The notes below the pieces were generated by a model. That model made no database searches, was not told where the DNA came from, and worked only from the letters and a program-made list of their open reading frames with translations. Position numbers and translations under genes: made by a program. DNA of 31,345 nucleotides from Patescibacteria group bacterium (GTDB lineage: Bacteria > Patescibacteriota > Microgenomatia > UBA10105 > UBA927): positions 13,170 through 44,514 of the forward strand of contig JBBTTP010000066.1 in NCBI GenBank assembly GCA_038064215.1, in the 5' to 3' direction. How positions within the stretch are numbered: position 1 is the first letter of the stretch; every line of letters starts with the position of its first letter. Below are positions 1 to 31,345 of this stretch, in pieces.

Positions 1-1737
1 TTAACGAAGCAAAAAATTGCGGGACTGTTTAGCGCGGCCGCGCTTGCCGGCAACTACCTCTTTTTTCTCTACAGCATCACGCCGGAAGTATTTGCATTGT
101 TTGATTTGTTTGTCGTGTTGCTTATGTACCTTTTGATCCGTTGGTCGGAAACAAAAGAAAACAGATATCTTTATGTTGCAAGTTTTGTTTTCGGCCTTTC
201 CCTCAGTCATCACCACGTCATACTGTTCCTTGTTCCCGCGCTTCTATTTTTTATCTGCAAGGTTGGACCTTTAAAGGTTAGCCTCAAGAAGGAAATTTAC
301 AAGGTTGGACCTTTAAAGCTGCTGATGTATTTGTTTCTCGGATTAGTTCCCTATTTGTATCTGCCGATTGCTGGAAATGGAACGTCAATTATCAACTGGA
401 ACCGGCCGGTGGATATTTCTTCATTTATACGATTGGTTACACGCGCGGACTACGGTACGTTTGTATCCGGCGGGTACTACGGCAATCTCCTTTCCCAGCG
501 GATTACGCAGGTGAAAGCGTACGGGCAGTTTATGGTTTTAGACTGGACTTTTGCGGGCATCGCTCTTGCCCTCATCGGATTCGTGTGGTTGTGGAAGAAG
601 CGGCGCCCTGTCTTTTGGCTGTTTTTTCTTGCATTGGTGTTTTTGGGGCCGGGATTTTTCTTTTATGCGAGTTTCCCCTTGGTCAACCGATTCACGCTGG
701 GAACCTATGAACGGTTTCTTCTTCCCTCGTATATCCTTTTTTCTATTCTCATGGGTTTGGGTATTGATGGGGTGATTCGTTGGATTGTCCGGAAGCGATT
801 TGCAAGAGGTCCTCTTGCAAAAGTTGCCCTGACGGGCTTTGTGGGTCTTTTGTTTCTATTGCCGATGAGTCGAGGGTATTCTACCATTTGGCGATTTTGG
901 GGCATAGCAACGGATACCACAGCGGACACATTGGGGCAGGATATTCTTTCCAGTGTGGACGCCAACAGTATTTTTCTTCTTTCCCGCGATACGCCGCTGT
1001 TTACGACACAGTACATGCGGTATGCGCGGGGCGTACGACCAGACGTGATCGCCATTCATGCATCGCGATTGGCAACGAGCGATTATCCCAACGTGTTGGC
1101 TCGCGTATTTCCCCGGTTGGTTTTGCCGCAAACAACAGGTGAAGCATTTACGGCTGGATTTATCAGCGCCAACCGCACCCGGTTCCCGATTTTTTCCGTG
1201 GTTCCCCTATCCGTCGACCCCGGATTGGCGTGGATGCAGGAAGGGCTGGTCTATCGGTTGGTCGAGGAATCGAAGGCTACGCCCGCGGACACAGCTCTGG
1301 CAGTCAACGACCGGTTATGGCAGGCATACCATGATCCCAGAAACGGCATCCTTTCCCGATACCGCCACCTCATGCTGGCGGATGTGTTGGATGTCTATGC
1401 CGGTGCGAGCGTTGAGTTTGGCAAAACGCTGCTCCGGATCGGCAAACTGACGGATGCGAAGCGGTATTTTCGCCGCGCTATAGATCTGGACGGCGATACG
1501 CAATTGTCCGATGCTCATGTGTATGCAGGGCTCACGGATCTTTTTTTAAAAGACTGTGCGTCTGCATTGGCACATTTTTCGGCTGCAAAAACCGTGGATT
1601 TGGCGAAAACGAATGCCAAACTGTTTTTATATGAAGCAGTTACAACCCGCGACTGCGCCGGCGATGCGGCAAAGGCAAAGACGTTGTTTGATCAATACGA
1701 GTCTTTGAAGAAGGAAGAGGAAACACCACTGCAATAA
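1..1737 (+). CDS. DUF2723/TMEM260-like polytopic membrane glycosyltransferase (GT-C fold) with C-terminal TPR-like region; 5'-partial
   Basis: Frame is open from base 1 (LTKQKIAGLFSAAALAGNYLFFLYSITPEVFALFDLF...), so the listed start at 97 is internal. DUF2723-like motifs include PEVFAL, GLSLSHH, YLYLP and NWNRP. Multiple TM segments are followed by a soluble domain ending in TPR-like helices (AKRYFRRAIDLD). Confidence 0.75.
   Translation, partial: LTKQKIAGLFSAAALAGNYLFFLYSITPEVFALFDLFVVLLMYLLIRWSETKENRYLYVASFVFGLSLSHHHVILFLVPALLFFICKVGPLKVSLKKEIYKVGPLKLLMYLFLGLVPYLYLPIAGNGTSIINWNRPVDISSFIRLVTRADYGTFVSGGYYGNLLSQRITQVKAYGQFMVLDWTFAGIALALIGFVWLWKKRRPVFWLFFLALVFLGPGFFFYASFPLVNRFTLGTYERFLLPSYILFSILMGLGIDGVIRWIVRKRFARGPLAKVALTGFVGLLFLLPMSRGYSTIWRFWGIATDTTADTLGQDILSSVDANSIFLLSRDTPLFTTQYMRYARGVRPDVIAIHASRLATSDYPNVLARVFPRLVLPQTTGEAFTAGFISANRTRFPIFSVVPLSVDPGLAWMQEGLVYRLVEESKATPADTALAVNDRLWQAYHDPRNGILSRYRHLMLADVLDVYAGASVEFGKTLLRIGKLTDAKRYFRRAIDLDGDTQLSDAHVYAGLTDLFLKDCASALAHFSAAKTVDLAKTNAKLFLYEAVTTRDCAGDAAKAKTLFDQYESLKKEEETPLQ
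258..318. repeat. Two direct copies of 19-bp CAAGGTTGGACCTTTAAAG (258-276, 300-318), each with the palindromic core AAGGT-TGG-ACCTT; degenerate copy AAGGTTAGCCT at 274-284
   Basis: Read directly from sequence. The 42-bp period keeps the frame (KVGPLK...KVGPLK). Confidence 0.85.
799..821. repeat. 23-bp palindrome TTTGCAAGAG-GTC-CTCTTGCAAA, copy 1
   Basis: Perfect 10-bp inverted arms; identical copy at 23283-23305. Confidence 0.9.
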
Positions 1738-3844
1738 ACAAAAAAACGATCGAGAGTAAACTTACTACTGTTCCCTCAGCGAGACTTTTTGGCGCATAAA
1801 AAAATCGTACCTCATGATTTCCCGGAGGAACGACAACGCCTCTCTGTTTGATATTGGTTGGCAGTATGGGAACGCGTTTTCCGTCCAGCGACGCCAGCCA
1901 GCCGGGATAGTAGGTATCGGTGAGGACGAGCACTGCATCGCTGTCATTATTTTCAACGACAACGGTGAGGGATGTTTCGGTTTGTTGTGTCAATCGGACC
2001 CGTCCGGTTGCTGTTTCTTTTGGATGAAATGAATTAGCTAATGGTTTTTCCACTACGATACTTTTGCCCGGGATAAAATCATCCCGGCTTATGGCGGCAA
2101 ATGCTTCTTCTTTGGTGGTAGCGAGGATTGTGTGTGTTGCCAGGTATGCTCGCGGGAGTGCTGTGGGGTTGTTCCATACGGTGATGTTGTCCTGCATGAT
2201 GTTGTTAGTCAGGCGTGAAGTACCAGTTTGAGAAAGCGGAATGACCGTGATGATAGTATTGACGCCGGACAGGTCAAGAAATTTTTTACCAAGGCCAGAC
2301 AGCGTTGCTTCATTATTATCATTCATTAATCCGGCTGCAAGCATGTCATCAAAGAGGCTGGGTCTTCGTAAAAATCTGCCGGCATAGACTGCAGAAGAGG
2401 CGATTTTCCAAATGGCATTACTGTTTGGCGCGAGGGATTCGCGAAGTACGCGATACGGCTCCACGGTTTGCCAGCCCGACGTTAAAAATGATCGGTTGTG
2501 GACAGCTTCTGCCCCAACGGTGAGCACGTTTGCTTCTTTTGGCAGTGATGAGAGAATTTTCGGCGGATGAAGCCATGCGCTGGCAGGTTCCAAAGCGTGG
2601 TAAGAATACCACGTAGTAAAAAGAATTATGGTATTGACTGTCGCAAGAATCACGATCGTGAGCCGAAGAATTTTTTGCATGCGTTTTTGTTGCCAGAGTG
2701 TATCTATGCCGCGGGTTGCCAGGATGATGATGGACATAATAAATATCCAGATAAAGCGTGATGGAACGCGAAACAGGTGAAACGGCCAGAAGGAATAGAT
2801 GAGATACAGCGGTGAATATTTTCCAAGTATAAGAAGGAAAGAAATGATCGTTGCGAGAAAGAAGAAGAGGTGCAGATTCACTCTCACCCGACGGGTGAGA
2901 TGCACAAAGAAAAATACGATTGGTATATAGCCGATGCCGCCGACGTTTTCCCAGAATATGCTGCCGTCAAAATTAAAAAAGGACGGGTAGGTGCCGAATT
3001 TCGGATTGCCCAGGGCAAACGGGTTTGCAAGCGTGAGGAGGTGTTTTAAGGGATAGGAAAAATAACTTGCTGTATCGGGTGTGATGCCACGGGCGACGGT
3101 GGTCTGGGTGAGAAATTCCCAGGAAGGAAGGATTTGAATTGCGGACAGGCCGAGTGCCGCAATGAAAGAGACAAAAAATCTGATACTGTCTGTCGCTTTA
3201 GTTGAGCTTCCGATGAGAAGCCATGCTCCGTACCCTGCGGCAAAAAGAAGCGTGATAAATGCTGCCTGCGGGAAACCGGTGAGGAGTTGTTGGGAAAAAA
3301 TAAAGGACCAAAGTACCATCGCATACCGTGATTTTTTCTGAAAAAGAAGCAGGGTGCAGGCCATGACCCACGGCAGGAGACTTACCCCCTGCAGAAGCGC
3401 GCCGTGCGGGAGCTGTGCGAGTATCATGCCGGAAAAAGCAAGCGTGATACTCCCAAAAAGAGCAGGAAAAATTTGAAACTTCATCAGGCGAAGCCACACA
3501 TACATCCCCCATCCTAACGTCAGGATAGCAAAAACGATGGAGACGTTGTACGTGGTGACGGGATCAAACAGACGAAACAGGATAAGATTCGGTAAAAAAA
3601 ATGTGCCGGTCTGCCCCTCTGCCAAAAGCGGAAACCCTGCCCCCAACTCCGGTATCCAGAGAGGAAGCATGCCGCTCTGTAGACTTTTTCCTAAGAGATA
3701 TTTCGTGACAAAGGTAAAGTGCCAGGCGTCGCTTCTGCCGAAATCCGGGGTCACCAAAAGAAGCGGCTCCGGCCAAAATAGCCGGAAAAAAAATGCGATT
3801 ACGAGTATAGTAAGCGTGCAACAAGCAATCGCATCGCGTTTCAT
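1640..3844 (-). CDS. YfhO-family membrane protein (putative GT-C glycosyltransferase)
   Basis: 734 aa with many TM helices. N-terminal LPLWxPxxxxGxPLLAExQxGxFxxPN motif, FRVPSRF, and the typical YfhO C-terminal domain (LVLTDTYYPGW...VPPGNHEVRFFYAP) ending in a TM helix. Confidence 0.8.
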   Translation of the reverse strand: MKRDAIACCTLTILVIAFFFRLFWPEPLLLVTPDFGRSDAWHFTFVTKYLLGKSLQSGMLPLWIPELGAGFPLLAEGQTGTFFLPNLILFRLFDPVTTYNVSIVFAILTLGWGMYVWLRLMKFQIFPALFGSITLAFSGMILAQLPHGALLQGVSLLPWVMACTLLLFQKKSRYAMVLWSFIFSQQLLTGFPQAAFITLLFAAGYGAWLLIGSSTKATDSIRFFVSFIAALGLSAIQILPSWEFLTQTTVARGITPDTASYFSYPLKHLLTLANPFALGNPKFGTYPSFFNFDGSIFWENVGGIGYIPIVFFFVHLTRRVRVNLHLFFFLATIISFLLILGKYSPLYLIYSFWPFHLFRVPSRFIWIFIMSIIILATRGIDTLWQQKRMQKILRLTIVILATVNTIILFTTWYSYHALEPASAWLHPPKILSSLPKEANVLTVGAEAVHNRSFLTSGWQTVEPYRVLRESLAPNSNAIWKIASSAVYAGRFLRRPSLFDDMLAAGLMNDNNEATLSGLGKKFLDLSGVNTIITVIPLSQTGTSRLTNNIMQDNITVWNNPTALPRAYLATHTILATTKEEAFAAISRDDFIPGKSIVVEKPLANSFHPKETATGRVRLTQQTETSLTVVVENNDSDAVLVLTDTYYPGWLASLDGKRVPILPTNIKQRGVVVPPGNHEVRFFYAPKSLAEGTVVSLLSIVFLFIAVVFPLPSSKTRIDQTTSLPLPHRRRSRGL

Positions 3845-3883
3845 GGCAGTAGTGTATCACGGTTTTCGTGATATGATAACCGT
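3845..3883. promoter_or_regulatory. Divergent promoter pair with extended -10 boxes: TG-A-TACACT (minus, 3851-3856) and TG-A-TATGAT (plus, 3872-3877), each 6 nt before an ATG
   Basis: Motifs read from the 39-bp gap between yfhO-like (ATG 3844) and pilD (ATG 3884). Confidence 0.6.
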
Positions 3884-4621
3884 ATGTGGTTGGCTGGAAT
3901 ATTGGGTTTGGCAGTCGGGTCATTTCTGAACGTTCTTATCGACCGCCTCCCCAAAGGACAGTCGGTTGTTTGGGGGAGGTCGCGGTGCGATTTTTGCAAA
4001 AAGACACTTCGATGGTATGAGCTCATTCCCATTGTATCATTTGTCATGCAAAAAGGCCGGTGCCGACGGTGCCGCAAAAAGATTAGCTGGCAGTATCCGA
4101 TTGTTGAGGTCGTGACAGCCGTTGGGTTTGTCTTACTTCTCCAAGGCCAGGCCTTTGATGCCCATCAAGGCCTGGCCTTGGGGGGAGCATGGCTTATTTT
4201 CAGCTCGCTTCTTGTTATGTTTGTCGCTGATTTAAAGTATCAGATTATTCCGGACAGTATGATTATTGTCGGGATTATCGGGGTGCTGGGGGTAATAGGT
4301 ATACTATGGGAGAATATTCTGACGGGAGCTGGTGCAGCAGCGTTTTTTCTTCTTTTGTATTTTATTACCCGCGGCCGAGGGATGGGATTGGGCGATGTAA
4401 AACTTGCATTCCTGTTAGGACTTTTATTGGGATATCCGGGTATCATCGTAGGGCTGTATGCTGCGTTCTTGACGGGTGCCGGGGTGGGTGTCATACTGAT
4501 GATAGCGAAGAGAAAAACGTGGAAAAGTCGCGTGGCATTCGGTCCGTTTCTTATTCTGGGAGCCGTCATAACGCTTGTATGGAAAACACAAATTCTGGCG
4601 TGGTGGGGAAATTTTCTCTAG
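3884..4621 (+). CDS. pilD: Prepilin peptidase (A24 family)
   Basis: GSFLNVLIDRLP; two CxxC pairs (CDFC, CRRC); WYELIP; catalytic aspartates in ADLKYQIIPD and GMGLGDVKL; C-terminal AFGPF. Confidence 0.95.
   Translation: MWLAGILGLAVGSFLNVLIDRLPKGQSVVWGRSRCDFCKKTLRWYELIPIVSFVMQKGRCRRCRKKISWQYPIVEVVTAVGFVLLLQGQAFDAHQGLALGGAWLIFSSLLVMFVADLKYQIIPDSMIIVGIIGVLGVIGILWENILTGAGAAAFFLLLYFITRGRGMGLGDVKLAFLLGLLLGYPGIIVGLYAAFLTGAGVGVILMIAKRKTWKSRVAFGPFLILGAVITLVWKTQILAWWGNFL
4141..4181. repeat. Inverted doublet CCAAGGCCAGGCCTT ... AAGGCCTGGCCTTGG inside pilD
   Basis: Perfect 15-bp inverted repeats (4141-4155, 4167-4181) with an 11-nt spacer. Each arm is itself palindromic (AAGGCC-N-GGCCTT). Encodes QGQAFDAHQGLAL. 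Confidence 0.85.
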
Positions 4622-5022
4622 GGTTTAGTCTCATGGAGCTTTTGGTGGCGGTATCCATCATTGCCATTTTGGTATCGGTGGCGGTGACGGCATACTCCAC
4701 GGGCCAGAAAAAAGCACGGGACAACCGGAGAAAAGGTGATGTAAAAGAGGTACAAAGCGGATTTGAGCAGTATTATGCGGATAATAAAGGATCGTATCCG
4801 GCTACGTGCAGTTTGGCAGTTACCTATTTACCCAACGGCATGCCGTTGGATCCGAAAACCGGTACGGCGTATACGGCTGTGACCGGCTGGAGCAGCTGCA
4901 GTACGTCAAGTTTTTGCATGTGTGCGGGTCTTGAAGGAGAAACGAACGCCGTGACGGATTGCAGCGGGGCCGCCGCACCGAGTGGGTATACGGGGATGTA
5001 CTGCGTGAAGAATGCACAATAG
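4579..5022 (+). CDS. Type IV pilin / GspG-like pilin
   Basis: Class III signal G|FSLMELLVAVSIIAIL with E+5, plus ARDNRRKGDV and Cys-rich C-terminus. Start is ATG 4579 or GTG 4600; the ORF-track extension to 4306 is shadow of pilD. Confidence 0.85.
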   Translation: MENTNSGVVGKFSLGFSLMELLVAVSIIAILVSVAVTAYSTGQKKARDNRRKGDVKEVQSGFEQYYADNKGSYPATCSLAVTYLPNGMPLDPKTGTAYTAVTGWSSCSTSSFCMCAGLEGETNAVTDCSGAAAPSGYTGMYCVKNAQ

Positions 5023-5027
5023 GGACT

Positions 5028-5483
5028 ATGAAAATTTTCAATGATAGGAAGGGGTTTACTTTGATGGAAATATTGGTGGCGATATCTATCATTGCTATAT
5101 TGACTGCCATTGGTATTGTGTCCTACGGATCGGTCAACCGCAGATCCCGCGATACGAAACGGAAAAGCGATGTTGAGCAGATCCGGTCGGCACTCGAAAT
5201 GTACCGCACCGACACCGGGTATTATCCCAATGCGGGTGCCGGCAGTTGGACGAACGCGTCCGGCTTGAGTACGGCTTTAGTTTCAACGTATATGCCTGCA
5301 GTTCCTTCGGACCCGAAAAATCCGGATTATGTCTATCGGTTTAAAGCGACGAACGCTTCGGCAGGCAGTTACTACGGTTATTGCGTGAGCGCGTATCTGG
5401 AATCGGAAACGCCGGCAAGCAATTCCTGTACACCGGATGCTTCGCAAACTCCCGCTCATAATTATGGAGTGAAAAGTCCATGA
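5028..5483 (+). CDS. Type IV pilin / GspG-like pilin
   Basis: RKG|FTLMEILVAISIIAIL; SRDTKRKSDVEQIRSALEMYRTDTGYYP; PSDPKN. Start at ATG 5028. Confidence 0.9.
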   Translation: MKIFNDRKGFTLMEILVAISIIAILTAIGIVSYGSVNRRSRDTKRKSDVEQIRSALEMYRTDTGYYPNAGAGSWTNASGLSTALVSTYMPAVPSDPKNPDYVYRFKATNASAGSYYGYCVSAYLESETPASNSCTPDASQTPAHNYGVKSP

Positions 5484-5944
5484 AGAAAGGGTTTACTCTT
5501 ATCGAGCTTATCGTCACCATCGGCGTTTCGCTTTTGGCAGTAGGCGGGCTGATCGTCAATTACAACAATTATAATGATAATCAAAAGCTTAAGCAGGCGG
5601 CAATCACGCTCAAAAATAATCTCCGGTTTGCCCAAACTCAGGCGGTGTCTGCCAAAAAACCTGCCAGCGGGTGCACCCAGCTTGTGGGGTATACCGTGAG
5701 CTTTACTTCGGGTTCGTATTCGATCGGCGCCGCGTGCACCGAAGGGGCTGTCGGCGATGTATTGTCGGTTACCCTTCCCAGCGGCATTACATTTTTTCCT
5801 GTCCCTTCCTCATTTGTTTTTGATGTGTTGAACCGCGGGTTAGCCGGCAGTGATGCCGTGACGATTACAATGGTAGGTATCGCAAAATCGTATAGGATAC
5901 AGATTTCTTCAGGAGGAGATATCAATGATCTGGGATTTCTCTAA
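5480..5944 (+). CDS. Minor pilin, FimT/GspH-like
   Basis: KKG|FTLIELIVTIGV; LKQAAITLKNNLRFAQTQA is FimT-like; 4-bp overlap with the upstream pilin. Confidence 0.8.
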   Translation: MKKGFTLIELIVTIGVSLLAVGGLIVNYNNYNDNQKLKQAAITLKNNLRFAQTQAVSAKKPASGCTQLVGYTVSFTSGSYSIGAACTEGAVGDVLSVTLPSGITFFPVPSSFVFDVLNRGLAGSDAVTITMVGIAKSYRIQISSGGDINDLGFL

Positions 5945-6353
5945 ATCCGGTCAGTCGCTTGTCGAGGCAGTGGTCGTCATCGGCGTTGTTATTTTATTGG
6001 TTACCGGTATCGTGGCGGGTACGACGGCGTCACTAAGGAACATTGACCAGGGTAAAACGAGAAGCCTGGCGCTGAAGTACAGCCAGGAAGGTATGGAATA
6101 CGGCCGGAATCTCCGAAACACCGGCTGGGAAACGTTTCAGGGGAAAAGCGGCGTATGGTGCTTGGATAAAATCAGTGTATTGACTGCTGCCGTCAGCGGC
6201 GTGTGCCCCGTGAATGTTGATAGCGTCTACACAAGAAGTTTGACGTTTACCTGGAGCGATCCTACGATGACCGTCGTTTCCCGGGCGACGTGGAACGACG
6301 GGAGCGGTGAACACAAAAGCGAACTGACGACCAATTTTACCAAATGGCGATGA
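5925..6353 (+). CDS. Minor pilin, PilV-like
   Basis: KSG|QSLVEAVVVIGVVILLVTG; ALKYSQEGMEYGR; position in the cluster. Confidence 0.75.
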   Translation: MIWDFSKSGQSLVEAVVVIGVVILLVTGIVAGTTASLRNIDQGKTRSLALKYSQEGMEYGRNLRNTGWETFQGKSGVWCLDKISVLTAAVSGVCPVNVDSVYTRSLTFTWSDPTMTVVSRATWNDGSGEHKSELTTNFTKWR

Positions 6354-6889
6354 AAAAACAAGGATTTACTCTGTTGGAAATCATGGTCTCGATCGGCATC
6401 GTGGCGATCATGGGCGTCCTCATCTCGCAGGTATTTTTTACCACGACGCGCAGCAATGCAAAAGCAGAAGTGTTGAAAAACGTCAAGCAGAACGGCGATT
6501 TTGCCGCGGAACTCATGGGCCGCATGATCAGAAATGCCAACGCCATTACGACGACCTGTGCAGATACCGGTTCAACGACGACCAGTATTACGCTGACCAA
6601 TCCGAACGGGGGCTCTACTGCCTTTGGGTGCCTTCTGGACGGTACGGTGATGCGTATAGCGTCCACGAGCGCCGGCCGCACGGATTACCTGACGGACAGC
6701 GGCCTTACCTTAGGCGGGGTGGACTGCAACGGGGCGAGTTTGAGCTTTGTCTGTACTGCCCCGGCCGGCCAGCCCACGACGGTGGCCATTACGTTTCGTT
6801 TGGCGCAGAAGGGCACGCCGCCGGATCAATTTGACCGCGCAAGCGCATCATTTCAGACCACGGCAGCAATCCGCAATGTAAGGCAATAA
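6350..6889 (+). CDS. Minor pilin, PilW/GspJ-like
   Basis: KQG|FTLLEIMVSIGIVAIM; NGDFAAELMGRMIRNA; Ser/Thr-rich. Start is 6344 or 6350. Confidence 0.8.
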   Translation: MKKQGFTLLEIMVSIGIVAIMGVLISQVFFTTTRSNAKAEVLKNVKQNGDFAAELMGRMIRNANAITTTCADTGSTTTSITLTNPNGGSTAFGCLLDGTVMRIASTSAGRTDYLTDSGLTLGGVDCNGASLSFVCTAPAGQPTTVAITFRLAQKGTPPDQFDRASASFQTTAAIRNVRQ

Positions 6890-6890
6890 T

Positions 6891-8069
6891 ATGAGCTCCC
6901 TGACCGTATTTTTTGGTTTTTTTCTTGTTTCTTTGTTTTTAGGCGACGGGAAGCAGCCGTTTGTCGACGTGTTTTGGGCCTTGGGCATTTTAGCGCTCTA
7001 TGCACTGCGGTATGCCCGGCTCGGGAGATTGAGTCTCCGTCCCCTTCCCCGCACCGTGTCGTGGGTATGGACTCTGCTCCTGGTTTATTTTGCGGGAAGA
7101 ACGCTTTTCTCAGATAGCGTGGCCTACTCGGTCACGGCGACGGTCCGGCTTATCGAGGGGTATCTTCTCTATGTATATTTTTACACAATTACTTCAGAGG
7201 ATACGATGAAAGTATTTGTGAAAGGATTGATCGCAACAGGGCTTATCGCAATTGGTGCCTCGTGGATATTGTTACTATTCCCAAAGCTTGCCGAATTTCT
7301 TCCATTCATGAATCTTTTGTATGCTAACTACGGGCATAATCATTTAGCGAATCTGTTGCTGCCGATATTTCCGTTGGTGCTGGCTACAATTCACGATTCC
7401 CGGAATCCGAACTCCTTTGATTCCGGGAATCTACGGAATTTAGGGTGGGTAGTTCTGTCTATTTATATCTTTGGCATGATCCTTACCTTTGCCCGCGGGG
7501 CGTGGGTCATACTCGTCCTCTATCTGTTGCTGCAATTTGTGCTCCGCCGTCATGCACTCGATAAGCGATTGATGGTTGGCATCGCGTGTCTGTTTCTTGT
7601 CCTGTTTGGTGCGTTGGCAATCATTTCCGTGAAGTTTGATTCTCTGCGTGAAGGAAAATCCTCCAATGCATTGATCCGTCAAATCATCAAGCGTCCCCTG
7701 ACTGAAGACAGTCGGTGGGGTTATTGGAAGCAGGCGGCGAAGGCCATCGCCGAGCGGCCTTTTTTCGGCAGCGGTCCGGGAACATTTTATCTTCAGTCAA
7801 AACGTCTGCAGGAAGCACCGCAAACCTACTCCTGGTTTAGCCATAGTTTCCCCTTGGAGACGATGGTTGAAGTGGGGTTGGTGGGTGCAGTACTTATGGC
7901 ATTTGTTTTGGTTAGGTCGCTACGCCGAAGTTATGGCTCTCCCCTGTTTGCTTCTGCTTGTCTCACCCTTGCGTACAGCTTTTTTGAGTTTAATGTGAGT
8001 TATTTGAGTATTTGGCTGCTTTTTTGGAGCATGATGGGGTTCGTGATGGGGTTCGTGAGAGAAGAATAG
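6891..8069 (+). CDS. O-antigen ligase (Wzy_C) family protein; candidate pilin O-oligosaccharyltransferase
   Basis: About 11 TM segments; GHNHLANLL, TFARGAW, RWGYWKQA...ERPFFGSGPGTF and the H-containing FSHSFPLE motif. Starts 1 bp after the last pilin gene. Confidence 0.8.
   Translation: MSSLTVFFGFFLVSLFLGDGKQPFVDVFWALGILALYALRYARLGRLSLRPLPRTVSWVWTLLLVYFAGRTLFSDSVAYSVTATVRLIEGYLLYVYFYTITSEDTMKVFVKGLIATGLIAIGASWILLLFPKLAEFLPFMNLLYANYGHNHLANLLLPIFPLVLATIHDSRNPNSFDSGNLRNLGWVVLSIYIFGMILTFARGAWVILVLYLLLQFVLRRHALDKRLMVGIACLFLVLFGALAIISVKFDSLREGKSSNALIRQIIKRPLTEDSRWGYWKQAAKAIAERPFFGSGPGTFYLQSKRLQEAPQTYSWFSHSFPLETMVEVGLVGAVLMAFVLVRSLRRSYGSPLFASACLTLAYSFFEFNVSYLSIWLLFWSMMGFVMGFVREE
7395..7431. repeat. 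Inverted doublet of 13-bp palindromes GATTCCCGGAATC / GATTCCGGGAATC
   Basis: 7395-7407 and 7419-7431 are exact reverse complements; they encode a hydrophilic loop (DSRNPNSFDSGNLRN). Confidence 0.7.
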
Positions 8070-8090
8070 GTGTGGTATACTTTCTGTACT

Positions 8091-8402
8091 ATGTATAATT
8101 GGTCTCACATAGATGAAGAAGCGATGAAAAAGGAGGATCCGGAAAAGTACCGCCTCTGGCGGCTCACTCAACTCATTAACTGCGGCCTGGATGGCGAAAA
8201 ACTTGACCGGGAGGAGGTCAAAGCCGCTTGGCCGGCGATTAAAGACGATATTGAACCGTATACCCGTCGGGCGATAGAATATCTTTTATGGGGTACCGTA
8301 TACTCACTCCCCCTAGATATCAAATTCTGGAACAGGCCTGCGAAGTATCGCTGTCCAGATTGCCACGCTGGTTTTGACTCTATGAAAGCGTTTTTAAGCT
8401 GA
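8091..8402 (+). CDS. Small protein resembling the antitoxin-like partner found upstream of AbiEii-type nucleotidyltransferases
   Basis: MYNWS...DPEKYRLWRLTQLINCGLDGEKL...RAIEYLLWG resembles, from recall, CPR proteins that precede AbiEii genes. TG-G-TATACT at 8076-8081 supports a start at 8091. Confidence 0.5.
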   Translation: MYNWSHIDEEAMKKEDPEKYRLWRLTQLINCGLDGEKLDREEVKAAWPAIKDDIEPYTRRAIEYLLWGTVYSLPLDIKFWNRPAKYRCPDCHAGFDSMKAFLS

Positions 8403-8503
8403 TTTCTTGTGTACTATTTATGCTGGTTCCCTTTGACCGCGCCAACATGGTCGATTTTTATCTGGCGGAAGCCAAAAAAATCGGTGAAAGGATATTCAAG
8501 TGA
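8378..8503 (+). pseudogene. Probable 3' remnant of an AbiEii-type nucleotidyltransferase toxin gene
   Basis: The frame reads ...MLVPFDRANMVDFYLAEAKKIGERIFK*, similar to my recall of AbiEii C-termini. Its TGA (8501-8503) overlaps the next ATG (8503). No N-terminal catalytic part is present. Confidence 0.4.
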
Positions 8504-9300
8504 TGCATCGCGTTGCGCTTGGGGTTCTGTTGCTTTTTTATCTCTCCTCCATTGCAGGACTTTTGATGAGCGTGATTCCCTCTCTCAAATCCTGGGCGTT
8601 TTTTGCTGCTCCGTTTTACAAGCAGACTGCATTGGATAGTGTGCAGACGGCTTCCGGCCGGCAAGCACAGGTTATATTGCAATTGAACCGCCGCGATCCG
8701 GAGCTTTTGTATAAAGTGGCTCAGAAGGGAAGCAAATTAGGGCTTGATCATGCGCTTGTGGATGGTTGGTACGAGGGAGCGGTTTCTGCTGACCGTTTTA
8801 ATAAAAATTACCACTTGTCTTATCTACAATATTTATTAGAAACAAATCAACAAAATAAAATGGGAGAGGCAGTAAAACAGGCGACAATGGTTTTGGTTCC
8901 GCCGTCTTTGCAAAAACAAACAGCAAAAGTGAATTTTTCTCATGACGAACTCCAGTACTTATATCCGGACATTCTCCCCTCCTTGGTTGAGCCGATGTTT
9001 CGCGATCAACAATACCTTGCAAAGCCGTATTATTTATTGGGATTAAGCGTAATCAGCAAAGACCCGCAGTTAACGAAAGAATTTTGGTTGTTAGCTAAAG
9101 AAATTTCTCCGGAATGGAGTTTTTATTATCTTGAGCTAGCGAGTCTTGAGCAGAATGTATTTCATAATAAAAATCTGGCTAAACAATTAATCGCTGAGTG
9201 TAATAAGCATAAATTGGCCCAAGATAATTGCTCCTCTCTTCCTGCTGGTTGGTTTCCCGAGCCCGGTTTTTTTGCAGAAAAAATCGAGGCAATTCCGTAG
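8503..9300 (+). CDS. Hypothetical protein with N-terminal TM helix and helical (TPR-like) body
   Basis: 265-aa ORF with a hydrophobic N-terminus (VALGVLLLFYLSSIAGLL) and helical-repeat-like segments (PELLYKVAQ, PEWSFYYLELASL). Confidence 0.7.
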   Translation: MHRVALGVLLLFYLSSIAGLLMSVIPSLKSWAFFAAPFYKQTALDSVQTASGRQAQVILQLNRRDPELLYKVAQKGSKLGLDHALVDGWYEGAVSADRFNKNYHLSYLQYLLETNQQNKMGEAVKQATMVLVPPSLQKQTAKVNFSHDELQYLYPDILPSLVEPMFRDQQYLAKPYYLLGLSVISKDPQLTKEFWLLAKEISPEWSFYYLELASLEQNVFHNKNLAKQLIAECNKHKLAQDNCSSLPAGWFPEPGFFAEKIEAIP

Positions 9301-9305
9301 ATTTC

Positions 9306-10079
9306 ATGATGTTTATGGAGCGAATTTTTTACCAGTTAAAAATAGTTTCAATGAATGGAGTAGGGTTGGCAAAATATCTTGCTCATGCTTTCGGATTCCG
9401 ACAAAAAGCACCCAAGGTGGTATTTTATTTAAATACACACACAATCAGGCTTGTCTGTGAAGATGAAAAATTAGGGAAATCTTATCGAGTAGCCGACGCG
9501 GTTTATTGTGACGGTTGGGGGGCAGTTTGGCTGGCCCGTCTGGCTGGGGTTCGGATTAAAGAACGGGCAACGACGATGGATTTTTTTCATGTTTTTTGTG
9601 AGACAGCTCAAAACAATAAATTAAAAATCTTTCTCTTAGGCGGAAACAATGGAGTTGCCGATCGTGCCATGCGTAGGCTTGGCATGTTATACCCAGGACT
9701 TAAAATAGTAGGATGTAGTGATGGTTATTTTAACAACACCGAGGAGATTATTAAAAAAATTAATCAGAGCAAACCAGATGTCCTTTTGGTTGGTATGGGT
9801 ACGCCTAGGCAGGAGAAGTGGCTAGTCGAAAACAAAAACAAATTAAAAATACAACTAGGCTGGGCCGTGGGAAGCTTATTTGAGTATCTTGCAGAAGATA
9901 AACCGCGATCACCAGTTTGGCTTGGCAAGCTCCATTTAGAATGGTTATTTCGGATGATTGTCGAACCAAACCCCGGGCGCAGATATTTAGCTGACGGTTT
10001 ATGGCTACTCAAAGAGTTGTCCTTTGGGTTTTTCTTGAAACCATTTTTTCAAATAGAAAACCCAGATGGTAAAAAATAA
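9306..10079 (+). CDS. WecB/TagA/CpsF family glycosyltransferase (GT26)
   Basis: YCDGWG, ERATTMDF, IFLLGG, DGYF, VGMGTPRQEKW, LEWLFR. Start most likely 9306. Confidence 0.9.
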   Translation: MMFMERIFYQLKIVSMNGVGLAKYLAHAFGFRQKAPKVVFYLNTHTIRLVCEDEKLGKSYRVADAVYCDGWGAVWLARLAGVRIKERATTMDFFHVFCETAQNNKLKIFLLGGNNGVADRAMRRLGMLYPGLKIVGCSDGYFNNTEEIIKKINQSKPDVLLVGMGTPRQEKWLVENKNKLKIQLGWAVGSLFEYLAEDKPRSPVWLGKLHLEWLFRMIVEPNPGRRYLADGLWLLKELSFGFFLKPFFQIENPDGKK

Positions 10080-10911
10080 CAATAAGATAAAGATGTAAAA
10101 GAAATAACGGCTTTTGCACAAGGGAAAACTCTTTGGTTACTGCCAGTACCCTTTTGATTTTGTGAGAGATTCCTTTTTTTTTCTTTTTGAATGAATGAAA
10201 GATATTTTTTTGTGACAAAAGAAACATCGCCCGCCCATTGGTAAACTTTTTTGCCAGAAGTTTTATCAGAGAGTTGGTCTCTTGATGCATAACCTCAACC
10301 TGAGGAGCATACATCATTTTAGCTCCAAGACTTTCGAGTTGCTCGCCGAAATCGGTGTCTTCTGAAAAACCAAAGCGGTCGTATTGGCCGTCAAATTTAA
10401 GATGGCTGCGTTTTAAAAAAGATCGTTTAATCGCAAAATTTCTGGAATTGAGCGCCCCGCCGCAAAAAACGCGGCCTGTTTTTTGATGTACTCTGAGATC
10501 AAGAAACCAACGCTCGTATTGGAACGTGTAAGCCTTCATGAGTACCGAGGAGGATAATTCTTTAGATTTGCCCAGAACAACGTCGATGTCTGGGTTTTGA
10601 CGGTACATCGTAATGATTTCCGCAAGCCAATGAGACGCCGGTTCACAATCGTCGTCAAGAAAAACAACGATATCGCCCCTCGCTTCCTGCAATCCCCGAT
10701 TCCTTGCCCGCGATTTACCCAATCTTTTTTCAAGAAGAAGTTTTAACGGTAGATTAGAGAATCTTTTAAGAAGCGGAACATAGTTCTGTTGAGCGTTGTT
10801 TTCGATTACCAAAATTTCTTTCGGCTTAACCGACTGAGCTGACAGGGCTTTAAGACACTGGGTAATATTTGCCAATCTTTTTCGACTGGGAATAACTACA
10901 GAGATTGTCAT
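10009..10911 (-). CDS. GT2 family glycosyltransferase
   Basis: ISVVIPS, ARNRGL, FLDDDC (DxD) and SEDTDF motifs. Confidence 0.9.
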   Translation of the reverse strand: MTISVVIPSRKRLANITQCLKALSAQSVKPKEILVIENNAQQNYVPLLKRFSNLPLKLLLEKRLGKSRARNRGLQEARGDIVVFLDDDCEPASHWLAEIITMYRQNPDIDVVLGKSKELSSSVLMKAYTFQYERWFLDLRVHQKTGRVFCGGALNSRNFAIKRSFLKRSHLKFDGQYDRFGFSEDTDFGEQLESLGAKMMYAPQVEVMHQETNSLIKLLAKKFTNGRAMFLLSQKNIFHSFKKKKKGISHKIKRVLAVTKEFSLVQKPLFLLHLYLIVIFYHLGFLFEKMVSRKTQRTTL

Positions 10912-12329
10912 AGGGTAGATAAATAACCAAGCATTAAAATAAACACCTCAAGAGACGGATCCTGTGAAAAGAGAGTGTGGAACTGGGCATTAATTAAAAA
11001 TGTAAAAGCGCCTACCCAAATTCCTGTCGAAATCCAGTTATTTTTTATTTTTTTCCAGGACTGCCAGAAAATATAGACAACAAAAACTAGAAATAACAAT
11101 CCTGCAGGAACGCCTAGTTCGGAAAAAAATAAAAGAAACGTATTGTGGACCGGAAACAAGAACCCACGAGCTTCGAGAGAGAGATCGTTGGTCGACATGA
11201 CTTGAGTAAAACGATTCAATCCCACTCCCCAAACAGGAGCCTGTTTGATCATCTCCCATGCTTGAAGGACGAGATTGATGCGGCCCCGGCCATTGCCGAT
11301 GGTCCAAATATCGTTAAATGACTGTAGGCGTGAGAAAAATGCAGGGACAAAAATTGAAAGAGCTACAACTATGATCATAATCATTGCAGCCAATAGCCAA
11401 AACTTCAATGCCCGAACATTTTTTTTGGTACCTAACCAAATAAAAATCATGCCTGATAAAACAATGGCCATCCATCCACTCCGGCTAAAAGTGGCAAAAA
11501 GAGAAATAAGACCGAGGGTCAAAGCTAAGACGGCAACATATTTAGATGATGACCATCTCTTTGATTTTTTTGAAAGCAGAAAGCCGAAACTCACTGGAAT
11601 AAGTAGTGTTAAAAAACTGCCAAAAAAAGTGGGGTGACCCATGAGCCCGGACACTCGATAAAATGGTTCTCCGTCGGTTGTAAGATATCCAAGCGGTCGA
11701 GTGGCGCCGGAATCTTCCAGAAATAACCCCAATGGCTGACGGTTGATGAGTTGCAAGCTTCCCACGATTCCCAGGAGAAGAAGAATGGCAATGAGCGTAT
11801 TTCTAAAAAGTTCCCTCATTCTTTCTCCAATAAAAAGACGGCTTCCGACAAAAAACAGACCAATAGAGGTAAATAAACGCACTAATCCCAAGGACGCCAG
11901 GTTACTATTTTCAGAAACAAAAGTACCAATGACGGACAAAAGCAGGAAGATGAGAAGAATGAAATCAATTGGCTTGAGCTTTTGCCCGTCACCTTTTTTT
12001 ATGAGAACTAACATGAAAAACAGCACCACAAAAATAATCATTTTTGGCGCAATACCAAAATAAAAATCATATCCTGGAATCCAGGGATGGGGACCAGGTG
12101 AGACAACACGTATAAACCACGCCCGCAATCCCCGCTCAAATGGCAGAGACAGGAGTAATGTTGCAAACAAGCTTTCCATTAAAGAAAATTTATTGACAGT
12201 AAATAAAATAAGTCCGTATATCGCGAAGATAACAATGTAGGCCTTATTGTTGGTGATGAGTAGTAATGCCAAAGAAAAGACGTAAGGAGAAATCCGGGGA
12301 TTGAGTATTTGTTTAAGGAGTTTCATCAT
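10908..12329 (-). CDS. O-antigen ligase (Wzy_C) family protein, second copy
   Basis: RVSGLMGHPTFF, TFSRSGW, GRGRINL, APVWGVGLNRF and PVHNTFLLFFSELG. Start 12329 preferred over 12371. Confidence 0.88.
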   Translation of the reverse strand: MMKLLKQILNPRISPYVFSLALLLITNNKAYIVIFAIYGLILFTVNKFSLMESLFATLLLSLPFERGLRAWFIRVVSPGPHPWIPGYDFYFGIAPKMIIFVVLFFMLVLIKKGDGQKLKPIDFILLIFLLLSVIGTFVSENSNLASLGLVRLFTSIGLFFVGSRLFIGERMRELFRNTLIAILLLLGIVGSLQLINRQPLGLFLEDSGATRPLGYLTTDGEPFYRVSGLMGHPTFFGSFLTLLIPVSFGFLLSKKSKRWSSSKYVAVLALTLGLISLFATFSRSGWMAIVLSGMIFIWLGTKKNVRALKFWLLAAMIMIIVVALSIFVPAFFSRLQSFNDIWTIGNGRGRINLVLQAWEMIKQAPVWGVGLNRFTQVMSTNDLSLEARGFLFPVHNTFLLFFSELGVPAGLLFLVFVVYIFWQSWKKIKNNWISTGIWVGAFTFLINAQFHTLFSQDPSLEVFILMLGYLSTL

Positions 12330-13170
12330 GGAAATCCTGAACTTCGACATAGGGAAGATTGTAGTCGGCAAACGAAAACTTAAGCGGAGAATCCAGGCTG
12401 CCGACTTTCAAGATTTGATTGCCGGCAAACCTCCAGCCATACGGATAATTCACCAATAGCAATCTTAGGGTAAGAACAATATCTTTGAGCCGCGGGTTGG
12501 TTTCAAGAAATTGGTTGGTGAAGTATCCCGGACTACTCGTAAAAACGCTACTTGTGGGTGTTTCAGTTGATTTAGATAAAATTTCAGCAACTACTATATT
12601 ATTGGCCCTGTCAAACATTTTGTCTCCGACGGCAATTTTATTGACTACCCATGGTTCAATATTGCGGATACGAACCGTGGCGATAATATATTTCTGTGAG
12701 TATCCTTCTGGTGGAATATTTAACGCTTCAATTTGACCTAGTACTTTGGTTTTGGGTAGTGACAATTCAATCGGTCCTCCAATTTCAACCGCACGGTTTT
12801 TGTACGAATATTTTCCGGTTCGAATACTTGCAACAACCTTAATTTTAGCTGTCACAAATATCGTTGGTTTTACATCGCCATATTGCTCAACAGAGATAAT
12901 ATTTGCGGTTGGTTTGCCGTCGATACCGAATTCCGTGTCACCGGACTTAATGGTGTTGGAAAGCCAGGGCGGCGGATTAAAAGAGTTTCCTCCGGAAAAG
13001 TCTTCGGTCCAATCTTTGCCTTTAACCTCCGCACGGATCATGAGCCATTCTTTTTTGGCGCCGAAAAATTTTATTCCGACGACGAACATCGCTATGACCG
13101 AGATTAAAGCAAACGCCTGTAATGGTGTTATAGTTTTAATTCTTTCCTCTATTTTTTTACTTAATGACAT
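12313..13170 (-). CDS. Hypothetical membrane-anchored protein, DUF4330-like
   Basis: Single N-terminal TM followed by two similar beta-rich halves (IKSGD...ANIISVE / IAVGD...AEILSKS); family assignment is from recall. Confidence 0.55.
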   Translation of the reverse strand: MSLSKKIEERIKTITPLQAFALISVIAMFVVGIKFFGAKKEWLMIRAEVKGKDWTEDFSGGNSFNPPPWLSNTIKSGDTEFGIDGKPTANIISVEQYGDVKPTIFVTAKIKVVASIRTGKYSYKNRAVEIGGPIELSLPKTKVLGQIEALNIPPEGYSQKYIIATVRIRNIEPWVVNKIAVGDKMFDRANNIVVAEILSKSTETPTSSVFTSSPGYFTNQFLETNPRLKDIVLTLRLLLVNYPYGWRFAGNQILKVGSLDSPLKFSFADYNLPYVEVQDFHDETP

Positions 13171-13178
13171 ATTTATAT

Positions 13179-13850
13179 TTATTTTTGTATAATACCCAAT
13201 CCGAATGTACCGGGAAATTCGATCATATTATATATCTTTTTCAACCGCAATTCCTGCCAGAATTGATGGATGCCATAATCGAGATCGTTCGTGTGTTTGG
13301 TATGAATATCGTGGAATGCCATAAATCCACCTTTTGTGAGTTTGGGCCAAAAAAAACGGAAATCTGATTCCACTCCCGCGTATGAGTGGTCGCCGTCAAC
13401 ATGGATATAGCTCCATGTATGGGAGGGGTACAGTTTTTTGAATTTTTGAGTCGTCATGATATGCATTGTAATATAATGCTCAAGGTTAAATTTTTCAAAT
13501 ATGTGCCCGCCTTCTTGTGTGTTCCAAAACCCTACGCCTCCCCAATGGCTTTTGTGTTTGGGATTGGCCTGATCATATCCGGCATCCACAAAGTCGACCA
13601 TTCCTTTTTGGTTATCGCGGCACGCAAGTGCGCAGATTGCCGGTATGTATCCATACCGGCTGCCGATGCATAATACCCGTTTGGGTTGAAGAACGCGAAT
13701 GAGCGCATAATGAATCCATCCATATCCCAGATTACCGGTTGTTTTATCCATTTCATGCCAGTTATCGCTACGAGCGTACAGATCAATAAATCGATTGATT
13801 GACGTGCGGTTGAATATATTGGTTGACTGAAATAGTCCTGTGTAATCCAT
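13179..13850 (-). CDS. Class I SAM-dependent methyltransferase (Methyltransf_24-like), paralogue 1
   Basis: VLCIGSRYG, IHVDGDHSY, GGFMAFHDI. Confidence 0.85.
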   Translation of the reverse strand: MDYTGLFQSTNIFNRTSINRFIDLYARSDNWHEMDKTTGNLGYGWIHYALIRVLQPKRVLCIGSRYGYIPAICALACRDNQKGMVDFVDAGYDQANPKHKSHWGGVGFWNTQEGGHIFEKFNLEHYITMHIMTTQKFKKLYPSHTWSYIHVDGDHSYAGVESDFRFFWPKLTKGGFMAFHDIHTKHTNDLDYGIHQFWQELRLKKIYNMIEFPGTFGLGIIQK

Positions 13851-13873
13851 TGTGATAGTATAGTGTACACCGT

Positions 13874-15070
13874 ATGGGAGTTTTTGAAAAATTATTTAGG
13901 TACTTTCCGGATATTTTTTTCCACAAAAAGAAAATTCTTTCGATACTGCAAAAGACTGCCACTCCTGTTTTTTTAGCAGATAAGCGTATTTTGTTGGAGC
14001 GATATCAAAACCTGCAGTGGGCGCTTGAGAAATCGTGGAGCCGGTCACAGATAGCCTATTCGTTTAAAACAAATTACGATATCGCCCGGTCCCGTATATT
14101 TCAAACTCAAGGAGCTTGGGCAGAGGTGGTTTCCGGCAAAGAATACGCGTTGGCAAAAAAACTTGGCTATGCAGGCCATCAGATTATTTTCAACGGGCCT
14201 TACAAAACAAAGGACCAACTCGGTCAAGCGTTTAGAGATGATGCATTAGTTCATATAGATCATAAGGAAGAAATGGAAAGAGTTATTGCTTTAAGCAAAG
14301 TAATAAAGCATCGGATTCGTGTTGGTGTCCGTATCAGTATGCCCATTCCCCATATAGCACGAAGCAGATTCGGTTTTTTTGTTGAGACCGGAGAAGCGCT
14401 AGCGGCAATCCAAAAATTGAAAAAAACACAGGACGTCGACATCGAAAGTATCCATGCTCACATAGGTACAGACGTTGATACGTCACTCAGCTATGCTGCA
14501 GTAGTATCGGGTATGGCAGACGTTGCGGATTTTGCTCTGAAAGAAACGGGAAAACCGATTACTTTTTTGGATATCGGTGGCGGATTCCCTTCTCACGGTG
14601 AAAAACCTTTTAGCAGAATATCGTGGCATCCGAAAAGAATCGAAGATTACGTTCAGGGGATAGTGGGGGAACTGAAACACCATCTGGTTTTCAAGAATAT
14701 TCATCTTGTTGTTGAACCGGGAAGATACCTCGTCGATGATGGGATTATCTTTGCTTGTCGCGTGATTAGTGTTAGACGGGAACCTGGAAAGCAGATTGTA
14801 CTGACCGATGCTACACTTACGATGTTGCCGTTGAAATGGTACCGTCCGCAGATTATTCGTATTTATTCGCAGCAACTTGATGAAAAAAGCGGTCAAGAGG
14901 TAAAAACCGTTCTCTATGGCGCTTCCTGCCGTGAAGATGACATACTGTTTGAGGGGCAATTATCTTCTATTGTATCAGGAGATTATGTGATATTTTTTTG
15001 TGTCGGTGCTTACAATCAAAGTATGGCTTCGGATTTTATTTTTGAAAAACCTGCTGCTGTTTTTTTGTAA
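13874..15070 (+). CDS. Fold-type III PLP-dependent decarboxylase (LysA/ODC family), substrate unknown
   Basis: YSFKTN (PLP lysine), AEVVS, FNGPYK, HAHIGT, DIGGGFP, VEPGRYLV, GASC and GAYNQSM. Confidence 0.88.
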   Translation: MGVFEKLFRYFPDIFFHKKKILSILQKTATPVFLADKRILLERYQNLQWALEKSWSRSQIAYSFKTNYDIARSRIFQTQGAWAEVVSGKEYALAKKLGYAGHQIIFNGPYKTKDQLGQAFRDDALVHIDHKEEMERVIALSKVIKHRIRVGVRISMPIPHIARSRFGFFVETGEALAAIQKLKKTQDVDIESIHAHIGTDVDTSLSYAAVVSGMADVADFALKETGKPITFLDIGGGFPSHGEKPFSRISWHPKRIEDYVQGIVGELKHHLVFKNIHLVVEPGRYLVDDGIIFACRVISVRREPGKQIVLTDATLTMLPLKWYRPQIIRIYSQQLDEKSGQEVKTVLYGASCREDDILFEGQLSSIVSGDYVIFFCVGAYNQSMASDFIFEKPAAVFL

Positions 15071-15870
15071 TTGATATCTTCATCATCTATTTTTTGAATA
15101 AATCCCAGGCCGGAGTAATGGTTGGTGAGCTTGAATTTATACGGCAAAAACGAGAGATTTCTCCACATTTTTCCATGTTCAAAACGCATGCTTTCCGCAG
15201 TCCGGTCAAAATCTATGTCATGAAAGCAGATGAATCCTTCAGGGGTGAGGCGGGGCCAAAATAGCCGGAGATTGGTTATAGCACCCTGGTACGAGTGGTC
15301 GCCGTCCAGGTAGATATAGTCATAGTTCCAATTTTCTTTTTTGGCAAACTGTGCGCTGGTCATAATGTGCGTTGCTATATATTTGTTGACACCGAGGTAG
15401 CGAAAATGCTCGTCGGGTTTAACAGTTTTCCAGAATCCCTGGCCATAGTAATGTTTGCTGCTTCCCTTTTTCATGTCATACGATGCATCGACAAAATCTA
15501 CAAAACCTATTTGGTTTTCCATGCAGGCCTTGGCCATCATATACGGGATGAATCCGTACATGGAACCGATACAGAGTACCCGGTTGGGTTTCTGATTTCT
15601 GATGATTGCATAATGAATAAGCCCATATCCGAGATTCTGTGTAGATTTTTCCAGGTTTTGCGACCGCTGGTCGTTCCACCGGTAGTCCGCGCCGTAGTAA
15701 TAGACAATGCGGTCGTAAAAATAGCGTTCGAATGCGTGGTACATGGGGAAAAGGAATAAAGTGTCAAGCCAAAATGTTTTTCCCCATATTTTTTGTCGCA
15801 GTTTTTCCAGGGCGCGTTTGATGCCGAGGTTTAAATGAATAGAATGATAGATTTGTTCAATAAATTTCAT
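15016..15870 (-). CDS. Class I SAM-dependent methyltransferase (Methyltransf_24-like), paralogue 2
   Basis: VLCIGSMYG, IYLDGDHSY, EGFICFHDI. Shares NLGYGxIHYAxIR with 13179-13850. Start probably 15870. Confidence 0.82.
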   Translation of the reverse strand: MKFIEQIYHSIHLNLGIKRALEKLRQKIWGKTFWLDTLFLFPMYHAFERYFYDRIVYYYGADYRWNDQRSQNLEKSTQNLGYGLIHYAIIRNQKPNRVLCIGSMYGFIPYMMAKACMENQIGFVDFVDASYDMKKGSSKHYYGQGFWKTVKPDEHFRYLGVNKYIATHIMTSAQFAKKENWNYDYIYLDGDHSYQGAITNLRLFWPRLTPEGFICFHDIDFDRTAESMRFEHGKMWRNLSFLPYKFKLTNHYSGLGFIQKIDDEDINYKKTAAGFSKIKSEAIL

Positions 15871-15918
15871 TTTCGGTTGACGAGGCCTTCTTATTGTTGA
15901 TACACTAATGCAAATTAA

Positions 15919-16860
15919 ATGGTTAAACAAATTATTTTACCACAAATAACAGAAAAAGAGTTTTTCCGTCGATTAAGAGAAAGACCTTTCGAGGATATCG
16001 GAGCTATCCGTACCATCGAGTCATTTTTTAAAAAAAAGCGCGGTTATATCTTCAAAATGCCTAAGCCAGGGACGCCGGTTATTCTTTTGGTTTCCGGCGG
16101 CTTGGACTCAACCACCACTTGGGGGCTACTGCTTTTAAAATATAAATTAGTGGTCTACCCTCTTTTTATTTTCCGTGACAGTGTACGATCTAAAAAGGAA
16201 GAACATGCTGCCGATTATTTTTGGAACTATTTTTATAGAAAGTATCCCAACCAAGTCATGCCTTTAATGAAATTTCATACTATTCTTTCACCGCCGGAAA
16301 TAACCTTGAGTATGGAAAAAGAACATTATTATCATCCTAAACGGGTTTTAGACCTGATTGGCAACGAGATGATGCTTAAATATCCAAATTTTTATCCGCA
16401 ACGGGTCCTCCCTTATATTCACGTCTTTTATGCGCTGGTATACGCTCAATATCTTTATGAGCATGTAGATGTAAAGATACGGACGGTGTTTACCGCGGTT
16501 CTGGCCGGCGACGGATTAGTCGTACCCAGTCAGACACTTACTTCGCTTCGAACGGCTCTTCTTTCTGTTTGCCATACTACTGCTGATTATAGTTGGCAAT
16601 TTGCTTCTATCACTTTTGAAAAAGAATTGGGGCATTGGTTTTATAAAAAAGACGTGATTCTTTTGGGAAACAAGATGGGCCTACCGCTTGAAAAAACCTG
16701 GAGTTGTTACAGTGCGGGTTTGTTTCAGTGCGGCAACAGGTGTCAGACCTGCAAGAACAGAAGAGACGATTTTAGGGGCTCGGGACTCATTGACAAAACC
16801 GTTTATCTTGAGGATTTGACTTGGGTGAAATGGATGAGACATTTGGGGTTAATGAAGTGA
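15919..16860 (+). CDS. QueC-like (7-cyano-7-deazaguanine synthase family) PP-loop ATP pyrophosphatase, non-canonical
   Basis: SGGLDS PP-loop; C-terminal TWSCY...CGNRCQTCKNR zinc site; about 50-aa N-terminal extension; lacks the canonical VPxRN motif. Confidence 0.75.
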   Translation: MVKQIILPQITEKEFFRRLRERPFEDIGAIRTIESFFKKKRGYIFKMPKPGTPVILLVSGGLDSTTTWGLLLLKYKLVVYPLFIFRDSVRSKKEEHAADYFWNYFYRKYPNQVMPLMKFHTILSPPEITLSMEKEHYYHPKRVLDLIGNEMMLKYPNFYPQRVLPYIHVFYALVYAQYLYEHVDVKIRTVFTAVLAGDGLVVPSQTLTSLRTALLSVCHTTADYSWQFASITFEKELGHWFYKKDVILLGNKMGLPLEKTWSCYSAGLFQCGNRCQTCKNRRDDFRGSGLIDKTVYLEDLTWVKWMRHLGLMK

Positions 16861-16871
16861 TCGTCATTCTA

Positions 16872-16930
16872 TTGACAAAGATAATCCGATTTTCGTATTA
16901 TATATGATATACGTGGCATGATAGGGGGTG
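16872..16930 (+). promoter_or_regulatory. Sigma70-type promoter (TTGACA-18-TATTAT) plus Shine-Dalgarno-like GGGGGTG
   Basis: TTGACA 16872-16877, TATTAT 16896-16901, GGGGGTG 16924-16930, ATG at 16942. Confidence 0.65.
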
Positions 16931-16941
16931 ATTTTTTCACT

Positions 16942-17025
16942 ATGAAAGCGAAAAAAACGTACGCAAAACCAGGTGACAAGAAGGTAAAAATTCTCATGAA
17001 AGCACTTTTGGCCCTCAAGATGTAA
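16942..17025 (+). CDS. 27-aa peptide MKAKKTYAKPGDKKVKILMKALLALKM; putative RiPP precursor or leader-like peptide
   Basis: Not in the ORF track. Has its own promoter and RBS, a YxxP motif, and a TAA stop overlapping the PqqD ATG (TAATG). Confidence 0.6.
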   Translation: MKAKKTYAKPGDKKVKILMKALLALKM

Positions 17026-17291
17026 TGAAAAGGTTTAAAAGAGCTTCCTCTGTTCTTTCAAAGAAGATCCAAAATGGATGGGTTGTCCTCGAAAAAAATG
17101 CGAATTACTATCGTGAGTTAAATGATGTTGCAAGCATTTTGTGGTCCGTGTTGCAAACTCCCAGGTCACTTCAAGAACTCACTCAGACGGTAGTGAAGAC
17201 GTTTGATGTTGATACTGCAGCAGCAGAAAAAGATATATCCATTTTTATCAAAAAATACGTATGCAACGGATTTTTGGAAGAAGTTTCATAG
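17025..17291 (+). CDS. PqqD family protein / stand-alone RiPP recognition element
   Basis: 88 aa with the three-strand plus three-helix RRE pattern YYRELNDVASILWSVLQTPRSLQELTQTVVKTFDVD...AEKDISIFIKKY...GFLEE. Confidence 0.88.
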   Translation: MKRFKRASSVLSKKIQNGWVVLEKNANYYRELNDVASILWSVLQTPRSLQELTQTVVKTFDVDTAAAEKDISIFIKKYVCNGFLEEVS

Positions 17292-18308
17292 AGGTATGGC
17301 AGCGTTGTTTATTTTTGTCACCACTCCCATATAATTTTTTTCTGTTATTTCCCACGCATCAAAGCCAAAAGCATTGTCCCCCTTGGTTAAGCAAGCAAGT
17401 TTTTCATCTTTGATTGTGATTTCTGCCACGCGGTGAATAATAAGCTCCGGAAAATTGTGAAATGTAAAGGCAATAATATACCCCGATTTGACTTTACGAA
17501 AGGGTATTTTTTGAATGGCGAGGAGATTGCCTTTCCGGATAACCGGATACATACTGTTTGATGAGGCTTTGACGATGACAGAGCGGTGTTCCAGTGTTTT
17601 TTGAGTTGCCCAAATCATGGTTTCTTGTGTTTGATTCTGAAGTACTCCTTGATCAATAATGAGTACTCTATCGCAAAATTGTTGGAGTACTCCTATATCC
17701 TGCCAAGTAAATAAAATTGTTTTTGTACGCGGCAATGTCCTAAATACCGCAAGTCCTTTTTGCCGAAAATCCATATCCCCGACGCTGAGTCCTTCATCAA
17801 CAATAAGAATGTCCGGATCAGAGTGGGTAGCTATGGAAAAGCCAAGACGTAGTTTCATGCCTGCCGAATACGTAAAGAGCGGTGCGTCGATAAACCGGCC
17901 GATGGCAGCAAACGCGATAATACTTTTGAGTTTTTGGCTGATTTTATTTTTATTTACGCCCAGAAGCATAGCGTTGAGGTATATGTTCTGAATTCCGGTT
18001 AGTTCCGGATGGAATCCGGCTTCGAGATCTATCAAAGATACAATTCTGCCGTTAGTCTGGACCGTGCCGCTTGTGGGCGTCGTAATGCCGGCGATGATTT
18101 TGAGGAGGGTCGTCTTTCCCGACCCATTCGGGCCGATGATGCCGACCCGCTCCCCTTTCTTGATCGTGAGGTTCACGTCCTTCAGCGCCCAGAACTCCTC
18201 ATCTTTGCCCTTCGCTAGCCGCTCGACGAGCGTGGGCTTCTCGTGGTGGATGGTATATCTCTTTGAAACACCGGTGAGTTTTATGGCGATGTGTGTGTTT
18301 TGTCTCAT
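17286..18308 (-). CDS. wzt: Wzt-type polysaccharide ABC transporter ATPase fused to a C-terminal S24/S26-family peptidase domain
   Basis: Walker A GPNGSGKT, GFHPELTG, YSAGM and Walker B ILIVDE. The C-terminal ~105 aa carry SNSMYP...IIHRV...TKGDN. True start is 18308; the ORF-track extension is shadow of wzm. Confidence 0.85.
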   Translation of the reverse strand: MRQNTHIAIKLTGVSKRYTIHHEKPTLVERLAKGKDEEFWALKDVNLTIKKGERVGIIGPNGSGKTTLLKIIAGITTPTSGTVQTNGRIVSLIDLEAGFHPELTGIQNIYLNAMLLGVNKNKISQKLKSIIAFAAIGRFIDAPLFTYSAGMKLRLGFSIATHSDPDILIVDEGLSVGDMDFRQKGLAVFRTLPRTKTILFTWQDIGVLQQFCDRVLIIDQGVLQNQTQETMIWATQKTLEHRSVIVKASSNSMYPVIRKGNLLAIQKIPFRKVKSGYIIAFTFHNFPELIIHRVAEITIKDEKLACLTKGDNAFGFDAWEITEKNYMGVVTKINNAAIPL

Positions 18309-19072
18309 AGCCAGTCGTCGAAATTTTTGCTTTCCCGTTGAAATACTGTTATCCCCAGGATGGTGATGAGGACAATGACGCCGATATTGGATAGGAGCAT
18401 CCCCGGCCCCGGGCCGGGTAAACCCAGAAGTGCTTGTTGTAGCAGTTGGAGCATTGATGTTAACGGATTGAACCGCCAGAGCCAGAGGAGATGACGCGGG
18501 ATCATGGTAAGGGCGTACATGATGGGTGTGGCGTAAAACCAGATAATGAGGAGGGCGGAGACGAAGAAGCTGACGTCGCGGAATCGGACGTTGAGACTGG
18601 TGGTTAAAAGACTTAGCCCAACGGTAAACGTGAGCAATAAGATAAAACTCGCAAGAACAAGGGGAATGGATATCCATGAGATTGTCCCCAAAAAAAGCAC
18701 CGGGATGAGATACAAAAGAAATGCAAGAAAAAAATGGATGAAGTTGGACAGAATGATGGAGATCGGGATGACGGCATGAGGAAATCGTGCTTTCTTAATG
18801 AGGCTTCGCTCGTAGACGATAGACGGTGTTGCTTTAGAAAGCGAGAGCGAGAAAAAATTCCAGACCAGAAGTCCAATGAAAAGAAAGAAATAATAATTTT
18901 TGACCGGTTGCGCCAGAAGGAAGGTAAAGACAAATCCAATGACGAGCATTTGCAAAAGCGGATTGGCGACTAGCCAGAAAAATCCGAACACGGTGTGTTT
19001 GTACCGCGCCCGGAGTTCTTTTTCCGTCATGCCCCACAAGAGTTCCAAAAAGTGTTGCACTTGCCTGTTCAT
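18305..19072 (-). CDS. wzm: Wzm-type ABC-2 permease
   Basis: ELRARYKHTVFGFFWLVANPLLQM, LNVRFRDV, WFYATPIMY, NPLT. 4-bp overlap with wzt; start 19072. Confidence 0.92.
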   Translation of the reverse strand: MNRQVQHFLELLWGMTEKELRARYKHTVFGFFWLVANPLLQMLVIGFVFTFLLAQPVKNYYFFLFIGLLVWNFFSLSLSKATPSIVYERSLIKKARFPHAVIPISIILSNFIHFFLAFLLYLIPVLFLGTISWISIPLVLASFILLLTFTVGLSLLTTSLNVRFRDVSFFVSALLIIWFYATPIMYALTMIPRHLLWLWRFNPLTSMLQLLQQALLGLPGPGPGMLLSNIGVIVLITILGITVFQRESKNFDDWL

Positions 19073-19090
19073 GCGTCTATTATATGCTAA
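19073..19090. promoter_or_regulatory. Overlapping divergent -10 boxes: TATAAT (minus, 19079-19084) and TATTAT (plus, 19078-19083)
   Basis: 18-bp gap; boxes lie 6 and 7 nt from the ATGs at 19072 and 19091. Confidence 0.55.
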
Positions 19091-19606
19091 ATGTTTTCCC
19101 TTCTCTACCAACAGCGAAGAATAGGTAAGGGCGGTATGCCGTTTGCTCTGTATAAATTCCGCACGATGATCGCGGGGGCTGATGCCATGCAGAAAAAATT
19201 GCTTCCCCGCAATGAAGCAGATGGTCCGGTGTTTAAAATCCGCGATGATCCCCGCTTTACCCGTATAGGCAGATTTTTAAGCCACACGGGGCTTGACGAG
19301 TTGCCGCAGATTATCAATGTGATACGCGGTGAGATGGCGATCATCGGCCCGCGTCCGCTGCCTGCGGCAGAAGCTGCTAAACTCAAATCCTGGCAGAAGA
19401 AGCGCCACAGCGTGAAGCCCGGTATTATTTCTCCGTGGATCTTGGAGGGATATCATGCAAAGTCATTCAATGAATGGATGAAAAGCGACATTGCGTACGT
19501 CAAAACCAAGAGTATGTTGGGTGATGTGCGGTTGGGGTTCCGGGCGTGTCTGTTTATGGTCAGGCTTTTTGGGAAAGAATTAGAAGCCATATTGTCAAAC
19601 CGATAG
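19091..19606 (+). CDS. Bacterial sugar transferase (phosphoglycosyl transferase catalytic domain) lacking the N-terminal membrane helix
   Basis: QRRIGKGG..F.LYKFRTM, DDPRFT, GLDELPQ, IIGPRP, VKPGI. An in-frame TAA lies immediately upstream of the ATG. Confidence 0.85.
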   Translation: MFSLLYQQRRIGKGGMPFALYKFRTMIAGADAMQKKLLPRNEADGPVFKIRDDPRFTRIGRFLSHTGLDELPQIINVIRGEMAIIGPRPLPAAEAAKLKSWQKKRHSVKPGIISPWILEGYHAKSFNEWMKSDIAYVKTKSMLGDVRLGFRACLFMVRLFGKELEAILSNR

Positions 19607-19620
19607 CGTCCTTCTACAAT
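19592..19620 (+). promoter_or_regulatory. Sigma70-type promoter TTGTCA-17-TACAAT for the pilX-pilMNO block
   Basis: TTGTCA 19592-19597, TACAAT 19615-19620, ATG at 19627. Confidence 0.65.
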
Positions 19621-19626
19621 GGATGT

Positions 19627-20457
19627 ATGAGGAAAAAGCGCTCTTCCCAGTCCGGGCAAATCGTTTTGATCGTGTTGTTGGTTTTGACGATTGCCACCAC
19701 CATCGCATTGTCCCTCATCAGCAGGTCAACCACTGACGTCACCATCAGCAGTCAATTGGAAGATTCGTCACGGGCATTCGGTGCGGCGGAGGCCGGGATT
19801 GAGGAGGCGCTGAAGTCCGGCACCGGCACGGGAGGAGCAAAGGTGTTGACTGCCGGTGTCACCTATTCAGCTTCCGTGTCTTCTATCGGCGGCGCTGCCG
19901 GTGTATTTCAGTTTTCTAAAAAATCGTTCCGGGGAGTTACGGAAACGTTGTGGCTTGTGGCCCATAATGCCGACGGAAGCCTTGCAGAGACGCCCACCTA
20001 TACCAATCCATCTTTCAGTGTCTGCTGGACGAGTGAAACCACGAAGCCTGCTATTACAGCATCCATCCTCTATAAGCGCGCAGGGATGTATTATGTCGCA
20101 AAAGACGCGTTTGATCCGGATGCCGCGCGGGCCGCGGCCAATACATTTAACGGCGTTACTGCATCGTCCGGCGGGTGCGGGGTCCCGTCGATGTATCGCA
20201 GGCTTATCACGTTTGCCGATTACGGCATAAATCCGGTGACGGATACGCTCCTCATGCTTCGCATTCGCCCGGTGTATAGTGATACACAGCTGGCAATTGA
20301 CGCTCCCGTCGCGTTGCCGCTTCAGGGAAATAAAATTGAATCCAGTGGCACAACCGGTGCGGGTATTACACGAAAAATATTGGTCTACCGCCAATATCAC
20401 GTAGCGAGCGGAATTTTTGATAGATCATTGTATAGCCAGTCGTCATTAAGTCATTAA
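19627..20457 (+). CDS. PilX/GspK-like minor pilin
   Basis: QSG|QIVLIVLLVLTIATTIAL lacks E+5, as PilX/GspK do; RAFGAAEAGIE is PilX-like. Confidence 0.8.
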   Translation: MRKKRSSQSGQIVLIVLLVLTIATTIALSLISRSTTDVTISSQLEDSSRAFGAAEAGIEEALKSGTGTGGAKVLTAGVTYSASVSSIGGAAGVFQFSKKSFRGVTETLWLVAHNADGSLAETPTYTNPSFSVCWTSETTKPAITASILYKRAGMYYVAKDAFDPDAARAAANTFNGVTASSGGCGVPSMYRRLITFADYGINPVTDTLLMLRIRPVYSDTQLAIDAPVALPLQGNKIESSGTTGAGITRKILVYRQYHVASGIFDRSLYSQSSLSH

Positions 20458-20463
20458 CCTGCC

Positions 20464-21492
20464 ATGAACACTAGCGTTGGATTGGATATCGGATCGCACA
20501 GTATTAAATTGGTCGAACTGGTGAAAGACAAGACCGGTATAACGCTTCGTGCGGCCGGCATGAGCCCGACGCCGCCTAAATCGCTTTCCTCCACGCTTGC
20601 TGCTGACACAGAAGCACTTGCCGTAGCAATCAAAAAATTACTCACCGACGCCGGCGTCTCGACGCGCGAAGTCTCTATTGCGCTTCCTGAATCACAGGTA
20701 TTTACCCGCGTTATCGAAGTGCCGCAGTTATCGAGCCGCGAGCTTTCCTCCGCTATTCAATGGGAGGCGGAACAATATATCCCGTTGCCGTTGGCACAGG
20801 TGAACGTGGATTTTACGGTACTGCGGGAAAGCCGCGAAACCGGGACGAATAAAATGGAAGTGCTTCTCGTGGCTGCTCCGAAAGTGCTTTTGGAAAAATA
20901 TCTGCATATTCTTGAACTTGCGGGCGTGGATGTGGTCGGGGCAGAAACGGAAATCATCGCTGCGTCCCGCGCGCTTGTCCGCACCGTGCCGACGGTGAAA
21001 ACCGTTATGGTCGTTTCCCTGGGGGCTCAGACGACGGATTTGGCAATTCTGCGCGGCGGCGTGATCGCTTTTACCCGTTCTATCAGTGCGGGTGGTGAGG
21101 CGTTATCCCGTGCGGTGGCACAAGGGTTGGATTTTAATCTGTCCCAGGCGGAAGAGTTTAAGAAAACGTACGGTGTGGAGCGGGATAAATTGGAAGGAAA
21201 AATCGTGGCCGCCACCAAGCCGGTTATGGATACGATCGTTGCGGAGATGACGCGGGCAAAATCTTTTTATGAAGGGAAATACACCAATGAACGCATTGAA
21301 ACCGTGCTGTTAAGCGGCGGGACCGCCAGACTTCCCGGCATGGTAGTATTTGTGGCTGAAGTCATGGGTGTGGAGGTACAACTTGCTAATCCGTGGGTGG
21401 GTATCCGGAAAGATCCGCGATTTGCGGCACTGGAGGCAGAAGGATCGGTATTTAGTGTGGCAGTGGGTTTGGCCCTTCGGGGCTCAGGATAA
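20464..21492 (+). CDS. pilM: Type IV pilus assembly protein PilM
   Basis: VGLDIGSHSIKLV, AIQWEAEQYIP, VSLGAQTTD, LSGGTARL, SVAVGLALR (actin-like fold). Confidence 0.95.
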   Translation: MNTSVGLDIGSHSIKLVELVKDKTGITLRAAGMSPTPPKSLSSTLAADTEALAVAIKKLLTDAGVSTREVSIALPESQVFTRVIEVPQLSSRELSSAIQWEAEQYIPLPLAQVNVDFTVLRESRETGTNKMEVLLVAAPKVLLEKYLHILELAGVDVVGAETEIIAASRALVRTVPTVKTVMVVSLGAQTTDLAILRGGVIAFTRSISAGGEALSRAVAQGLDFNLSQAEEFKKTYGVERDKLEGKIVAATKPVMDTIVAEMTRAKSFYEGKYTNERIETVLLSGGTARLPGMVVFVAEVMGVEVQLANPWVGIRKDPRFAALEAEGSVFSVAVGLALRGSG

Positions 21493-21520
21493 ACCCTTCG
21501 GGGCTCAGGATAAACCCTTC
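21473..21520 (+). repeat. 21-bp tandem repeat CCCTTCGGGGCTCAGGATAAA x2 plus partial copy; each unit has a CCC-TTCG-GGG hairpin
   Basis: Units at 21473-21493 and 21494-21514, partial at 21515-21520; spans the pilM stop codon. Confidence 0.9.
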
Positions 21521-21521
21521 T

Positions 21522-22064
21522 ATGAAAGAACAAAGTACAATTAACTTGGTACGAACGAAATCCGAGTCGCCGGAAGTTTTGGTATGGACAAATCGTCTGC
21601 GTATGGCCGGTACCATTGGTATGGGAGGATTGTTGGTTGTTGGCCTTGTTTTGGGGGGTGTCTACGCGTTCCTTCGACGTGAGACAGAAACGCTTGTACA
21701 AAATAAAGCAGAATTGACATCACAGATCAGTCAGGAGCGCGTGAAAGAAGGCTTGTTACTTTCTTTAAAGCAGCGGATTGGTGTGGCTGCAAAGATTGGC
21801 GAGACCCAACGGTCGCTTGGGGTGATACTGGATACTATAAACCGCATCGCGGATCCAAACGAGCTGCTTGCGGTCACAAGCGATGAAAAACAGCAGATCC
21901 GTATTATCGTGAAAACCGGGAGCGTGGAAGAGGCGGCCGGGGTGATCGCGAATGTTTTCCGTATGGTTTTGGCCAAGCGGGTGATCAATCCGCAGCTCGT
22001 TGGCCTTGATTTGGGTTCAGACGGCAGCGTCCGTATGACCATAGCGTTTGTTCACAGTTCGTAG
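21522..22064 (+). CDS. PilN-like alignment-complex protein
   Basis: N-terminal INLV (PilM-binding INLL-like motif), one TM helix, coiled coil; follows pilM. Confidence 0.7.
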   Translation: MKEQSTINLVRTKSESPEVLVWTNRLRMAGTIGMGGLLVVGLVLGGVYAFLRRETETLVQNKAELTSQISQERVKEGLLLSLKQRIGVAAKIGETQRSLGVILDTINRIADPNELLAVTSDEKQQIRIIVKTGSVEEAAGVIANVFRMVLAKRVINPQLVGLDLGSDGSVRMTIAFVHSS

Positions 22065-22076
22065 TTTTTTTTACTT

Positions 22077-22820
22077 ATGATGACACTCGTGCGGCGGTTT
22101 TTAAAAATGTATAAAGGAATGGCGGTAAGTGCCGGAATGATCCTGATATCCGTCATCGGCGTGATATACGGCATTATGCCAGCTACGCAGCGGATACTGG
22201 AGCTTGCGGACCAGCGCAAGAATCTTGCGGAAGAAGTACAGACATTGAAAACGAAACGAGCAGTTTTGGAAAGTGTGGATGAAGGCGCGATTCGGAATTC
22301 TTTATTGATTCTGTTGAGCGCAGTACCTTCTGATAAATCTATCCCCTCGATTTTTTCCACCATTGAACAGACAGCTCTCGTCAGCGGCGCTTTGATCGAC
22401 ACGGTTGCCATAGCAAACCCCGGATCATTGGCGACGGAGTCTGCACAAAAACAAAGCAACGAAGAAAAAAAATTAGGCAGCGGCATCATTGCATTCACCG
22501 TTTCTGTGAATGGAACGCCCAAGCAAATCCGCGATTTTTTGGACCAGGTGGTGCGGGTGCGCAGATCGCTGCGTATTCGCTACGCGGATGTGTCGTTTTT
22601 TTCCGGTACAAAAGCGACGCTCCGCACGGGACTGGATGCATTTTGGACCCCATTACCTGCTTCGTTGGGTGGGACGACGAGCCCGGTGCAGCAGTTGACG
22701 CAAAGTGAAGAATCCATGATGAAAACCCTATCAGCAATGCCGGCTTTTAGCACGCCGGATGCCGGTCCTGCGAGCGGTTCAGCTGCTCTGTCTCCTTCTC
22801 GTGATCCGTTTGCTCCGTAA
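22077..22820 (+). CDS. PilO-like alignment-complex protein
   Basis: N-terminal TM, coiled coil, VPSDKSIP and FLDQVVRVRRSLRI; follows the pilN-like gene. Confidence 0.75.
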   Translation: MMTLVRRFLKMYKGMAVSAGMILISVIGVIYGIMPATQRILELADQRKNLAEEVQTLKTKRAVLESVDEGAIRNSLLILLSAVPSDKSIPSIFSTIEQTALVSGALIDTVAIANPGSLATESAQKQSNEEKKLGSGIIAFTVSVNGTPKQIRDFLDQVVRVRRSLRIRYADVSFFSGTKATLRTGLDAFWTPLPASLGGTTSPVQQLTQSEESMMKTLSAMPAFSTPDAGPASGSAALSPSRDPFAP

Positions 22821-23534
22821 CAGAAGACTGTACGGAGTAAACTCCGTAAACGATTTTATTTTTAAGAGGTCCGGCCGACGGTTTTTGGTGTTGGCGAGTT
22901 GTTGAATTTTTTTCCACTTATCGATTGCTGCGTGATTGCCGGATAGCAGGACATTCGGCACAGCCATGCCGTTAAATTCTTTCGGTCTTGTATACTGCGG
23001 ATACTCGAGGAGCGGCTGCGTAAACGATTCATCCAGTGTCGCTGTATCCTTTTTTAGTACGCCGGGCAATAATCTCACCACGCTATCTATCAGTACCATA
23101 GCCGGGATTTCTCCGCCGGTTACAATAAAATCGCCAATGGAAATAGTTTCATCTACAAGTGACCGGACCCGTTCATCCACGCCTTCATAGTGGCCGCAGA
23201 TGAGGATGAGGTGGTCTATCGAGCTTAGTTCTTTTGCTTTGGCTTGCGTATATGGTGTCCCCTGCGGATCAAGCAAAATTGTTTTGCAAGAGGTCCTCTT
23301 GCAAAGAGCCTTCATATGCTCTAGTGCGCGGTTGACGACATCGACCCTCATAATCATTCCTACCCCTCCACCGTACGGATGGTCGTCGACGGTTTTATAC
23401 GTATCAGAGGAAAAATCTCTGATATTCACAAAATTGATGTGGACAATATTTTTATCTTTTGCGCGCCGGATGATCGAGTGGTCAAACGGCCCGGCAAACA
23501 TTTCGGGAAAGAGAGTGAGAATACTAATGGTCAT
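22779..23534 (-). CDS. trmD: tRNA (guanine37-N1)-methyltransferase
   Basis: ISILTLFPEMF, VDDHPYGGGVGM, CGHYEGVDER, SIGDFIVTGGE, EYPQYTRP, LLSGNH. Start at 23534. Confidence 0.97.
   Translation of the reverse strand: MTISILTLFPEMFAGPFDHSIIRRAKDKNIVHINFVNIRDFSSDTYKTVDDHPYGGGVGMIMRVDVVNRALEHMKALCKRTSCKTILLDPQGTPYTQAKAKELSSIDHLILICGHYEGVDERVRSLVDETISIGDFIVTGGEIPAMVLIDSVVRLLPGVLKKDTATLDESFTQPLLEYPQYTRPKEFNGMAVPNVLLSGNHAAIDKWKKIQQLANTKNRRPDLLKIKSFTEFTPYSLLLRSKRITRRRQSS
22831..22848. repeat. Hairpin TACGGAGT-AA-ACTCCGTA at the convergent pilO/trmD junction (REP-like or terminator-like)
   Basis: Perfect 8-bp stem; partial copy CTCCGTAA at 22813-22820; no clear U-tract. Confidence 0.55.
23283..23305. 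repeat. 23-bp palindrome TTTGCAAGAGGTCCTCTTGCAAA, copy 2 (inside trmD)
   Basis: Identical to 799-821. Confidence 0.9.
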
Positions 23535-23763
23535 TTTCCGCAACTTCCACATCTGCGTACACGTTGTGTTTGGCCGCAATGAGCTTAATGAGATCCCGGA
23601 GCGCCCGTATAATGCGTCCGCTTTTCCCGATGACCTTGCCCATATCCTCGGGGTGGACGTGGATCGTGAGCATGGTTCGTTCGCTGTCCGTGTTTTCATC
23701 AATCACGATGTCATCCGGGTGATCGACAATGCTCGTCAGGAGGAAGTGGAGCGTGTCCTTCAT
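23524..23763 (-). CDS. khpA: KH-domain RNA-binding protein (KhpA family)
   Basis: VHPEDMGKVIGKSGRIIRALR; lies after rpsP. Confidence 0.9.
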   Translation of the reverse strand: MKDTLHFLLTSIVDHPDDIVIDENTDSERTMLTIHVHPEDMGKVIGKSGRIIRALRDLIKLIAAKHNVYADVEVAENDH

Positions 23764-23996
23764 GATGGGATACTCTCAAAAAGTTTTTTGATCGCCGGTG
23801 TTGGTTGTGCACCTTTTGAAATCCAATAGGCTATTCGGTCGCGTTTGAGTTCGATATGCGCAGGTTTAATCAATGGGTTATAAAATCCCAGGATTTCGAT
23901 CGCACGGCCGTCTCGGCGTTTGCCTTCTTCTATAGCAACGATGCGGTATGTTTTTCTATTTGTGGATCCAGTTTGCGTGAGTCGAATTTTGACCAT
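23760..23996 (-). CDS. rpsP: 30S ribosomal protein S16
   Basis: MVKIRL...YRIVA...RRDGRAIEILGFYNP...WISKGAQPT. Confidence 0.97.
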   Translation of the reverse strand: MVKIRLTQTGSTNRKTYRIVAIEEGKRRDGRAIEILGFYNPLIKPAHIELKRDRIAYWISKGAQPTPAIKKLFESIPS

Positions 23997-24008
23997 GAGA
24001 GTATTTTA

Positions 24009-24695
24009 TCAGATTCTGCCCATCTTCTCAAGAGCGTTGTATGCCGCTTCCTGTTCCGCCTCTTGTTTGGATTTGCCGCTTCCGGTGCTCAAGCTTCGAT
24101 TGCCGGCTACGGCTTCCATCCAAAAAATTTTGGCATGATCAGGTCCCTCGCTTTTAATAACTCGATATATGGGAGAAATGCGTGATTGTTCCTGGATGAT
24201 TTCCTGCAGTAAGCTTTTGTAATCAATATATGTTTTTTTCTCAACAATTTCAACGGCATTGGGAAATAAATGGATAGACAGGAATTGTGTTGCTTTTTCG
24301 ATACCGCTATCCAGGTATATGGCGCCCAAAAGCGCTTCAAATGTATCAGCCATCAGCGACTGGTTTGTTCTGCCGCCGGAATCTTCCTCTCCATGGCTTA
24401 AAAAGAGCAAATCGCCCAAATGCAATGTTTGTGCAATGCGGCTGAGGCTGGTGGTTTTGACGAGACTTGAGCGGATATTGGTAAGCGTTCCTTCCGGGTA
24501 CTGCGGGTAGGAGGCGTAGAGAAATTCCGACGTTAAAAACGAAAGCACTGCATCGCCTAAAAATTCCAACCGTTCGTTGGATACGCGAATGTGTTTGGCT
24601 TCATTGAGATACGACCGATGGAAGAATGCCTGTTTCAGAAGGTCAATGTTTTTGAACTGGACGCCGATGTTTTTTTGGAGTTCTTCAAAGGTCAT
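24009..24695 (-). CDS. rnc: Ribonuclease III
   Basis: HRSYLNE, NERLEFLGDAVL, ADTFEALLGAIYLD; C-terminal dsRBD (DYKSLLQE...GKSKQEAEQEAA). Confidence 0.98.
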   Translation of the reverse strand: MTFEELQKNIGVQFKNIDLLKQAFFHRSYLNEAKHIRVSNERLEFLGDAVLSFLTSEFLYASYPQYPEGTLTNIRSSLVKTTSLSRIAQTLHLGDLLFLSHGEEDSGGRTNQSLMADTFEALLGAIYLDSGIEKATQFLSIHLFPNAVEIVEKKTYIDYKSLLQEIIQEQSRISPIYRVIKSEGPDHAKIFWMEAVAGNRSLSTGSGKSKQEAEQEAAYNALEKMGRI

Positions 24696-25051
24696 ACTGA
24701 CGCTATTTGTTTTAATATCGCGCCTAACGCGCCGTTGATAAATTTTGGGCTATTCTCGTTGCCGAATTTTTTTGCCAGTTCGATAGCCTCATCGATCACT
24801 ACTTTGGGTGGTTGGCTTTTGTCAACAAGCAGCTCGTATGCCGCCAGGCGCAGAATCGCCAGGTCTATTTTGGCGATTTTGTCCATCGGCCAAAGCGGCG
24901 CGGCTGCAGTGATTGCTTCATCGAGCGTGGGCAACGCTGCGATGACGGGCTTGATTTCATTGCTTTGTTGATTTTCTTGAAAGCTTTGTGTAAAAAGCTG
25001 CTGCATCATGGTGATGCGTTTTTGGTGTCGGGGGTCGTGGGAAGTCTTCAT
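24692..25051 (-). CDS. nusB: Transcription antitermination factor NusB
   Basis: KIDLAILRLAAYEL, PPKVVIDEAIELAKKFG, FINGALG. Confidence 0.95.
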   Translation of the reverse strand: MKTSHDPRHQKRITMMQQLFTQSFQENQQSNEIKPVIAALPTLDEAITAAAPLWPMDKIAKIDLAILRLAAYELLVDKSQPPKVVIDEAIELAKKFGNENSPKFINGALGAILKQIASV

Positions 25052-25218
25052 GCTACCTTTTTTCCATCATACCAGCCGCATGCTTTGCATATCCGATGCG
25101 GCAAGCGGACCTTTCCGCAGTTCGCGCACTTGATGATCCCCAAGAGCCGGAGTTTGATCGCGGCTTTGCGTTTGCCGCCGCGCCGGGTTGAATGCCGTCT
25201 TTTTGGTAGTGGAGCCAT
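25048..25218 (-). CDS. rpmF: 50S ribosomal protein L32 (zinc-binding form), 56 aa
   Basis: Own translation: MAPLPKRRHSTRRGGKRKAAIKLRLLGIIKCANCGKVRLPHRICKACGWYDGKKVA. Missed by the ORF track; its TGA overlaps the nusB ATG. Confidence 0.95.
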   Translation of the reverse strand: MAPLPKRRHSTRRGGKRKAAIKLRLLGIIKCANCGKVRLPHRICKACGWYDGKKVA

Positions 25219-25242
25219 ATTTTGGAAATGAAAAAAAATCTA

Positions 25243-27363
25243 CTAATCTTGATGTGCAGCATGTATTGTACTATTTTTCAGTTTTTCCATCAAGAGTGGA
25301 AAGCTTGTAAGTGTCGGGTCAGCTGAGGTGAGTGCTTTCACTGCCTTTTGGGACTGGGCAATAAGGTCTGCCTGGGTCCAGCGGGCGATTTTCAGATCCG
25401 GTATTCCGTGCTGGCGTGTGCCAAACAGCTCCCCCGGGCCCCGGAGCGCAAGATCAATATCGGCTAGCTCGGGCCCGTTATGTATCGTCTCCAGGGATTT
25501 GAGTCGCTTCAGGGTTAATGCATCTTCAGTTTCAGTGAACAGAAGACAGAAGGATGCGATCCTTCCACGGCCGACTCTTCCCCGTAATTGGTGGAGCTGG
25601 GCAAGGCCAAAACGTTCGGCGGCTTCGATAAGAATGATGATGGCGTTGGGAATGTCGATCCCCACTTCCACGACCGGAGTAGCGAGAAGGATCGCATCCT
25701 TCCGTGTCCGGAAACGATCCAGAGCAGTTGTTTTCTCTTTGGATTTCATACGTCCATGGAGAAGTCCGATGCTCACTCCGGAAAATATGGATTTGAGTAG
25801 TTCATATTCTGTCTTCACTGCTTTGACAGAAGTGAGAGTCTCTGATTCTTCAATAAGAGGACACACGATGTATGCCTGTCCGCCTGTTTCGTTCAGTTTG
25901 TTTTTGATCCATTTATACGCATTTTCCCGTTTTTCTTTCGGTACCACCCAAGTTTTTACCTCTTTTCTGCCATCGGGAATGGTTGCGAGTACCGATAAAT
26001 CAAGATTGCCGAAGAGTGTGCGTGCCACCGTGCGCGGGATCGGCGTTGCCGTCATCGTGAGCATATGGGGCGTTTTGCCGTTTTTTGTTTTGCCCACGAG
26101 TATCCCTCGCTGCAGCACGCCAAACCTCTGCTGTTCGTCAATGACGACCAGCCCTAATCTCTCAAGCTTTATTTTACTGGAAAGAAGGGCGTGGGTGCCG
26201 ACGAGAATATCAAATTTGTCATTCCCGCCCCATTTTTTGTCATTCCCGCGAAGGCGGGAATCCAGAATTTGTTTTACACTGGACCCCCGCGTACGCGGGG
26301 GTGACGCTGCGCAGGCACGTTCGGTTTTTTGTGATCCCGTCACCAACCCTATCCGTACTCCGAATGGATCAAGAAAGCCCTTTATCGTGGCATAATGTTG
26401 TTCAGCAAGAATTTGTGTCGGCGCCATAAGCATTGATTGCAGGCCGTTTTTGTAGGCAACATACATGGCAATGGCCGCAACGACGGTTTTTCCTGCCCCC
26501 ACATCACCTTCAAGGAGCCGGTTCATGGGATATGGAAGAGTAAGGTCCGTTAAGATTTCCTTCGTTGTTGTTTGCTGATCGTTTGTTAAGGTAAAAGGAA
26601 GAGATCGGATACATTGCGAAACCTCGGATTCATCAATTTTGCACTGGTGCGACCTGTTTGTTTGCTGCCAAAGCCTGCGTTCTTCCCAGGCGCGCAGCTG
26701 CAGAAAGAAAAATTCCTCAAATGCAAGTCTTCGGTTTGCGTTCTGCGCGGATTTTGGATCTGTTGGGTAATGAATGTGTTCAATTGCCTGATGGATAGAT
26801 ATGAGGCGATATTCTTCAATAATTGAATCAGGAAGATACTCGATCACTTGTTGTATGCATTGTTGGATGATAAAGGCGATGCGTCCACGCAACCACTTTG
26901 AACTAACTCCCTGAGTTTCCGGATAGATCGGGACGAGTCGGCCCGTGTGGAGACTTGACCCGATTTCATGCACCGGTGAGGTCATCACGATCTTGTGACC
27001 AAACCAGTCAATCTTTCCGGCTAGGCGCGTCTGTGTGCCGACCGGCAGGGTTTGCGCGAGGAACGGTTGGTTAAACCAGATGACGTCCAACGTTCCGGTT
27101 TCATCCGTGAGCTGTGCCTGCTGGAGTTTCTTGCCGGATTTGGTGAAGGCGTTGCGAAATGTGGTAATCGTTCCTGTTACCGTGACAGTCTCTCCTGCCT
27201 GGACACGGGCGACGGGTGAAACGAGGGAAAAATCGTCATACCGGAAGGGAACGTAGAAAAGGAGGTCTTCTACTGTATGGATGCCCAGCTTTTCCAGTCG
27301 CTTTGCCATAACCGGTCCAACACGGGGAACATATTGAATGGGGGTATTGAGGGAAAGTTGCAT
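25243..27363 (-). CDS. recG: ATP-dependent DNA helicase RecG
   Basis: Wedge/OB domain, RLLEGDVGAGKT, MAPTQILAEQH, DEQQR (DEQHR-like), MTATPIPRT, QLHQLRGRVGRG, RGPGELFGTRQHG. Confidence 0.97.
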   Translation of the reverse strand: MQLSLNTPIQYVPRVGPVMAKRLEKLGIHTVEDLLFYVPFRYDDFSLVSPVARVQAGETVTVTGTITTFRNAFTKSGKKLQQAQLTDETGTLDVIWFNQPFLAQTLPVGTQTRLAGKIDWFGHKIVMTSPVHEIGSSLHTGRLVPIYPETQGVSSKWLRGRIAFIIQQCIQQVIEYLPDSIIEEYRLISIHQAIEHIHYPTDPKSAQNANRRLAFEEFFFLQLRAWEERRLWQQTNRSHQCKIDESEVSQCIRSLPFTLTNDQQTTTKEILTDLTLPYPMNRLLEGDVGAGKTVVAAIAMYVAYKNGLQSMLMAPTQILAEQHYATIKGFLDPFGVRIGLVTGSQKTERACAASPPRTRGSSVKQILDSRLRGNDKKWGGNDKFDILVGTHALLSSKIKLERLGLVVIDEQQRFGVLQRGILVGKTKNGKTPHMLTMTATPIPRTVARTLFGNLDLSVLATIPDGRKEVKTWVVPKEKRENAYKWIKNKLNETGGQAYIVCPLIEESETLTSVKAVKTEYELLKSIFSGVSIGLLHGRMKSKEKTTALDRFRTRKDAILLATPVVEVGIDIPNAIIILIEAAERFGLAQLHQLRGRVGRGRIASFCLLFTETEDALTLKRLKSLETIHNGPELADIDLALRGPGELFGTRQHGIPDLKIARWTQADLIAQSQKAVKALTSADPTLTSFPLLMEKLKNSTIHAAHQD
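26218..26305. repeat. REP-like inverted doublet inserted in frame in recG, plus a partial third copy
   Basis: GTCATTCCCGCGAAGGCGGGAATCCAG (26239-26265), 13-nt spacer, CTGGACCCCCGCGTACGCGGGGGTGAC (26279-26305); partial GTCATTCCCGC at 26218-26228. Confidence 0.9.
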
Positions 27364-27382
27364 GGCTCAATTATACTCCCGA

Positions 27383-27490
27383 TCAAATCCCACCGGCGAG
27401 GAGAGGAAGAAAAGACGTGGCAATAAGTGCCAGTGAGGCGATAACGACAATTACTTTCCAAACTTTTTCGTGTTTTCGAAAAAAATTCAT
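27383..27490 (-). CDS. 35-aa single-TM small protein MNFFRKHEKVWKVIVVIASLALIATSFLPLLAGGI
   Basis: Fills the tyrS-recG gap; ATG overlaps the tyrS TGA; basic N-terminus followed by a hydrophobic helix. Not in the ORF track. Confidence 0.65.
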   Translation of the reverse strand: MNFFRKHEKVWKVIVVIASLALIATSFLPLLAGGI

Positions 27491-28671
27491 GATAATTTAA
27501 TATGTATTTTTCCTACACCAATTATTGTACCAGGTTTTAACGTGATCAGAAGCTCATCACTTGTTGCTTTGTAATCATCAAACGAAACTGACCCCTGCGA
27601 TATTAATCTTTTTGCCTGTGATTTACTAGATGCGATATTCGTATCAATTAATATTTGGGATACACTTGCTGTCGAATTTAATGACGTGATTGGAACGAGT
27701 GGCAACGTCGCTTGCTGGAAATCTTTTTTTTGAAACTGTAACTCAAATTGTTTTTGCGCTTCATCTGCGATTGGTAGTGTATAAAGTTCCTTGACTATGT
27801 TGTAAGCAAGTTGTTTTTTCCATTTCATCGGATTGTCTCCCCCGCTAAGTGCACGTTTTATTTCCTCAATTTTTTCAAGCGGCGTATTGGTAGCTAAGCT
27901 GAAATACTGAATGATGAGATCGTCTTTGAGGGACATAATTTTGCCGTACATTTCTTTGGGTGGATCATTAAGCCATATTGCATTGTTCCAGGTTTTACTC
28001 ATCTTTCGGCCGTCCGTTCCCTCAAGAAATCCGTTTGCGATGATAAAAGATTCTTTTTTGCGTAAGTCTTTCTGAAGCACGCGGCCTGCCTGCATATTAA
28101 ATGTCTGATCCGTGCCTCCGAGCTGAATATCGGTATCCATGAAGTAACTATCATAGCCCTGCATCACCGGATAGAGTATTTCATGAAGTCCGACGTGTAA
28201 GCCCTCATTTAATCGCTTCTTGATAAGTTCGCGGCTGTAAAAATCTCCTGCGGAAAAGTGGTAGGTGAGCTTAATAATTTCCTCGAAGGTAAGTTTTTTG
28301 AGCCATTCACTATTGTGGCGAACCTTCACCTTGGAAAAGTCTAAAATTTTCTGCGCCTGTTCTTTGTATGTTTGAAAATTCTTCTCAATTTGCTCTGAAG
28401 TTAGGATAGGCCGCTCGGATTCTTTGTCTGACGTGTCTCCGATAAGAGCAGTAAAGTCTCCGATAAGAAACGTTACGTTATGTCCAAGTTTCGCAAAGGC
28501 CTGGAGTTTACGAAGGGCCACGGCATGGCCGATGTGAATATTCGTGGCGGTGGGATCGATACCCAGGTAGATATTGAGTTTCCTGCCGCCTATCAGAAGC
28601 GCGCGGAGTTTTTCCTTATTCGGAATAATATTTTCAACGCCCCGGGTTAATAATTCCTCAATTGCATCCAT
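27487..28671 (-). CDS. tyrS: Tyrosine--tRNA ligase
   Basis: YLGIDPTA, HIGH, YPVMQGYDS, LGGTDQTFNM, KMSKT; C-terminal S4-like domain. Confidence 0.97.
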   Translation of the reverse strand: MDAIEELLTRGVENIIPNKEKLRALLIGGRKLNIYLGIDPTATNIHIGHAVALRKLQAFAKLGHNVTFLIGDFTALIGDTSDKESERPILTSEQIEKNFQTYKEQAQKILDFSKVKVRHNSEWLKKLTFEEIIKLTYHFSAGDFYSRELIKKRLNEGLHVGLHEILYPVMQGYDSYFMDTDIQLGGTDQTFNMQAGRVLQKDLRKKESFIIANGFLEGTDGRKMSKTWNNAIWLNDPPKEMYGKIMSLKDDLIIQYFSLATNTPLEKIEEIKRALSGGDNPMKWKKQLAYNIVKELYTLPIADEAQKQFELQFQKKDFQQATLPLVPITSLNSTASVSQILIDTNIASSKSQAKRLISQGSVSFDDYKATSDELLITLKPGTIIGVGKIHIKLS

Positions 28672-28692
28672 AGACTTCTTTTGTATTGGAAA

Positions 28693-29094
28693 TTATCGTA
28701 GATGGTTTTTTACGAATGTTAAAATGTTTTCAGCTGATGTAATTGCTCTTGTGGCATCTTCCTGACCATATAATCCCTCCGGCCCGCCATATTGTCCAGG
28801 ATAACGCGTGGTAATGTAATATGTATCTAACTTACGCGCATCTGATTCTATTTTAGAAATATCTATTTTTATTGATTTCAAAACGGTGATGAGACGATCT
28901 AAGCTGTGAATTTTTGGAGGTATCTTTCCGTTTTCTAATAACAACGCTTTAAACGCTTTCTCCGCCGCTTGTTGTGAGGCATAACAAGCAGAGACGTAAA
29001 TATTTCCCTCTAGCTGCCACTTCGCTGATTTCAAGTCGTACTCTGCAAACTCGAGCCACGTTTTTACGTCGCTGGTAAAATTATCATTTTTCAT
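28693..29094 (-). CDS. HEPN domain protein (PF05168-type) of an MNT-HEPN pair
   Basis: AEYDLKSA, ACYASQQAAEKAFKA, PKIHSL, YITTRYP. Confidence 0.88.
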   Translation of the reverse strand: MKNDNFTSDVKTWLEFAEYDLKSAKWQLEGNIYVSACYASQQAAEKAFKALLLENGKIPPKIHSLDRLITVLKSIKIDISKIESDARKLDTYYITTRYPGQYGGPEGLYGQEDATRAITSAENILTFVKNHLR

Positions 29095-29398
29095 AGATTA
29101 CTTTACCGTGTTTTAGTACTTCTTGGGTGATAAAGAATCGATTTTGGTTTATCGCTTGCTGAAATTCTTCCGGAGTTACGATTTGAGCTTCGATGTGCGG
29201 AATACTTCCCCAGACGGATCGTAACATCTGGGAAACCCTTTCCGCCGGAGTTTTTTGGGTTTTTTGAATAACTAATACGTCGACATCACTATCAAGATCA
29301 GGATTGCCTTTGGCGTATGAGCCGAAAAGAATAATCTTTTCCGGTTTCAGATGTTTTAATTTATTGACGATATCTGTTGTGTTGATTTGTTTATTCAT
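29084..29398 (-). CDS. Minimal nucleotidyltransferase (MNT)
   Basis: IILFGSYAKG...DSDVDVLVI; overlaps the HEPN start; start probably 29398. Confidence 0.88.
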   Translation of the reverse strand: MNKQINTTDIVNKLKHLKPEKIILFGSYAKGNPDLDSDVDVLVIQKTQKTPAERVSQMLRSVWGSIPHIEAQIVTPEEFQQAINQNRFFITQEVLKHGKVIYEK

Positions 29399-29404
29399 TA
29401 TTCT

Positions 29405-29432
29405 ATTGTAACAAAACTTATTCAATTGGCAA
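29405..29432 (-). promoter_or_regulatory. Promoter TTGCCA-16-TACAAT with extended -10 TG for MNT-HEPN
   Basis: -35 at 29432-29427, -10 at 29410-29405, ATG 6 nt downstream at 29398. Confidence 0.6.
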
Positions 29433-29513
29433 ACTCTCTCGCCTTCTTATGTAGAGATGAACCATCTTGTTCCTGCAATTGCTTTTATTCAGTGCATCCA
29501 TAGGCTTCTTTTA

Positions 29514-30620
29514 CTATATCATATCACCCCAAACCTGTCTCGCTACATTGACAACAAGACGCAGCTTTTTTTCCTGATCCAGAAATGTAAGATTATTGCC
29601 TTTGGCAACCGATGCGAATCCGCATTGGGTACTCAGAGCAAGGCGATCGATCGGTACAAATGCAGATGCTTCCCGGATTCTCCGTATAATTGCTTGTGGT
29701 TCCTCCAGTGTTGGTGATTTCGTTGTAACGAGTCCCAGGACTATAATTTTATCCTTTGGAACATGCCGGAGCGGTGAAAAATCCCCTGCCCTATCACTAT
29801 CAAATTCCAATAGCAGCCTATTCACTTTCGCTTTTGTAAATACAACGTGAGCGATTTTTTCGTATCCACCCTTGGCCATAAAACGATTCTTATCGTTTCC
29901 TCGGCAAATATGGAGTGCTTTTGTCCCTGAAAAGCCATTGAGCATTTCGTTAATCATCTCAACGCCTTCATGGATAAGGGTGTCGGGATGAAATCCCTTG
30001 CGTGCAAACCATGCTTGCTGGATCGGATCAAGGAGCATCCCGAAATCCGGCGCATCAACTTGAATGTGCGTAACGCCAATGCGTTCCAATTCAGAAATGC
30101 TTTCCCTTAATATGCGAGTAACGTCGTGGAGGAACGCCATAGGTGATGGGTACACCTTATTGGAAAGTCCGGGGACAAAATAGTAACTCATCATGGTGGG
30201 GCTGGGGATCGTGATTTTTACCGGTTTATTCGTAATAGCCCGTAGGAATGAAAATTCGTCAATAGATATATCATGCTTTTTTTCTATCTTCTTCACGACG
30301 CCGACGGTCACCGGATCAACGATCTTATTCCCTTTCATGTCAAACCATACGACGGTGTTGCCGGGCACGTTCCAGGCAAATCCATCGCACGCCTTCACGA
30401 AGTTATGACAAAATACCGGACGGCGCATCTCGCCGTCCGTGACAACGTCGACACCTGTTTTTTCCTGAATGGTAACGGCTTCTCTGATGGCTTTATCCTC
30501 TGCTAACGTCAGTTGAGCTGCAGAAATTTCGCCTGCCTTACGTTGTTCCTGAGCTTCCAACAAAAATTTAGGCCTGAGCATACTACCAACAACGTCTGAT
30601 CGAAAGATTTTTGATTTCAT
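29514..30620 (-). CDS. Cobalamin-independent methionine synthase II family protein (single-barrel, MetE C-terminal-like)
   Basis: DVVGSMLRP, DVVTDGEMRR, IQVDAP, zinc ligands in LHICRGN and LSTQCGFAS, LLEFD; 368 aa. Confidence 0.88.
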   Translation of the reverse strand: MKSKIFRSDVVGSMLRPKFLLEAQEQRKAGEISAAQLTLAEDKAIREAVTIQEKTGVDVVTDGEMRRPVFCHNFVKACDGFAWNVPGNTVVWFDMKGNKIVDPVTVGVVKKIEKKHDISIDEFSFLRAITNKPVKITIPSPTMMSYYFVPGLSNKVYPSPMAFLHDVTRILRESISELERIGVTHIQVDAPDFGMLLDPIQQAWFARKGFHPDTLIHEGVEMINEMLNGFSGTKALHICRGNDKNRFMAKGGYEKIAHVVFTKAKVNRLLLEFDSDRAGDFSPLRHVPKDKIIVLGLVTTKSPTLEEPQAIIRRIREASAFVPIDRLALSTQCGFASVAKGNNLTFLDQEKKLRLVVNVARQVWGDMI

Positions 30621-31345
30621 AGCTTTTTTATTGTGACATGTTGAGAAATGAGAAAGTCCATCCAGTGGGCGACCGGATCGTTTCTCATCTGTTCACAGAC
30701 AGCTTCAGACAATCTCCATGGATTTTCTGTGTCTACAACAGAGAATTCAATGCCGGGAATCTGACACAAAAACTCCCTAAACTCATCTGCGGTAAAAGCA
30801 GCCTGGAGCGACGCCAGTAGTAAGGGCACTATTTCTGGTTTTGTTTTTTCCAGCCGCGTGTCGATGGCATCCTGGGATGCTCCGCGCTTGAAATCCCTTA
30901 CGAGTCCCCACCCGCCGGGTTTGAGGACGCGCGCCATTTCTCTTAACGCCTCAATTGCTCTTTGGTCGTCGGCAAACTGGTGAAACGAGTTAAAATTAAC
31001 AATTCCGTCAACGGAATGATCCGCTAGTGGAAGTCTTTGCGCTAACCCTTCCCTAAATCCCATCTCGCTGGCCGCAATTTGTTCCTGGAATTTTTTCCTG
31101 GCATGAGCGAGCATGACTGGGCTTCCGTCGACGCCAGTCACTTTTTGCGCTCCGACAGTCAAGAGCTCGCCGCACAAATTCCCCGGTCCAGGGCAAACCT
31201 CAACAATATGACCGGAAATTCTGCCGGAGTTGCCGAACTCACGGGCTATTTCTGAAGCCACTATCGCGTAGTCCGATGTTTGAGGAAAGTCACAGCCATC
31301 AATGTACGTTCGGGCTTCCGGGGCATCAAAAATTTCGCACGCCTC
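30617..31345 (-). CDS. Class I SAM-dependent methyltransferase (Methyltransf_11/25-like); 5'-partial
   Basis: VEVCPGPG, GVDGSPVML, AQRLPLADHSVDG, EMARVLKPGG. The frame stays open to the window end (EACEIFDAPEARTYIDG...). 4-bp overlap with the MetE-like gene. Confidence 0.85.
   Translation of the reverse strand, partial: EACEIFDAPEARTYIDGCDFPQTSDYAIVASEIAREFGNSGRISGHIVEVCPGPGNLCGELLTVGAQKVTGVDGSPVMLAHARKKFQEQIAASEMGFREGLAQRLPLADHSVDGIVNFNSFHQFADDQRAIEALREMARVLKPGGWGLVRDFKRGASQDAIDTRLEKTKPEIVPLLLASLQAAFTADEFREFLCQIPGIEFSVVDTENPWRLSEAVCEQMRNDPVAHWMDFLISQHVTIKKL

Follow-up and report, generated by a model that had tools for sequence, protein, structure and literature searches.

The window analysed here, a stretch of 31,345 nt of DNA from an ultra-small Patescibacteria bacterium, contains one copy of a conserved Patescibacteria/CPR cassette of six to eight genes, and no paper describing the cassette was found in a literature search. 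The usual cassette order is Methyltransf_24 methyltransferase, PLP decarboxylase, QueC-like PP-loop ATPase, peptide (about 20-35 aa) and PqqD/RRE; next come a convergent signal-peptidase-like domain, in most cases on a Wzt-type ABC ATPase, and the permease, which is Wzm-type. In the window, the minus strand carries two copies of a SAM-dependent methyltransferase of the Methyltransf_24 family, copy a (13179..13850; PF13578, E 1.4e-14) and copy b (15016..15930; PF13578, E 2.6e-12), the ORF of the latter running from TTG 15930 with a likelier start at the ATG at 15870. The plus strand encodes a group IV PLP-dependent decarboxylase (Orn/DAP/Arg type, nearest FslC; 13874..15070; PF02784 and PF00278), the QueC-like PP-loop ATP pyrophosphatase (15919..16860; PF06508, the Pfam QueC family, E 5e-12), a previously unannotated precursor or scaffold peptide of 27 aa recognised from the ORF list and from homologous mini-ORFs (16942..17025), and a stand-alone PqqD-type RRE of 88 aa (17025..17291; PF05402, E 1.2e-10). 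The peptide gene has its own sigma-70-like promoter (TTGACA-18-TATTAT, 16872..16901, plus strand) with 11/12 consensus matches, a Shine-Dalgarno-like GGGGGTGA motif lies 10 nt before the peptide ATG, and the peptide stop TAA (17023-17025) overlaps the PqqD ATG by one base, 17025. The preliminary description of this locus had placed all these small features correctly, as well as the QueC-like gene upstream and the PqqD/RRE gene downstream. It had also described an S24/S26 peptidase lying head-on downstream; the domain is indeed convergent, but it has no gene of its own and instead forms the C-terminal part of a Wzt/TagH-like ABC ATPase of 340 aa (17286..18308, minus strand, with the start ATG at 18306-18308; PF00005 and PF00717). 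This S26B-type domain, of the ER/archaeal signal-peptidase type and with SEC11-like sequence, occupies about 17289..17675, and the 3' ends of the ATPase and PqqD genes share 6 nt. The gene of an ABC-2 (Wzm-like) permease (18305..19111, minus strand; PF01061, E 5e-16) precedes the fused ATPase gene and co-occurs with it in most loci.

We surveyed 41 loci of the QueC-like family, 22 of which are well-flanked (at least 1.5 kb on both sides), with 53 loci carrying canonical or other QueC relatives as controls. The peptide (as a YxxP mini-ORF), PqqD and the S26 domain occur together in the same 19 of the 22 well-flanked loci, the ABC ATPase in 18, and Methyltransf_24 and the PLP decarboxylase in 16 each, counts that overstate independence because many loci are near-duplicates from related samples; none of these six components is present in any of the 53 control loci. 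The earlier proposal that peptide, RRE, protease and PP-loop enzyme belong to one pathway is supported by this co-occurrence, and the decarboxylase (in two unrelated folds) and the Methyltransf_24 enzyme are newly recognised core members of the cassette. Gene order and orientation differ between loci (for instance, L020-L022 have the RRE and the peptide in divergent orientation, and L010 and L043 have every gene pointing the same way), which indicates that the set is kept by function and not by simple inheritance of one arrangement. In addition, there are two distinct natural QueC-like::PqqD fusion proteins (P0085 and L026:3406-4668). The expected association of QueC-like enzyme and PqqD extends to most loci but not to all, since three of the 22 have no PqqD. 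Five loci of the survey (L011, L025, L030, L055 and L115) combine the QueC-like gene with the decarboxylase and the methyltransferase and have no peptide, RRE or S26 domain, and a search of the whole same-genus genome G001 (91% complete) found no PqqD. The existence of peptide-less loci implies that the QueC-like enzyme can work without the peptide, which may not be its substrate. Glycan clusters surround the cassette in all inspected loci, with Wzy_C, WecG, GT1/GT2, DegT and Bac_transf families nearby in the window and in three further Pfam-annotated loci; the genes called in the latter three loci include no pilus genes.

In the window peptide, a basic N-terminus is followed by Y-A-K-P-G-D-K-K and then by an amphipathic strand-like segment, and the tail is short. 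Its promoter is the best promoter-like site across 15000-19500, and of 29 distinct upstream regions of homologous peptide genes, 18 have a score of 10/12 or more, a level reached by 2.3% of random 110-nt windows from the same loci. Homologous mini-ORFs are present in 33 of the 41 family loci and in L113, from genomes and metagenomes labelled as several different CPR groups. As had been anticipated for ORFs beside homologous PqqD genes, the YxxP motif is conserved, with Tyr and Pro invariant in all 33 distinct mini-ORFs. The peptide HMM gave 34 short-ORF matches in 375 kb of family loci, each at most 69 nt from a QueC-like or PqqD frame, and none in 254 kb of control loci; chance cannot explain such conservation, though a lone 27-codon ORF could be a chance frame. 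The peptide is under protein-level selection: synonymous changes are frequent between orthologous peptides (for example, nine synonymous versus three non-synonymous between L010 and L045). Among the 31 distinct HMM-matched peptides, Y1 and P4 are invariant, a basic residue stands at about position 7, positions 9-13 alternate as [IV][KR][IL][KR][VA], and position 16 is A, P or T. The tail beyond this conserved 16-residue segment measures 1-8 aa in 29 of the 31, in agreement with the initial impression of a leader with little or no core, and in several peptides it has no acidic residue. In five peptides a single residue (Thr) follows the putative cleavage site, and in seven position 16 is Pro; hence the cleavage site is not fixed, and the putative product would be extremely small.

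The window PqqD protein is translationally coupled to the peptide gene, is the sole PqqD in that genome, and has weak, sub-threshold matches to the NCBIfam lasso PqqD models NF033530 and NF033536. The locus has the gene content of an RRE-dependent RiPP pathway, namely a PqqD-type RRE beside a short YxxP-bearing gene, plus modifying enzymes. The QueC-like enzyme contains an SGGLDS motif at 16093-16110 (residues 59-64) and a four-Cys zinc motif at 16681-16761, whose residues C263, C271, C275 and C278 are invariant or nearly so in the family alignment; about 50 N-terminal residues and an insert at about residues 125-165 are extra. A fold search with its AF2 model (pLDDT 84.6) retrieved Cap9 (9nto_B) as the best match, followed by QueC 2pg3 and 3bl5, and Cap9 is also the best PDB match by sequence. 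Canonical QueC proteins are characterized by the substrate motifs YxQxHxxE, VPxRN and YPDC, with essential Y35, R99 and Y131 (PMC13329287). In an alignment with six canonical QueC proteins from the control loci, these motifs are missing from the QueC-like family, which shows VYP.., a large insert and VPSQ at the respective sites. Canonical QueC identity was rejected on three grounds: a score of 30.2 bits against the QueC equivalog TIGR00364, far under its cut-off of 150.3, the loss of the substrate motifs, and the failure to find QueD (PF01242) in the 93%-complete source genome. For TGT, that genome gave no more than a partial match.

The S26 domain includes the candidate catalytic Ser in N-S-M (17553-17555) and His in I-I-H-R-V (17433-17435), as well as T-K-G-D-N (17373-17387). 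Its best solved sequence relatives are human SEC11C (E 2.6e-5) and SEC11A (E 2.5e-4), with an alignment spanning SM, HRV and TKGDN, and SM, HR and [KR]GD are retained in 19 of 19 distinct homologous S26 domains. At least 16 loci carry the domain on a Wzt/TagH-type ATPase, and in L032, L034 and L052 its fusion partner is a GT1 glycosyltransferase; together with the surrounding glycan clusters, these fusions corroborate the suggested tie to surface glycan. The best NCBIfam matches of the ABC ATPase are TagH (E 9e-53) and Wzt (E 3e-47), all below equivalog cut-offs. The combination of this ATPase with an ABC-2 permease resembles the Wzm/Wzt and TagGH exporters, although the H-loop of the window ATPase reads FTWQD. 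As in Wzt, an extra C-terminal domain follows the nucleotide-binding domain, in the place of the Wzt substrate-recognition module; in the cassette ATPase, however, this domain has a signal-peptidase-like fold whose catalytic motifs are intact, and it is not a carbohydrate-binding module. The transporter appears to be of the polysaccharide/teichoic-acid type and is not a known peptide exporter, which counts against a peptide-export step.

The window decarboxylase has FslC as its best NCBIfam match, below cut-off, and N-citrylornithine decarboxylase (7kh2, E 2.6e-43) as its best solved relative. Eighteen family loci encode a group II decarboxylase, and the window, L011 and L027 encode group IV enzymes. 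In 12 loci no more than 150 nt separate the decarboxylase and QueC-like genes, and in eight of these the decarboxylase gene is directly upstream on the same strand. FslC (rhizoferrin) and BtrK decarboxylate an amino acid that has previously been joined to another moiety, amide-linked ornithine in the case of FslC, and the window enzyme is similarly paired with a putative ATP-dependent amide-forming enzyme. In contrast to these systems, the cassette has no siderophore synthetase or carrier protein, and most loci carry the group II decarboxylase of unrelated fold instead of an FslC relative.

A close parallel for the peptide part of the cassette is provided by the linear polyphosphorylated peptide (LPP) RiPP clusters known from Bacillota, in which a SipW-like Ser/His/Asp peptidase is an experimentally proven RRE-dependent leader peptidase that cuts the leader YxxPxVLxHQxIxFET| after T-1 (Popov et al., 2026, Nat Commun, PMC13381572). 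Both systems have a discrete PqqD-type RRE, an N-terminal YxxP precursor, an archaeal/ER-type (SipW/Sec11-like) Ser/His/Asp signal peptidase, for which the leader-peptidase role is proven in LPP, and a location within polysaccharide loci. The spacing from Tyr to position 16 of the cassette peptides equals that of the LPP leader, so that a 16-residue Tyr-to-cleavage spacing would be common to both if position 16 is the site. On the other hand, the remainder of the leader motif (VLxHQxIxFET) is missing from the cassette peptides, which are 20-47 aa long across the family versus 35-200 aa for LPP precursors, and position 6, hydrophobic in lasso and LPP leaders, is Asp in 14 of the 31 peptides. 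The HprK-like kinase, NTP transferase and MsbA-like exporter of LPP clusters are absent from the window cassette and the Pfam-annotated neighbours; instead, the cassette has the QueC-like PP-loop enzyme, the PLP decarboxylase and Methyltransf_24, its peptidase forms in most cases part of a Wzt-type ABC ATPase, and its phylum is Patescibacteria. Lasso peptide clusters share with the cassette the logic of an RRE, a leader protease, an SGGxDS-type ATP pyrophosphatase and an ABC exporter, the YxxP(xL) leader motif, and the lasso PqqD models weakly matched by the cassette RRE. However, the cassette PP-loop enzyme has a QueC fold and its protease is an S26 serine peptidase, whereas the lasso cyclase has an Asn-synthetase-B-like fold and the lasso B2 protein is a transglutaminase-like cysteine peptidase. 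A lasso ring needs a core of about 15-25 aa with Asp or Glu at core position 7-9. Pfam scans of the cassette genes identified the enzyme as QueC and the protease as Peptidase_S24 and revealed no asparagine-synthase or transglutaminase-core family, and the tails are too short and have no conserved Asp/Glu at positions 7-9; a lasso cluster was rejected for these reasons.

Taken together, the most likely role of the cassette is to modify, trim and export a very short peptide of ribosomal origin, a reading to which we give moderate confidence. The peptide would be transcribed from its own strong promoter, and the RRE is predicted from the motif and the RRE family to bind Y-x-x-P and the following amphipathic strand. 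The RRE would then present the peptide to the QueC-like enzyme, as the two QueC-like::RRE fusions suggest, and this enzyme may adenylate a carboxylate and form an amide. The C-terminal carboxylate of the peptide is the likeliest site, because the peptides share no conserved carboxylate or amine in their side chains, and our best guess is therefore amide formation at the peptide C-terminus after carboxylate adenylation. The adjacent PLP decarboxylase would provide or complete the likeliest amine partner, after which the Methyltransf_24 enzyme could methylate the product. By analogy with LppS/LppB/LppA, the cytoplasmic Ser/His/Asp domain presumably cuts behind a small residue (Ala, Thr or Gly) that lies roughly 16-19 residues C-terminal to the Tyr, and the short modified C-terminal fragment or conjugate would leave via the Wzm/Wzt-like transporter.

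If this modification pathway is real, the QueC/PF06508 scaffold, known for nucleobase synthesis, protein deazaguanylation, and the LarE and GMP-synthase chemistries, gains a further job in acting on a ribosomal peptide, and signal-peptidase-type leader peptidases extend from Bacillota to CPR bacteria, including an ABC-transporter-fused form. Few secondary-metabolite pathways were found reported in the literature for Patescibacteria; these genome-reduced, host-dependent bacteria would nevertheless keep a dedicated peptide-modification pathway within their surface-glycan loci, which would bear on how such epibionts build or decorate their host-attachment surface. The very short tails suggest that the peptide may be a carrier for building a small amine-containing group or, alternatively, a genetically encoded glycan cap.

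A credible, though clearly less probable, reading is that the cassette is directed at the glycan: the QueC-like enzyme, decarboxylase and methyltransferase would target a sugar acid (or amino sugar) in the island's lipid-linked polysaccharide for amidation and decoration, with the peptide, RRE and S26 domain as an add-on. In such a scheme, an amide bond may attach the short tail to the glycan as a cap, or the peptide may gate the Wzt exporter, in which S26 stands in place of the carbohydrate-binding domain. The position of the cassette inside glycan clusters in the window and the three Pfam-annotated loci, the S26 fusions to Wzt/TagH-type ATPases or GT1, and the retention of the QueC-like gene, decarboxylase and methyltransferase in RRE-less loci all point this way, and a 1-8-residue tail is more sensible as a cap than as a free product. 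The formation of glucuronamides in the Campylobacter capsule, where an ATP-dependent amide ligase is paired with a PLP decarboxylase, offers an analogy. Against this stand the QueC-like::RRE fusions, which speak for recruitment of the peptide by the enzyme itself, and the lack of any NCBIfam sugar-amidotransferase match to the QueC-like enzyme. Ribosomal peptide-polysaccharide amide conjugates formed in this manner also have no precedent known to us. Sugar amidotransferases such as WbpG are among the PF06508 relatives, but the family does not show the WbpG-type signature (SGGxDSxY and a reversed order of the Cys motif; PMC13329287), and its own Cys motif is C-terminal as in canonical QueC. A further reading, in which the cassette joins the ribosomal peptide to a cell-surface polysaccharide through a QueC-like amide link and yields an exported polymer with a gene-encoded 1-8-residue peptidyl cap, strikes us as rather unlikely. 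There, the C-terminus of the RRE-held peptide would be linked to an amine on a lipid-linked glycan or on a decarboxylase-derived linker, and the signal-peptidase domain, replacing the Wzt carbohydrate-binding module or sitting on a glycosyltransferase, would remove the leader as an export checkpoint.

In a Cap9-like reading, the S26 domain would first free a new N-terminus on the C-terminal fragment, to which the QueC-like enzyme would then ligate an adenylated small-molecule carboxylate, as Cap9/QatC do with 7-carboxy-7-deazaguanine. Cap9, the best PDB match in both fold and sequence, is a QueC-family enzyme making an amide bond to a protein N-terminus (bioRxiv 10.1101/2025.04.06.647259), and the cassette holds a protease that would create a fresh N-terminus. 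A QueC scaffold acting on a polypeptide via carboxylate adenylation and amide formation, a feature of Cap9/QatC (type IV CBASS, QatABCD), is also what we infer for the cassette enzyme. The QueC-like family differs from these systems in its additional N-terminal helices, its roughly 40-residue insert and the lack of a defence-island context. Nevertheless, we regard the Cap9-like reading as improbable: the canonical deazaguanine pocket is kept in Cap9 but lost in the QueC-like family; QueD was not found in the source genome; no TGT-like (Cap10) or QatB-like partner was seen in the window cassette and Pfam-annotated neighbours; and the decarboxylase is left unexplained. Finally, the view that the mini-ORF is a chance or vestigial frame, or a mere translational-coupling device for PqqD without peptide function, draws on its 27 codons, its minimal putative core and its absence from some family loci, but is highly improbable and contradicted by the comparative data, including Tyr and Pro invariance across several CPR groups, the control loci free of HMM matches, the synonymous excess, the dedicated promoter, and the tandem duplication of the peptide gene in L029 and L042.

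The preliminary description of this locus had named a hidden mini-ORF with its own promoter, together with QueC-like and PqqD genes and a peptidase; all of these features are present, the sole correction being that the peptidase is not a separate gene. The 27-codon mini-ORF is located at 16942-17025 and is preceded by the promoter TTGACA-18-TATTAT (16872-16901), which agrees with the consensus at 11 of 12 positions and ranks first among promoter-like sites within 15000-19500. The ribosome-binding motif GGGGGTGA lies 10 nt 5' of the mini-ORF ATG, and the TAA stop overlaps the ATG of the following PqqD gene by one base.

The collected relatives of the QueC-like enzyme comprise 89 database proteins, loci of related genomes, 11 loci of species-representative genomes, and 80 metagenome loci, the last of which were split into 27 loci with full-length family members and 53 loci with canonical or other QueC relatives that serve as controls. 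Mini-ORFs beside the QueC-like or PqqD genes share a common design, in which a basic N-terminus is followed by a Y-x-x-P motif and an alternating hydrophobic/basic stretch. The peptide HMM gave 34 matches in 375 kb of family loci, each within 69 nt of a QueC-like or PqqD frame, and no match in 254 kb of control loci; these yielded 31 distinct sequences, and two more peptides were spotted by eye (L035 and L113). Counting from the Tyr of YxxP as position 1, Tyr-1 and Pro-4 never vary, a basic residue stands at position 7, [IV][KR][IL][KR][VA] is the pattern of positions 9-13, and position 16 is occupied by Ala (13), Pro (7), and Thr (5) among the 31 distinct sequences. Two precursors have long tails beyond position 16: a 23-residue tail with six Cys at L027:5561-5701 and a 20-residue Pro-rich tail at L026:3191-3328, the latter in a locus that also has a QueC-like::PqqD fusion and two further PqqD genes.

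Orthologous peptide pairs differ by many synonymous codon changes (for instance, 9 synonymous vs. 3 non-synonymous), which shows that selection acts on the peptide sequence. Promoter sequences agreeing with the consensus at 10 or more of 12 positions, mostly with a perfect TTGACA, occur in 18 of 29 distinct regions upstream of peptide genes, as compared with just 2.3% of windows drawn at random from these loci. Together, the HMM matches, conserved design, synonymous changes, and upstream promoters indicate at the sequence level that the mini-ORF is a genuine gene; a chance ORF was rejected in view of the specificity of the HMM, the synonymous changes, the promoters, and the tandem duplications of the peptide gene in two loci (L029:6967-7124 and L042:950-1092), where the tails of the copies differ slightly. 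At four loci (L018:6982, L031:6982, L036:1980, and L027:5561) the precursor mRNA may be leaderless, since the -10 box ends about 6 nt before the peptide start codon; the leader of the window's peptide mRNA, by contrast, is 40 nt long and includes a Shine-Dalgarno motif.

The PqqD gene (17025-17291; PF05402, E 1.2e-10) encodes a stand-alone domain (RRE) with weak similarity to lasso-type PqqD chaperone models. In the 22 family loci whose flanks reach 1.5 kb or more on both sides, the peptide, PqqD, and peptidase domain occur together in the same 19 loci, the ABC ATPase in 18, Methyltransf_24 in 16, and a PLP-dependent decarboxylase of either of two folds, a further core member, in 16, counts that are not independent because several loci are near-duplicates (L039/L040, L032/L034/L052, L045/L046, L049/L050, and L041/L114). 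Each of these six components is absent from all 53 control loci. The consensus operon runs methyltransferase, decarboxylase, QueC-like enzyme, peptide, and RRE, followed by convergent peptidase(-Wzt) and Wzm genes; gene order and orientation differ among the loci, which argues for functional linkage. The distant QueC-like paralogues of related genomes (L012-L015 in G059, G047, and G036; 25-32% identity) lack a neighbouring peptide, PqqD, or peptidase gene, and in L015 a group II decarboxylase adjoins the paralogue.

The group II decarboxylase (Pyridoxal_deC) is found in 18 family loci, and the window, L011, and L027 have a group IV enzyme of unrelated fold. The decarboxylase and QueC-like genes are no more than 150 nt apart in 12 loci, eight of which have the decarboxylase directly upstream on the same strand. 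The occurrence of two unrelated folds in one slot points to a required decarboxylation step. The decarboxylase of the window is closest to FslC (7kh2, E 2.6e-43), whose substrate is ornithine already amide-linked to citrate. The Methyltransf_24 protein had no match in a sequence search of the PDB. The TTG start (15930) of a second Methyltransf_24 ORF overlaps the start of the QueC-like gene; translation more likely begins at an in-frame ATG at 15870, which leaves a divergent intergenic gap of 48 nt.

The S24/S26 peptidase, rather than being a separate gene, makes up the C-terminal ~125 residues of a Wzt/TagH-like ABC ATPase of 340 aa encoded at 17286-18308 on the minus strand, convergent with the PqqD gene; an ABC-2 permease gene (18305-19111) precedes the ATPase gene. 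At least 16 loci have this domain fused to the ABC ATPase and about nine have it stand-alone, and in one lineage (L032:7267-8790 on the minus strand, L034, and L052) it is the C-terminal part of a GT1 glycosyltransferase (PF00534 + PF00717). Among proteins of solved structure, human SEC11C and SEC11A are the nearest in sequence, with an alignment spanning the SM nucleophile, the His of HRV, and the TKGDN box, and each of the 19 distinct peptidase domains retains the SM, His, and KGD-type motifs. The domain is cytoplasmic, because it lacks a membrane anchor and follows a nucleotide-binding domain that is itself cytoplasmic. The H-loop of the ATPase reads FTWQD (17697-17711, minus strand), while peptidase-fused homologues keep the His (FVTHD in L018, SHD in L027); the Gln in place of the switch His, seen in this genome only, may weaken ATP hydrolysis.

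The QueC-like PP-loop protein (15919-16860) matches Pfam QueC with E 5e-12, and scores 30 bits vs. the QueC equivalog cut-off of 150 bits. Its AF2 model is confident (pLDDT 84.6), and the structural matches are, in rank order, Cap9 (9nto_B), QueC (2pg3, 3bl5), and other PP-loop enzymes. The family keeps SGGxDS and a four-Cys zinc site, has ~50 additional N-terminal residues and a ~40-residue insert, and is missing the YxQxHxxE, VPxRN, and YPDC motifs, all three of which are essential for deazaguanine chemistry as shown by mutagenesis (PMC13329287). Neither QueD nor a second QueC above the cut-off was detected in the 93%-complete genome. From the loss of the deazaguanine motifs and the undetected QueD, we infer a carboxylate-adenylating QueC-fold enzyme with a substrate other than 7-carboxy-7-deazaguanine. 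The TGT match in the genome is partial (profile positions 2-108 in a 171-aa open frame, G000:C47:25095-25427, locus L109), and in a genome with no detected QueD it could reflect queuine/preQ salvage, a split or truncated tgt, or an assembly break.

Asp-6 is present in only 14 of the 31 peptides and Lys-7 is replaced by Arg in some, and no side-chain carboxylate or amine is conserved; since the sole universal carboxylate is the C-terminus, the latter is the modification site in the best reading. The QueC-like enzyme, guided by the RRE, would adenylate the peptide C-terminus, and an amide would be formed with an amine that the decarboxylase supplies or completes; methylation would follow, the peptidase domain would then cleave the peptide near position 16-19, and export would be the last step. 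The main rival holds that the QueC-like enzyme, decarboxylase, and methyltransferase act on a glycan, with the peptide as a cap or gate. It draws on the polysaccharide-type transporter of the cassette, the peptidase-glycosyltransferase fusion, five peptides with a single residue past the putative cut site, five loci without RRE that still hold the QueC-like, decarboxylase, and methyltransferase genes, and the same-genus genome G001, where no PqqD is detectable. However, two different natural fusion proteins in which a PqqD domain follows the QueC-like enzyme at its C-terminus (P0085 and L026:3406-4668) speak against an enzyme that never meets the peptide; in the AF2 model of the L026 fusion the pLDDT is 25-68 in the linker and RRE domain, and the placement of the RRE relative to the active site is unreadable. 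The peptide-modification pathway proposed in the preliminary description is supported, within the reach of comparative genomics. A macrolactam between the side chains of Asp6 and Lys7/8 was discarded, as neither residue is universal. Also dismissed were canonical queuosine synthesis (motifs lost and QueD undetected), a lasso peptide (no AsnB-like cyclase, no B2 protease, tails too short), and a WbpG-type sugar amidotransferase (different signature).

In the linear polyphosphorylated peptide (LPP) RiPPs of Bacillota, whose clusters are located in capsule loci, LppS, a Ser/His/Asp peptidase similar to SipW, removes the leader in an RRE-dependent manner, and the leaders, YxxPxVLxHQxIxFET, are cut after Thr, 16 residues from Tyr (Popov et al., 2026, PMC13381572). 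The CPR peptides share YxxP and a small residue at an equal distance from Tyr, an analogy that supports a leader-peptidase role of the fused domain; in contrast, the CPR cassette has no kinase, nucleotidyltransferase, or MsbA-type exporter, and its precursors are much shorter. The QueC-family enzymes Cap9 and QatC are able to form an amide to a polypeptide (bioRxiv 10.1101/2025.04.06.647259). Literature searches combining QueC with RiPP, RRE, or precursor peptide, and CPR with RiPP, found no description of the cassette, and two RRE-mining papers and a 2026 PF06508 survey report neither QueC in RiPPs nor PqqD beside QueC. The cassette fits a known scheme, in which peptides are matured with an RRE and a leader peptidase of the signal-peptidase type; for its QueC-like/PLP decarboxylase/Methyltransf_24 set and its transporter-fused peptidase we found no paper.

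The contig, C66, belongs to an 836-kb genome, with relatives among Patescibacteria/CPR. The cassette is surrounded by a glycan island encoding Wzy_C, WecG, GT2, a second Wzy-like protein, a DUF4330-like protein, and a sugar phosphotransferase, which is flanked by pilin genes on one side and pilX/pilM on the other. Like the window, where it is encoded at 12313-13170 (minus strand), at least eight further loci (L011, L019, L026, L032, L041, L044, L052, and L115) have the DUF4330-like membrane protein close to the cassette.

Follow-up and report, generated by a model that had tools for sequence, protein, structure and literature searches.

Classical S26B enzymes are held in the membrane by a helix at their N terminus and process Sec substrates on its outer face. 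In the Wzt proteins of E. coli O8/O9a and Aquifex aeolicus, the domain appended to the ATPase is a carbohydrate-binding sandwich. LppS (WP_029196374.1) is a SipW-like (archaeal-type signal peptidase I) leader peptidase of the linear polyphosphorylated peptide (LPP) RiPPs of Bacillota (Popov et al., Nat Commun 2026, PMC13381572). LppS depends on a PqqD-type partner, and this type of peptidase was first demonstrated in 2026 (PMC13381572). Alanine mutants of S29, H68 and D93 were inactive, and the N-terminal alpha1 helix of LppS contacts the sheet formed by the RRE and the leader (PMC13381572). The BLASTP set seeded with LppS (E <= 0.001) in that study includes OGV92686.1, a Wzt-S26 protein of 343 aa from Microgenomates that has an RRE encoded beside it, and the supplementary table of Popov et al. 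contains one Wzt-S26 fusion, which is left without comment (PMC13381572). In PCATs, by comparison, membrane and ATPase domains are fused into a type IV exporter, at whose N terminus a papain-like cysteine peptidase (C39) cuts after Gly-Gly and needs no RRE (review PMC10885120).

The window, the whole stretch of 31,345 nucleotides from a Patescibacteria group bacterium analysed here, contains a wzt-S26 fusion gene at 17286..18308 on the minus strand, encoding a protein of 340 aa plus stop (P0001). The ATG of wzt-S26 (18308-18306) overlaps the TGA of wzm (18307-18305) as ATGA, and its stop codon is 17288-17286. The 463-aa ORF in the ORF listing is only an in-frame upstream extension of wzt-S26 into wzm. 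The product combines, in a single frame, a Wzt/TagH-type ABC ATPase domain and an anchor-less Sec11/SipW-type (S26B) peptidase domain. The first-pass annotation had read the gene as a complete Wzt nucleotide-binding domain followed by a Ser/His S26-type domain without an anchor, placed where Wzt often has its carbohydrate-binding domain, and both points were borne out by Pfam, the NCBIfam TagH/Wzt models and TIGR02228. Pfam assigned ABC_tran to residues 42-173 (PF00005, E 7.6e-23) and Peptidase_S24 to residues 225-296 (28.6 bits, cut-off 23.3). The AlphaFold2 model of P0001 had a mean pLDDT of 85.9 and a pTM of 0.80.

The nucleotide-binding domain covers residues 1-224 (17637..18308, minus strand) and has the Walker A motif GPNGSGKT, the signature YSAGM and a Walker B motif with the catalytic Glu172. 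NCBIfam TagH/Wzt models matched residues 7-229 with E values of 1e-47 to 4e-53, below their equivalog cut-offs. In alignment the domain was 62-66% identical to unfused CPR Wzt proteins, and the best local matches reached 71%. The partner gene wzm (18305..19111, minus strand) encodes an ABC-2 type permease (PF01061, ABC2_membrane, E 5.4e-16), which matched the NCBIfam Wzm/RfbD model below cut-off; its true start may be an ATG 39 nt inside the listed ORF. Like the carbohydrate-binding Wzt proteins and TagH, the fusion belongs to this ATPase-domain family, has a Wzm partner and carries its extra domain at the same C-terminal position; unlike them, it has a peptidase fold appended and a Gln for His in the H-loop. 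The H-loop, usually Ser-His-Asp, reads W202-Q203-D204 (17697..17705, minus strand), so the change of the switch histidine had been seen correctly. The suggestions that this change impairs the ATPase or is tied to the fusion were not supported. Among the 120 closest homologues, 112 had His in this column, 7 had Gln and 1 had Pro. The Gln carriers among these Wzt proteins (about 6%) were both fused and unfused, mostly unfused, and the split ATPase domain of G340 also has Gln, while His was kept in 8 of the 10 fused members from the homologue search and in 15 of the 16 fused cluster representatives. ABCC1 with Gln or Asn at the H-loop His position of NBD2 showed wild-type-like transport (review PMC7756269). 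Since Gln is present in about 6% of close Wzt relatives, fused or not, Gln203 is probably a tolerated natural variant and not the mark of a dead ATPase.

The C-terminal 128 residues matched TIGR02228 (archaeal-type signal peptidase I) with 68.2 bits against a cut-off of 51.85. The match spans profile positions 32-121 of 158, and the anchor part (1-31) was unmatched. The beta-barrel (17289..17600, minus strand) was assigned to S26B (Sec11/SipW/LppS-like) from TIGR02228, the SEC11C profile match and Foldseek. The motifs quoted in the first-pass annotation were all found: SNSM holds Ser252 (17553-17555), HR holds His292 (17433-17435) and KGDN holds Asp311 (17376-17378), with Asp317 at 17358-17360, all on the minus strand. 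These four residues were invariant in 11 fused proteins (41-56% identity) and in 12 fused, split, stand-alone or otherwise fused S26 domains of 19-40% identity. A profile of the 12 domains matched human SEC11C (7p2q, E 1.8e-14) and SEC11A (E 1.7e-13) in the PDB with Ser, His, GDN and Asp aligned. The model of the S26 domain had a pLDDT of 90.5, its best Foldseek matches were 7p2q and 7p2p (TM 0.68), and VIA-align gave Z values of 10-11 to SipA, E. coli SPase I and SEC11C. A self-cleaving domain of the LexA/UmuD type (S24) was considered and rejected; the general base is His and not Lys, and SEC11 gave the closest match in both sequence and fold.

In both models, DSSP placed an alpha-helix at residues 225-236 (17601..17636, minus strand), which contains M231 (17616-17618), follows the ATPase domain and runs directly into the barrel. 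As in LppS, the S26B domain is small, lacks a membrane anchor and has a short helix ahead of the barrel, and we infer that helix 225-236 corresponds to LppS alpha1. The catalytic spacing is Ser-40-His-25-Asp; with residue 226 as the start of the count the residues become S27, H67 and D92, near-identical in spacing to the published S29, H68 and D93. LppS is a free protein, whereas the domain described here is the C terminus of a Wzt ATPase. It shares fold, motifs and catalytic residues with Sec11, SipW and archaeal signal peptidase I (MEROPS S26B) but differs from the classical enzymes in being anchor-less and cytoplasmic; because it is joined to the ATPase domain, it must lie in the cytoplasm. 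A separate housekeeping signal peptidase is encoded by a LepB-type gene on contig C41 (109.8 bits). Most likely, the C-terminal domain is a cytoplasmic S26B serine peptidase that belongs with LppS and is able to catalyse cleavage.

An 88-aa PqqD-family RiPP recognition element (17025..17291, plus strand; PF05402, E 1.2e-10) is encoded convergently with the fusion gene, and the 3' ends of the two genes share 6 nt. The best NCBIfam matches of this protein were lasso-type PqqD chaperones, below cut-offs. The stop of a 27-codon precursor-peptide gene with a YxxP leader motif (16942..17025, plus strand) overlaps the PqqD start, and homologous genes of 20-28 codons were present at the equivalent position in 19 other loci, giving 22 YxxP peptides in 20 loci in total. 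The signature enzyme of the cassette is a QueC-like PP-loop ATPase of 313 aa (15919..16860, plus strand; PF06508, E 5.1e-12), which scored only 30 bits with TIGR00364 (cut-off 150). A single-protein search of genome contigs with this enzyme found only three distant Cloacimonadota QueC loci. The unpublished genome G108 yielded just a weak, partial match to the QueC-like enzyme and is not used for any conclusion here. The cassette continues with a Methyltransf_24 methyltransferase that recurs in most related loci (15016..15930, minus strand; PF13578, E 2.6e-12), a PLP-dependent Orn/DAP/Arg-type decarboxylase (13874..15070, plus strand; PF02784 and PF00278) and a second Methyltransf_24 methyltransferase (13179..13850, minus strand; PF13578, E 1.4e-14), whose ortholog is in the same position in L044. 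In L010 and L078 the decarboxylase is replaced by an unrelated group II decarboxylase (PF00282). Each fused gene examined had PqqD, the QueC-like enzyme and the 20-28-codon YxxP gene as neighbours.

The adjoining discrete PqqD-type RRE and the YxxP leader motif in the precursor are further features in common with LppS, and LPP clusters also sit in surface-polysaccharide loci. The partners differ, being here a QueC-like ATPase, a decarboxylase, Methyltransf_24 enzymes and Wzm/Wzt; none of the LPP core set (HprK-like kinase, NTP transferase and MsbA-like pump) was present in the cassette in the window. The precursors have 20-28 aa, compared with 35-200 aa in LPPs, and the host belongs to the Patescibacteria, whereas LPPs were called Bacillota-restricted (PMC13381572). 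With PCAT/AMS proteins such as ComA, LahT and PCAT1, the fusion shares a leader peptidase held covalently on the cytoplasmic part of an ABC exporter. Here, however, an S26B serine peptidase forms the C terminus of the ATPase subunit, which is a protein of its own in this ABC-2 (type V) exporter, and the cassette includes an RRE; the fusion protein had no Pfam match to a C39 domain, and the precursor peptides lack a Gly-Gly site. The fusion is thus not a member of the PCAT family, with which it shares no homology, and by analogy would be a functional counterpart built from different parts. The lasso machinery (A, B1 PqqD RRE, B2 peptidase, C cyclase and D exporter) is similar in logic, RRE and YxxP leader, and both systems combine a leader peptidase with a PP-loop ATPase and an ABC exporter. 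The peptidase is S26B here and a transglutaminase-like cysteine peptidase in lasso B2; the PP-loop enzyme is QueC-like here and AsnB/Asn-synthetase-like in lasso C. A lasso peptide product was rejected, as the peptides are too short for the lasso fold, with only 17-22 residues from Tyr to the end, and have no conserved acidic ring-closing residue.

The homologue search returned 9 further Wzt-S26 fusions, and the fused members, from other genomes and metagenomes, were 41-56% identical. The fusion was found in genomes G036, G273, G217 and G352 and in metagenome loci L103, L104 and L110. In an exhaustive profile search of 1.84 billion proteins clustered at 50% identity, 16 of the best 150 cluster representatives were fused. 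Word-based searches with the S26 part were hampered by low identity; with residues 226-340 the query alone was found, and with alignment A5 there were 9 matches. Relatives do not always encode the two domains separately, although split forms also exist: in L076 and L112 the peptidase gene lies directly downstream of the ATPase gene with stop and start overlapping. The peptidase was a free gene in about 10 loci, and free-standing is the commoner state. G002 was rejected as a split form; its full-length profile match with a stop proved to be an ordinary Wzt followed by a GT1 glycosyltransferase. Other fusions join the QueC-like enzyme to PqqD (L094 and L121) or to S26 (P0167), and further S26 partners are PF14907 (in sister loci L079 and L090), a radical SAM enzyme and a spermine-synthase-like methyltransferase. 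In a quick ATPase-domain tree, fused and unfused proteins were intermixed and well-supported branches forced at least 3 changes, which suggests easy fusion and fission of neighbouring genes. The first-pass annotation had offered a recent fusion by stop loss, with the Met at 17618 as the old start of a separate peptidase gene. The overlapping split pairs show that an adjacent gene pair does undergo fusion and fission, but the fusion is old and widespread and not recent. In the alignment, M231 falls on the start of the stand-alone L076 gene, yet other fused members do not conserve it.

The fusion most likely trims the tiny ribosomal peptide of the neighbouring gene during export. We consider that the peptide is probably relieved of its leader by an LppS-kind S26B domain tethered to a Wzm/Wzt-type (ABC-2) exporter. 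RRE-dependent leader cleavage by an LppS-type peptidase is taken from the literature (PMC13381572). The PqqD protein would bind the 27-residue product of 16942-17025 via YxxP, and the QueC-like PP-loop ATPase would then tailor the peptide, likely by adenylating a carboxylate and coupling it through an amide bond to an amine from the PLP decarboxylase; the methyltransferases may modify it further. The complex of RRE and leader would dock on helix 225-236 of the fusion. Ser252 and His292, with Asp317 and possibly Asp311, would cut the peptide, about 16 residues past the Tyr if the distance from Tyr to cleavage site is the 16 residues of LPP leaders, and the short C-terminal product would leave through the Wzm channel as ATP is spent. 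Given the shortness of the precursors, such a 16-residue ruler leaves only 1-6 residues, an unusual 'core', which speaks against this reading. A complex model of the S26 domain on PqqD and peptide gave an ipSAE of 0.34, against 0.00 for the best of three controls; the runs agreed in at least 90% of contacts, and the partner pLDDT was at least 82. Of the 80 solved complexes used for calibration, 58 reached the mark, only 7 of them with an ipSAE of 0.60 or less; of the 110 mismatched pairs, 2 reached it, both with an ipSAE in that lower range. At that level, the model hints that the S26 domain may dock on PqqD and peptide. The coupling of proteolysis to a peptide pathway and exporter, proposed in the first-pass annotation, gained support from the synteny with PqqD and YxxP, the invariant catalytic residues and the recurrent fusion.

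It is possible, though we doubt it, that the two domains are co-localised and uncoupled. The S26 domain would then be an RRE-dependent leader peptidase while Wzm/Wzt exports the glycan of the island, the fusion would only keep the two co-expressed, in stoichiometry or near the membrane, and the product cut from the peptide would exit by another route or stay inside. GT2, Wzy_C and Bac_transf genes surround the cassette in the window, and the fused Wzt is the only one found in the host genome (93% complete), so the transporter may also, or instead, export the island glycan. Its ATPase domain is 62-71% identical to unfused Wzt of glycan loci. The commoner free-standing peptidase genes and the mixed ATPase-domain tree, with its at least 3 changes, point in the same direction, and the roughly 10 loci with a free peptidase gene indicate that tethering is not required. 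Against an uncoupled arrangement, the exporter fusion recurs in at least 16 clusters at 50% identity, and the split peptidase genes of L076 and L112 still overlap the ATPase gene. G273, G352 and G340 each have a second, conventional Wzt besides the peptidase-fused or peptidase-paired one, so that the exporter can be dedicated in some genomes, and in L087 and L114 the same peptide cassette occurs with a different ABC protein.

A role in glycan export could also be more direct. The peptide might become attached to the glycan being exported, or to the lipid that carries it. The QueC-like ligase would then make an amide from an amine and a carboxylate of the peptide or sugar, and the S26 domain would recognise and trim this peptide 'cap' to license export. 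The S26 domain does occupy the place of the Wzt carbohydrate-binding domain, and the cassette lies inside a glycan island, as was noted for LPP clusters (Popov et al., PMC13381572). There are also cases in which Wzm/Wzt is accompanied by the QueC-like enzyme, decarboxylase and methyltransferase while the peptide is absent, and in L081, L084, L086, L088, L089 and L095 the QueC-like enzyme, methyltransferase and Wzm/Wzt are present without PqqD, peptide or S26, so part of the cassette may decorate a glycan. The linkage of glycan and peptide is nevertheless pure inference, with no enzyme for it identified, and the neighbours of the cassette in L010 are Fic and RidA genes rather than glycan genes; we regard this explanation as improbable. 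Inactive signal-peptidase homologues such as S. pyogenes SipA, the top VIA-align match, exist, but a non-catalytic cargo-binding S26 module is very unlikely, given that the four catalytic residues never vary, whether the domain is fused, split or free, even at 19% identity. An assembly artefact, a pseudogene or a very recent functionless loss of a stop codon is scarcely credible. In the strain variant P0121 (320 aa) the tail is frameshifted, with loss of both Asp residues, but NCBI, Logan and ENA together supply 8 contigs with a frame identical to that of P0001, and the fusion is kept at 41-56% identity in many lineages. Assembly error is an unlikely source of the uninterrupted frame, because the same protein is on these 8 contigs and the strain variants P0122 and P0123 retain both the fusion and WQD.

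Returning to leader cleavage by the tethered S26B domain, we tentatively raise the possibility that the cassette defines a new RiPP class of Patescibacteria, with a YxxP peptide of 20-28 residues that is mainly a handle, RRE-guided QueC-like modification of its C-terminal end, likely an amidation, and Wzt-S26 as the first ABC-2 'PCAT'. Its exported product would be only 1-6 residues long, with an amine likely derived from the decarboxylase. In a bolder variant, the peptide would cap an exported glycan, and the S26 domain would read the cap in place of a carbohydrate-binding domain.

Wzt-S26 is real and recurrent, and is probably a variant of the LppS-type leader peptidase that has gone undiscussed until now. 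The database names 'signal peptidase I' and 'ABC transporter ATP-binding protein' are both misleading for this family. To our knowledge, the C39 domain of PCATs is the only textbook case so far of a leader peptidase on an ABC exporter. If the proposed pathway is true, Wzt-S26 would be a second, independently evolved wiring of this kind, in which an RRE-guided serine S26B domain is placed on the ATPase subunit of an ABC-2 pump. Peptide, RRE, QueC-like enzyme and peptidase-exporter together form a compact, expressible cassette. CPR bacteria are thought to have almost no secondary metabolism, and the LppS-type peptidase, described in 2026 and called Bacillota-restricted, would extend to these ultra-small bacteria and to a different enzyme set.

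The wzt-S26 fusion gene was located at window:17286-18308 on the minus strand (ATG at 18308-18306, stop at 17288-17286) and encodes P0001, a protein of 340 aa. Its ATG and the TGA stop codon of wzm, the ABC-2 permease gene upstream, overlap as ATGA. A 463-aa ORF in the mechanical ORF list was an in-frame extension into wzm and was rejected as the gene. Residues 42-173 of P0001 matched ABC_tran (E 7.6e-23), TagH/Wzt-type NCBIfam models covered residues 7-229, Peptidase_S24 was above cut-off at residues 225-296, and the last 128 residues scored 68.2 bits with TIGR02228 (archaeal-type signal peptidase I, cut-off 51.85). As the TIGR02228 match starts at profile position 32, the peptidase domain lacks the membrane anchor. 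These matches, both C-terminal ones above cut-off, bore out the first-pass annotation, which had read a Wzt ATPase domain and an anchor-less signal-peptidase-like domain in one frame; all of the motifs it quoted were found in the sequence. The in-frame Met that it took as a possible old start is M231.

A protein identical to P0001 was recorded on 8 contigs (NCBI, Logan, ENA), and two strain variants retained both the fusion and the WQD H-loop. The whole architecture was common to nine further proteins of 336-351 aa with 43-56% identity. The fused gene was also found in four further genomes, distinct at species level and belonging to the same class (G036, G273, G217 and G352), and in three metagenome loci (L103, L104 and L110). 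In an exhaustive profile search with the peptidase domain against 1.84 billion cluster representatives, the best 150 matches were classed and included 16 ATPase-S26 fusions, 97 proteins of at most 200 aa, almost all free-standing domains, and 23 longer proteins that carry the domain N-terminally. On these sequence records, faulty assembly and a single loss of a stop codon, both raised earlier, are excluded as the origin of the fusion. A crude hydropathy test of the free S26 domains among these 150 representatives found a membrane-like segment at the N-terminus in 14/100, at the C-terminus in 15/100 and at neither in the rest. In the strain variant P0121 (320 aa), both conserved Asp residues are lost by a frameshift just after the KG of KGDN. 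The frameshift may be a sequencing error, or the peptidase of this strain may be disabled.

The H-loop of P0001 is W202-Q203-D204, confirming Gln203 in place of the usual His. Among the 120 closest homologues, seven likewise carry Gln, and five of these seven are unfused. It also occurs in the split-off ATPase domain of G340 and in one of the 16 fused cluster representatives; His is retained in the majority of fused proteins. The Walker A motif, signature motif and catalytic Glu172 of P0001 are intact, and transport by ABCC1 stayed wild-type-like when the H-loop of its consensus site carried Gln or Asn (PMC7756269). For these reasons the Gln, judged from the homologues, is independent of the fusion and probably tolerated, contrary to the impaired ATP hydrolysis first suggested.

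AlphaFold2 predicted an ATPase domain, then helix 225-236, then a beta-barrel, with pLDDT 85.9 and pTM 0.80 for whole P0001 and pLDDT 90.5 for the S26 domain alone. A 12-domain profile matched human SEC11C (E 1.8e-14) and SEC11A (E 1.7e-13) with the Ser, His, GDN and second Asp aligned, and the same two chains were the top Foldseek matches. With VIA-align, SipA, E. coli signal peptidase I and SEC11C reached Z 10-11, and LexA-type domains came next. Ser252, His292, Asp311 and Asp317 were invariant in 11 fused proteins and in 12 domains of 19-40% identity from fused, split, free and otherwise fused genes, which argues for a working enzyme. The S26 domain, anchor-less and placed behind a cytoplasmic ATPase domain, must therefore work in the cytoplasm. 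Elsewhere, the window's genome encodes an ordinary LepB-type signal peptidase.

A PqqD-family gene (17025-17291), whose best NCBIfam matches were lasso-type peptide chaperones, converges on the fusion gene with a 6-nt overlap. Its start is overlapped by the stop of a 27-codon ORF (16942-17025) preceded by a Shine-Dalgarno-like run, and further upstream are genes for a QueC-like PP-loop ATPase, two Methyltransf_24 proteins and a PLP decarboxylase. In G036, G273, G217, G352 and the metagenome loci, wzm, the QueC-like gene, the PqqD gene and the mini-ORF always adjoined the fused gene. Overlaps of 6-33 nt between the 3' ends of S26-bearing and converging genes recurred (window:17286-17291, L076:2015-2047 and L078:9443-9463 with PqqD; L044:9330-9340 with the QueC-like gene). 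The decarboxylase was of the Orn/DAP/Arg type (PF02784) in the window and G273 (window:13874-15070; L044:6426-7580) and of the unrelated group II (PF00282) in G036 and G352 (L010:9012-10325; L078:5882-7129), a non-orthologous replacement. G340 carries a spermine-synthase-like gene (L076:13-690) in place of the decarboxylase gene, and from these exchanges the conserved function seems to be to make an amine. In L087, a 1017-aa protein (2823-5876), with a class I methyltransferase domain at the N-terminus and an ABC ATPase domain at the C-terminus, takes the place of Wzm/Wzt beside QueC-like, PqqD and S26 genes; L114 is arranged identically. On the plus strand, a Bac_transf phosphoglycosyl transferase of only 171 aa (window:19091-19606), its start overlapping the listed start of divergent wzm, matched from profile position 35 of 179 and seems to lack the N-terminal membrane-associated part.

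In total, 22 mini-ORFs were found in 20 loci (for example L010:6148-6216 on the minus strand and L076:1661-1738, L078:9055-9132 and L104:6060-6122 on the plus strand). They comprise 20-28 codons, with one exception of 47 codons, and their peptides share a basic N-terminus followed by Tyr-x-x-Pro, a pair of basic residues and an alternating hydrophobic stretch. Among the loci compared, the mini-ORF was absent wherever PqqD was absent. At L102:950-1177, the QueC-like and PqqD genes are separated by three tandem precursor genes of 24, 24 and 25 codons. The 47-aa precursor of G273 (L044:10586-10729, minus strand) has a Cys-rich tail, and its cluster, which contains a radical SAM/SPASM gene (L044:4671-5744, plus strand), may represent a thioether-type form of the cassette.

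Among the loci with PqqD, S26 was fused to Wzt in eight and free, usually converging on PqqD, in about ten. In two more, L076 and L112, it has its own ORF immediately downstream of the gene for the Wzt ATPase, and the stop codon of the first gene overlaps the start codon of the second. The fused forms did not group in a quick tree of the ATPase domain, where well-supported branches forced at least three changes, which suggests repeated fusion or fission. S26 was also fused to a PF14907 nucleotidyltransferase (L079, L090, P0177 and P0193), a QueC-like enzyme (P0167), a radical SAM enzyme (P0140) and a spermine-synthase-like methyltransferase (P0188), and QueC-like enzymes to PqqD (L094:8059-9255 and L121:1454-2719). 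Such fusions place the peptidase, the RiPP recognition element (RRE), the QueC-like enzyme and the exporter in a single pathway. A second, conventional Wzt was present in G273, G352 and G340; for the window's genome, this Wzt alone was shown.

In Bacillota, the SipW homologue LppS has been shown to act as leader peptidase for linear polyphosphorylated peptides (LPP), whose clusters are situated in capsule loci (Popov et al., Nat Commun 2026, PMC13381572). Cleavage requires that the leader be presented by the discrete RRE LppB; this leader has a YxxP motif and is cut 16 residues after the Tyr. LppS contacts the RRE-leader sheet through an N-terminal helix, and its S29A, H68A and D93A mutants are inactive (PMC13381572). 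Numbered from residue 226, the P0001 domain has Ser27, His67 and Asp92 at almost the same spacing, and a helix is predicted at the same place before the barrel. The main text of PMC13381572 mentions neither ABC transporters nor Patescibacteria, and among the entries of its Supplementary Data 1 is a Microgenomates 'signal peptidase I' of 343 aa (OGV92686.1), in which a Wzt-type ATPase domain comes first and which has an adjacent RRE. This BLASTP match from LppS, left uncommented by its authors, is a member of the fused family. A 2023 review of RiPP leader proteases named no signal-peptidase-type enzyme, its only transporter-fused peptidase being the N-terminal C39 domain of peptidase-containing ABC transporters (PMC10885120), and our literature search found no paper combining PqqD with QueC.

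Prediction of PqqD, peptide and S26 domain as three chains scored 0.34 (best control 0.00), giving weak support to docking of the S26 domain on PqqD plus peptide. In calibration, 58 of 80 solved complexes passed the mark, as did 2 of 110 mismatched pairs; 7 of these 80 complexes and both of the passing mismatches did so at 0.60 or under. At least 90% of contacts agreed across runs, and partner pLDDT was at least 82. If the LPP ruler applied, merely 1-6 residues would follow the cut in the short precursors, and either the 'core' would be tiny or the cleavage site would lie elsewhere. Part of the module may decorate a glycan, the fusion merely tethering the peptidase at the membrane, because the ATPase domain of P0001 is very close to glycan-type Wzt and some loci combine the QueC-like enzyme and methyltransferase with Wzm/Wzt but have no peptide, RRE or peptidase. 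A peptide-capped glycan would be a speculative product.

In the peptide pathway judged most likely, the PqqD protein would bind the YxxP leader of the mini-ORF peptide, and the QueC-like ATPase, linked to the RRE through the fusions, would modify the peptide. The RRE-leader complex would then dock on helix 225-236 of the fusion protein, the Ser/His/Asp site of the S26 domain would cut the peptide, and the product would be exported by Wzm/Wzt.
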